Source: Octopus sinensis
Lineage: Eukaryota
Direction of reading: 5' to 3'
DNA: 64,000 nt
Assembly: GCF_006345805.1 (NCBI RefSeq)
Contig: NC_043006.1
Location: 21,018,001-21,082,000 of the forward strand
A program made the position numbers and the translations under genes. Position 1 is the first letter of the stretch. Every line of letters starts with the position of its first letter. The notes under the pieces were generated by a model, which was given only the letters and a program-made list of their open reading frames with translations, was not told the origin of the DNA and did no database searches. Below are positions 1 through 64,000 of the stretch, in pieces.

Positions 1-380
1 CAGTAAATGTAGCTGACGTTCACCCGGGTGAGCCTTCTACATTTTAGGGCATTGATAACCTTCAACCCTAAGAAGATCAATCATTTCGAGACACAACACA
101 CCTGCTTCAGAACACATAGAAAACAGGGAATTTGGTGTCGGAAAATATGCTCTACAACCAGCAAGAGCTTATAAAAACTTGAGGCTGGACAACTGCCCCC
201 GTCTGTAAGATTTGGCGTGAGATTACTGCTACTCCACACTGTAGACAACAAATCTTCATTTTCAATTTCTCTACGGTTTCTCTATCAATCACCAACACAA
301 ACCCAACGCAAATTAAAAACTTCAAAGACGAACTGTTTATCCTTACAAAGCAAACTTTTTACGGAATAAGGATTTTTTTT

Positions 381-632
381 CAATTCAATTCAACTTATAT
401 TGGCTCAAAAAGCAAAAGCAAGGCCATGTGGGGGGACAGGGAGTTATGTACAGGTGGTCATAAAAAACAGTTCAGGCCATTTCTGGTCAAGAGAGACTTT
501 GAACCGAGCGGTCGTCGGCAATCTTCACTATCTCGTCCGGCAGCTTATTCCACGGATCTGCAACCCGGCCGGAGAAAGCCCCTCACCTTCGATTGAGATG
601 AAATCGTCGTAGATAGAGCTTTTCGGAGTGAA
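381..632 (-). mobile_element. 5'-truncated CR1/L2-clade LINE, ORF2 C-terminus and 3' tail
   Basis: Minus strand reads HSEKLYLRRFHLNRR*GAFSGRVADPWNKLPDEIVKI/(fs)ARFKVSLDQKW, matching the CR1/L2 C-terminal pattern FSxRVxxxWNxLP...FKxxLD. It ends in a (TTGAA)n tail near 381-393. Confidence 0.8.
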
Positions 633-949
633 TGAAAGTAGCGGACAAAGCTACCTTATTCAGAAATCAAGATACGTTCGTCAAAGAAAACCACCATTTG
701 TCAAGAGAACGTATCCCAGTCTTCACCCAGATTAACAATGATACCAAAATCAATCTTATCCCAGAGTTTGTATTTAACGGAACTGGAAAATGATCACTAC
801 TACTGAATGCCTTGACTACAAAGGCGCAGCGAATTGCTCTTTACCTTGTGTTTATAGAGACGTTTTGATGAGTGCCTGTCTAAGTTAGTATGTATTTGCG
901 AAAGTCATGTGTTTCTAGGGAAATTTTGCTCGGTGAGTGTGGGTATGAG

Positions 950-966
950 TGTGTGTGTGTGTGTGT

Positions 967-1003
<37 letters not shown>

Positions 1004-1114
1004 CCGAAAGTCGTGTATTTGAATTTGTTCAAATTTTGTGTTTCTGGCATAGTTTTGCCCTGTGTGTGTGGGTATAAGTGTATATCTGTATATGTGTGTA
1101 TGTGTATGTACGTA

Positions 1115-1145
<31 letters not shown>

Positions 1146-1320
1146 TGTGTGTGTGTTTCCGAAAGTCGTGTATTTGAATTTGTTCAAATTTTGTGTTTGT
1201 GGCATAGTTTTGCCTGCCCTGTGTGTGTGTGGGTATAAGTGTATATCTGTATATGCGTGTATGTGTATGTGTATGTGTATGTACGTATGTGTGTGTGTGT
1301 ATGTGCGTGTGTCTGTGTGT
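950..1320. repeat. Tandem duplication of a ~155-bp unit bounded by (GT)n
   Basis: tttccgaaagtcgtgtatttgaatttgttcaaattttgtg... starts at both 1001 and 1156 with few differences. Confidence 0.9.
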
Positions 1321-1509
1321 GCGAATGATGCATGAATTCACAATCAAAGTTCTAAAGATCAATGGCCAACATCTGGCTCCAACTTGGCACCAGTTGTTGA
1401 ACTGTGATAGCGCAGCTGGTGAGGTTAACCGAAAAGCAGGTCCCCCCAACAGGACAAGGAACTTTTGTGAACGGTAGCTTATCGTCACTTTCATAGTCAT
1501 AACCAGATG

Positions 1510-1653
1510 CAGGGCCGACCCTAGGGTTGCTGGCGTCCCTTACAAATATAATTTATTAAAACTTTCACAAGGAGAAAAACTGAATATGTAGACTAAAAAG
1601 CATATGGCGCCCCGGGCGACTGCCTGAGTTGCAGGTACCTTGAGCGGGCCCTG
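1510..1653. mobile_element. hAT-type MITE (144 bp)
   Basis: Termini CAGGGCC...GGCCCTG, with a perfect 8-bp TSD accagatg at 1502-1509 and 1654-1661. Confidence 0.85.
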
Positions 1654-1813
1654 ACCAGATGAGAAACAGCATTTCTGTTTGTCAAAAATCCATATATATA
1701 TATATATATATACATATGGATTTTTGACATATGCTTTTTGAAATGCTGTTTCTTCTGTATATAGGGCTGTGTGACAAGATGGAACGAATCCCATCGTATA
1801 TATACCTCCTTCT

Positions 1814-1860
<47 letters not shown>

Positions 1861-3647
1861 GGGCAGCTAAAGAGCTGAATGTCCTCATATTTCCTGGGTC
1901 CATTTAGTTTTCTCTGAGAGACCCTCTTACGAGAACAATTCCGTGACATGCTAATTATGTATGTATGTATGTATGTATGTATGTATGTATGTATGTATGT
2001 TTGTATGCATGCATGTATGGTATGTATGTATGTATGTATGTATGTATGTATGTATGTATGTATGTATGTATATGCACAGACCACATATGTATACAAGACA
2101 GGTTTCCACAGATTTTTCGTCATAAATTAATTATAGGTAGGAAACACTGGCCGAATGTGTTTTGGCGTAGAGAGATCGAACTCAGAATTATATGATTACA
2201 TAGCGAACTTCATAGGTATACAACCACAACTCAATCGTAGTCACGTAGCTGGGGAGAGGATGAAATGCCGTCGAACATTTTGGTCCCGTTATTGTATTGT
2301 CTCTGATAACATAGAACCTTCAAAATCAAAAATATTTAAAATTTCGTTTCATAAATGATTTTACAATATCATGTTTTTTTTTTTTCCTTTTCATTTTTCC
2401 TTTCTTCTTGCTATTGTTAATAATGTATAATCTTCAGACGAAAATAATAGGATCCATTATGTCACAGCAATCATTGACAATTGATTGCTATTAAGCTGGT
2501 TTTAAACTAATTGCACAACAAAAACTATTTTATAATTGCTTGTTGATAATGAAAATTTAACTTCCGAAGCAGCTGGAAATATTAGCTGTGAATCCATTTC
2601 CTCAATAGTTTTGTTAGTTTCATTTAACATTTTGAAGCCACTTATCAGTAATTCAACGCTATCTGCTTGCATTTTAAAACACGTCTTCGAAGCGCATATG
2701 TACTTGCTTCACTTTGAATATTAACCTTATACATAATAAACACTACGGCAGCAGCGTATCTGTATGTGTTCGTCGTAAGAAGGTTAGATTACATAGTAAA
2801 AAGACAAAGGAGTTTAGTTCGCTTTGAGACATCAGAGAGGTTTTCTTTTTTCTTTTCTTTTTTTTTTAATATGCAATTACAGTTAACTCCCCAACATGGT
2901 GCTAAATATCGCAGCCAGATGTGCCTCAGATTATAACCTTTTCACTTTAAATACGGACAGAGCTATTAGTTCATGTAGCCTAAAGTACACTTGCATGTGT
3001 TGCTTCTTTATGATGGATATATGTTCAAAATACATACGACGAATGTGTTCGCTGAAGTTATAAACTGGAGTATCAACATTCGTTAAATACATTCATCCTT
3101 AGCAGCCGAGACACAATGCTGTCGAATCACTGGATATCCCAGAATCTCTTGCACTAACGACTCAATTGCATCATAAGCATATATTCGTCGTAAAGGAAAA
3201 GATGTCCTGTGACGAAACATAACAGTGATTAGCATATTTACGTTCGAATTGGCTGGAACGTTTTTGCAATACGCAACTCATCGTTTGGAATCTCGCTGAT
3301 CACTGTGCATATGACGATGTATCATCGGTTGCAACACAGCATGGATCAATGTAGAGTTTGTTCGCTGCTTTATAAACAAGATCATTAACCCTTGTTAATT
3401 CATTGGCCCGGGGATGTTAATTTCTTTGGCTTCCGAGATACAATGATGTCGATCAACCATCAGTACTGGAATTTCCCTGTGCTAATGAATCGAGTGTATA
3501 ATGAACACATATTCGTCAAGAAAGAAAAGCCATTCTCCTGTAACGAAACACAGCAGCAATTTGTATTTTCACGTTCGAATTTACTGGAACGTATTAAAAG
3601 TAAATATGCAAAGTTATCGTAACTACGTTTAAAAATCACAGTTAATA

Positions 3648-4074
3648 GGCGCAGGAGTGGCTGTGTGGTAAGTAGCTTGCTAACCAACCACATGGTTCCG
3701 GGTTCAGTCCCACTGCGTGGCACCTTGGGCAAGTGTCTTCTGCTATAGCCCCGGGCCGACCAATGCCTTGTGAGTGGATTTGGTAGACGGAAACTGAAAG
3801 AAGCCCGTCGTATATATGTATATATATATATATGTGTGTGTGTGCGTGTATGTTGTGGTGTCGTGTTGTCCCCCTAGCATTGCTTGACAACCGATGCTGG
3901 TGTGTTTACGTGTCCGTCACTTAGCGGTTCGGAAAAAGAGACCGATAGAATAAGTACTGGGCTTACAAAAAGAATAAGTCCCGGGGTCGATTTGCTCGAT
4001 CAAAGGCGGTGCTGCAGCATGGCCGCAGCCAAATGACTGAAACAAGTAAAAGAGTAAATAGTAAAAGAGAGTAA
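3648..4074 (+). mobile_element. tRNA-derived SINE family A, full length
   Basis: A-box-like tggctgtgtgg, B-box-like ggttcagtccc, CORE-like ccttgggcaagtgtctt, internal (TA)/(TG) tract and an (agtaaa)n-like tail. Nearly identical to 39030-39437. Confidence 0.9.
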
Positions 4075-4249
4075 TGGAAATATCCTGATAAAGGTTTAAA
4101 TGTGACCATGATTTGGTTAATCATTTCTTTAAAGCAATTCAGAGGGGCTTTTATTGTTGTTATTCAAACCTACTGACATATATAGACTCCATAAAGGCAT
4201 AGTCTCTTGCGCACAATTTGTCTATTGTTCGTATTAAACATGTGTAATG

Positions 4250-4300
4250 ACACACACACACACACCACATATAACTATATATAATATATTTATATATATA

Positions 4301-4332
<32 letters not shown>

Positions 4333-4455
4333 TATACATGCATACATACACATATATATATATAAGTATTTACATGTATTTATATATATATATATGTATA
4401 TACATATGTATGTATGTATGTACATATATATATATGTATATATATATATGTTAAC

Positions 4456-4496
<41 letters not shown>

Positions 4497-4660
4497 CATA
4501 TATGTATGTGCATATATGTATATGCATATATGTATATGCATATATGTATATGCATATATGTATATGCATATATGTGTGTGCGTGTGTGTGAGCACATATA
4601 CATTACACACACGAGCGTCGCCCCCCTCCCACGCACTCACACACGCACACGCACGCATGC
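4250..4660. repeat. Complex (TA)n/(TATG)n/(CA)n microsatellite
   Basis: Direct inspection; source of spurious IYIY/HTHT ORFs. Confidence 0.95.
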
Positions 4661-4713
4661 ACACAGAGAGGCAAATATATGGATATATGTAGATCTATAT
4701 ATTTATGTGCTAT

Positions 4714-4943
4714 AGGCGGCGAGCTGGCAGAATCGGTAGCACGCCGGGCGAAATGCGTAGCTGTATTTCGTCTGTCTTGACGTTCTGAGTTCAAATTCCA
4801 CCGAGGTCGACTTTGCCTTTCATTCTTTCGGGGTCGATAAATTAAGGACCAGTTACGCACTGGGGTCGATGTTATCGACTTAATCCGTTTGTCTGTCCTT
4901 GTTTGTCCCCTCTATGTTTAGCCCCTTGTGGGTAATAAAGAAA
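4714..4943 (+). mobile_element. tRNA-like SINE family C, monomer
   Basis: ggcggcgagctggcagaa head, B-box gagttcaaattcc, conserved gtcgactttgcctttcatt/cctttcggggtcgat body and ...gggtaataaagaaa tail. More than 15 copies in the window. Confidence 0.9.
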
Positions 4944-5174
4944 CATATATATTTATGTGCTCAAACAATATATTAATGGGTATGGCATATAATAAATCAG
5001 AATGTTACGCCCAGTTTTTCATCGAATATTGGTAGTAAACAATATTGAAGTCTCTTCAGACATGCTGGATGGCTAATATATTTGAAATTGCTATTGTCTA
5101 GTCAGTGTGTGTGTATGTGTGTTTGTCCCCCACCGGGTCATGCAGTGGCCAGCCACATCTCCACCTTCAACCAC

Positions 5175-6152
5175 CTTGAAGAACCAAAAAGTAGAGTTTA
5201 GCAAAAAACTACACATGGAGGTTCAAGGCGCAGCCATTGGTGTAGGTATAGCTGGGGATGTAGCTGGCCACTTCATGACATGGTGGGACAGAAAATTTAA
5301 ACAAATCTTAGCAGAACAGTCCACAACTCTTCTACTCTACAGTAGATATGTAGTTGACATTAATATCAGAGTTAGGACCAACTCTAGTGACAGTAATGTA
5401 GAAACTGAGAAGAACATAATGGAGAGCATCCAGCAAAAAGCTAACCCCATCCACCAAAGTATCAAGGTAACTATAGATTACCCCACCAAGCACCCCAAAA
5501 ATAGACTCCCTGTACATAATGCTGAACTTTGGTTAGAGAGTGTGAACAATAGAGTGCAGATCCTCCACTCCTATTACATCAAACCCATAACTTCAAAATA
5601 CGTTGTTCACAAGAACTCAGCTTTGTCACACAACATAAAAAATTAACATACTTATAGTAGACTTAGTTAGAATAATGAACAATGTGTCCCCACTATGCGA
5701 ACCCTATGAGACGAAAATACATATATAGAACTTCATGCACCACTTGCAGTTCTCTGGATATGATCAGAAAGATAGGGTTCGAGTATACAGTGGGGCTAGA
5801 AAGAAATTAGATAACATTATACGTAATGATATCAGTGGTACCTGTCCTAGATATAAAAACAAAGAATGGAATAGAATACAAAGAGCTTGTGACAAAGCAA
5901 ACAAGGTGAACATGTGGTATAAAACCGACAAATATCAAGGAGTGATGTTTGTAGAGGCCACAGACCGCGGAGAACTAGCCCGTAGATTTAGAAAAGCTTT
6001 GAAGGAGACCAAACTCAACATTAAGATTGTTCAAAAGCCAGGGAACTCCGTCAGTTCATAACTATGTAGGACGTACCCCATTGAGAATACTATATGCACC
6101 AATGATAACTGCATGTTATATAGGATTAGCCCGGGCATTAACTGTAGAACTC
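5175..6152 (+). mobile_element. Penelope-like retroelement fragment (RT through start of the Cys-rich/GIY-YIG linker), disrupted
   Basis: QGAAIGVGIAGDVA (RT motif B), LLYSRYVVDINI (degenerate YVDD), TIDYP..RLPV..LW, YxKP...NSA and HLQFSGY motifs. Stops and frameshifts present; ends in (TA)n. Confidence 0.8.
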
Positions 6153-6158
6153 GATATA

Positions 6159-6209
<51 letters not shown>

Positions 6210-6222
<13 letters not shown>

Positions 6223-6436
6223 GTATGTTTGTGTCTCTGTGTTTGTCCCATCCAACATCGCTTGACAACCGATGCTGGTGTGCTTATGTCGCCGTCACTT
6301 AGCGGTTAGGCAAAAGAGACCGATAGAATAAGTACTAGGCTCACAAAGAATAAGTCCTGGGGTCGAGCTGCTCGATTAAAGGCGGTGCTCCAGCATGGCC
6401 GCAGTCAATGAGACTGACTGAAACAAGTAAAAGAGT
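6210..6436 (+). mobile_element. SINE family A, 3' half
   Basis: cttgacaaccgatgctggtgtg...ccagcatggccgcagtc...aaacaagtaaaagagta, as in 3648-4074. Confidence 0.85.
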
Positions 6437-6576
6437 ATATATATATATATATATATATTATAATATATATATATTATATATATATATATATGTATGTATG
6501 TATGTATATATAACAGTCGCCATGATAGATCGTTAGCCACTACACACATTTTTCTCTCCTTGTTTTTTCTGTGTCC

Positions 6577-6612
6577 CTTTCTGTAGAAGAGCGTCGGCTC
6601 GAAACGTAAAAG
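6577..6612 (+). ncRNA. Minimal type-I hammerhead-like motif in a PLE terminal repeat (core variant CUGUAGA)
   Basis: cttt-CTGTAGA-a-gagc(gtcg)gctc-GAAA-cgta-aaag: stem I cttt/aaag, stem II gagc/gctc, no stable stem III. Sits in a ~190-bp segment (6513-6702) inserted in (TA)n. Confidence 0.6.
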
Positions 6613-6798
6613 ACTTTTTCTATTCCTGAGCGTTATACTAATACATCTGTTTGTTTTGTACACCACCTGTCTTCGTCTTTGGTTTTTTTCGTAAACTCTC
6701 CCTATATATATATATATAAATATAAAACACCAATATATATAATAGAAATATTAAAATTACTAAGTCTCTCTAAAAGAGAACACGGCAGCGTTCCCGGA

Positions 6799-6960
6799 AA
6801 ATAATAGTTATCGCCATACTAATATGGCATTCTTATAAAAATAAGAATAAGTGTATCAAATAGCTAACTTAAGGCGATGGCCTCATGGAGCTAATAAGCG
6901 GTCAGCTTTATTCTTATTTTTATAAGAATGCCATATTAGTAATGGCGATAACTATTATTT
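6799..6960. repeat. Inverted repeat with ~53-bp arms and ~55-bp spacer
   Basis: aaataatagttatcgccatactaatatggcattcttataaaaataagaataag is followed by its near-perfect reverse complement at 6906-6960. Confidence 0.9.
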
Positions 6961-7029
6961 ACCAATATATATATATATATATATATAGCTCTAACAGCGG
7001 ATGTCAAGCGATGGTGGGAGGACAAACAG

Positions 7030-7043
7030 GCACACACACACAC

Positions 7044-7123
<80 letters not shown>

Positions 7124-7316
7124 TATATATATGGTATATGGTTATTGACAATTTGTCTTTTTTCGGGATATTTGGCATTAGAATCTTTTTCTTTGCCTTG
7201 TTTATAAGTTGTTTATAAATTTACCTCTAAAGGTATTTTTTAATATGCTGGCCAATGATAAACATTTTATCCTATATTATATATGTATATATATATAATA
7301 TATATATATAATTATA

Positions 7317-7379
<63 letters not shown>

Positions 7380-7405
7380 CATATATATGTTATATATATA
7401 TATAA

Positions 7406-7440
<35 letters not shown>

Positions 7441-7475
7441 ATCATATAGATATATATATATATATATATATAATC

Positions 7476-7536
<61 letters not shown>
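7030..7536. repeat. (CA)n/(TA)n microsatellite arrays
   Basis: Direct inspection. Confidence 0.95.
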
Positions 7537-7539
<3 letters not shown>

Positions 7540-8431
7540 TAATTTAGTATAATCAGCTAATACTCTATCATTTACTGTTGGTGCTCACGTCTTGTGTTTT
7601 AAAAGAATGAGGGTACTCTGATCAGTGTAGTGTTGTTGCCAGAAGAACGCATGCTGTCGGTGTAATTCTTCGGATTACATTCTCGGTAGTTACATTCTGA
7701 GTCTAAATTTGTCAATTCAAAATTCCCCGCGATCATTTATATGAATTATCGAAATTTCTAACAAACTTTTATTGTCTCAATTATGTTATGCCCATGTTAA
7801 AAGCAAAACAGGGAAACACACACACACACACACACACAACACACACAACACACACACACACACAGTCAATTCAAAGAACAAACAATAAAAAAAAACAGAA
7901 AAAAAAGAAAAAAACGAACGTGGGGACGTGCACAAGACGCTTGAGAAACAAAAGGAATATTAAAAAATAAAAATTGATAAATAAAAAAAAAAAGGATTAA
8001 TAAATAAAAAAAAACAAATGAAAAAGATTATATAGAAAATCTGAAACAGAAAATAAATATGTGTGTGTATACATATATATATGTATATGTGTGTGTATGT
8101 ATATTTATGTATGTGTGCGTTTATATATAGAGCTTCTCTGAAAATTCGAGATTTAATCCTTATTCGCTTAACACCAAGAGCTGTTTCCTAAAAGGTCTTT
8201 GTGCCTTTAATGGCTGTCTAGTTCCAATATTTCTGCCAACCAGATTGTCCGTCAGTCTTCCAGTCACAACAGAAATTGGTTTGAAATTTTATACAATATC
8301 ACCACGTCTTTTAGAGCCTTTTCTATTCTCTTCGTAACCCGAACTTTTTTAACCTTCTTCCTCTCTTTACCCTTATTAATCTATCTCAAGCTTTTCCCCT
8401 AGATTGATAACTTAATTCCAATATCTATCAG

Positions 8432-8854
8432 GGATCTTTTCGGTTTGACCGGCAGTTTTTTCTAGAGGTGTCATATGAAATTGTCACCCATAATTATGAC
8501 CCTAGTATCGATCTATTGCATTTCAATCTGTTTTAGGTTTAGGGTTAGGGGTGGGGGGAAGGGTACCTTTTTCTCTTCACAAATGTAAATAAACCCAATC
8601 TGTTTCTTAAACGAGAGACATATTCATACGGCTCAGAATGGTTTTTTTTTTACCTCAATAGACGTCAGTGATTGGTTGAAATTGCAGAAATTGAAGGAAA
8701 AAAAGCAACAAATATCTTACAAACTATAGAATTTTCTCAATAAAGCCAAGAGAAAAAGATGTTTTATAAACACATTCTACCAGTATACGAAGTTTAAACT
8801 TTTTTAGTTACCTAGAAATTATGTCAAAAACTGCCGTTCAAACCGAAAAGATCC
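8432..8854 (+). mobile_element. MITE (~420 bp, ~28-bp TIRs) carrying internal TTAGGG repeats
   Basis: TIRs ggatcttttcggtttga.cggcagtttt / aaaactgccgttcaaaccgaaaagatcc. Other copies at 35861-36289 (-), 63262-63702 (+) and a fragment at 41789-41904. Confidence 0.9.
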
Positions 8855-9298
8855 TCTTTCTTCCTTATGAATAGATTAAAGGCACACATGAGGAAGCACG
8901 ATGCACACATACAGATACACACATACACGCATGCATACTCATGTTTTTAGATTCACACGTAAATATACACATACACACTTACACAAACTACAAACATAAA
9001 GATACATTCACATATACATTATACATACATACATACATACACACATACTTCATTAAATCAGCAGCGGAAGTAGATTCGCTGGCAATTACTTACAATTAAC
9101 AGAAATAGAACAACGGTAACAACAGCAAAAACAACAAGACAAGCAATTTATCAATAATAACTTGCATTGACAAGAACAACTGTAGGAAAACAACGAGGAC
9201 AACATCCGAAAACAACAACAAGATCATCAACGTCAACAACATAGCAGCACAAACAGCTCTTAACCATAGCAACATACGAAGTAGTAATATTAACTAGT

Positions 9299-9461
9299 AG
9301 AGGCGCAATGGCCCAGTGGTTAGGGCAGAGGACTCGCGGTCGTAGGATCGCGGTTTCGATTCCCAGACCGGGCGTTGTGAGTGTTTATTGAGCGAAAACA
9401 CCTAAAGCTCCACGAGGCTCCGGCAGGGGATGGTGCCTCGTGGAGCTTTAGGTGTTTTCGC
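9299..9461 (+). mobile_element. SINE family B head with fold-back duplication
   Basis: tRNA-like head aggcgcaatggcccagtggttagggcag...ggtttcgattccc, then 27-bp inverted arms at 9392-9418 and 9435-9461. Confidence 0.85.
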
Positions 9462-9711
9462 GCACCCCTATATGTACTCAGGATGATTCAGCGTGACACA
9501 GAATGCGACAAAGCTGGCCCTTTTAATTGCAGGTACTACTTATTTCTGACAGCTGAGTGGGCTAGACTAACGTGAAATAGTGTCTTGCTGAAGGACCAGC
9601 GCACCGTTTTCGAACTCACGACCGTACGATACGATCATAAGCCGAATACCTTAACCACTAAACCAAGCGCCTTCACAGACACACACGCACACACGTACAC
9701 GCGCGCACACA

Positions 9712-9750
<39 letters not shown>

Positions 9751-10631
9751 CGGGTTCTTTCAGTTTCTATATACGAAATCAATTCACAAGGCTTTGGTCG
9801 GTCCTGCGCTATAGTATAAAACACTTGAACAAGGATCCACATAACGGGATTGAACCTGGAACCATGTGGTTGGGAAGCAAACTTCTTACTACACACTTGC
9901 TCGTTGATTCAGTATCATGTTTTATTTAAATCCCGTGGACCATTTATTTACTTTTTCCTATCCGTTTCCTTCCAGTAGCAAGATAGCACAATTACAAATG
10001 TATATATAAGTAGAAAGAATGTATTATCTATATCCACTCGCTGGTTTCATTTCCTTTTCATTGTTTAGTAAATCTGTGTCTTCTACCGAATGACTTATGA
10101 CAAAGTATTCCATTGGTTTATATTATTTTTATTTATTTATTTTCTGTATTCTTTACATATACTATCCTTGTATATTCTAAAGAGGTGAACACTTACTGAA
10201 TCTCTCTCTCTCTATATATAAATGGCAATTTCTGCCTGTCAGTCTGTTACTATTAAGTGCCTAAAACAGCGAACCAGTATTCACTAAACTTTGCATACAT
10301 ATTACACTAACATCCAGCTCAATAATAGACAAATTGGATTTCAATAAAAATCTATAATGTGCCCCCCAGGGGCGCTAGGCGAATTATATGATAAAAAATG
10401 AGGTTACAAAAGTATTGATCTGAGGGAAAGGTAGTGACAAAGAGAGGGTGACATATCAGTGAAGGCGAGAACAGCGGTGTCAACGGGATGTAACGTTGCC
10501 ACAGCTGTAATATACACGTGACGCTGCATACATACTTTCGTAAATACATAGATACAACACAAACACACACACTCACTCACACACACATTCATACACACAC
10601 ACATTCACACATTCATACACACACACACACA

Positions 10632-10669
<38 letters not shown>

Positions 10670-11479
10670 AAAGGGTGTGTTAGGAATATATAGCTTTAAG
10701 GAAAGAAGGTGTAAGTGGCTTTTCTGCTAGCCATCGCAAAGAAGCACTCACTCACACATACATACACACACATAAATACATACATACATACACATACGTA
10801 CGTACATACATATACATACATACGTACATGCATAAATAAATACATACAAATGTCTACTATACCCCCATTCTAAACATGTGACTATCTGTGTGTACGTTTG
10901 TAAATCTGTGTGTGTATGCGTGTGTGTGTGTGTGTGTGTGTGTGAGACGTCCTATAATTGTCTGTCTCTCTACATTTGTAGGGTCTTCTCTGTTGCTGTC
11001 CCATATCGTGAGATTTGAAAATTACGTCAAAATTTCCAAATTTGGTATATTGAAATAATTTTCCGCGTTAAATCCGATTTTGAAATTTACTTGTTCCAGA
11101 AAAGTTGCAGAAAAATGTTACTGAGGTTTAAAGGTTAATCAATTTTTATCTAATCAGAAAACAAGATTTGGAAGCTGGCATTTTCTGCTGCCTATCACGA
11201 AATGAAAGCAAAATCATTAGGAAGAGGAATTTTTAGTAAACAAACGAAAGCAAAACATTACGACGCCCAAAGTTGTTGGAACTTCTGAAGTTTTAATGAA
11301 TAAAGTAATGTGAAAACAAAAGGAAAGAAGTTTTTTTTTGCACAAATCTGTCCTGATTAAGAAGCCTATCTGTCGGGGAAGGTATGCTCTGACACGGAAT
11401 AAATAAAAATTTATATGACATTCTATTGTAAAAATTGCCTGGCAACGACGGGCTATTCGGCTAGTTAGCAAATAAATTA

Positions 11480-11920
11480 ATAATCCTTTCTACTATAGGC
11501 ACAAGACCTGAAATTTGTGGGGAGAGGGGGGAGAATCGATAACATCAACCCCAGTACTTGACTGGTACTTAAATTATTGACCGCGAAAGGATGAAAGGCA
11601 AAGTCGACCTCGGCGGAATTCCAACTCCGAGCGTAAAGACGGACAAAATGCTGTTAAGCAATTTTGTACGGCGTGCTAACAATTCTTATTTCTTTATTGC
11701 CCACAAGTGGCTAAACATAGAGGAGACAAACAAGGACAGACAAAGGGATAAAGTCAATTACATCGACCCCAGTGCGTAACTGGTACTTGATTTATCGACC
11801 CTGAAAGGATGAAAGGCAAAGTCGAACTCGGCGGAATTTGAACTCAGACGTAGTGGCAGACGAAATACCGCTAGGCATTTCGTCCAGCGTGCTAACAATT
11901 CTGCCAGCTCACCGCCTTAA
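11480..11920 (-). mobile_element. SINE family C, nested/composite copies
   Basis: Two bodies (gaaaggatgaaaggcaaagtcga..tcggcggaatt) carrying different tails. Confidence 0.85.
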
Positions 11921-12279
11921 TAAATAAATAAATAAATAATGGTTTCAAATTTTGGCACAAGGCCAGCAACTTCATGGAGGATGTTAGTCGATTTGAACGC
12001 AGAATGTAAAGACGGACTATAAGCAACTAATATAGAGTACTTATTAGTTTCAAATATTGGCACGAAGCCAAGAAGTTCTTGGGAGGGAGCTAGTCGGTTA
12101 GATCGACTCCAGTGCTCAATTGATAGTTATTCTACTGACCTCGAAAGGGTGAAAATTAAAATCGAACTGGGTGGAATTTGAATCTAGACTGTAAAGAGGG
12201 ACACATATACACATATACATACATACAAACAAATATATATGTGTGTGTATACACATAGACATATATGTATATATACATA

Positions 12280-12516
12280 TTCTTTTACTTGTTTCAGTTA
12301 TTTGACTGTGGTCATGCTGGAGCACCGCCTTTAGTCGAACAAATCGACCCCCATGACTTATTCCTTGTAAGACTAGTACTTGTTCTATCGGCCTCTTTTG
12401 TCGAACCACTAAATTAAGGGAACGTATACACACCAACACCAGTTGTCAAGTGATAGTGGGGGGGGGGTACAAACAGAGACACACAAATACACACACACAT
12501 ACACACATGCACACGC

Positions 12517-12560
<44 letters not shown>

Positions 12561-12715
12561 GACAGGCTTCTTTCAGTTTCCGTCTACCAAATCAACTCAA
12601 GGCTTTGGTTAGCTCGAGGCTATAGTAGAAGACATTTGCTCAAGCTGCCATGTAGTGGAACTGAATCCGGAACCATGTGGCTGGAATGCAAGCTTCTTAC
12701 CACAGAAACACTCCT
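12280..12715 (-). mobile_element. SINE family A
   Basis: Reverse complement of the 3648-4074 structure, more diverged. Confidence 0.85.
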
Positions 12716-13330
12716 ATATATATATTATATATATATATATATTATATACACACACATATATATGTGTGTGTGTGTGTGTTGTGTGTGTGTGTGTGTTTGT
12801 GCGTGTGTCTGTGTACATATGTATATATATACATATATGTATATATATATATTCATATACATATGTATATACATATATATCCGTACATGCATATACATTC
12901 ACACACACACGTACAACACACCACACATGTACATATCTACACATACATATACACGAGGAACTTCTTTTGGTCGCCATCTACCAGATCCACTTCCAAGGCT
13001 GTGATTGGTTCGGTGCTATAGCCGAAGACACTCGTCTCCGACCAAAAAAGAAATGACGCGAAAATTTCGAAAAATCAGAAGGAATTTTGCTACGGGAAAG
13101 AAGATAAAAAGAAAACAGAAAGCGTTTATAATGAATTACTGCTTTTAATAGGAAATAAACCCCGTTTTGAATCAGGAATGAAACAAAGTTTTTGGTCGCC
13201 ATCTTGAGAAGATTTCAGTCTTTGGTCGTCGGTACGAGATGATACCAAGAACCAAAGTAGAATAATTCGGCTGCACATCACATTAAATATTAGTTTGATG
13301 TAAACCAGGCAGCAGAAATTCAACGGTGTG

Positions 13331-13362
<32 letters not shown>

Positions 13363-13380
13363 CGTGTGTGTGTGTGTGTG

Positions 13381-13438
<58 letters not shown>

Positions 13439-13581
13439 CGCGCAAACACAAGCATACGCATATATAAACACACGTGTGCGCTTGTGTGCGTATATATATT
13501 ATGATCACATTCAAAAGTGCCATATGTATATACATAGCATTCGGAAATGAAATATGGAAAGGTAACGAAAGACGCATAAAT

Positions 13582-13620
<39 letters not shown>

Positions 13621-14237
13621 TTCCTGTATAGGTTTTCTCCTTTATTTCTGTCTTTCTCTCTTTTGTCTCACACCTCTCTGTTTCTCTCTTCCATCTGTAG
13701 ATTGAGGAATAATGTTATACACATATATTTATGAGTCTTTTGACCTCTTTTTCAATATTTCATTACTTTGATAACTCGAATTGAAGGGTTTACTATATAG
13801 CAAGTAACAAACGATAATTCGATATCAAGCCGGCACTAAATAATATTAACAGTGAAGATAATAATAATGATAATCCTTTCTGCTATAGGCACAAGGCCTG
13901 AAATTTTGGGGGAGGCGGCCAGTCAATTAGATTGAACCCCCAGTACGCAGCTGGTACTTAATTTATCGACTCCGGCGGAATTTGAACTCAAAACGTAGCG
14001 ACGAGAGAAATACCTATTTCTTTATTGCCCACAATGGGCTAAACATAGAGGGGGACAAACGGATTAAGTCGATTATATCGAACCTCATTTCAACGTGGGG
14101 GAGATAGGTTCCTTCTCTCACAATTTTTCTTTTCTTTATCGAGTTCTTTTTCTTTCTTTGCCTTTTCTTTGCTGTTGTCTCCAGCAGCCTGGCACCTTTG
14201 CTTGCTATCCATCACCTGTTCATTATTATAAATGGAT

Positions 14238-14621
14238 GGAAGCACTCCGTCGGTTACGACGACGAGGGTTCCGGTTGATCCGAACCAACGGAACAGCCTG
14301 CTCGTGAAATTAACGTGTAAGTGGCCGAGCACTCCACAGACACGTGTACCCTTAATGTAGTTCTCGGGGATATTCAGCGTGACACAGCGAGTGACAAGGA
14401 CGGCCCTTTGAAATACAGGTACAACAGAAGCAGGAAGTAAGAGTGAGAGAAAGTTGTGGTGAAAGAGTACAGCAGGGATCACCACCATCCCCTGCCGGAG
14501 CCTCGTGGAGCTTTAGGTGTTTTCGCTCAATAAACACTCACAACGCCTGGTCTGGGAATCGAAACCGCGATCCTATGACCGCGAGTCCGCTGCCCTAACC
14601 ACTGGGCCATTGTGCCTCCAC
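14238..14621 (-). mobile_element. tRNA-derived SINE family B, full length
   Basis: Near-identical to 36709-37096 and 45736-46121; tRNA-like head with A/B boxes. Confidence 0.9.
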
Positions 14622-15648
14622 TTATTACAAATATGTATTCAATGACTGGTTAGGGCTAAATGAGAAGACTGTCCGACATCCTGGTCTGATTCTACAAAGC
14701 CATGGATGAAGGGATTCTCTTCGGTAACTCCGGAGTAGCGTCCATTAGTAGTATAGGAAGAGCAGACTCATGGCAGGTTATTAGTGTATTTTTAAGCTTT
14801 TCCAGTTGTTTTGTGTTGAAATTCTTTAAATAACCATTACTACTACACATGTGCAGTAGCTGGGATTTCTACTCTGAACGGTCAATGGTAACATATTTCT
14901 CTTAGTACCTTCTACAGAACTCATATATCACCCCTTCCTTCTGTCCGAGGAAGAAAAAAAAAAACACGTTGAAATATGGATGAACGAAAAAGAAAAGATT
15001 TAAACGTGTGTTACAAAATGTATTTGCTTGCCTAAACAAAGTAGAAAAAGTCGAATACACGCTTCTCACTTTCTGCAATAATTCCGTATAATATGACAGA
15101 CACATAATCATCCGGTTTTTGAAAAGAGCGACATAACCCTATCGAAAGACAGGACTACAAGTAAGTTCTTTTGCCAAGAAGCGATGACGATGTCGACAAC
15201 AACAACAATAATTGTTTCGAAGGCAGTGGGGCTTGGAGATACTTGTGTGGTGCTGAATTTTATCGATTATGATAGGATGAAAGGCAAAGTTGACTTCGGC
15301 AAGATCTAAACTAAGAGCGAATTGAGTAAGGAGGAATACAAGACATCTTTTTTTTTCGACGATTCTACCAGCTCACCGCCCTTCACAAGAGCAGTAATGA
15401 TTTCGAATTAAGGCACAAGGCCGGCAATTTTACGCCACCGACCTTACGATTTGACTTGTAATTTATGTTTACGACAAAGTTCACCTCTGGAGATTTAAAC
15501 CCCAAACGTAAAAAGCCGGAAAAATGCCTGCTTGCCGATTTAATAATGCTCTCTACGAAAAGCACAAGGCCCAAAATTTTGGGAGAGGAGGCTAGTCAAA
15601 TACATCGACGCCAGTGCTTGACTGGTACTTATTTTATCGACCCCGAAA

Positions 15649-15829
15649 CACCAGCGTAGCTAGGTGGGGTCGGTATAAAGGCGGTCGGTAGGGGCGGTCT
15701 GCCCCGGCGGCAGTTTTAAAGGAGCACCACTTTTTGGGTCTGCTGTAGGCAATATGTGTTTTTGTGGGGTCTGGGGGGCGGAAAACGGAAGGGCCGCCTC
15801 GGGTGGCATACACTCTAGTTATGCTAGTG
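15649..15829. mobile_element. hAT-type MITE nested in a family C SINE
   Basis: Imperfect TIRs caccagcgtagctag / ctagttatgctagtg. Imperfect 8-bp TSD ccccgaaa/ccccccaa; the SINE sequence resumes after the insert. Confidence 0.7.
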
Positions 15830-16179
15830 CCCCCCAAAAGAATGAAAGGAAAGTCGACCTCGGTGGAATTTGAACCTAGAACGTAAAGACCGACGAAATG
15901 CCGCTTTAACATTTTGCCCGGTGCGCTAACGATTCTGCCAGCTCGCCGCCTTACTCGCCAATTAACTACTACTACTACTAATAATTGTTTCTAATTTAGG
16001 CAAATAGCCAACAATTTTGAGAGCAAATATTAGCCGATTACATCGTTCTCATTACTTGGCTGGTATTTTATGCTACTGAACAACCATTTCTCACGTTTTC
16101 TTTCATCATTTAGACATAGGACATTTTATATAACAATGGACGACATTACATTCATTTTAGGAAAGTCATACTGGAAGAA

Positions 16180-16568
16180 CGTTGGCTGTGTGGTAAGACG
16201 CTTACTTCTTAGCCACATGGTTCCGGGTTCAGTCCCACTGCATGGCGCCTTGGGCAAAGCCTCGGGCCGATCGGAGCCTTGTCAGTGGATGTGGTAGATG
16301 GAAACTGAAAGAAGCCCGTCGTATATAAATATATATATGTGTGTATTTTTATGAGTGTCATTGTGTTTGTGTTCCCTCCCCACCCGCGATATTTGTGTGT
16401 TTACGTCCCCGTAACTTAGTGGTTCGGCAAAAGAGACCGATGGAATAATTGCTTGGCTTACAAAGAATAAGTCCTGGGGGCGATTTCTTTGACTGAGGAA
16501 CTCCTTAATGTGGTGCTCCAGCATGGCCGCAGTCAAATGACTGAAACATATAAAAGAATAAAAGAAAA
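16180..16568 (+). mobile_element. SINE family A (diverged, internal deletions)
   Basis: Head tggctgtgtggtaag through tail aaatgactgaaac. Confidence 0.85.
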
Positions 16569-17329
16569 ACCTACTGCCATCATAACAGTGTTTCTAAGAG
16601 CTCTTCCACAGAGGCAACCAAGTCTTCCGCTATAAAAAGAATTCATTTGTATCATCAAAACCTGTGTTTAATGGTTTTTCTATTTAATTCTTGGCAAATT
16701 ATATTTATAGTTTGTAGATGGAAATTTGTAAATTGATTTGTGAGTTGATTAATGAAAGCGGATTAAGAAATAATTGTAAAAGATTTCCTCGCGAGATGGA
16801 CTGAGAAATATAAAAATAGCAGATAGAATATTTAAACGTCTTTCTAGCCATAACTGACATCTCTGGGGATTACATCCCAGGCAAGAATTTGATGAAGTTT
16901 GACAACAGTTTAATTGCAAAGAACTAACGTGGCAAAGAAAAAGGCCAATACTTTATTGGAACTAGATGTTGTCAAATGTCTGTGGTGGGGTTCATGACCC
17001 TTATTGATATAATTAAAATACTGAAATTAAAATTTAAGCTCTCACCAAACTAAAAGGAAACAAACATCTTTTATCTTTTACTTGTTTCAGTCATTGAATT
17101 GCGGCCACTCTGAGTACCGTCTTGAAGAAGAATTTTAGTCGAACGAAATCTACACCAGTGCTTATTTTTTTAAAAGCCTGGTACTTACGTATTCTTTCGC
17201 TCTGTTTTGCCGAAGTTACGAATACGTGAACACGCTAAGCGGTGGTGGTGGTGGGGGTGGGGACTAACACAGACACAAATACACGCAAACACACACACAC
17301 GACTCATATATGTATATATGATGGACTTC

Positions 17330-17618
17330 TAGCATCCGGGCGAAATGCGTAGTCGTATTTCGTCTGCCGGTACGTTCCGAGTTCAAATTCCGCCGAGGTC
17401 GACTTTGCCGTTCATCCTTTCGGGATCGATTAAATAAGTACCTGTTACGCTCTGGGGTCGATATAATCGACTTAATCCGTTTGTCTGTCCTTGTTTGTCC
17501 CTTCTGCGTTTAGCCCCTTGTGGGTAGTAAAGAAATGGAAATAGGTATTTCGTCTGTTTTTACTTTCTGAATTCAAATTCGCTGAGGTCGACTTTGGCTT
17601 TCATTAAGTACCAGTTGC
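17330..17618 (+). mobile_element. SINE family C, ~1.4-mer
   Basis: Tail aaagaaatggaaata joined to ggtatttcgtctg of a second unit. Confidence 0.85.
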
Positions 17619-18189
17619 GAATGAAAGGAAAGTCGACCTCGGTGGAATTTGAACCTAGAACGTAAAGACCGACGAAATGCCGCTTTAACATTTCCAAATC
17701 CACTAACAAGGTTTGGCCGGCACTAAGTTCTAGTATACTACAAAAGAAGTTTGTAAAATCAAAGTGGGTTTCTTATAAATGCCCAGATAGCTCGAGGTCA
17801 AGAGTGATACTGTTGTTTATGACAGTAGGTAGATTGTTTCCATCGCCTCTCCACCGGCGCGCTGTCTGCTGTGGTTTACCACATGAGGGTCTCTAGAGGA
17901 TGTATATTCGATTGTGAATGTTGACCTTTTCGGCGACAACGTTCATTTCTAGTGAAAACATGCGAATTATGGATCCTTCTTGTACTGTACGGTTAGCGGC
18001 CTACCTTAGACAGCTGACGGCCCATTACTGTCCAGTGAGGCGAACACAGAATTACCCGTCGGAGTAATTTACAGAGTGACTGACAACTAATAGTCATAGG
18101 CGTTAAATACTGATCGATGCGGTTAGCCGTAACCCGAAACATGATTGAGACCCGCCACGGTATCCGCCCGGATAATATATCCCTCCAAA

Positions 18190-18224
<35 letters not shown>

Positions 18225-18802
18225 TCCTTTCTACTCAAGGCACAACGCCCGAAATTTTTGGGAGTGAGGCCAGCCGATTAGATCGACCCCAGTTCGCAAC
18301 TGGTACTTAATGAAAGGCAAAAAGTCGACCTCGGCGAATTTGAATTCAGAAAGTAAAAACAAGACGAAATACCTATTTCCATTTCTTTACTACCCTCAAG
18401 GGGCTAAACACAGAAAGGACAAACAAGGACAGACAAACGGATTAAGTCGATTATATCGACCCCAGAGCGTAACAGGTACTTATTTAATCGACCCCGAAAG
18501 GATGAAAGGCAAAGTCAACCTCGGCGGAATTTGAACTCGGAAAGTAAAAACAGACGAAATACCGATTTCCATTTCTTTACTACCCACAAGGGGCTAAACA
18601 CAGAAGGGACAAACAGGGACAGACAAACGGATTAAGTCGATTATATCGACCCCAGAGCGTAACAGGTACTTATATAATCGACCCCGAAAGGATGAAAGGC
18701 AAAGTCGACCTCGGCGGAATTTGAACTCGGAACGTAACGGCAGACGAAATACGACTACGCATTTCGCCCGGCGTGCTAACGATTCTGCCAGTTCGCCGCC
18801 TT
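18225..18802 (-). mobile_element. SINE family C multimer (head plus ~190-bp tandem units)
   Basis: Unit junctions acgaaatacc.atttccatttctttactaccc at ~18364 and ~18554. Confidence 0.9.
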
Positions 18803-18818
18803 ATCCTAATATTTAATA

Positions 18819-19209
18819 CTAGCAGTATCGCCCGGCGTTGCTCGGGTTTGTAAGGGAAATAACTATATAAGCATTTTTAGAGATGTAAAGTATAATAGCC
18901 ATCTCAACATGGCTAACCACAAAGGAGGTGGGTGTTACTGTAACTTTTTACGTTCTGAGATTTAATAAATTTTTAGAGAGTTACTTCCCTTATATATGCC
19001 AAAAATGCATTAAAAATGGGAAAAATTGATGGTACGTTTTTTTTAAATCGTAGACTCATCGTAGACGCGCGCTAATACCCAGAAGGGCTCGATATGAATC
19101 ACGACTATAAGATACCCGGTTTGGGTTAAACTGCACCGCAAAATGTGGGAGTAGTTAGGAATCTAAATCGTAGGAGACAGACACACAACTTCACTTTTAT
19201 ATATAAAGA
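18819..19209 (-). mobile_element. Non-autonomous Helitron (~390 bp)
   Basis: Minus strand starts TC, ends CTAG, has a subterminal hairpin cccgagcaacgccggg and sits between A and T with no TSD. Second copy at 50458-50855 (+). Confidence 0.85.
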
Positions 19210-19500
19210 TTAAGTAACCGAGTGTTTAATGCTTAATGAAATTAAGCATTGGCAATCGTCACCAAAGACAATCCGACCACGCACTACATTTTTTCAGCCC
19301 CGCCCAAAGCCGTTGGACATAGGTACAGACTCATCTATGAGTAATGCTTTATGTAATCAGATATCAACATCCACTTGAATATAAAAGCCAAACCCGACTT
19401 CACGTGACTGCCAACAAACACATACGTAACTAAAGCAAAACCTATGAAAAGCTCTTTCTCTTCTTAAGAGAAAATCCTTCCCACTGCTTATATATATATA

Positions 19501-19657
<157 letters not shown>

Positions 19658-20835
19658 CATGGCATTCCCACGCACATGTGTGTTCGTTGTAAATGAATTC
19701 CATCAAAGAAAGAAGATAACCAAATTGAAAGCTAGGCCATTCCTTACGAAATAATAGTACGAATGTTTGACAGGAGAAAGGAACTAAGAGTAAAGTTAAA
19801 TAAAAGCTAAGCTAAATGACTGTTTCTTATCTCGCCACACCCTTCACTCTGTTACTTTATTGTAGGTTAAGTTCTCATCAGATTTGTGTGCTTTTTCACT
19901 GTTTGCAGGAATAGTGAAGAGAGCTGCGATAAACATCAATGACGGCAGCAACAACGAGTTTAAAATGCAGCCTCCATGTGGCCTGTAAGCTCGCCAGAAA
20001 TTGCAGTCAAATCTTATTCAAATTAGACCCACCGTGGGAATGACATATTGGAAAATGTAGACATAGACGCCTCTTATAAACGGGACGGTCCTCGCTGGAT
20101 TATCTATAAAAATATGTTTGTTCAGTCATGGTTCACTTAGGGCTAAATAAAAACACTATCAACAGCAAAAGACAAAATGTTGGCAAGGAGTTAGTAACAG
20201 TTAATTGAGCCAATAAATAGTTAGAATTTTGTTGTGGAACTTATCTTGTGTTACAGATCAACGTTTGCTATTTTTGTTTGTTTAACTCCAGCTCAGCCTT
20301 GACTGATCAACAGACCTGTGATCAAAGGTTTTGCAGCCACAATTTTCCATTCTTTTTTTTTTTTTAAGGGTACCTAAGAATAACTTATCCATTGGATATA
20401 CTGGATAACATACGGACATCATCATACTAGAGGAATTACGTTTCACAACAAGAATTACTTTTGACAACTTTATCCAGTGTTTCCAATGGTTCTTACGTTA
20501 TTTGTACTTGCGATTCAGTTCGTCCCCGTTTCAGTTCAAATCTGATAAGCCACAGACATTGCGAAATATCGATATTCATCACTTCTGAATGGGACTGGAA
20601 GCGAGTTGACTTACCTATCTATGACTTCCAGCTGTTTTAACACCCAGTGCTATGAGGGCGTCTTCCTCAAGGCGCTATATACTGCAGCGAACCAGCGAAC
20701 AAACAAAAGACATACACTGAGTATGTGCGGTTGATAATGTTTACAATACTAGTGCTACTTTTAATTTGTAACCGAATTTAATCGTACGTACGCATCGCCG
20801 TGGCATACCAGCAAATGGTTCTTACACTATTTGTA

Positions 20836-22119
20836 CGAGGGACGTTCAATAAGTAATGCCTCTGACCCACTTGCAATTGTTTGATCTAGCTGAAATTTTG
20901 CATGTGCAATTATTTATATCTCTATAGAGTAAGTGGTAAATTACAGCTCTGAATTAATTGTGGTTTCTGATTTACAGGTGTTTGAACCGAGTCAAGTGTG
21001 AAATGGAGCATGTTGAGTGTCGAGCAGTGATCCGGTTTTTGTATTTGAAAGGACGCACACCACGGGAGACTTTTGATGAAATGAAAGTAACTTATGGTGA
21101 TGATGCCCCATCATATGACCTTGTAAAACGCTGGCATCGTGAATTCAAACATGGTCGGAACTCTGTGGAAACAGCTCCCAGATCTGGTCGCCCCCTTCTG
21201 CCATTGATGAGGCATCTGTCCGTCAAGTTGAGGCTGCCATTTTCGAAGATCGATGCATAATTATCCGCCAAATAGCCCATGAGGTCAAGATTAGTACCGG
21301 GTCTGTGGAAACTATCATTCATGACCATTTGCATATGCAAAAGGTGTCTGCCAGATGGATTCCCAGGTTGCTCACGCCTTTCCAGAAGCAAGAACGCGTC
21401 GAGTGCTCCAGGGTGAATTTGGAGATGTGCCAAGAAGATGAGTCAAAATTTTTCAAAAGACTGATTACACAGGATAAAACCTGGGTCCATCACGATGATC
21501 CAGAGACCAAAGCCCAGTCAATGCAGTGGAAGCACCGTGACTCACCCCCTCCAAAGAAGGCAAGGGTGCAGCCCTCCGCTGGCAAGGTCATGCTCACAGT
21601 CTTCTGGGACCAGGACGGAGTAGTGATGACAGATTTCCTGGCAAAGGGTACCACAATTGCAGGAGCCTATTATGCTTCACTTTTGAGGAAATTAAGAGAA
21701 GTTATCAAAATCAAGAGGCGGGGCTAGATCAGCAAAGGCATCCTCCTCCTGCAGGACAACGCTCCGGTCCACAACTCGCTTGTCGCCAGATCAGAAGCAC
21801 AGGCGTATGGCTATGAACTCCTCCCCATACTTTCCTGACCTTGCACCCTCTGATTTTCACCTCTTCCCAATCATGAAGTTGTTTTTGAAAGGAAAGCGTT
21901 TCCCAGATGATGCAGCCTTGATTTCTGAAGTCACGTTGAGGTTGGAGGACCAAGCTGGGTTCTTCTACAAAAACGGTCTCCAGAGCCGCATCAAACGATG
22001 GGAGAGTTGCGTAACTCTGGGTGGTTCCTATGTAGAAAAAGACTAATAACTGTGCCAAGTTTCGTTGCTCTACTGCTATGGGAAGTGGGTCAGAGGCATT
22101 ACTTATTGAACGCCCCTCG
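20836..22119 (+). mobile_element. Full-length mariner transposon (1284 bp), defective
   Basis: ~36-bp TIRs cgaggg(a/g)cgttcaataagtaatgcctctgacccact, flanked by TA on both sides (20834-20835, 22120-22121). Confidence 0.97.
21003..22046 (+). pseudogene. Mariner DD34D transposase pseudogene
   Basis: HTH N-terminus (RAVIRFLYLKG...VKRWHREFK), WIPRLL, ITQDKTW, LLQDNAPVH and YFPDLAPSDFHLF motifs. Frameshift near 21195, TAG at 21725-21727, deletion near 21810. Confidence 0.95.
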
Positions 22120-22754
22120 TATATAGTCATAGACTGGCGATTCGGTTCGCCCCCGTTTCGGTTCAGGTACGTAATGTTGATAAGCCACAAAAATGGCGAA
22201 ATATCGATATCCATCGCTTCCGAATGGGACTTCAGGCGAGTTGTCTCGCCACTCTATGACTTTAAGGGCAAAGAGGGAGTCGTCCCCAAAGCGCTATAAA
22301 CTGCAGCGAACTCGCATGTCGAGTCTGACAGAACATGACTAGTATTTTCGTACATATTCTATTATATTGATTCATTGACAGATGAAAGCGTAGGTCACTC
22401 TTAGCGTTATACGAACGTAGAACATAAAGTATCAACTGTAAATACCCGCAAGATATTTGTTGAAGCTCTCTGTCAGTTCTACCAAAATAATAGTTTTGTC
22501 TTAAAAGTAATATAATTAACCCCATTCTGAGTCACGGGAAAGTGCAGGTTTCAGGGTCAATAAAATAAGTACCAATTGAACACCAGGTCGACGTAATCGA
22601 CTTACCCACTGCTTCAAAATTGCTGATCTTGAGCCAAAATTTTTACATTAAAGGCAGTCTCTTGGTAAAGTCGTTAGTACACCGGACAAAATTCTTTATG
22701 ATATGTCTTCGGGTTTATGTTCTGAATTTAAATTCCGCCGAGGTTGATTTTACC

Positions 22755-23199
22755 TGGTAAAATATACGAAGCTCAGTACACCCATCATGACTACCATGTG
22801 CGCGACATGGTGATCTCATATCAAGATAACAGCACATGACCTTGCAGGTGGGCCCCAGTTAGAATTTTCTTCAGGTTGAGTAGCCCATCCTGCTCAAGGG
22901 TTGTTTAAAGATGTTTCCAGAGGTGAATTATTCAAACCCCAAAGAATCCCTCTCAACACATGGTTATGATGCTCCCCCACTACTTCTGCTCGTGATCAGA
23001 GATGCACATATCGTCAGCCACTAAGGAACATGTTCAACTGGTTAAGGTCAAACAACTGACAAGCAAATCTGTGGTATTGAGCAGAATATTTGCTGTAGCC
23101 CATCTTTTATACCAAGACAAAACAATGCACATGATAACACTTCCAATCAGTTAAGATCAGAAGCCACGGGGGCCACTGGCTGGTACTGCATCATAGCAT
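22755..23199 (-). mobile_element. Non-coding interspersed element E abutting (AAT)n/(CAT)n, partial copy
   Basis: Reverse complement of 51889-52460 with internal deletions and a missing 3' end. Confidence 0.85.
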
Positions 23200-23218
23200 T
23201 ATTATTATTATTATTATT

Positions 23219-23305
<87 letters not shown>

Positions 23306-23622
23306 ATAAAGTGTTAACTAACCCCATTTTTTTAACTGGGTAAATAGCATTATTTATTTCCTTGTTCTCTCGCAGCCCTTTCTACGTTATGTTTTTTTGT
23401 TTTCTCGTTCCCTTCTGTTGCCCACTACCACCACACCCACCACACTCTATAACTTCCTCACCCCACTTCATCTCAAATATTTTCTCTCTCCACATCGTTC
23501 TTGATCCTCACTTTTTATTCCAGTTCGATATTCAGTCTCTCTTTTTTCACCGTTTCATGCGCATCTCTGCTTATCATGTAAAGTGTCGTGGGGGCTGAAA
23601 AAAAAAAAGAAAGAAAAAGAAA

Positions 23623-23774
23623 CATGTGTATGGTAAGAAGTTTACTTCGCAACCATATGGTTCTAGGTTCGGTCTCACTACATGGCATCTTAAGTCCCGG
23701 GTCGACCAAAGGCTTGTGATTGGATTTGATAGATGGAAACCGAAAGAAGTCTGTCATGTGTGTGTGAGTGTGAG

Positions 23775-23805
<31 letters not shown>

Positions 23806-24035
23806 CCTCCAACACCGTTTGATAATCGGTGTTGGTTGGTTTACGTCCCCGTAACTTTGCAGTTCAGCAAAAGAAAACGATAGAATGAGCATCAGGCTTT
23901 TTAAAAAAGACAAGTACTGGGATCAATTATGTACATTCACATTCTTCATCTCTTAAATATAGAACTGGGATCAATTCGTTCGACAAAAAACTTTAAGGTG
24001 GTGCCCCAGTTGGCCACATACCCAATGACTGAAAC
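23623..24035 (+). mobile_element. SINE family A (diverged) containing a 35-bp insert
   Basis: Family A head and body. The insert at 23929-23963 is flanked by actgggatcaatt duplications. Confidence 0.8.
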
Positions 24036-24240
24036 CGGGTGTAAATGAAATGAAATACTTACAGAACTGACTCATTGTCAAACGTAGTTCCTCCACTATA
24101 ACGATGTCTGTATAAGAATACAAATGCTATTCCTGAATAATTAGTTTTTCTAGAAAAGAGTATTTGTTCGAACATGACAGGTGACAAGTCTCGTTTATGT
24201 TCTAAGTCAGAGGAAAATATTCCATTTTGATACTGGTTTA

Positions 24241-24655
24241 TACAGTTAAAACGAAAATCTGGTTCAGGAATTAGTATAGATGAATTATTACCAGGAAGGG
24301 ATGTCGCACAAACTAGGCCTAGTCTCCAGGGTCATGGAAACACTGACTTTTAATATCATAGCCGTTTTCTCACTCTGTCAAGACAAAATCATTCAACATA
24401 TTGCTGACTAGAGTTTAAACGTCTACCTTGTACATCAAGTAATATAATACAGTTAAAAGGAAAATCTGGTTCAAGAATTAGTATAGATGAATTATTACCA
24501 GGAAGGGATGTCGCACAAACTAGGCCTAGTCTCCAGGGTCATGGAAACACTGACTTTTAATATCATAGCCGTTTTCTCACTCTGTCAAGACAAAATCAAT
24601 CAACATATTTGCTGACTAGAGTTTAAACGTCTACCTTGTACATCAAGTAATATAA
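24241..24655. repeat. Recent 207-bp tandem duplication
   Basis: tacagttaaaa.gaaaatctggttca... at 24241 and 24448, only a handful of differences. Confidence 0.95.
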
Positions 24656-24746
24656 AACAGGTGTGAGACGCATATTCATCGCGAATGCCCTTCTTTGCAT
24701 AACGTTTCATGGGAGTAGAGAATCGGTATCGGTGTTAACCAATATT

Positions 24747-24976
24747 GGCGGCGAGCTGGCAGAAACGTTAGCGTGCCGGGCGAAATGCTTAGCGGTATTT
24801 CGTCTGCCGCTACGTTCTGAGTTCAAATTCCGCCGAGGTCGACTTTGCCTTTCATCCTTTCGGGGTCGATAAATTAAGTACCAGTTACGCACTGGGGTCG
24901 ATGTAATCGACTTAATACCTATGTCTGTCCGTGTTTGTCCCCTCTGTGTTTAGCCCCTTGTGGGTAATAAAGAAAT
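24747..24976 (+). mobile_element. SINE family C monomer, young
   Basis: Consensus-like; flanked by a ggtat(c/t)ggtgttaacca duplication. Confidence 0.9.
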
Positions 24977-26203
24977 AGGTATTGGTGTTAACCACTCCAA
25001 GAGAACACATCTGTTTCACTGATACCACGCCGGAACGTTGTTGTGGCCGCTCGACTCGCACGAAATAGCAACCAAATCTCCTTTAAATCTTTCTCTACTG
25101 TCTTAAATAATGAAACATGACATTGAATAATGACTTTCCTTCTAAAAAGACGGAGTAATAACCCTTTCTTCTAAAGGCACTGGTAGTTAATTTATTGACC
25201 CCGAAAGGACGAATGGTGAAGTCTACCTCGGTGGAATTTGAATTTAGAACGTAAGGACAGACGAAATGTCGCTAAGCATTTTGCTCGGCGTGCTAAAGAT
25301 TCTGTCACCTTAATAATGATAATAACAATCCTTTCTTCTAAAGGCACAAAACCTGAAATTTTTGGGGAGAGAGCTAGTCGATTACATTGACCCCCCCCCC
25401 CAGTATTTCACTGGTACTTAATTTATCGACTCTGAAAGGATAAAAGGCAAAGTCGACCCCGGCGGAATTTGAAGACAGAGTAATAATGATGGGTTTTACC
25501 TTATCAGGAGTTAAAACAACAACAGCAAGAAACAACTCCATATCTGAAGCATAGTGCAGAATACGGATAGATGGTAGAATCGGTAGGACCTTGGATAACA
25601 AAATTCAATTATGTACCGCTACGGTCTCAGTTCAAATCATGCTTAAGTACATGTCGAATTTCTCCCATCCCGGGGTCGATAAGATTATTAACCCTGCTTT
25701 ATGAGTTCAAATCACCATCTAGTGGAGTCGATAAGGAACGTTAGCATATGTAATACAGGGAAAGAGTTTCGATCGACCATACTGCCTCTCTTACCTGTTT
25801 CTCCCTCCCTGTGTGTGTGTTTTCCCCTTGTCTCAGTGCAAGAAGCCAAATATTTGAGGTTCAGTAACCATTATGAGTTGCACTCGGTCAACTTTATTTC
25901 CAGAGCTCTTTACTAACCAGACCAGGCCAGACCTGTTTAACTGCCACTAACTGTTTGTTTGACCGATTGTCTTGTTAACGGAGTTTAACTTCTAAAAGTT
26001 CTTGCCTGGAAAAATCAACCAATCACCTAACCAACCAGCTAGTATTCCGTTTAGATAACCAATAACGTTTCATTAGAATTTGGTTGAAGGAAATCGTGCA
26101 GCAATGTTTGTATGTACCAGATGTGGAGTTGCGGCCCTTTATATCAAAAAGGATAAAATCCTAACCATTCGAAAAGAAAAATGTGATCGATAAAATAATA
26201 ACC

Positions 26204-26611
26204 TATTTCTTTACTACCCACAAGGGGCTAAACACAGAGGAGACAAACAAGGACAGACAACGGATTAAGTCGATTAAATCGACCCCAGAGCGTAACAGGT
26301 ACTTATTTAATCGACCCTGAAAGGATGAAAGGCAAAGTCCACCTCGGCGGAATTTGAACTCAGAACGTAGCGGCAGACGAAATACCTATTTCTTTACTAC
26401 CCACAAGGGACTAAACACAGAGGAGAGAAACAAGGACAGACAGACGGATTAAGTCGATTATATCTACCCCAGTGCGTAAGTGGTCCTTAATTTATCGATC
26501 CCGAAAGGATGAAAAGCAAAGTCGACCTCGGCGGAATTTGAACTCAGAACGTAACGGCAGACGAAATACCGCTAAGCATTTCGTCCGGCGTGCTAACGTT
26601 TCTGCCAGCTC
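26204..26611 (-). mobile_element. SINE family C dimer with a single TSD
   Basis: 183-bp period; 14-bp TSD ataaaataataacc at 26190-26203 and 26612-26625. Confidence 0.92.
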
Positions 26612-27469
26612 ATAAAATAATAACCAAAGTGAAACAAGTGCTGGGGGTAATTAATAGACTCTTGAAGGCGGTACTCCAGCGTGGCCGCAATCCCATGCTT
26701 GTAACTACTAGTTACAGAGTAGGACAGTAAGCAGGTCAGGAAATGAACTATGTTGCGTTGCTACTTTTAGAATCTGCCGTCTCCACCCTATCATCATCAG
26801 ACTCGCCTCCTGGAGAGCTAAGTTAGTCAGCCAGCCAGCCAGCCAGCCAGCCAAACGGCTGACATGCCAGCTAGGAATCGGCCAGTCAGCCTGTCAGACG
26901 TGCAACCAGACACCCAGCCTGCCAGACGGGCAGCCAGCCAAAGAATTCCGTATGAATGAAATAAATATGGCATTGTTTTGTTCCAAATGAAACAATGGCA
27001 TCCTAAAATCTGTAGCGCACTTTTAGAAGTGATTAGATAACTATGAAAATACATGGAGCCGTCGTCGTCGTCATCATCATCTCTCTTTCTCCCTCCCTGA
27101 TTGTCCGTCTGTCTTTCTCTTTATAGCTCATTCTTACACTTCTATTTTTCTTCTCATAGCTATTCCTCTCACTGTCACTCTTCCCCTTTCTCTCTATCTA
27201 TCTTTCTTTCTCTGCCTTTCGTCCACATTTTTCTGTTTCTTTAACACCTTCCTCTCCCACCATTTTATTCTTGTGATAGTTGCATTGGGTTGCTGATTTG
27301 GTATCCTGATATGTATAGAGAATTCTCAAACGCGATCTCGTACAACAACTACATGGAAATCACGAGAGGAGAACGCAACTAGGAACGGTACAGCGTGGTT
27401 CTCGAAAAGTGAGCTGTGTAACTTGCAGTTACGAATATTTAACATTTGTCCTACAAGAGTGAAACAACA

Positions 27470-28950
27470 CATGGCGACGCGGAGGACAACTGGAAAACGC
27501 TTAAACTTGAACAACTTAGAAGAAGCTAATGCCTGGCTGATACACAGTTCGAAGAAAAAATTGAATGCGATGACACGTTGAAGATGTCAAAAAGAAGCCA
27601 ACAGCGCAGGAGTGGCTGTATGGTAAGTAGCTTGCTTACCAACCACATGGTTCCGGGTTCAGTCCCACTGCGTGGCACATTGGGCAAGTGTCTTCTACTA
27701 TAGCCTCGGGCCGGCCAAAGCCTTGTGAGTGGATTTGGTAGACGGAAACTGAAAGAAGCCCATCGTATATATATATAGGCACAAGAGTGGCTGTGTGATA
27801 AGTAGCTTGCTTACAAACCACATGGTCTCGGGTTCAGTCCCACTGCGTGGCACTTTGGGCAACTGTCTTCTACTTAGGCCCCGGGCCGACCAAAGCCTTG
27901 TGAGTGGATTTGGTAGACGGAAACTGAAAGAAGCCCGTCGTATATATGAGTAAATATATGTATGTGTGTGTATATGTTTGTATGTCTGTGTTTGTCCCCC
28001 CCCCCCAATATCGCTTGACAACCGATGCTGGTGTGTTTACGTCCCCGTAACTTAGCAGTTCGGCAAAAGAGACCGATAGAATAAGTACTAGGCTTACAAA
28101 AAATAAGTCCTGGGGTTGGTTTGATCGACTAAAGGCGGTGCTCTAGCATGGCCGTAGTCAAATGACTGAAGCAAGTAAAAGAGTAAGAGTAAAGTGTAAA
28201 GAGTATTTCTTTCTACCTGTGGAGTTAAAGGCATAATGAAATTAAAAGAAGTTCTTTTTCTGCTGAGTCTTCAGTATGCAACATACCAACAAATAACGAA
28301 TGCGCAGCAAGAACTAGTAAAGCCGAAGGAGAGACTGTTAACTGTGAACAGTTTAAAATTATTTGGGACTGAAGCAACTAGAAAATGAGACAATCAACGA
28401 ATTTCTTCTTAGGATTTATTCCCAAGCTTCCTTCTGTCATTTGAATAGGTTGGGAAGAAAATTCAGAAAAAGAAATCTTGAAATTCATTTTCATCGCGGA
28501 ATTATCGTCGGCAGAAGTAAAGTTTTAAAAATGTGGATCAGTTGCGATGTCATTCTCAAATGAAATGCACTGAACTAGCTGCTCTCGCATCCACCATAGA
28601 ATCGGAAACGCCGTTTGCGAGTGATCGACAAACCATAACAAACATTAATGGTCAACAAGAATGCCCCAGGAGCAGTCGTGACGTTGTAGCGAAATGTTGA
28701 AATTGTGGGTGTACACACAAAGTTTATGCATGCCCAGCATATGGGAAAAATTGTTATAAGTGTGGCAAGTTAGAGCATTTTGCAAAATTTTGCCGATCTA
28801 GAAACGATCGCGGTGTGGAAAACATAAATGTATCTCCAAGCGAGACTGGATCTGTCAACAGTTTGTTGCTAAACGTGAACAACAATGAGAGTACAGATAA
28901 CACGGGTTTTTGCAAGTGCTTTATAAATAACAAAAGCATAAATATTGCTG
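27470..28950 (+). mobile_element. Decayed Mag/gypsy LTR-retrotransposon gag remnant, split by a SINE
   Basis: LKQLENETINEFLLRI...ASFC and paired knuckles C*NCGCTH...CPAYGKNCYKCGKLEHFAKFCRS at ~28695-28800. Possible PBS tggcgacg at ~27472. Confidence 0.8.
27604..28190 (+). mobile_element. SINE family A with duplicated head
   Basis: Head up to the TA tract (27604-27775), immediately followed by a full copy from 27778. Confidence 0.9.
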
Positions 28951-28954
28951 TAAA

Positions 28955-29386
28955 GTGGGTTCCTCCCACTGGTGTGATGTGTGAATGCTGTTGTACTGTA
29001 CATGCTGCTGTGCTGTTGAGCGAACGGTCTTCGTCCCAGAGCTCGCAAGATGAGAGAAGTCCGAAACATGGTCCTTTGCTATTCGTATGACCCGCAGAAG
29101 AGAAAGCAGGTCAACCCTCGACACCGAGAGCATCGACGGATGGATGAATGCGCATCCAGGCTCAGCGGTTGCGTAGGAAGTTGGGGACAAGAAACAGGAA
29201 GAAAGAGTGAGAGAAAGTTGGGGCGAAAGAGTACAACAGGAGTCGCCACCCCACCCCCAGCCGGAGCCTCGTGGAGCTTTAGGTGTTTTCGCTCAATAAA
29301 CACACACAACGCCCGGTCTGGGAATCGAAACCGCGATCCTCCGACCGCGAGCCCGCTGCCCTAACCATTGGGCCATTGCGCCTCCA
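28955..29386 (-). mobile_element. SINE family B head with an alternative 3' body
   Basis: Shares the ~200-bp head to ...cttcctgtttct, then differs completely from other B copies. Confidence 0.75.
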
Positions 29387-30965
29387 CTGTAGTTGCTGCT
29401 TTACGCAAGTAGTTACAATAGTTAGTAGTCTTCGGATACCGTTGTATGTCTTCGTACCAGAATAGTAATACACTAACTTCTTCTGTCTTACTATTGGCTC
29501 TTGCTCTTTTGATTTCAATCTGGTCCTCTGTTGGCAGAGGTTTATTTTTACGAGTCAAACTGCTGCTGTGTGCGACAGGCAGCTATAAACTACAAATGAA
29601 TTGAAAATTGATCGCTGTATTTAAGTTTTACATTGATATTTAAGCTTACCTTTTAAAAGTTCAATGATAATTCTTCTGCCGCTACTTAATTTAAAGACAA
29701 TTTGATGTATGTAGGTCCTTAATTTTCGTACAAATAATTCTGTTTCATGGATGACTTTCGCTGGTTTTTGCAATTTATTTCGATTACTCCCAAATTTATT
29801 TCCAAGCTATAAAAATTGTTATATTTATATATTAATACCTTAGTTGAAAGGAAGAGGTGAAAAGAGAGAAATGAAACTTGTTAAGCAGAAGTAAAGTTGA
29901 AGAGGCAAAGCGGCAAAGAATAGGGAGTAAGAGGGAATGTGGGAGCGTGAGAGAGAGAGAGAGAGAGCAAGAGGGAGAGAGAGAGAGAGAGAGCAAGAGG
30001 GAGAGAGAGAGAGAGAGAGCAAGAGAGAGAGAGGACATTGATAGCAGTGAGAGGTAAGAGAAATATACTGCGTTAAACGCAGGAGGAAAGTTAGAGGCAA
30101 AGAGACATAGAGGGAGAGGGGAACGAGGGGGAAGCGAGAAAGATTGAGTGAACGAAAGAAGTCGACAGAAAATGATAGTGAAAGAGAACGAAGCTATTCT
30201 CAGAGATAAAACGCTGGAAAATCTTTTGCTTTGGACGATATATGATAAAGCCGTTTGAAAGGTAGTCGTATAAAATTTCATTAAAATGTACTAATTTTCC
30301 TGAAAGTTATGAGGCGGAAAATGTCAGGTCGTGTGAATTGTCGAAACTCCTCTCCCTAGTCCCTCAGAAAGTTTTTTTCCAACAAATCTTAACATACACT
30401 CAATCAACAGGATCTAAGCTGTTATTTATGGAATTTATGAAGCAACAAACTCGGTGGGATATACATCGGTAGTTATGCCCATAATTATTCGATAGTTATG
30501 AAATGAAGTCACTATCTACAGATGCTTATATTTTTTTGGTCCAGCTAGTAAAATTTGTTATCGTACTAAAAAATTCGTCGCAAAAAAAATCACGTTAAAA
30601 AATCGCTGAAAGCAATCGCAATAATGAAAACTTGGGAATCCAAAACTTCAGGGTCCTGATTCGGCCCGGAATTTACTCACGGTGTCAGCCTAATTCCCAA
30701 ATGGTATGATATGTTGGGCTACTTGCATCTAGGAATAAAGTTGGAAAAGTGTGACTCCCTGACACACTGATGACATTCGCATTTATTATATTAGAAGTGG
30801 TAATAAATTAATGCAACCTTCATCAAATAATATTGCTATATGTAAAGAGGGACCAACTGTCTTGGCGAAAAAGTAACGAATAGGCATAATTATCAAGATT
30901 AACGTTTCCTAAAGTTTATGTTTTCGTTATTGCCTTCACTTCTCTGTTTTATCATCTCTCTCCCC

Positions 30966-31018
<53 letters not shown>

Positions 31019-31092
31019 ATAATATCTCTCTTCCTTCACTGATTTTTTTCCTTCTCCCTATCCTCTTGTTATTTGTACCACTGAAGAGAAAG

Positions 31093-31153
<61 letters not shown>

Positions 31154-31191
31154 GTGTGTGTGTGTGTGTGTGTGTGTGTGTCTATATATGT

Positions 31192-31239
<48 letters not shown>

Positions 31240-31280
31240 TAATGACTTATTAAACAGTCGCATATGTCATCACTTAAAAC

Positions 31281-32710
31281 CAGCGCTTCTTAAACTTTTT
31301 CATTCATGACCCCATCTTTCATCACGAGATTTTTCGCGACCCCAAGTATTAAATATGAAATAAAACATACAAATAAATACATAAATCATTTTTGTTTTTT
31401 TGCTGAACAGTATACATATGAAAAAAGTAGTTATATTATTTGTCAAAAATAAAAGTAGTTTTAGGATATGTTTCAAGTACAAAAATAAACCAAAGTAAAA
31501 ATCAACGTGACAGATGTGCTTGTTTTTTAGCTGTATAAAAAATTAAACTTTGGTGCAATATTTGGCACTGATGGACGTAAACCATCTTCTGCATTTTTCA
31601 GCGTTGAACAATATTAGGTCTTAATAAGAGTTAAAGGTGAAAAAGTCGTTTCACATTGGTATATGGTGCTAAATGACAACAACAAAAAAAAACATGTAAT
31701 GCCATTTCAGAAATTGTTGGAAATATAGCTTTAGCTCCGATCCAGAATTCACTCAAAGATTGTTTTGTAAATTCAAGTTTCAAGTTTGAGTCCCTAGATA
31801 GCTCAGCGAATTCCTCTTGAGCTTTATATGGCAGATTATTAATACCATCAATGTCAACTGAAAATGGTTCCTGAATTCAAGATAACTTTTTAAAATAAAA
31901 ATTCGATATGAGATATTTGCGAAACTGTGTTCCTCAAAATCATGTTTTTCTATGTTTGGATTCAAGATGCCTTTTTAATTTTGAAGGTTTCATACTCTCC
32001 ACGTACAAAACGATATTGCAAATTAGATAAAGAGGTTGTTCCATACCATCGATATTATTAAAAGTAAAGCCAAATTGGAGATATGAATCATCGTATTTTC
32101 TTTTTCACATCTTAGGTGCCTCTCTCTGATTACTAGGTCCTGCTTGAACAGACTTTGTAGCATTGCCATTTGCGTCATTACTTTTGTTACTCAAGTTCAG
32201 CCATTTATCCATGAGTGAAAATATTTTCATTTTGAAATATAATTAAAATAACATTTCATAAAATATTTATGAAATTACTTAAATAAATACCGATCTCAAT
32301 CGAATAAAACAGTATCATTTATTGTCATTTATCCACCTATTAAGATGAACACAATCAAACAACTACACTGAAAATACATACGTTGTCACTGCACTACTCG
32401 CAACGGCACCGCACGCGCGTTTCCTTACAGCAGCGTTTGCGTGGCCCATCACGGTAAATATTGTGCATATCTGTAATAATATCGTGATAATTCTAAAACC
32501 CTAGGGATGTTTGTCTGTACCCGAAATATCTTAGAAATAGTATATTTTATCTTAATTTTATTTTTTGAATATTTATTTTCATACTTACCTTCGGCAGTGC
32601 AGTACGAATTTTTGTAACATTTTGACCTCTATTTATTGACGAAAACGAGTAAACACAATTCATGTTTGTTATTTCTTGACGAAAAAAAAAAACATGGCTT
32701 CCATGACGTC

Positions 32711-32768
<58 letters not shown>

Positions 32769-33143
32769 TACAGAATACACGCACATATAATGAATGTCAT
32801 GGCTTGTCAATCAGCACAAACACATGTCCGCTATCTGTGACATATACACACATAGTCTTCGTGCTTTCTAAGAAAAGCAAAACGTCGACTTTTTGACGTC
32901 CTCAATATTTTAATCATTTAGAACTATTTTTAAGTGAATGTGATTTCAAAAATATAAGTTGTTTATACAGTAAGTATTTATATTTTAGCTTTCATTAAAC
33001 AGACAATATTTCAAAGCTATTTTAAAATTATTTTCAAGTCATTCATTTCCTTAAATTTTTTTTATTCATTTACTTTTGTTTTAAAATGAGAGGAGAAAGT
33101 GAAAGATGTATGTACGTGCACAAGAAATGCCCGTGTGTGTGAA

Positions 33144-33200
<57 letters not shown>

Positions 33201-34068
33201 CACAGAAAGAGAGAAAGAGAGAGATAAGAGAGAGATAGAAAAAGAGAGAGAGAGAGAGAGGAAGAGAGATAGAGATAGAAAAAGAGAGAAATAGTGAGTG
33301 AAGGAGTGTGTTGTCATGTATACGCACACACATCAATACATATACGTACATCTTTTTGTATGTGCGTGTGCATGTGTTTGTGTTAGAGAGAGTGTGTGAG
33401 TGAGTGAACGTGTGTGATCTCATGTATGTGTAAATGGCACTCTCTCCCCCCCTCTCTCTCTCTCACTCTTACACACGCACACACACACATACACACACGT
33501 CCATTTCATATACATGTTTATACATCTTTCACTTTAAAACAAAAGTAAATAAATGAAATTTTTTTACGGAAATTAACGAACAAAACAAGCTGATCTGGAT
33601 GACAGTTCTGAGAGTCAAAGCGAAAGAACGTCCCAAGGGAGTACCATTACAAAAATTTTTTTCGAGTGCATTCAACGTATCTCAGCCCCCAAAGAGTTCG
33701 TTCCTATTTCTAGCACACCCTGCCCCCATGTAACAGCTATTTGCGGTAAAGGATCCGAAAAACCTGTTATGTGGTAGCAGGGCATGCAAGAAATAGCAGC
33801 CAAATCTTCACTTTTCCGGGGAAAGGAGCCGTTTGCGCATGATTTTAATGTCACATTCGTTGAAAGCATGCGAAATAACCAGTAAAAGTGGGGGATGGGG
33901 ACCAGGAAACAAAACTCCGTTGCTGGGAAACTCAGACTTTCCAGGTGACCAAATAAGGTCAAGATGTAGTATAAACTGAAATTGAAGTGTTTGAGTTCAA
34001 TTTCCGCGACCCCAGCATTTCGCTTCGTGACCCCATTTGGGATCGCGACATAATTTATAGAAGCGCTA
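31281..34068 (-). mobile_element. hAT (Charlie/Buster-type) DNA transposon, internally deleted, with nested repeats
   Basis: Termini cagcgcttct / agaagcgcta, 8-bp TSD cttaaaac/ctttaaac, subterminal gcgacccc repeats at both ends. Confidence 0.85.
31510..32212 (-). pseudogene. Buster/ZBED-type transposase remnant (N- and C-terminal pieces)
   Basis: MDKWL...KRKYDDSYLQFGFT at the N-terminus and LSFSTIYQCETTFSPLTLIKT (hAT dimerisation motif) at ~31620-31680. The central catalytic region is missing. Confidence 0.8.
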
Positions 34069-34492
34069 CTTTAAACTAACAGGAAGTAATGTTTATACTC
34101 CTGCATCACCACCACTATCAAAAACATTACTGACACCGCCACTATCTCTGTCACCGACGCCATCATCAGTCGAAATTCATTAGCTATTTTTGTAAAGTGG
34201 AAGTTGATTTATCTTTGATTAGAAATTAGATCGCTTTATCGCATTTTCTTATCTGCAATGTTTGAGTCTCTAGAAGACTTGTTCAACCCTACCTTAAAGT
34301 ACTTAGCACTTTTGATGACTCCTACAATGGATAAAACGAAAACAAGAACTTCAATGTTGTTGTTGTTCTTCTTCTTCTTTGATCCTTTTTCTCGTCGTCT
34401 TCTTCTTCGTATAAATTTCAAACAAAGATAAGGCAATGTGTGTGTGTGTGTGTGTGTGTGCATGTGTTTGTATGTGTGTATGTTTTGTATTG

Positions 34493-34800
34493 CAGCATGG
34501 CTCAGTGGTTAGAGCCTCGAGCTTACGATCGTGATGTTGTGAGCTCGAATCCCGGACCGGGCTGCGTGTTGTGTTCTTGAGCAAGACACTTTATTTCACG
34601 TTGTTCCAGTTCACTCAGCTGTAGAAATGAATTGCAACGTCACTGGTGCCAAGCTGTATCAGCCTTTGCCCTTCCCTTGGATAACACTGGTGGCGTTGGG
34701 AAGGGAGGCAGGTATGTATGGGCGACTGCTGGTCTTCCATAAACAGCCTTGCCCGGACTTGTGCCTGGGAGGGTAACTTTCTCGGTGCAATCCCATGGTC
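34493..34800 (+). mobile_element. tRNA-derived CORE-like SINE family D
   Basis: tggctcagtggttagagc A-box, gctcgaatccc B-box, and gtgttcttgagcaagacactt CORE-like block. A related minus-strand copy lies at ~9465-9675. Confidence 0.75.
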
Positions 34801-34899
34801 TGTGTCAGCTGCTCATTTCAACAAGCAACGTGGGTCTGTTCAAGCGTTCTAACCAGAGGAAAGACACAGCAATAACTTCTTCCTCTTTAGAAGTCTAGG

Positions 34900-35300
34900 C
34901 TGGTTAGATAAGCCAAGCTTCCAGGAACCCCGGTCACTTACCACTTAAATATTTCGGCATTGAGTCTTATTTTTTTCTCTGCTCCAGCTGTTAGTCATTT
35001 ATTGTTTATGCTCTTCAACATGTAGCCTAAGATATTGGCTGTTTCTCCAATATACCTTTTCTTTGTTCACATCTCATACGCTAGTCACATCCCATTTGGT
35101 ATTCATTAAGATATTGTCTTCAGTTAGTCTTCAGTAGAGCGGAACCGTTCATGATTTTAAGGTCAATCTGATGTTTAGAATTAAAGCACGTTTAGTAATG
35201 GCGATTGTTCTATTTGCTGACTCTCTTTACGTTTCAAAGTTTCACTCTCTAAGGAGCTGTTTTAAATGGCGGTCATTGAAGACAGATGTTACAGATTTTC
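34900..35300 (-). mobile_element. Highly decayed PLE GIY-YIG remnant
   Basis: Minus strand KRYIGETA followed by VEEH near 35005-35062; the rest is heavily eroded. Confidence 0.45.
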
Positions 35301-35860
35301 ATACTCACTCAATGTTCTAACATACGTAAGTAGGCATCGTTATTTCCGACAGATAAAATATACTGGGGTTTCTGTTAGTCAAGGTTAGGTTTGAGCGAAT
35401 CAGTCAAAACAGATACGGCAAGTCGCCTTGCCTAATCCTATAACAGTTCTGCCAACCTACTACTTTGAATTTACTACTTTATATTGACCCCAGACAGAAG
35501 GAAAGGCAAAATTGACCTCGGCGTGAATTGAACTCAGTTGGTAAAAGTAATTCTGATCCAGTGCTTTGCGACACTTCGTCCTTCTCTACGTTCTGAGTTC
35601 AAATTCTGCCGAGTTCGTCTTTGCCTTTCATCCTTTCGGTGTCGATAAAATAAGTACCAGTTTTAGTGATGGGGCTGATGTAATCGACTTATGTCCTCCT
35701 TCGAAATCGCTGGACTTGTGCCAAAATTTGAAACCAACATCTAATTAGGTTACCTATGAAGAAAACCAAACAATACCATACCAAAACAAGCGACCTGCAC
35801 AATCTACGAATCCACAAACTATTTCCACTTTACAAGAATGAAGAACATCTCGGAATAACG

Positions 35861-36289
35861 GGATCTTTTCGGTTTGAACGGCAGTTTTTGACATAATTTC
35901 TAGGTAACTAAAAAATTTTAAACTTCGTATACTGGTAGAATGTGTTTATAAAACATCTTTTTCTCTTGGCTTTATTGAGAAAATGCTATAGTTTGTAAGA
36001 TATTTGTTGTTTTTTTCTTCAATTTCTGCAATTTCAACCAATCAGTAACGTCTATTGAGTTAAAAAGCATTCTGTGCCGTATGAATATGTCCCTCGTTTA
36101 AGAAACAGATTGGGTTTATTTACATTTGTGAAGAAAAAAAGATACCTTCCTCCACCCCTACCCTAACCCTAACTAACCCTAACCCTAAAATAGATTGAAA
36201 TACAATAGATCGATACTAGGGTCATATTTATGGGTGACAATTTCATATGACACCGCTAGAAAAAACTGCCGTTCAAACCGGAAAGATCC
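35861..36289 (-). mobile_element. TTAGGG-containing MITE
   Basis: Same TIRs and body as 8432-8854; internal ccctaaccctaactaaccctaacccta. Confidence 0.9.
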
Positions 36290-36708
36290 CCTGGCTCAAC
36301 TATAAATTCGAAATCAGTCCATACTCTGTGAAAACCTCACCTAAACAACAGTTAAGACATTTTAACCAACCATTTAGTAATATAATGTATGGGATGTTAA
36401 TATTACAAAATGTCAACCCGCTGAACTTCTGCCTAGCACCTTGATATGAAACAACGTATCTTTAATTTTACTGACCAAACCAAGCTAATTTCAGGCTTCG
36501 ATACGTTGAATATATAAAAAGAAAATTTTGTACGTATACCCAAGAGATGAAATGTTACTGCAACCATGATGCTCTGGTGAAATGATGAGCAACCATTATT
36601 TGCATTGAATTGTGAATAAACAATTGCATTGTATAATGCAAAGCATGAATATTAATGCAAACACGTAAGCACAATTTTATTTTACACTGAAATTATTACT
36701 ACATGGAT

Positions 36709-37096
36709 GGAAGCACTCCGTCGGTTACGACGACGAGGGTTCCGGTTGATCCGAATCAACGGAACAGCCTGCTCGTGAAATTAACGTGTAAGTGGCTGAG
36801 CACTCCACACAGACACGTGTACCCTTAACGTAGTTCTCGGGGATATTCAGCGTGACACAGAAAGTGACAAGGCCGGCCCTTTGAAATACAGGCACAACAG
36901 AAACAGGAAGTAAGAGTGAGAGAAAGTTGTGGTGAAAGAGTACAGCAGGGATCACCACCATCCCCTGCCGGAGCCTCGTGGAGCTTTTTAGGTGTTTTCG
37001 CTCAATAAACACTCGCAACGCCCGGTCTGGGAATCGAAACCGCGATCCTATGACCGCGAGTCCGCTGCCCTAACCACTGGGCCATTGCGCCTCCAC
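36709..37096 (-). mobile_element. SINE family B, full length
   Basis: 12-bp TSD tattactacatg at 36694-36705 and 37097-37108. Confidence 0.92.
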
Positions 37097-37573
37097 TATT
37101 ACTACATGAAGACGGCTACGAAACGGCTGTGATCCTAAAAATGTCAACTGGTTAAAATAAATATATTCATCTCTATACCTTCCGACCTTTTATGGTTTAT
37201 ATTCATCATGAATTAATTTCATTGATCAGATCTAGATTTCAACGGCATAGACGCACTGCATCACACTTCTCTGTATTTGATTATTTTGTGGTCTGATAGC
37301 AGAATCCGTATGAGGAGCTAGTTAGTATAAGCTATGGATTCTTTGAATATATAATGAGAAACCATCATTTTAATACTGCTGTTTAAACATTATCATTTAT
37401 TTATCTAGTTCACCCGTCTAGTCATGGCTTCCTAGAGGTATTCGTATACAGATAGCTGCAACAGGTGGAATATATAAAATATGCAGAGCTAATTTAATAG
37501 GCATTTTAACTTTATTTAATATTTAAATCAATATTTCTAAACGAAAATTCGCTTCCATGAAATTATAATTATA

Positions 37574-37630
<57 letters not shown>

Positions 37631-37647
37631 TGTTGTTGTTGTTGTTA

Positions 37648-37975
37648 AGGCGATGAGCTGGCAGAATCGTTAGCATACCGGGCGAAATGCTTAGCGGTAT
37701 TTCGTCTGCCGTTACGTTGTGAGTTCAAATTCCGCCGAGGTCGACTTTGCCTTTCATCCTTTCGGGGTCGATAAATTAAGTATCAGTTACGCACTGGGGT
37801 CGATGTAATCGACTTAATACCTATGTCTGTCCTTGTTTGTCCCCTCTGTGTTTAGCCTTGTGGGTAAAAAGAAATAGGTATTTCGTCTGCCGTTACGTCT
37901 GAGTTCAAATTCCGCCGAGGTCGACTTTGCCTTTGATCCCTTCGGGGTCGTTAGATAAGTACAGTACGCACTGGT
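37648..37975 (+). mobile_element. SINE family C, ~1.5-mer
   Basis: Junction aaagaaataggtatttcgtctg at ~37870. Confidence 0.88.
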
Positions 37976-38061
37976 ATCGTTCCTCATAGATCTTCCTTTG
38001 CAATAAGCCGTCAATTCTTCTGCCGGTTTTGTTGCAGAGCCAGAGTGACAGTTATAACGTA

Positions 38062-38541
<480 letters not shown>

Positions 38542-38739
38542 CTGAGTCATATCTCACCAATCTGAGTAAATTAAAAGAGTTTCTGGCGGCGGAGAATCAA
38601 AGACTCTAATACAGGAGGTTAGGGATTCAGTTTGCTAAAAAGCTTCTGTTTTCAGACTTGGGGAATCAAAAAAAAAAAAAAAAGCCCCCCAAAAAGACCC
38701 ATTAAAGAAAAGATGATTTAGCTTTTATGGTGCTCACTG

Positions 38740-38955
38740 ATCTCCGCAGTGTTCCGGAACGTTTCTTTAAGTCAATCCCGAACGGCTCCATCCACTTCAA
38801 ACCTGTCTCTAATTCGAGTGATGTTAAAACGCGTAGGTTGGATGCGTGGGAAACTTCCTCCTAAACTGTCTTTGCACCTCCACTCAATGTCGAAATTTCT
38901 GGTAGCATTTTAGGATGAATTTTCTTTGTTCAAACTTAAGTCTAGCTCTTTTCAT
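38740..38955 (-). pseudogene. Tc1/mariner-superfamily transposase N-terminal HTH fragment (DUF4817-like)
   Basis: MKRARLKFEQRKFILKCYQKFRH*VEVQRQFRGSFPRIQPTRFNITRIRDRFEVDGAV..KRSG on the minus strand. Confidence 0.7.
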
Positions 38956-39029
38956 TATTTGTAATGGGTTAAAAGGTCAAAGGGAATGAATATTGACATG
39001 TCTTTTTTTGAGAACATCTTGCATATATA

Positions 39030-39437
39030 GGCGCAGGAGTGGCTGTGTGGTAAGTAGCTTGCTAACCAACCACATGGTTCCAGGTTCAGTCCCACTGCGT
39101 GGCATCTTGAGCAAGTGTCTTCTGCTATAGCCCCGGGACGACCAATGCCTTGTGAGTGGATTTGGTAGACGGAAACTGAAAGAAGCCCGTCGTATATATG
39201 TATATATATATATGTGTGTGTGTGTGTTTTTGTGTCTGTGTTTGTCCCCCTAGCATTGCTTGACAACCGATGCTGGTGTGTTTACGTCCCCGTCACTTAG
39301 CGGTTCGGCAAAAGGGACCGATAGAATAAGTACTGGGCTTACAAAAGAATAAGTCCCGGGGTCGATTTGCTCGACTAAAAGGCGGTGTTCCAGCATGGCC
39401 GCAGTCAAATGACTGAAACAAGTAAAAGAGTAAAGAG
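39030..39437 (+). mobile_element. SINE family A, full length, young
   Basis: Near-identical to 3648-4074. Confidence 0.92.
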
Positions 39438-39654
39438 TATATATATATTTTTATGAATGTGTGTGTGTGTCTGTGTTTGAAAGGTGAACTGACAGTCATC
39501 AGAGCGTTGCATTCTGAATTCAAATTCCGGGGAGGTTGACTTTGGCTTTCATGTTTTCAATGTTTGCAAATAGTCTTGTAGTGGAGGCGATTCCTGTTTC
39601 TTTTTGAAAAAAAAGTCTGTTGTATGCCATCAGGGCTCCACCTGGAATGTATAC

Positions 39655-39803
39655 AGTCATGTATGTATGTATGTATACCTATATATGTATGTAACACACC
39701 ACATATATATATGTAGACATATGTATATATATTATATGTATATATATGTATATATATGTATATATATGTATGTATTATGTATATATATGTATATATATAC
39801 ATA

Positions 39804-39855
<52 letters not shown>

Positions 39856-40165
39856 TGTATGTATATATATAGATATATATACATATGCAGATTATACATA
39901 TGTATGCATATATGTATACATATATATATACATATATGTATATATATATATATATACACATACATGTATATATATATATATTACATACATACATATATAT
40001 ATATACATACATATATATATATATATATACATACATATATATATACATAATATTATACATATATATATGTATATGTATATATATATATGTATATATATGA
40101 ATGTATATATATGTATGTATACATATATGTAAGTATGTATACATACATATATATGTATATATATC
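39655..40165. repeat. Complex (TA)n/(TATG)n microsatellite
   Basis: Direct inspection. Confidence 0.95.
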
Positions 40166-40420
40166 TATTTCAGTCATTTAACTGCGGCCATGGTGGGGTG
40201 ACAAACACACACACAGACATACGATGGGCTTCTTCAGATTCTGTCTACCAAATCCACTCACAAGGCTTTGGTAGTCCCGAAGCTATAGTAGAAGATACTC
40301 GCCCAAGGTGCCACGCAGTGGGACTTAACCCGGAACCATGTGGCTGGTAAGCAAGCTTCTTACCACACAGCCACGTCTGTGATTGTATGTGTATGCACAT
40401 TTACGTGCGTGTATTGTGTA

Positions 40421-40539
40421 TCTTCTTCTTCTTCTTCTTCTTCTCTTCTTCTTCTTCTTCTTCTTCTTCTCCTCCTCCTCCTCCTCCTCCTCCTCCTCCT
40501 TCTTCTTCTGCTTCTTCTTCTTTTCTTCTTCTTCTTCTT

Positions 40540-40570
<31 letters not shown>

Positions 40571-40770
40571 GGTCCGTTGGTACCTTTGAACGGCATATCG
40601 GGCAATCAATAATCGACAATTATCTCCGTCACTGGCCTACCGGTATGCTTCTTCCCAGTTGATGTTCAGTCTGTGTAGGTCTTCTTTGAAGGTACTACGC
40701 TATGTCTTCCTTGGCCAGACTCTCCCCCCCCCCTTACCTTCCTGCGGCATCCAGCCCATGGCTGTTTTTG
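40421..40770 (-). mobile_element. RTE-clade LINE 3' end with expanded (AAG)/(GAG)n tail
   Basis: Minus strand PRKT*RSTFKEDLHRLNINWEEAYR*ASDGDNCRLLI matches the RTE C-terminal pattern GRPRKTW...DL...W.EA...A.DR..WR, followed by a stop and an (AAG)n tail. Confidence 0.8.
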
Positions 40771-41086
40771 GAATTTTTCTTTTTTAAATATTTCTCAAGC
40801 TTGATGTTGCAGGAATTGGAATCACTGATAGGAAATGTTCCAAACCAAGGTTTCGACTTGTCTTACGCAACTAACCACTTCGGCCATTTCCTTCTAACTC
40901 ATTTATTGCTCGATCTTATAAAAATATCTGCGCCTAGTTGCATTATAAATGTTAGTTCTAAGTTACACGGTCCGCTGGATTTAGTTCGCGGTCCGCTGGA
41001 TTTCACCCTTCACGGAGAAGGCTCAAATGCAAAATACAGCAAACTTGAGGGTTACGTCGTGAGTAAATTAGCAAATATCTACCATA

Positions 41087-41319
41087 TATTTCTTTACTAC
41101 CCACAAGGGGCTAAACACAAAGGGGACAAACAAGGACAGATAAACGGATTAAATCGATTATATCGACCCCAGTGCGTAACTGGTACTTATTTAATCGACC
41201 CCGAAAGGATGAAAGGCAAAGTCGACCTCGGCGAAATTTGAACCCAGAACGTAACGCCAGACGAAATACGGCTACGCATTTCTCCCGGCGTGCTAACGTT
41301 TCTGCCAGCTCGCCGCCTT
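41087..41319 (-). mobile_element. SINE family C inserted in the SDR pseudogene
   Basis: 12-bp TSD atatctaccata at 41075-41086 and 41320-41331. Confidence 0.95.
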
Positions 41320-42245
41320 ATATCTACCATAGTCGATTCCTCAGTCAAGAACTTACTGAGACGAAAGTCACCATTAACGCCATGCATCCGGGTCTTACAG
41401 GAACAAACGTAAATAACGTAAATGTGAAGAATCCGGTTAAGCGTAATGTCAACATCATAATCCGTCGTTTGTCTGTTTGGTTAGGTCGTTCACTATAAGA
41501 TGCAGCAAAAACCTTGGTTTATATGGCTATCGAAGCCGAATTGGCCGAAGTAACTGGAGAGTATTTCGAAAACGTTAGCATACAAACAAAAGGTTTGTCT
41601 ATTTATTTAATCTTAAATTGTTTCTTGTGGTAAAAAGCTGGAGGATTCCCAAGTCGTGTTTATATTTCTAACGCGGTGGACACTGCCGGATTGAGTGGTA
41701 CTTCCCAGGTGTCGAAACCATACTGATATCTGTTTGGGCAGCTGGTGTTATGCTGGTTGTGAATTTCTTATATTTAAGTCTTGTTATTCGGATCTTTTCG
41801 GTTTGAACGGCAGTTTTTTCTAGCGGTGTCATATGAAATTGTCACCCATAATTATGACCCTAGTATCGATCTATTGCATTTCAATCTATTTTAGGGTTAG
41901 GGTTAAACGAGAATATTTCGAAAACGTTAGCATACAAACAAAAAGTTTGTTTAATTTAGCTCTTGACAAAGAGCAAGTGAGAAAAATGCGGGAAATTAGT
42001 TTCTTAGCTTGCAAAGATTATTTGGATTTACCTGAAGATATAGCGAAGATAGATATGGGAGCTTTGCAGAAAGACAGTGTACAAAAGAAAGAAGATGCCG
42101 ATAAGGGATTTTCGTCGTCCAAAACTGAAACGAAAACAGATTCAGAAAATAGTTGTTGGCATACATCTAAAGCTCCAAGTGAATCATCCGTACCAACAAA
42201 AGCAGTAGAAGAAGAATCATTGGTAGAAGCAGCAGCCACAGCAGT

Positions 42246-42770
42246 GTGGAGGCGCAATGACCCAGTGGTTAGGGCAGCGGACTCGCGGTCGTAAGAACGC
42301 GGTTTCGATTCCCAGACCGGGCATTGTGAGCGTTTATTGAGCAAAAACACCTAAGCTCCACTAGGCCCCGGCGGAGGGAGGGTGGCAATCCCCGCTGTAC
42401 TCTTTCACCACAACTTTCTTTCACTCTTTCTTCCTGTTTCTGCCTCAAAGGAGAGGAACTATGGTGTGGTAGACTTTCAGACCCTAGTCTAGATTGTGAA
42501 TCCTCTCTACCCCAGAATGGTTCAGCTCTCCACCCGTTAAAAGCCACCGTTTACGGAATGATGATAACAACGTAGCTTTCGCGCCCGTGCAACTGCCAGT
42601 CTATCGCGAGTGGTGGGTGGATCTTCAAGTTGCCACACGCATTCTTAGTAGATTAGGGTAGGCTCGAATTAGAGATTATTGTTTGTGGCTAATGGCGTGA
42701 GTCCTGATTGTAAGAAGAAGAAGAAAAAGAAGGAGAAGGGGGAGGAGGAGGAGGAGGAGAAGAAGGAGGA
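42246..42770 (+). mobile_element. Chimeric SINE B head plus novel body ending in an RTE-like (AAG)n tail
   Basis: B head to ~42440, unrelated body, then ggcgtgagtcctgattgtaagaagaagaag. Interrupts the Ala-rich coding repeat. Confidence 0.75.
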
Positions 42771-43308
42771 TGCTGTCACGGCGACAGCATCAGTAGCGTC
42801 AGCTGAAACAGCAGCCACGGAAATTGACGCAGCATCAGCAGAAGTAGCAGAAACCATTAAAGCTGCGACTGCTGAATCAACGAACGTGTCAGCACCTGAA
42901 ATACATACCATTTCCGAGTCAGATTTACCCACTCCACCTTGTTCTTTCACACCTTCTTCACTCGACGCCATTAATAATAAAAACTTAGAGGAGATTGAAG
43001 ACCTTTCTGCTGACGTTTGTTCTTCGACGAACAAAAGCAAAGAAACAGTACAGGAAGCGATTTACAAACCACTGATACTTCCAGAAATTACTGAGTCAAA
43101 CGAACACTACCCACCACTAGATGGCGATTCTAACTTGAATTGCGACCCATCAAACGCTTGTTCGGATCGTACGAGCAGCAATCGCGAGGACTCTCCTTTA
43201 ATTACCCTTGATGACACTGAAAACTCGGATAACCTTCATGAGGAAGAAACGTTTTAAGAAAAAAGACCTCAATTCAATGTGATTAGAAAAGGAAATATAA
43301 AAGAAACG

Positions 43309-43739
43309 ATGTGAGGTATACTTGCCATCTCAATATGGCTAACCACTAAGGGTGGGTGTTACCGTAGCTTGTAGCCCCAGGAGAACATCGTCTCCAGCTG
43401 GCTTTAGGCACACTTTCTGTGCCCTTATGGTATTTGCAAATGGAGGTGATCCCTCCCTCGTCAACCTAAGTGATACGCACGGACGGCAGTTACTAGGTAT
43501 TGACCTGTCGTCGGCGTACGACAATCACCGGTTTTCGATGGAGGGATGTCCCAATGCAAATACTTTAATCGTTTTTCCAGTAACTTTTCGTCACTGATCT
43601 CGAAAAACTGTATGCAAGCAATAATAAATCTCTGAACGAGGTATAAACAGTAACTGTACGACAATGTGAGGTATACTTGCCATCTCAATATGGCTAACCA
43701 CTAAGGGTGGGTGTTACTGTAGCTTGTAGCCCCAGGAGA
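43309..43739. mobile_element. Unclassified non-coding insertion: 355-bp unit plus 77-bp terminal redundancy
   Basis: Direct repeats at 43309-43385 and 43664-43740 (1 mismatch); 10-bp TSD aaaagaaacg at 43299-43308 and 43740-43749. Confidence 0.9.
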
Positions 43740-45735
43740 AAAAGAAACGTTTCTACAAAATTTCTTTCTTCTTTATTGTTCTTTCTCACCACTTAATCGA
43801 ATATATTCTTCGCACAAGACACACACATACATCAACGCACATGTTTATACATACAAATATTCATAGACACTCACATGTAATTTGAAATGTGCACTGGAAG
43901 GTGTGACATGTTACCAAATGTTTTGAGTAAGGTTGATAAGTTCTACACCTCCGCCCTAAGTCTGACGTAGTTTAACTTCGATTTATATGGCTGTTGACCC
44001 TGAATTGACCGAAGTAACTGAACCGGTAATGTTTCTTAGTAATCTTAATTTATAGCAGAAATAATATTTATAATGAATATAATAAAAGTTGACGATTTTT
44101 AAAATCTCTTTTGTAGCCAAATAATACAATATCACATAAGCATTTTATAAGCATTTAATAATGGTTCTTACTTTCCTGGAAACTCGCCGCGTACTAGCAG
44201 CTGATGGCTCGCGGACCTGCATCAGTCCGCTGACCACCACTTTGGGCAGCATTGGGTTAGATAACTTTTGTTATTACATAAGCCGATAGGCCCTGCTACA
44301 CAACTCAATGTATTCCACACACTTCGTCAACACCACGTCTTCTGTGTTTCTTCCACACACACACACACTTGCATACCTAAATAGCTGCATGTATATATAT
44401 ACATATATACATGCAAACACATACATTTATGCATACACATATGTATGTTATTATTTACGCATTGGATTGGAAGAATTCTTTTATTGTCAAACAAAACTTC
44501 ATGCAATATTTTAAAAAATTTCTGAGTTCATGCTCTGTCGCGATTTCCTTTACCCCTCATCCGCCTGAAAGTAGAGGCCAAGTATTATGGCGGGGCTTGG
44601 GCGATGTAATCGTATAATCCCCTCCTTTCAACATTGCTGGCCTTGTAACCAAATTAGAAATGAGTTAGCACACCTGGAGAAAATTGCAACAGCATTTTGT
44701 CCGTCTTTACGTTCTAAACTCAAATTCCGTCGAGGTCGACTTGGCTTTCATGCTTTCGGTGCCGATGAAATAAGTACCAGTCAAATACTAGGGTCGACGG
44801 AATCGATTTCCCCCTTCCCTCAAAATCTGCTGGCCCTGTGTCAAAGTATGAAACTATTTTATGATGATTATTTTCCAACTCTTCTGATCGTACGTTTTGC
44901 ATAGTCAGTTTGTAATTGCATTTTTGCTTTTTCATTATATCCATAACAAAATAAATTCGTTGCCCAAATATAAAAGCAAAGCTATTTTTCCTTCTTCGGA
45001 GAAGTATTTTCTGTCGTAATTTTATCATATTCTTGATTTAAACGCAAGTCTTCCTGATTCCATCGTCTTTTGCAATAAATTTTTGAATGACGGGTTTCGC
45101 TTCCAGATAGAATAAGACAATAGTTCTTGGAAGGAAAAATGAAATAAAGATTTTTTCCATATGAATGAAGCTTCCAATTAATGAAATGAAAAGCGGTAAA
45201 TATTTATGACTGTCTTCAGTATAATAGAGAAATATGAAAAGCATTCTGTTCCTAATCCCAATCGATATTGCATCCAAAATTCTACTGTGGTCTGTTGAGT
45301 GACAGAACTATTAAGATGTATGTCTTGAAGTATTTCTTTTAAGCGTGTACCTTCCCTGTTCAAATCCTGCCGTAAAATATGACAATTTTTTGGCATGTAA
45401 AAATAGACATGCCAAGTGTTTACGACCTTTTGCGCATGTGCAAATTCTTATTTAGTTAGCTCTCAAATAATATTTTTTTGGAGATTCGCTGTTGATTAAT
45501 TTGATGTCATAAAGGAAATCTGAGAATTTGTACCCTTGTTGACGATAAAATGGCCTGTTCATAACCAAGGACTTCAGTTTTAACCCTTCCTTATTCAAAA
45601 TACCTTTCTACAAATAATCATCATGAGATATCCCATTCTCTTTTCTCGATAGGTAGTGGAAATATTGTAAAAGCTAACGAGAGATGAGTTAAAGTTGCCC
45701 CTGAAGTAAAGATCACCCAAATATATTTTTCATAA

Positions 45736-46121
45736 GTGGAGGCGCAATGGCCCAGTGGTTAGGGCAGCGGACTCGCGGTCATAGGATCGGGGTTTCGATT
45801 CCCAGACCGGGCGTTGTGAGTGTTTATTGAACGAAAACACCTAAAAGCTCCACGAGGCTCCGGCAGGGGATGGTGGTGATCCCTGCTGTACTCTTTCACC
45901 ACAACTTTCTCTCACTCTTACTTCCTGTTTCTGTTGTACCTGTATTTCAAAGGGCCGGCCTTGTCACTCTGTGTCCGCTGAATATCCCCGAGAACTACGT
46001 TAAGGGTGCACGTGTCTGTGGAGTGCTCAGCCACTTACACGTTAATTTCACGAGCAGGCTGTTCCGTTTATTCGGATCAACCGGAACATTCATCGTCGTA
46101 ACCGACGGAGTGCTTCCTCCT
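45736..46121 (+). mobile_element. SINE family B, full length
   Basis: 15-bp TSD atatatttttcataa at 45721-45735 and 46122-46136. Confidence 0.93.
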
Positions 46122-47499
46122 ATATATTTTTCATAAATGGTTTGGAAATTAACAAGAGTCTAATCTTTACATGATATATAATACTGAAATATTTCATAGA
46201 GTGAACAACACTCAACAACATAATTCCGAAGAATATACAAACACAACATCAGTATTACGTTGTCAATGTTTTTTTTATCGAAAAATTAAGATTTGGAATT
46301 TGTATTTCTAAAATAGATGATAACTGTACATAACATGGCAGTTTTCTTTGTTTGTTTTCACATAGCGGAACCCTAATTCTACCCTTTGTCTAGAGTATTT
46401 ATCTTACGGTTCTAGGTGCTTTCTAAAGACCAGCGTAATATGAATTACAGTGGAAGTGGTTATAGTTTCTAAAGACTAGAACATATAGCTTACTGCTTCA
46501 GCATGACCATAATATTTGATTATTTCATCGATGATAATAGATATGTTTCAGAGCATGGGGTTACATCTATTGCTACTCAGTCTGTGGTGTGGTAGATTGG
46601 TGGGTCGTTAGAGCGTCGATGTGTCTTTCGCCTATAGCAAAATATACTTGCCCAAGGTGCGTGTGGGACTACACCCCAAATTACGTGACTGCGAAGTGAA
46701 TTCCTAGTGCGAGGTGAATACACATCTGATTACAGCACTTCACTCCAGGAATTATGGATTTTTACCAACTACAACAGATTTCTATTTAAATAATTTTCAA
46801 TAGAGAATACCTCTTCCCTTGAATACATTAGATATCTGCTTCATAGTTTGGTAGGGATAATAATCTCTGTCGTTTGGGGCGTTATTTCGATTTTTCTCGT
46901 TCTATTTATATTATGCTCATGATGGTTTCTCGTTCGAGGAACCTAGACCAAATTAATGCGAAAAATGAATTTAATGATACAGAGAATAAACAAACAAAAT
47001 AATAAATAAAATACACAAATTATTTTTCATGAATTTACAAATAAAGGATAATATGTTAAAGGTTTGAAAATTTGTACAATACCGTTAAGAAGAACAATAA
47101 TACATTTTGCAAAACGGAAGAAATAAAAAAAAATGTTTTATCAGCGAAAGTTTTCTATAAAGCAGCACCAGATCTAGATTATCTACAGTTTTTTCGTTTA
47201 TCAAGAACTGAGAGACAATGGACATGAGTGGTCTAACGGAAAAGAGTTACATAGCAGGGTTATATGACCACAGAAAATGTCTTCCTGCCTGAGCAAAGAG
47301 GAGGGTGAAATATTTCTGTATATCTAATACACAGGGTTTCTTTCTTATGCTCTCAAAGGATTTATTGGAGGCAAGTACAATGGGTTGTGAAGCGATATCT
47401 CTTCTGTCAGTTGGACTACGGCTTACGGGGTCGCATTTCTGGTGTTCAAAACACAACGGAACAATACAGTAGACTAACTTACAACATAAACCTGCACAT

Positions 47500-47880
47500 G
47501 GGATGGTGTCACTAGAGTCACTTTGAAGAAAATTTGATGTCAGTCCTTGGCAATGGAACCTTTTTTGTTAGAATACGGGTAGGTAGGATGATGAGAAATG
47601 ATATGTAATCCGATGAGTCGAACGTGGGCATGCAGGTGCTAATGACTCCTTAATTGATTAACCACAATGAATTTATATATTTGTGAATGAGGACATTGGT
47701 AATATCACTTCAGCTGATGAAATTGTGTAGATAATCGAGTAGGTGATATGAAGCCTTCTTGTTGCATTATATCATGCACTGAAGTAGTTAAGGATTCTTC
47801 TTAGTATTTACTCATGAATTTTATTAACTTCTGCGTTGATAAGAAATATCGTCCATGGCAGACTTTTAGAAATTCTAGAT
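47500..47880 (-). mobile_element. Possible very old gypsy integrase remnant
   Basis: Minus strand LPW...NYFS and HIISHHPTYPYSN loosely match the integrase motifs PW...DYYS and HxTSSPxYPQSN, in the expected order. Confidence 0.3.
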
Positions 47881-48906
47881 GATCGCATATTTCTCTTTTC
47901 AAATGATGTATTGCTGCAGGTTATATGAAACCATAGACATTTGTCCTTGTTCATAATAGAAAAATGACATTTATACACATATATAAGAACGGCGATTAAG
48001 ATTTGTCATACAGGACTACATTGGAAATATTGCTTGGAAGTAATAGTTAATAAAGTTAATAGATAGTGTTGACGTCTTGAAAGGAGCTGGGACTTAGGGT
48101 TGACAGTATAAGCGTTTGACAATATAATTCTACAGTATCTCGTTTAAAGCTTCGTGATTCTGGAACCATAAAGTTGTCCTCATTTATGGTCTTCAAGAAA
48201 TATGAAAGTATCATTTAAAGTGCGAGTTATTATTAAAATAATCATCCTTGTCTGAATTGGATTTTTTGGAAGCAAATTGAATATAAACTAATGGCTCAGC
48301 TGTCTCCTGTGCTTCAAAGAAAAAAGTTCAGAATCCCGATAATTATTCTTTGATTATCCAACTTACAAATTGACCGACTAAAAGATTTGTGAGGGTATTG
48401 AAACTGTGGAGTGAGAAAGGTTTATATTCATTTGTAATAATGCATGGTAGATAATCAATACTATACGAATTTGAACGAAAATATAATACACTAAGGCTGA
48501 CAGAAAATATATATGAAAACTATATAATAGCTATAGATAGAATATGATGTAGTGCCACTATGTCCTTCTATACATGCTTTTGTGTTGCAAATTTCAATAA
48601 TGTACTGTGAAGAAAGAAATGAGGGAAAACGTAATATATAGAAATAGATAATTACAATACTGTAACGAAGTCTGATGAGAAAAGGAAGAGAACAATTTCT
48701 ATATAATAACAATAAATACAATATGAAATATCGTCAGAGTATTTCCAATGGACGAATCATTGAGCGGTTTCATTTAAACATTATGGTAGCAATAGGCAGA
48801 ATCGTTAGTTTGCCGGTTGAAAAACTTCATTTCTTTCTTTACATTCTGTGTTCAAATTCTATCATGGTCGACGACTTTTTTTTAATCCTTTTTGGTCAAT
48901 AAAATA

Positions 48907-49138
48907 TATTTCTTTACTACCCACAAGGGGCTAAACACAGAGGGGACAAACAAGGACAGACAAAGGGATTAATTCGATTACATCGACCCCAGTGCGAAAC
49001 TGGTACTTAATTTATCGACCCCGAAAGGATGAAAGGCAAAGTCGACCTCGGCGGAATTTGAACTCAGAACGTGACGACAGACGAAATACAGCTACGCATT
49101 TCGCCCGGCGTGCTAACGTTTCTGCCATCTCACCGCCT
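48907..49138 (-). mobile_element. SINE family C monomer
   Basis: Consensus-like; ggtcaataaaata occurs on both flanks. Confidence 0.9.
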
Positions 49139-49469
49139 TTGCGGTCAATAAAATAAGTTCCCGCCGAACACTGCGTCGACGTAATCGACTTACTCCCTTC
49201 TATAAAATTGTTGTCTTTGGGGCCAAAATTTGAAACCACCTGACAGAATCGTTTGTATACCGGACATCCATTTCTTCCAGCTTGCGTTCTGAGTTTGAAT
49301 TCCGCCGAGGTTGGTTTTGCCATTCAATACCAGTCGACAACGTGAAATAATTCTATAAACCATAATAAGCATAAGGCTTGAGATTCTCTGGGAGGGAGCT
49401 AGTCGATCACATTAGCCCCACTGCTCGACCGGTGCATGTTTTATCGATATACATAAAGGGATGAAAGAT

Positions 49470-49498
49470 ATACATACATGCATATATATATATGCATG

Positions 49499-49591
<93 letters not shown>

Positions 49592-49772
49592 ATATATATA
49601 TATTAATATATATATATATATATATATAAGTAATACTAAGCAATAAAGGGTTTAGCAACGAATTGCCTTTATTGCTTAGTATTACTTAAATTTTCCTCGA
49701 ATGAGGCTTTTACATGCCGAAGACTACTTGGTGTAATTGATAATTATTCCAAATTAATTAATTTCACCCTTC

Positions 49773-49810
<38 letters not shown>

Positions 49811-49823
49811 GCATGTATGTATG

Positions 49824-49880
<57 letters not shown>

Positions 49881-49920
49881 CATACATGCATATATATATA
49901 TATGCATGTATGTATATATA

Positions 49921-49981
<61 letters not shown>

Positions 49982-50010
49982 CATACATGCATATATATAT
50001 ATATTATACA
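49470..50010. repeat. (TA)n array with nested palindromes and a 23-bp-arm hairpin insert
   Basis: Perfect arms at 49627-49649 and 49666-49688; repeated palindrome atacatacatgcatat...atatgcatgtatgtat. Confidence 0.9.
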
Positions 50011-50457
50011 TGCACTAGCAGGCATCGCAGGAAACAGATATTGTGATTTTCGAAAGATTTATTTCTAGAAATGAAATAATGTCATATGATGCAATTAAAT
50101 ACTTAATGTAGTACGTAGTCGGCTCACCTAATGCAGTTTTTAGTTGTTTAATCCCGTTTGTACTAATGAATAGTGACCACCCACACGTTTCTCCGTAGCT
50201 TGTTACAAGTAAAATTGCGCAACTCAATAGGTCACGCTCTGTAAGCTATTTCTACAAAATGTCATTTGTTCGGGTAATACACTGCCGAATATTTTCCAGG
50301 TGATAGATACATCGGTAAATATTTCAGTGGCATACATATATTATAAAATGATAACAATGATTGAATAGGATTTAATCACAAATCACAACAATTGTTTCTG
50401 TGCACTAATAACAGCTGTTAGTTATTGAGTTTTCCTATCATATATTTTATTATATAA

Positions 50458-50855
50458 TTTTTATATATAAAAGTGAAGTTGTGTGTCTGTCTTCTACGAT
50501 TTAGATTCCTAACTACTCCCACATTTTGCGGTGCAGTGTAACCAAAAGCGGGTATCTTATAGTCGTGATTCATATCGAGCCCTTCTTGGTATTAGCGCGC
50601 GTCTACGATGAGTCTACGATTTAAAAAAAAATTACCATAATTTTTCCGTATTTTTAATGCATTTTCGCTCGGTTTATATAAGGGAAGTAACTCTCTAAAA
50701 ATGTATTATTAAATCTCAGAACGTAAAAAGCTACAGTAACACCCCCCCCCTTTGTGGTTAGCCATATTGAGATGGCTATTATACTTTACATCTCTAAAAA
50801 TGCTTATATAGTTATTTCCCTTACAAACCCGAGCAACGCCGGGTGATACTGCTAG
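50458..50855 (+). mobile_element. Non-autonomous Helitron
   Basis: Reverse complement of 18819-19209; hairpin cccgagcaacgccggg then CTAG|T. Confidence 0.85.
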
Positions 50856-51115
50856 TATTATATAAAATAATCCAGTATAACTTTGTACTCGCACGCCATC
50901 AGGTGAGTGGCTTTGACAGAGCAGTGATTTTTGTTTAAATCCTGTTCATTTCATCTTCTTCTTTTATAAATTTTTAAATGAATTCTGTGTACAATAACGG
51001 ATTTTCATATGTAAATCCAGTAAAAGGAGATTTTCTGCTGTATGATGGTATATGGTAGCTGATAACCTTAGAGGAGTTTTGAAATGTACTTTATACGGTT
51101 ATTACCTATATATTT

Positions 51116-51150
<35 letters not shown>

Positions 51151-51525
51151 CTTGTGTTTTTATGAATGCTGGTGGGTAGCATCGCTCAAGCTCAGTAAAG
51201 GTTTAAAGATCGTACAACTTCCAGTCATTTTGGTACTCGTCTGTTTAATCTGGTCTACGTCAAGAATAATCGCAATCTACTGGGGAAAACCATTATTTTC
51301 ACACTTTTATTTCTACTTTTGCCATTTATCTATCTAGTCCACCAGCCTAGTCATTGTTTTATAGAGATATTCGCATTCGAATAGCAGCATAAGGTGGAAT
51401 ATGTAGAATATGCATTGCTAATTTAACATTTTAAATATATTTACTGTTTAATCTATATTTAAAAAAAAATTTCAAAAAGTTTCTAACAGAAACTATATTA
51501 TCATCATCATCATCATCATCGCCAA

Positions 51526-51557
<32 letters not shown>

Positions 51558-51592
51558 TATTATTATTATTATTATTATCATCATCATCATTA

Positions 51593-51627
<35 letters not shown>

Positions 51628-51888
51628 TATTATTGCGGCGAGCTGGCAGAATCGCTAGCGCACTGGATGAAATATTTAGCAGTATTTCCGCCCGTTCTGA
51701 GTTCAAATTCCGCCGAAGTCAACTTTGCCTTTCACCCTTTCGGGCTCGATAAAATAAGTACCAGTTGAGCACTGAGGCCGATGTAATCGACTCATTCTCA
51801 CCTCCCCCAAGCTGTCCTTGTGGCAAAAGTTTGAAATAATGATAATAATAATAATAATGATAATAATAATAAGAACAATAATAATAAT

Positions 51889-52460
51889 ATGCCCTGATGC
51901 AGTACCAGGCAGTGGCTCTCATGGCTTCTGATCTTAACTGATTGGAAGTGTTATCATGTACATTGTTTTGTCTTGGTATAAAAGATGGGCTACATCAAAT
52001 ATTCTGCTCAATGCCACAGATTTGCTTGTCAGTTGTTTGACCTTAACCAGTTGAGCATGTCCCTTAGTGGCTGACGATATGTGCATCTCTGATCACGAGC
52101 AGAAGTAGTGGGGGAGCATCATAGCCATGTGTTGAGAAGGATTCTTTGGGGTTTGAATAATTCACCTCTGGAAACATGGGTGTTTCGTTCAACGTCCTTA
52201 AACAACCCTTATTCAGGGACCTTTTGAGCGGGATGGGTTACTCGATCTGAATAAAATTCTAACTGGGCTCCACCTGCAAGGTCATGTGCTGTTTATCTTG
52301 ATATGAGATCACCATGTCGCGCACATATGGTTGTGATGCATGTGCCTGGTGTACCTTTATCAGACGGGTAGTCATGATGGGTATACTGGGCTTCGTATAT
52401 TTTACCCCAGTGTCACTTTGATGGCATGAACTGCTCTCTCACTCAATAATAATAATAATA
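51889..52460 (+). mobile_element. Non-coding element E (~560 bp) embedded in (AAT)n
   Basis: Starts atgccctgatgcagtaccag after (AAT)n and ends ctctctcactc(aat)n. Second copy at 22755-23199. Confidence 0.85.
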
Positions 52461-53104
52461 ATTATTATTATTAATATTATTATTCCCTCCTAACAAACTT
52501 CAGGCCATGTGCTAAGGTAGAAAGAAGGATTATTATTATCATTCAATTACCGTTAATATTGCAGCTTTCAGTTTTTAAATAGTTTTTTATCTCATTCGTT
52601 TGTTTATTTACCTCTTTCTACTCACCTAGTTTGTCGTCACCATTGCCATCATTATTTATTTACTCAGTTAATTATCTGTTCACTAATTCATCTTGCGGGA
52701 TATAATTTTTTTTAGTTCTTAATTCCCACATCTTCTATTCCCCTCCCCTTTTCTTTCTTATTTTTGTCTTTTACTCTTCTGTTTTTTTTTCTTCATAATT
52801 TTATACTTTCTCACTATCTTAAACATTTTTCAATATTTTTTCAATAGTTGCCTTTTCCAACATTTTCGATGTTTCTTTCATATTTTTATTCCAATTTCTT
52901 TATTTCTTTCTTTAATATTCTTAACAATATTCCCAATTCTCTACTTTGTATTTTCCATCTTTAGTTGATTGATGTTTTTCATTTGATTTTATCTATCACT
53001 ATCACCAATAATTACCATCAACTTACCTTTGAACTAGTAACCATTTTTTGTAAATCAGAACCTCTCCTGCTAAGATTTCTTTTCCCTTCTAGTGTTATAT
53101 CATT

Positions 53105-53161
<57 letters not shown>

Positions 53162-54577
53162 ATATATATATATATATATATCGATCTGTTTTGAATGCAG
53201 ACCAATCAACTATTATTCCTTCCCCACTGGTTCTAAGTTCATTAATTTACTCATTTACTATTTCTTTCCCCGAATTTTTCCATTGGCATTTTATTTACCA
53301 TTCTAACACCCTCCCTCCATACTTCATTTCGCCTCTCAAAACACATCTTTCCATTCCCCTCATTCTTCTTACTTCTTTCCCTCTTTTTTTCTGCTTCCAC
53401 TTTTCCAGTTTTTCCCCCATTTTTTCTGCTCTTTCCTCTTCCTTTCATTTCCTACTTCCTCTATCCTTTTCTGTTCTATCTTTTTATATTTCTCCTCTTG
53501 CTTCACTTCAACGTCACCAAAATACCCCACAAGAGCTCTATATCTAACTGTACAAATTCTATTATCCCTTCGGTCTTATTTTGCCTGAACAGAGTGAACA
53601 TCCACAGGTGAAACTCAGAGCAGCAAGGGACTGAACCGATTAAAATAAAATGTTAATTTTTACTATGTTACTGTGTACTCCTTTTCCCAACACTCAACCC
53701 TAAACGGATTTATATACACGTATGTATGTGTGTGTGTGCGTGTGTATGTGTACATATATGTATTTTTATGTATATAGGATTTATTATTAAGAAACTAAAA
53801 GAATAACACACAGTACATACTGTAGAGTTGTAGAGTGTACATAAAGTAAAAATCTATTTTATAATTTACTCTGATTTAAGGTCAGGCAAAACTGAATGGA
53901 TATCATATATTGACCAGGCACCGTTTAAGTCGATTCTCATTTTCCAGAGTGACAGGTGATAGTCTGTAATATATCGTTGCGGATTGTGTTGTAACTGAAT
54001 GCATTTTGCAACAGTTGAGTAGGTCATGGCAAACCATTTTGATTTTCAGGAATGAGAATACCTTACATCGGTTTTAGTATGCAAACATTGATAGCTATGC
54101 ATAATCCGAGAGCTCTATGACTTGTCAAAGAAATAGGTTTTCAGTGTCGGCAAATATACAATATTTCAAATCTTCAGTTCAGCGATATCAATGGCTGTTT
54201 CAAATTCTAGAACTTTTCATTGAAGCATAATTGCCTATCTCCAACTTCAATAGAGCATGGAGCCGTTCTGTCCAAAATACTTCAAGTTATCGTGTATTTT
54301 AGTTTCCAAACGAATTGGAACAATGAAGTGAATTTATATAAGTCCCTCTATCTGAGTGACTGTATATGCTTATTATATCTTTATTTAAAGATATTTACGG
54401 TGAACTCGATATAATCAGTTAGTGTCAAGGTTGCTCTACTCGTATCACAAAGTTAGAGAGATACAATACATTATGCTTTCTGTAAATACAAATGAATGTT
54501 TGGAGTACAGAAGGATGTTTGTGTGAATGTTCCTTGGATTATTGCGTAAAATTTCGGCCACACACAGACACACACGC

Positions 54578-54681
<104 letters not shown>

Positions 54682-54839
54682 TAAAAATATATAGTATGTG
54701 TGGATGTATATATATAAATGTACGAATGAGTGTACGTATATGTATGTATGTGTTATATCATAGATATGTGTGCACATATCAATCTTAAAAATATAAAACT
54801 AAGAATGTCTTCTGTGTATATGTGTGCATCACTAAAACT

Positions 54840-55849
54840 AGAGAACTACCCAACCAACACCACTAAAACCAACCCTATGGTCGCGATGACATCTTTATAC
54901 TCTGGCCCCACCAGGTAGCTGTCCAAGTGCTGTTAGATCATGTGAACTCAATAAAGCCATCCATACAGTTTACAATGGAAAAAGAAAAAGGCAATCAGCT
55001 AGCATTCCTGGAAGTATTATTAACACACACCAAGTATGGATTCAAGACATCCATATACTGCAAGCCGACCTTCACTTCAATTCCCACCATCCATACAGTG
55101 TAAAGAGAGGGATTCCTTAGTGCCTAAAGCATCGTGCAAAGAATATAAGTAGCGACCGTGATACACATCACGAAGAAATGATCAAGCTAAGTAACAATCT
55201 ATTAAGCAACAACTTCCCCAAAAACATACTATCCACTCCAGTTATGAAGAAAAGAGAGGACGAAACCAATAAACGGTCCACAGTCTGTCTACCCTATGTG
55301 AAAGGCCTCTCCGAAAAGGTATAAAAGATATGCGGCCCATATGACATCAGGACACTATTCAAGAGTAATACAACACTTTGCAAATATCTCCTTCGAGTAA
55401 AACCAACAATAAAAAATATGACCAAAGACTGCGTGAATCCATCCCATGCAGCTGTGGTAGGTTATACAAAGGTGAAACATGCCGCCCCCTCAAAATAAGG
55501 GTAGACGAACATCGCAAAGCTGTGACACGAGATGTTGATAAGTCGGGTATAGCTGATCATGTATGGAAAAATGGAGACCCCCCCCCCTGTGGGATGACAT
55601 TAAAATAATAGACAGAGAACACCACTAGAAAATACGAAGACTAAAAGGAGCAGCACATATGCTAGGACACCACAACCTCCTAAGCAGACCGAATGCAGAT
55701 ATGAATAGCATATGGGAACCGGTATTAAGGAAGGATAGCAAAATATTAGATTTATAAGCCCTAAAATTCACTCCATAATTGCCCAAGCAGAGGTTAAGAG
55801 CGTCGGCTGCTAACCCCAAGATTCCGAGTTCGTTTCCAAGCAGTGACCC

Positions 55850-55923
<74 letters not shown>

Positions 55924-55967
55924 GTAACAGTAATAATAATAATAATAATACAAATAATAATAATACA

Positions 55968-56033
<66 letters not shown>

Positions 56034-56203
56034 TCTAGGAATGAGAATCCAGGTTCGAAATTTCCTCCAAACTCCTGATGAAGGCTGGAGGGTATATCAG
56101 CCGAAACGTTGAGTTGCGAACAAACAAGATGAAGACAAATATCTGTCCAATCAAAATAATGTAAATAATGCACATAATTCCTCATCCCTTAAATATAGAA
56201 CTG
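54840..56203 (+). mobile_element. Penelope/Poseidon-type PLE, 5'-truncated: RT C-half, GIY-YIG, 3' UTR
   Basis: DDIFILW, IQFTMEKE..QLAFLEV, SHHPYSVKRGI, LPYVKGLSE, IPCSCGRLYKGETCRPLKIRVDEH..SGIADHVW. Several frameshifts; hammerhead motif in the 3' UTR. Confidence 0.92.
56070..56115 (+). ncRNA. Minimal type-I hammerhead ribozyme motif
   Basis: aactc-CTGATGA-a-ggctg(gagggtatat)cagcc-GAAA-cgtt-gagtt: stem I aactc/gagtt, stem II ggctg/cagcc, palindromic aacgtt in place of stem III as in PLE hammerheads. Confidence 0.8.
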
Positions 56204-56419
56204 TATCCAACCAGTTTCATTAAAATTTGACAAATGCACTACTCAGGATCGATAGTGTGTCATGGGCGAAAATTTTTTTCATATTCTTGCCTAATGCGGG
56301 TTTGGAGATATCTCTTATGCTGTTTCGGTATTACGTGTCAAAAGTGAAACAATAGCATTTCTATTGTAATGTGAGATAATAGTTTTACTATTATTACTAT
56401 TAATAGTGAAACTACTATC

Positions 56420-56489
56420 TTATATTACATATATACATGCATACATAAATACATACATACATACATACATACATACATACATACATACA

Positions 56490-56548
<59 letters not shown>

Positions 56549-56877
56549 ATGTATGCATGTATATATGTTTATATATATCTGTACATATATATGTATGTAT
56601 ATATGTAAATGTATACATATATATAGATAAATATATGTATGCATGCATGTGTGTATATATATATGGTACGTATATATGAATGTGTATGTATATATATATA
56701 ATGTATCTCTATAGATGTATATGGATATATGTATGTATATGTATGTATATATATATATATATATATACATATACATACATATATACATGTATATATATAT
56801 ATATATATATATGTATATGCATATATATATATAGGTGTATATGTATATATATGTACATATATATAGTGCATGTATAC

Positions 56878-56908
<31 letters not shown>

Positions 56909-57058
56909 GTATATATATATATCTAGATGCATATATATTTGTATATTTATATGTATATATATATATGTATATATGTATATTTACATATATATGTATATAT
57001 ATATATGTACATATATATGTATATATATACGTATATATACATATGTATATATATATAT

Positions 57059-57096
<38 letters not shown>
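56420..57096. repeat. Complex (TACA)n/(TA)n microsatellite
   Basis: Direct inspection. Confidence 0.95.
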
Positions 57097-57099
<3 letters not shown>

Positions 57100-57219
57100 C
57101 ATAAAAATATGTTAGAAAAGTTAGAAACTACTCGTGGAAATGTAAGGGGAAAGTAAGAAGAAAAGTGAAAATGTACATTGGAAATCAAAAAAAGTAAAAG
57201 ATTTTTAGGAAAAGTAACG

Positions 57220-57985
57220 ATAGATATATACAATTAGATGAACTGAGAACTGAGATTAATACTAATCAAAAGACATTACCCAATATCATTAATATATGAT
57301 GGCATTAAACGAGCAAAGGAAATAGATATACGAACATTAAGGCAAGTCAACCGAAATACTAAACCAGACTTTAAAATACTCCCATACATCTCCGCACATA
57401 ACCCTCGAAACAATAAAGCTTTCAACATTATCGTCAAAAATCGAATCATCCTTACAGGAAATAAAGCAATAAACAAAATTTTACGCTCAAACAAAATTAT
57501 TAAAAGCAAAATGCAACCGAAATCATTGAAAAAAATATTAACCTGCGCAAGACTATATCCATTAACAACAAAATCAAAAGCAAAAAAATGTGGTCGTCCT
57601 AACTGGAACATGCCCCCACCTTTTGGAGGGTTCAGAGTTCCACTTTAAACAAGGTGAAATATTTTTAGATTAAATTTCACCTGTGTCTCGGAAAACCTGA
57701 TCTATGCTATTACCTGCTTAGGGTGCGGTAATCAGTATATTGGCCAAACAAGAATATCACTCCGTCGAAGACCCACTCTCCACAAAGAACAAATCCGCCA
57801 CCCCCAATACAGATAGATACATGTCAGTGAACACATAGAAATGTGTGCTAGGAAACTTAATCCTAATTTCCTAATTTTCCCTTTCTATCGATGTTCATAG
57901 AATACCTCAGTACGACAAAGAATGAATAAAGAGGTAAATTTCATCAATAAATATCTTCCACAACTCAATATGAACACATAACATA
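57220..57985 (+). mobile_element. Neptune-type PLE fragment (thumb, Cys-rich linker, GIY-YIG)
   Basis: YPISLI..GIKRA, QPKSLKKIL, KKCGRPN/TCPHL, FTCVSENLIYAITCLGCGNQYIGQT..SLRRR..LH..HVSEHI. Confidence 0.88.
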
Positions 57986-58426
57986 ATACATAACACTACT
58001 AACCCTGCAATTAATACCACTAACCCCCATACATCCCATACACCATTCACATTATAGATCTATAGCTACCCTAAGTGCACCAAATCCAAAACTACTTCCC
58101 TCCCTTACACATAATATTTTTACCAAGGACTAATCGGTGCGCATTCAAAGTCAGTGAACAGTAATTTTACAAAACCAATGTCTTTGAATCTCTTTAACAA
58201 TTCACAATAATGACTTTCATTATTTTTATTCCTATACTTATATATATATGAGATAAAGTCAGCAGAAAAAGACAAACCGTATGTTTCCTCAACAATTTTT
58301 TAATGGTACTATTTAATTCAATAATTTTATCGGTTCATTCAAAAGTAAATATTTAAATATGTATAAAATTGTTTTTAAATATTTCTACGTAATTAAAAAT
58401 AAAATTTCTTTTTTTTTATTTTCCAG

Positions 58427-59789
58427 GCTTGATATTCTCATCAATAATGCAGCGATTGGAGTAACTGATAATGAAATGTCCAAACAAGGTTTCGACTTGA
58501 CTTTCGCTACAAACCACCTCGGCCATTTTCTGTTGACCCATCTATTGCTCGATCTTATGAAAAAATCTGCACCCAGTCGCATTATAAATGTTAGTTCAAA
58601 AGTGCACGAATTTGTTCACGCTCCGCTTGATTTCACCCTTCACCGAGAAGACTCAAATATAAAATACAGCAAACTTGAAGGCTATGCTGCGAGTAAATTA
58701 GCTAATATTTACCATAGTCGATTCCTCAGTGAAGAACTTACTGGGACGAAAGTCACCATTAACGCCATGCATCCGGGTTTTGTACGAACAAACATTATGA
58801 AAAGAAATGTGAAAGATACTTGTAAACGTTTGGTCAACATCGTATGCGCCTACACATCTGTTTGGTTCGGTCGTGCACCAGAAGATGCAGCAAAAACCTT
58901 GGTTTATATGGCTGTCGACCCCGAATTGACCGAAGTAACTGGAGAGTATTTCGAAAACGTTAGCATACAAACTAAAAGTTTGTCAAGTTTAGCTCTTGAC
59001 AAAGAGCAAGCGAGAAAGATGAGGGAAATTAGTTTCTTAGCTTGCAAAGATTATTTGGATTTACCTGAAGATATAGCGAAAGTAGAAGAAGTAGGAGCTT
59101 TGCAGGAAGAGAATGTACAGAAGGAAGAAGAAGGTACTCACGAGGGATTGGCTGAAACGAAAACTGAAACGGAAACTGAAACGAAAGCAGATCCAGAAAA
59201 TAGTTGTTCGAATATATCTACAACTCCATGTGAATCATCATTTCCACCAAAAGCAAGCAAAGAAGAAGCATCAGTAGCAGCAGCAGCAGCCACAACGGTT
59301 GCAGCAGCAGCAGCCACAACGGTTGAAGCATCAGCTGAAACAGCAGCCACGGAAATTGACGCAGCATCAGCGGAAGTAGCAGAAACCATTAAAGCTGCGA
59401 CTGCTGAATCAACGAACGTGTCAGCACCTGAAATACATACCATTTCCGAGTCAGATTTACCCACTCCACCTTGTTCTTTCACACCTTCTTCACTCGACGC
59501 CCTTAATAATAAAAACTCAGAGGAGATTGAAGACCTTTCTGCTGACGTTTATTCTTCGACGAACGAAAGCAAAGAAACAGTACAGGAAGCGATTTACAAA
59601 CCACTGATACTTCCAGAAATTACTGAGTCAAACGAACACTACCCACCAGCTGAGGTCGATTCCAACTTGAATTGCGACCCATCAACTGCTTGTTCGGATC
59701 GTACGAGCAGCAGTCGCGAGGACTCTCCTTTAATTACCCTTGATGACACTGAAAACTCGGATAACCTTCATGAGGAAGAAACGTTTTAA
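58427..59789 (+). CDS. Terminal coding exon of an RDH11-14-like short-chain dehydrogenase/reductase with a long acidic C-terminal extension
   Basis: Polypyrimidine tract and ttccAG acceptor (58425-58426). Open frame (R)LDILINNAAI...FATNHLGHFLLT.LLLD...SRIINVSS...YAASKLAN (YxxxK)...HPGFVRT...G.YF, then ~240 aa rich in E/A/S/T, TAA at 59787-59789. The TGxxxGIG exon(s) were not found. Confidence 0.9.
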
Positions 59790-60202
59790 AAAAAAGACCT
59801 AAATTGATTGTAATTAGACAACTTTTGTAGAGACACTGACCTCTCCACTCAATGCAACATGTTCCTCACACAACATATACATACACGCACACACTTATAT
59901 TTATACATGTAAATATGCACACACTCGCGCACACGTACATACACACATATATATGTATATATGTATGTTTCAAAAGGTGCACTGGAAGGCGTGACATGTT
60001 ACCAAATGTGTTGGGTAAGTTACCAAGTTCCACAATAACCCTTATTATTCCAGTTAAGCCTGCGTGCGAGGTCAGCGCAAATATATAAAAAGAAAACAAA
60101 TAACATGACCTGTATGATATGCTTTACGCAACGTACACATGTTCAGTAAGCCTACAACCGTTATAACACAATGCATTGGACTTCATCAGCAATAAGCTTT
60201 CA

Positions 60203-60328
<126 letters not shown>

Positions 60329-60553
60329 CTATCATTAGAGGCAGTGCATTGGCAGACCCTTATATCGTCGGATAAAATGACTTGCGATATTTCTTCGGGT
60401 TTTCAAATTTCTGAGTTCAATTACCGTCGAGATTAACTTTATCTCTCATCCGCCTGAAGTCCATAAAAAAAGCACCAGTTATGGACTGGGGTCGGTGTAA
60501 TAGACTAATCCCGCCCCTACCAAATTTCAGGCCTTCTGCCTTTAGTAGAAAGG

Positions 60554-60630
<77 letters not shown>

Positions 60631-61618
60631 GTTCTGCTCTAATGTTTTGCAGCATCAGTCTCTAGTAAGTAGTTTTATTATATCAACGAAAAATAAATTC
60701 CTTCTCCACGCATAAAAATAAAGTTTTTCTTTCAACTCTAAACCATTTTCTGTCACTATTTTATCATATTACTGATTTAAACGCAGTTTCCTTGATTCCA
60801 TCGTCTTTTGCAATAAATTTTTGAACGATGAGTTTCATTTTCAGATAGAATAAGACAATAGTATTTGGAATGAAAAATGAAATAAAGATTTCTTCCATAT
60901 GAATGAAGCTTCCTATTGATTTGATGGGGAAAAACGAGAATGGTAAATATTTATGATCGTATTTAGAATAATAAAGAAATATGAAAAGCATCCGGTTGCT
61001 AATCCCAATCGATATTGCATCCGAACTTTTCTCTGGTCTGCTGAGTGAGAGAACTGCTTTCTCTACTCAAATCCTGCTATCCGTCGATTTTTACATTTAT
61101 CTTACTAGATTGGATAAAATATGTGACAATTTTTTCATTATATTTTTATTACATAGTTTTTTTTTTGCGCATGTTAAAAATTCATATTGTGTTAGCACAA
61201 GAATAACACTTTTTAAAATTTTGAGAATCGGTGTTCACAAAATTGTGGTATCGTACTTCGTAAGGAAGATTTTACATATTGTACCCTGTTAGCAATAAAA
61301 TCACCTGCTCATGACAAATAATCTTCATTAGTTTTCATTAAATCTTCATTATTCAATCCACTTCTCTCAAATTAATCATCAAGAGAAGTCACACCTTTGC
61401 TATATGTAGGGGAATATTGTATAACTAATGAGAAATGAATTAAATTTTTCTTTACTGTAGATAGCACTCCAATATATTTTCCACAACAGACCCGAACTTT
61501 AACAAGGGTTCTGTCTTTAAACAGCACGTTCAATGATATAATGCTGTAGAATATATAAATTTGAATTTGTATGTAATGTGAATAAAGCAGTGGGAGGTGA
61601 TAAGAAGAAAAGGAGGAG

Positions 61619-61947
61619 GGAAGCACTCCGTCGGTTATGACGATGAGGGTTCCGGTTGATCCGAATCAACGGAACAGCCTGCTCGTGAAATTAACGTGTA
61701 AGTGGTTGAGCACTCCACAGACACGTGCACCCTTAACGTAGTTCTCGGGGATATTCAGCGTGACACAGAGAGTGACAAGGCCGGCCCCTTGAAATACAGG
61801 TACAACAGAAACAGGAAGTAAGAGTGAGAGAAAGTTGCGGTGAAAGAGTACAGCAGGGATCACCACCATCCCTGCCGGATCCTCGTGGAGCTTTAGGTGT
61901 TTTCGCTCAATAAACACTCACAACGCCCGGTCTGGGAATCGAAACCG
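61619..61947 (-). mobile_element. SINE family B, head truncated and joined to family C copies
   Basis: B body on the minus strand to gaatcgaaaccg, then family C (+) 61945-62310. Confidence 0.88.
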
Positions 61948-62624
61948 CCGTTATGTTCTGAGTTCAAATTCCGCCGAGGTCAACTTTGCCTTTTATCGGG
62001 GTTGATTAAATAAGTACCAGTTACGCTCTGGGGTCGATATAAATGACTTAATCCGTTTTTCTGTTCTTGTTTCTGCTCTCTGTGTTTAGCCCCCTGTGGG
62101 CAATAAAGAAATAAGAAGCGTTAGCATGCAGGGCAAAATGCTTAGCGGTATTTCATCCGCCTTTATGTTCTGAGTTCAAATTCATCCGAAGCTGAGTTTG
62201 CCTTTCACCCTTTCGGGATCAATGAAAAGAGTTGAGGACTGGGGCCGATGTAATCGACTAGCCTCCTCCACCGAACTTGCTAGCCTTGTGTCAAACTTTG
62301 AAACCAATATTAACAATGGTCAAAAGCGGCGAGCTGGCAGAATCGTTAGCATGCCTAGCAAAATGCTTTACGTTTCGTCCATCTTCACGTCTGGCAAGGT
62401 CATCTTTGCATACACATTCTTTCGATATCGGGCACTGGTAGCGCGGCGGAGCAACGGGCGACCGGCGCAAGCCTGCCGCTGGCGTCCCCGCGGCGCGTAG
62501 ACGAACGGGGAAAGCAAGGTGGCGTGAACCCTAACCCAGCTGAGCATTGGGGTCGATGTAATTGACTTACCTTCTGCCCCGAAATTGCTGGCCTTGTGCC
62601 AAAATTTAATATCAGTGATAACAA

Positions 62625-62800
62625 GGGTTTATGTTAACACTAGTTCTTATTAGCAGTGGTTTATATTAATGGTGGTTTCCGTTAACATTGATTGCTGCGA
62701 GTTTATATTAACATTGGTTCGTGTTAACACAGGCTTATGTTAAACTCTGCTTTATATCAATATCGGTTACTGGTCTCAGTTGATCCTAGTTCGTATTAAC
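62625..62800. repeat. Degenerate ~15-bp minisatellite (ggtttatattaacat-like)
   Basis: About ten diverged units, e.g. ggtttatgttaacac, ggtttatattaatgg, ggttcgtgttaacac. Confidence 0.65.
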
Positions 62801-63261
62801 CCAAAATTGATTTCAAATCTTGGCACAAGGCCAGCAATTTCGAAAAAGGTGGATAAGTCAATTACGTTGACCCCCAATGCTCAACCGGTAATCATTTTAA
62901 CGAAACCGAAAAGATGAAAGGCAAAATCGACCTCGGAATTTAAGCTCAGAACTTAAAGATGGGCGAAATATCTTTGAGCATTTTGTCCGGTGTGCTCACG
63001 ATTTTGCCACTTCGCTCCCTTAATATTACCAACGTTTATCAATGTTAAGCAAACAGATTACCTGTGATGTAGATTTTCAGCGTTCTTCAGTTTTCCCATC
63101 TTAAGTTTTCTTTGTATGCTTTTCATTCTTTGGGACTTTTATTTGTTCTTTCTGGTACTTTTAATGGCTTTCCAGGTAGTTTTGTTTCTTCATGTTACAT
63201 GTTTTGGTAACCAGTTTAGAACATTGGTGATTTCCATTTGATGGCATTTTTATATTCTTGC

Positions 63262-63702
63262 GGATCTTTTCGGTTTGACCGGTAGTTTTTTCTCGCGGTG
63301 TCATATGAAATTGTCACCCATAATTATGACCCTAGAATCGATCTATTGCATTTCAATCTCTTTTAGGGTTAGGGTTAGTTAGGGTTGGTTAGGGTTAGGG
63401 TTAGGGTGGGGGAAGGGTATCTTTTTTTCTTCACAAATGTAAATAAATCCAAACTGTTTCTTAAACGAAGGACATACTCATACAGCACAGAATGTTTTTT
63501 AACTCATTAGACGTCACTGATTGGTTGAAATTGTAGAAATTGAAGAATAAAAACAACAAATATCTAACAAACTATAGAATTTTCTCAATAAAGTCAAGAG
63601 AAAAAGATGTCTTATAAACACATTCTACCAGTATACGAAGTTTCAAATTTTTTAGTTACCTAGAAATTATGTTAAAAACTGCCGTTCAAACCGAAAATAT
63701 CC
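63262..63702 (+). mobile_element. TTAGGG-containing MITE
   Basis: Same TIRs as 8432-8854; longer internal ttagggttagggttagttagggttggttagggttagggttaggg. Confidence 0.9.
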
Positions 63703-64000
63703 ATTTTGCTATTTGTTACATTCATATTTGTTATTTTGTTTCCAGCTGTTCCAACTTATTTCCTTTTAAAACATTATAGTCCTTAGCTGCCCATGTGTCC
63801 CCCATATTTCTTTCTCAAAAAATATCTTTTGTTTCTTGTTGTTTACGACGCATTAATTTCTATTTTGGTTTGATCAAGTTCTTGCTAAAACCCTTCGGGA
63901 TTGGTGATGATTTTTTTGCTTAGTTCAAAGAAATATCTTTGTTTCCTATGATGACGAATTCCCTTACTATTCAGGAAAATGTTTCTTATATGAAAATTTC

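What the first reader, a model, noticed from the sequence alone, without database searches (positions are those of the whole stretch)
43309..43739. 355-nt rod-folding unit with 77-nt terminal redundancy and 10-bp TSD: candidate circular-RNA/retrozyme-like element
Seen: one 355-bp monomer plus a repeat of its first 77 bp, a 10-bp TSD, no convincing ORF, no poly(A) tail and no tRNA head. The interior forms a long imperfect hairpin (43430-43563): gtatttgca/tgcaaatac, atccctccctcg/cgatggagggat (11/12), gtgat/atcac, tacgc..gacggcag/ctgtcgtc.gcgta, plus small hairpins (gccat/atggc, ccac/gtgg, ggaga/tctcc, ggcaca/tgtgcc). Known: LTR/TRIM integrases give 4-6 bp TSDs and need a PBS/PPT, which I do not see. 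Greater-than-unit-length copies with longer TSDs are typical of metazoan non-LTR retrozymes copied from circular RNA. I find no canonical hammerhead core on either strand. Inference: a retroposed ~355-nt circular RNA that may use a different or unknown self-cleaving motif.
Basis: partly seen in the sequence, partly recalled or inferred. Interest (0 to 1): 0.8.

Follow-up and report, generated by a model that had tools for sequence, protein, structure and literature searches.

The report
Damaged hammerhead retrozyme copy, Penelope-mobilised family
This insert is a damaged copy of a family of at least hundreds of 355-base jumping sequences that carry a hammerhead self-cutting RNA motif and are likely copied into the genome by Penelope-type jumping genes, probably from RNA circles; the kind is known, but another mobile element repeatedly sits right beside that motif.

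Summary
The 355-nt unit, 77-nt repeat, 10-bp target duplication and rod are real. The guess of an unknown ribozyme is wrong. Sister copies carry a type I hammerhead on the minus strand at the tip of the rod. This copy has three core changes (U4C, A13U, loop III), so it was missed. The genome holds 636 exact intact cores of one variant and at least six subfamilies (65-100% alike), with covariation that includes a C3-G8 to U3-A8 swap. Of 156 loci, 143 have the RNA 3' end at one of two sites 47 nt apart, 173 and 220 nt past the predicted cut. Seventy carry an inverted arm, and targets are AT-rich. This is the Penelope-like (PLE) signature. No coding PLE with this terminal repeat was found in four families. 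Cleavage, transcription and circles are untested. Verdict: a new member of the metazoan non-LTR retrozymes. Unexpected extra: a 1.8-kb element with only a zinc-knuckle ORF ends at one motif in hammerhead stem I in 20 of 33 ends, probably by site-specific insertion.

The parts
43299..43308 (+). left target-site duplication AAAAGAAACG
   Evidence: D11
43309..43663 (-). one full 355-nt unit; RNA sense is the minus strand; 43309 is fixed end site 1 (predicted start of reverse transcription)
43425..43568 (-). long rod = extended stem I of the hammerhead
43470..43528 (-). degenerate type I hammerhead with stems I-III; predicted cut between 43482 and 43481; changes against intact copies at 43513 (U4C, shared by a sub-lineage), 43492 (A13U) and 43485 (loop III UGCA to UGCC); C.A at 10.1-11.1 (43507/43494) is subfamily-wide
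43520..43532 (-). motif ACCGGUGAUUGUC at the outer 5' arm of stem I; in other copies the insertion site of element T (unoccupied here)
43617..43663 (-). 47-nt 'tail' between fixed end site 2 (43617, unit position 309) and site 1
43664..43740 (-). second, 5'-truncated round of the unit (76-77 nt)
43740..43749 (+). right target-site duplication
   Evidence: D11

Best explanation
The insert is a degenerate copy of a dispersed 351-360-nt non-coding family that carries a type I hammerhead motif on its minus strand and is likely copied into AT-rich sites by the reverse transcriptase-endonuclease of Penelope-like elements acting in trans, probably from circular RNA. SHOWN in sequence: the unit, tandem arrays, the hammerhead with covariation, two fixed RNA-3' ends 47 nt apart, scattered 5' ends, inverted arms that end at the same two sites, 8-15-nt TSDs, AT-rich and (TA)n targets, copying straight through the predicted cut site, and intact young PLE ORFs in the genome. 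INFERRED: read-through transcripts of partial tandems are cut at GUC, probably as dimers because stem III is two pairs plus a palindromic loop; monomers are ligated to circles (about 0.6); a PLE protein nicks the target and starts cDNA synthesis internally at site 1 or site 2; priming on both target strands gives the inverted arms. This copy started at site 1, ran 355+77 nt and later gained about eight private changes, so its own ribozyme is probably dead.
For: Hammerhead. Rfam Hammerhead_1 full-length on a subfamily C copy, 28.4 bits, E 1.2e-5. 636 exact matches to an intact-core pattern against 0 for the reversed control. On 74 sequences, 92.6% of cells pair against 85.3% shuffled and 18-49% slid; pair 3-8 is C-G in 51 and U-A in 17; loop III stays self-complementary through double changes. 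Ends: 143 of 156 loci end in two windows covering 9.6% of the unit. In the set picked by the hammerhead pattern alone it is 17 of 20. 70 of 156 have an inverted arm, and 59 of these 70 end at the same two sites. 96 of 156 have an unbroken piece longer than one unit; periods between consecutive hammerheads are 351-360 in 12 of 13 cases, 337 in one copy with a deletion. 13 of 14 cDNA pieces that reach the cut site in the 3'-picked set do not stop within 5 nt of it. Intact RT plus GIY-YIG ORFs exist. One young PLE family has its own hammerhead, also with C4, and two 3' ends, 15 short and 16 tailed of 31. Literature: two internal RT starts bounding a tail, AT-rich cutting, both strands extended and hammerhead dispensable in vitro (PMC11167929); inverted arms, tail and microsatellite bias (bioRxiv 2021.04.23.441226); PLEs proposed as retrozyme mobilisers (PMC7229834; bioRxiv 2026.07.22.740005).
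Against: No coding PLE with a homologous terminal repeat among four families examined, so the partner is unidentified. Rfam missed the intact-core subfamily A copy L018 and eight whole loci; the one hit is below the gathering score of 34. Pair 10.1-11.1 is non-standard in 45 of 74 sequences and 13 of 44 subfamily A cores have C4, which may lower activity. Two of the five covariation measures did not exceed the shuffles (115/500 and 72/500), copies are related, and rows were picked with a pattern that required GAAA and UC. Sets A-D and U were picked with queries that begin or end near the two sites, which inflates 143/156. Clean TSDs of 8 nt or more were found in only 26 of 143 loci. 19 of these 26 overlap the element end by 1-7 nt, whereas PMC11167929 reports starts not homologous to the cut DNA. 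The tail is 47 nt, not 30-40. L030 joins an A unit to a B unit (14.8% apart), which one circle cannot give. No RNA-level evidence.
Confidence: 0.78

Rival explanations
1. Same family and same PLE helper, but no circles: templates are uncut linear read-through transcripts of partial tandems, lengthened by template jumps, and the hammerhead is a weakly used relic.
For: In PMC11167929 unprocessed RNA is the main substrate and hammerhead mutants still insert. A C4 sub-lineage spread here (13 of 44 cores). L030 is an A+B heteromultimer, and within-locus rounds differ by 3.7% on average against 5.8% between loci.
Against: The core and the 3-8 pair are kept or compensated across subfamilies 65-85% alike. 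Unit length stays 351-360 with a seamless joint. Published animal retrozymes accumulate as circles (PMC7229834, section 14). 48 of 56 tandem pairs are closer than the between-locus median.
Confidence: 0.12
2. The copies are only 5'-truncated tail ends (pseudo-LTR stumps) of a coding Penelope-like element not yet found.
For: All insertion features are PLE-like. Only about 150 of 5029 GIY-YIG candidates were scored. Earlier scan notes reached this verdict in other genomes.
Against: Upstream of the hammerhead the sequence returns to its own 3' end after about 130 nt in every subfamily, and 96 of 156 loci exceed one unit. 0 of 85 non-inverted 5' flanks (700 nt) match four PLE proteins, and the 10 shared flank pairs are inverted arms, other repeats or element T. 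PLE ORFs near 7 loci are separate insertions.
Confidence: 0.05
3. A SINE-like parasite of an ordinary LINE (RTE, CR1 or L1), primed by microhomology, with inversions from twin priming.
For: TSDs of 8-15 nt, 5' truncation, and 1-7-nt overlap of target and element end in 19 of 26.
Against: Twin priming gives a variable outer end for the inverted arm (established knowledge of L1), but here 59 of 70 end at the two fixed sites. There is no poly(A) or simple-repeat tail of its own. Two start sites 47 nt apart. LINE 3' ends were not searched.
Confidence: 0.03
4. One reading: a circular-RNA element with an unknown self-cleaving motif.
For: This copy has no canonical core and no Rfam hit. The fixed ends are not at the hammerhead cut.
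Against: The family has a hammerhead. No conserved ribozyme-like motif was recognised at the two ends, and internal RT initiation explains them (PMC11167929).
Confidence: 0.02

Closest known systems
Metazoan non-LTR retrozymes with type I hammerheads (Cervera and de la Pena 2020, PMC7229834; mussel 350-390 bp, axolotl 330/350 bp)
   Same: Unit size, type I hammerhead at the tip of a self-paired unit, tandem copies, GC 45.6%, TSD longer than 4 bp, no ORF, PLEs in the same genome.
   Different: C.A at the base of stem II in most subfamilies (axolotl HHR_Amex2 has U.U there), a U3-A8 subfamily and a C4 sub-lineage. Mostly dispersed, truncated and inverted copies. Expression and circles not shown. 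In the passages read, the paper reports neither fixed double ends nor inversions ('inverted' occurs 0 times).
EN+ Penelope-like elements: Poseidon PAc (PMC11167929), Penelope/Neptune/Naiad insertion structure (bioRxiv 2021.04.23.441226), PLE hammerheads (PMC4209133)
   Same: Two 3' ends bounding a tail downstream of a hammerhead, inverted 5'-truncated arms, partial tandems, AT-rich and microsatellite targets, palindromic loop III, U3-A8 core variant (known from Schistosoma PLEs).
   Different: No RT-EN ORF; full-size hammerhead rather than a minimal one; 47-nt tail; short target homology at the start; no homologous pLTR found.
Vertebrate retrozymes derived from PLE pLTRs (bioRxiv 10.64898/2026.07.22.740005)
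   Same: Non-autonomous, co-occurring with PLEs, as monomers, dimers and multimers.
   Different: There the link is sequence homology to pLTRs in Xenopus. Here it is the insertion signature, with no homologous pLTR found and a lineage that diversified to 65% identity as a free unit.
Tx1-clade target-specific elements and their passengers (Tx1 into Tx1D; Tx1-Mar and SINEU-3 into Mariner-N4; PMC4494074); HAL1 ORF1-only elements (recalled, seen only in a search listing) - for element T
   Same: Insertion at one motif inside another mobile element, 13-16-nt TSD, tandem re-insertions sandwiching a TSD, zinc-knuckle ORF.
   Different: The target is the stem I arm of a retrozyme hammerhead. No ORF2 was found, so clade assignment is untested.

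Membership tests
non-LTR retrozyme | type I hammerhead in the repeat unit | tested here: met
   family level; this copy's core is degenerate
non-LTR retrozyme | unit of about 170-400 nt in dimers to multimers | tested here: met
   periods 351-360, one 337; L014 five units plus, L142 3.2 units
non-LTR retrozyme | non-coding, GC under 50%, highly self-paired | tested here: met
   GC 0.456; circular folds 61-66% paired, z -2.0 to -7.8 on 40 shuffles
non-LTR retrozyme | TSD longer than 4 bp | tested here: met
   8-15 nt in 26 of 143 loci; shorter or low-complexity ones not counted
non-LTR retrozyme | no PBS or PPT | not tested
   no tRNA comparison was run
non-LTR retrozyme | self-cleavage in vitro | not testable with these tools
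   needs transcription assay
non-LTR retrozyme | accumulates as circular RNA | not testable with these tools
   a ligated circle has the same junction as a genomic tandem; only contigs of unrecorded library type were available
canonical type I hammerhead (this copy) | CUGANGA and GAAA core | tested here: not met
   CCGACGA and GUAA at 43514-43490
canonical type I hammerhead (family) | G10.1-C11.1 closing pair | tested here: not met
   G-C in 17 of 74 (subfamily B), non-standard in 45 of 74; 636 exact C.A cores
canonical type I hammerhead (family) | 3-8 tertiary pair, stems I-III, palindromic loop III | tested here: met
PLE-type mobilisation (works like) | two 3' ends bounding a tail | tested here: met
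   67 and 76 of 156; tail 47 nt
PLE-type mobilisation (works like) | inverted 5'-truncated arm with the 3' end outermost | tested here: met
   59 of 70
PLE-type mobilisation (works like) | AT-rich or microsatellite targets | tested here: met
   mean AT 0.87 in the 10-nt flank; 57 of 143 in (TA)n
PLE-type mobilisation (works like) | RT start not homologous to the cut DNA | tested here: inconclusive
   19 of 26 TSDs overlap the nominal end by 1-7 nt; the true start may lie a few nt off
autonomous Penelope-like element | RT plus GIY-YIG ORF attached to the repeat | tested here: not met
PLE-derived retrozyme | homology to a pLTR of a coding PLE | tested here: inconclusive
   none in four families; most PLE families unsampled
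TRIM or solo LTR | fixed TG..CA ends with 4-6-bp TSD | tested here: not met
   variable 5' end, 8-15-nt TSD
Tx1/HAL1-like (element T) | sequence-specific target with TSD | tested here: met
Tx1/HAL1-like (element T) | APE-RT partner of the Tx1 clade sharing the 3' end | tested here: inconclusive
   no such ORF seen beside T in eight extended loci; no genome-wide search left

The most novel reading that the evidence does not exclude
A three-tier parasite chain. Penelope-like elements mobilise an old, free-standing hammerhead retrozyme lineage from two fixed internal start sites. The retrozyme is in turn the dedicated target of a 1.8-kb, ORF1-only, Tx1/HAL1-like element that inserts at the outer 5' arm of hammerhead stem I. 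Its target duplication rebuilds that arm, so an intact ribozyme is left about 50 nt behind the new element's poly(A) signal, where it could cut out the element's transcript from retrozyme read-through RNA. I found no report of a retrotransposon aimed at a ribozyme.
Probability: 0.55. Interest if true: 0.7.

Novelty: new member of a known kind. Interest (0 to 1): 0.45.

Why it matters
Who mobilises animal retrozymes has been argued from co-occurrence and pLTR homology. This family shows the mechanistic footprint of PLE reverse transcription (two starts, tail, inverted arms) on a unit with no coding body. That makes a direct test possible with an intact young PLE from the same genome. The natural core series (C.A, U.U or G-C at 10.1-11.1; C3-G8 against U3-A8; U4 against C4) is a ready panel for hammerhead tolerance and dimer rescue. 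Element T would add a ribozyme to the known targets of site-specific retroelements. The window copy itself is probably inert.

Tried and rejected
Twister, pistol, hatchet, hairpin and HDV-like readings of the two end regions: considered by eye from recalled motifs, none fitted, no Rfam support.

Rfam on eight whole loci gave only simple-repeat and chance hits.

The retrozyme copies beside PLE ORFs in L097 and L087 looked like pLTRs. They are separate insertions in (TA)n, and the L097 PLE family has its own unrelated hammerhead. Two further PLE families had no homologous end. L307 has a PLE-like C-terminus (Hydra-like by recall) with its own hammerhead-like motif, separated from the retrozyme by element T.

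A pile-up of 5' ends at the hammerhead cut, expected for cut linear monomers, was not seen: 1 of 14. Within-locus against between-locus distance did not decide between circle and multimer.

Expression: no RNA holder listed. Contigs of four runs of unrecorded type from two coded organisms cover the unit, and in run X1 they mostly show the intact letters at 43485, 43492 and 43513; this shows presence only. Contigs over the flank match the paralog at window 59432-59821, not the filled copy. The paralog lacks the insert but differs at the site, so it is not a clean empty site. An empty-site check in larger runs was not obtained.

Literature searches: retrozyme/hammerhead/octopus, 2 of 3 terms; hammerhead/U3-A8/Penelope (41); cephalopod + hammerhead ribozyme (62); Penelope/non-autonomous/hammerhead/circular RNA/tail (71); G10.1/C11.1/mismatch (76); Tx1/sequence-specific/target/Penelope/HAL1 (90); retrotransposon/targets/hammerhead ribozyme/site-specific insertion (91); HAL1 (98). 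None listed this family or a ribozyme-targeting element. The host lineage in those terms is my guess, not established here. Repbase and Dfam could not be searched, the supplement of PMC7229834 could not be read and PMC5785218 is not held; any of these may bear on novelty.

Full report
Observation. The window has a 355-nt unit at 43309-43663, a second round of 76-77 nt with one mismatch, and an exact 10-bp duplication on both sides. Both strands fold better than shuffles, z -4.0 and -5.2. Rfam finds nothing of weight in this copy. The insert lies 51 nt after the stop of a 194-aa frame. That frame is a 95% duplicate of a gene end at window 59432-59821, which lacks the insert but differs at the site.

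Family. The own genome gave 3397 first-look candidates, of which 40 were scored. Further searches gave subfamilies B (about 85% alike), C (76%), D (about 70%), and E and F (64-84%). Arrays of five and three units exist. Periods between consecutive hammerheads are 351-360 nt in 12 of 13 cases, and 337 in a copy with a deletion.

Hammerhead. Aligned copies show on the minus strand GUACG-CUGANGA-C-AGG-hexaloop-CCU-A-GAAA-C-UGCA-G-UC-CGUGC at the tip of the rod. In one search, 23 of 70 segments matched the strict C3-G8 pattern. Most of the rest are subfamily B with UUGACAA (U3-A8) and G10.1-C11.1, or a sub-lineage with C4 to which the window copy belongs (13 of 44 subfamily A cores). The window copy also has GUAA for GAAA and UGCC for UGCA, which lengthens a rival helix across the core. 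An exact pattern for the intact C.A variant has 636 matches against 0 for the reversed control. Rfam Hammerhead_1 matches a subfamily C copy over the full model at 28.4 bits, below the gathering score of 34, and misses an intact A copy. On 74 distinct 59-nt segments, 92.6% of cells pair (shuffled 85.3, slid 18-49), with 129 double changes (shuffled 48). Pair 3-8 is C-G in 51 and U-A in 17. Loop III changes among UGCA, UGCG, UCGA, UCGG and CCGG while staying self-complementary. Pair 10.1-11.1 is non-standard in 45. Two measures that count pair types did not beat the shuffles, the rows are related, and all but the window row were picked with a pattern that fixed GAAA and UC. U3-A8 and palindromic loop III with dimer activity are described for PLE and metazoan hammerheads (PMC4209133, abstract to start of methods read). 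A U.U mismatch at the base of stem II is described in axolotl (PMC7229834, passages and section 14 read).

Ends. I mapped 156 loci after dropping 15 ids that overlapped other loci. The end that is 3' on the hammerhead strand falls near unit position 1 in 67 and near 309 in 76; the two windows cover 9.6% of the unit. Queries for five of the six sets began or ended near these sites. The set picked by the hammerhead pattern alone still gives 17 of 20, and the outer ends of inverted arms, which were not selected, give 59 of 70. Of 86 non-inverted 5' ends, 82 fall elsewhere. Flanks are 87% AT, and 57 of 143 are (TA)n. Clean duplications of 8-15 nt were found in 26 of 143, and 19 of the 26 overlap the element end by 1-7 nt. 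The two sites lie 173 and 220 nt past the predicted cut, not at it. Among 25 loci picked only by their last 76 nt, 14 cDNA pieces reach the cut and 1 stops within 5 nt of it, so templates were uncut or re-joined. Rounds within a locus differ by 3.7% against 5.8% between loci, with exceptions such as the A+B joint in L030. This does not separate circles from multimers.

Mechanism. A purified PLE protein starts reverse transcription at two internal sites that bound the genomic tail, cuts AT-rich DNA, extends both strands and does not need hammerhead cleavage (PMC11167929, main text and start of methods read). PLE insertions show partial tandems, inverted arms, a 30-40-bp tail and microsatellite bias (bioRxiv 2021.04.23.441226, passages). 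The family matches these points except for tail length and the short target homology. The genome has 147 scored GIY-YIG matches and several intact 775-883-aa RT-EN frames. One family is 98-100% identical across 39 full-length scored copies and has its own hammerhead with C4 and two 3' ends. None of four PLE families shares the retrozyme's sequence, and none of 85 non-inverted 5' flanks encodes PLE protein. The unit therefore behaves as a free, non-autonomous element and not as a stump, though the helper is unidentified. Cleavage, ligation and transcription are inferred from published retrozymes (PMC7229834; bioRxiv 2026.07.22.740005, abstract to discussion read; there only 1 of 9 dimers cleaved).

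Element T. Five of 156 loci had the same foreign 3' end joined just 5' of stem I. It belongs to a 1.8-kb element with a zinc-knuckle frame (Pfam zf-CCHC, E 4e-4, just under cut-off; Atlas look-alikes are CCHC proteins, score 0.93, commonest in Mollusca) and an AATAAA near its end. In L291 it sits between two halves of a retrozyme with a duplicated target. A search with T's own last 249 nt gave 225 candidates, 40 scored, 30 loci. In 29 non-overlapping loci, 20 of 33 ends run into a retrozyme of subfamily C, D, E or F at that motif, 6 run into another T across the same motif, and 7 run elsewhere, mostly into partial copies of the motif. Without the two discovery loci the counts are 19, 5 and 6 of 30. 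Several target subfamilies, duplications and tandem re-insertions favour repeated site-specific insertion over spread of one composite. Tx1-type elements are known to target other transposons in this way (PMC4494074, passages). No ORF2 was seen in eight extended loci, so the clade is a guess.

Verdict. The insert is a probably inert copy of a new family of a known kind, the metazoan non-LTR retrozymes, likely moved by PLEs. The added value is the PLE footprint on a free retrozyme, the natural core variants, and element T. Searches for prior reports are listed under Tried and rejected; repeat databases and one supplement could not be seen.

Noticed in passing
L291:2218-4030; L312-L341: Element T: 1.8-kb ORF1-only (zinc knuckle) repeat whose 3' end joins the retrozyme at the stem I motif in 20 of 33 ends and another T in 6, with 13-16-nt target duplications.
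   Followed up: partly
window 18883-18946 (+) and 50728-50791 (-): Two 62-64-nt pieces of subfamily B's 3' end, both inside the same other repeat with shared flanks and an inverted pair AGGGAAATAACT/AGTTACTTCCCT. A retrozyme stub was probably captured by another mobile element that then spread.
   Followed up: partly
L097:2100-5900 (-); L103-L132: Young intact PLE family (RT plus GIY-YIG, 775-aa frame) with its own hammerhead CCGAAGA (C4, U.U at 10.1-11.1, palindromic stem III) and two 3' ends; L100 has CUGAAGA.
   Followed up: partly
L087 about 2970-3010; L091-L099: Second intact PLE family (780-883-aa frames). Its 3' region has repeated CCAAT/TGACGTC-like blocks and, by eye, a hammerhead-like stretch with a U3-A8 core.
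   Followed up: no
window 57247-57969 (+) and 55070-55249 (+): Degenerate PLE fragments; the first belongs to a third family (1287 candidates) with an unrelated 3' end.
   Followed up: partly
window 40690-41498, 43980-44030, 58430-58990; 42900-43290 against 59432-59821: Pieces that look by eye like short-chain dehydrogenase paralogs (no Pfam hit for the one frame tested) and a 95% duplicated gene end: a local tandem duplication, with about 2.5 kb interrupting one paralog.
   Followed up: no
L030:1134-1976: One insertion joins a subfamily A unit to a subfamily B unit head to tail, which implies a template switch or a mixed transcript.
   Followed up: partly
L307:3030-3750: Degenerate PLE-like C-terminus (Hydra-like by recall, no Pfam hit) followed by its own hammerhead-like motif, then T's 3' end, then a retrozyme.
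   Followed up: no
L012:2336-2491: A near-perfect 150-nt palindrome (MITE-like) that gave spurious miRNA hits.
   Followed up: no
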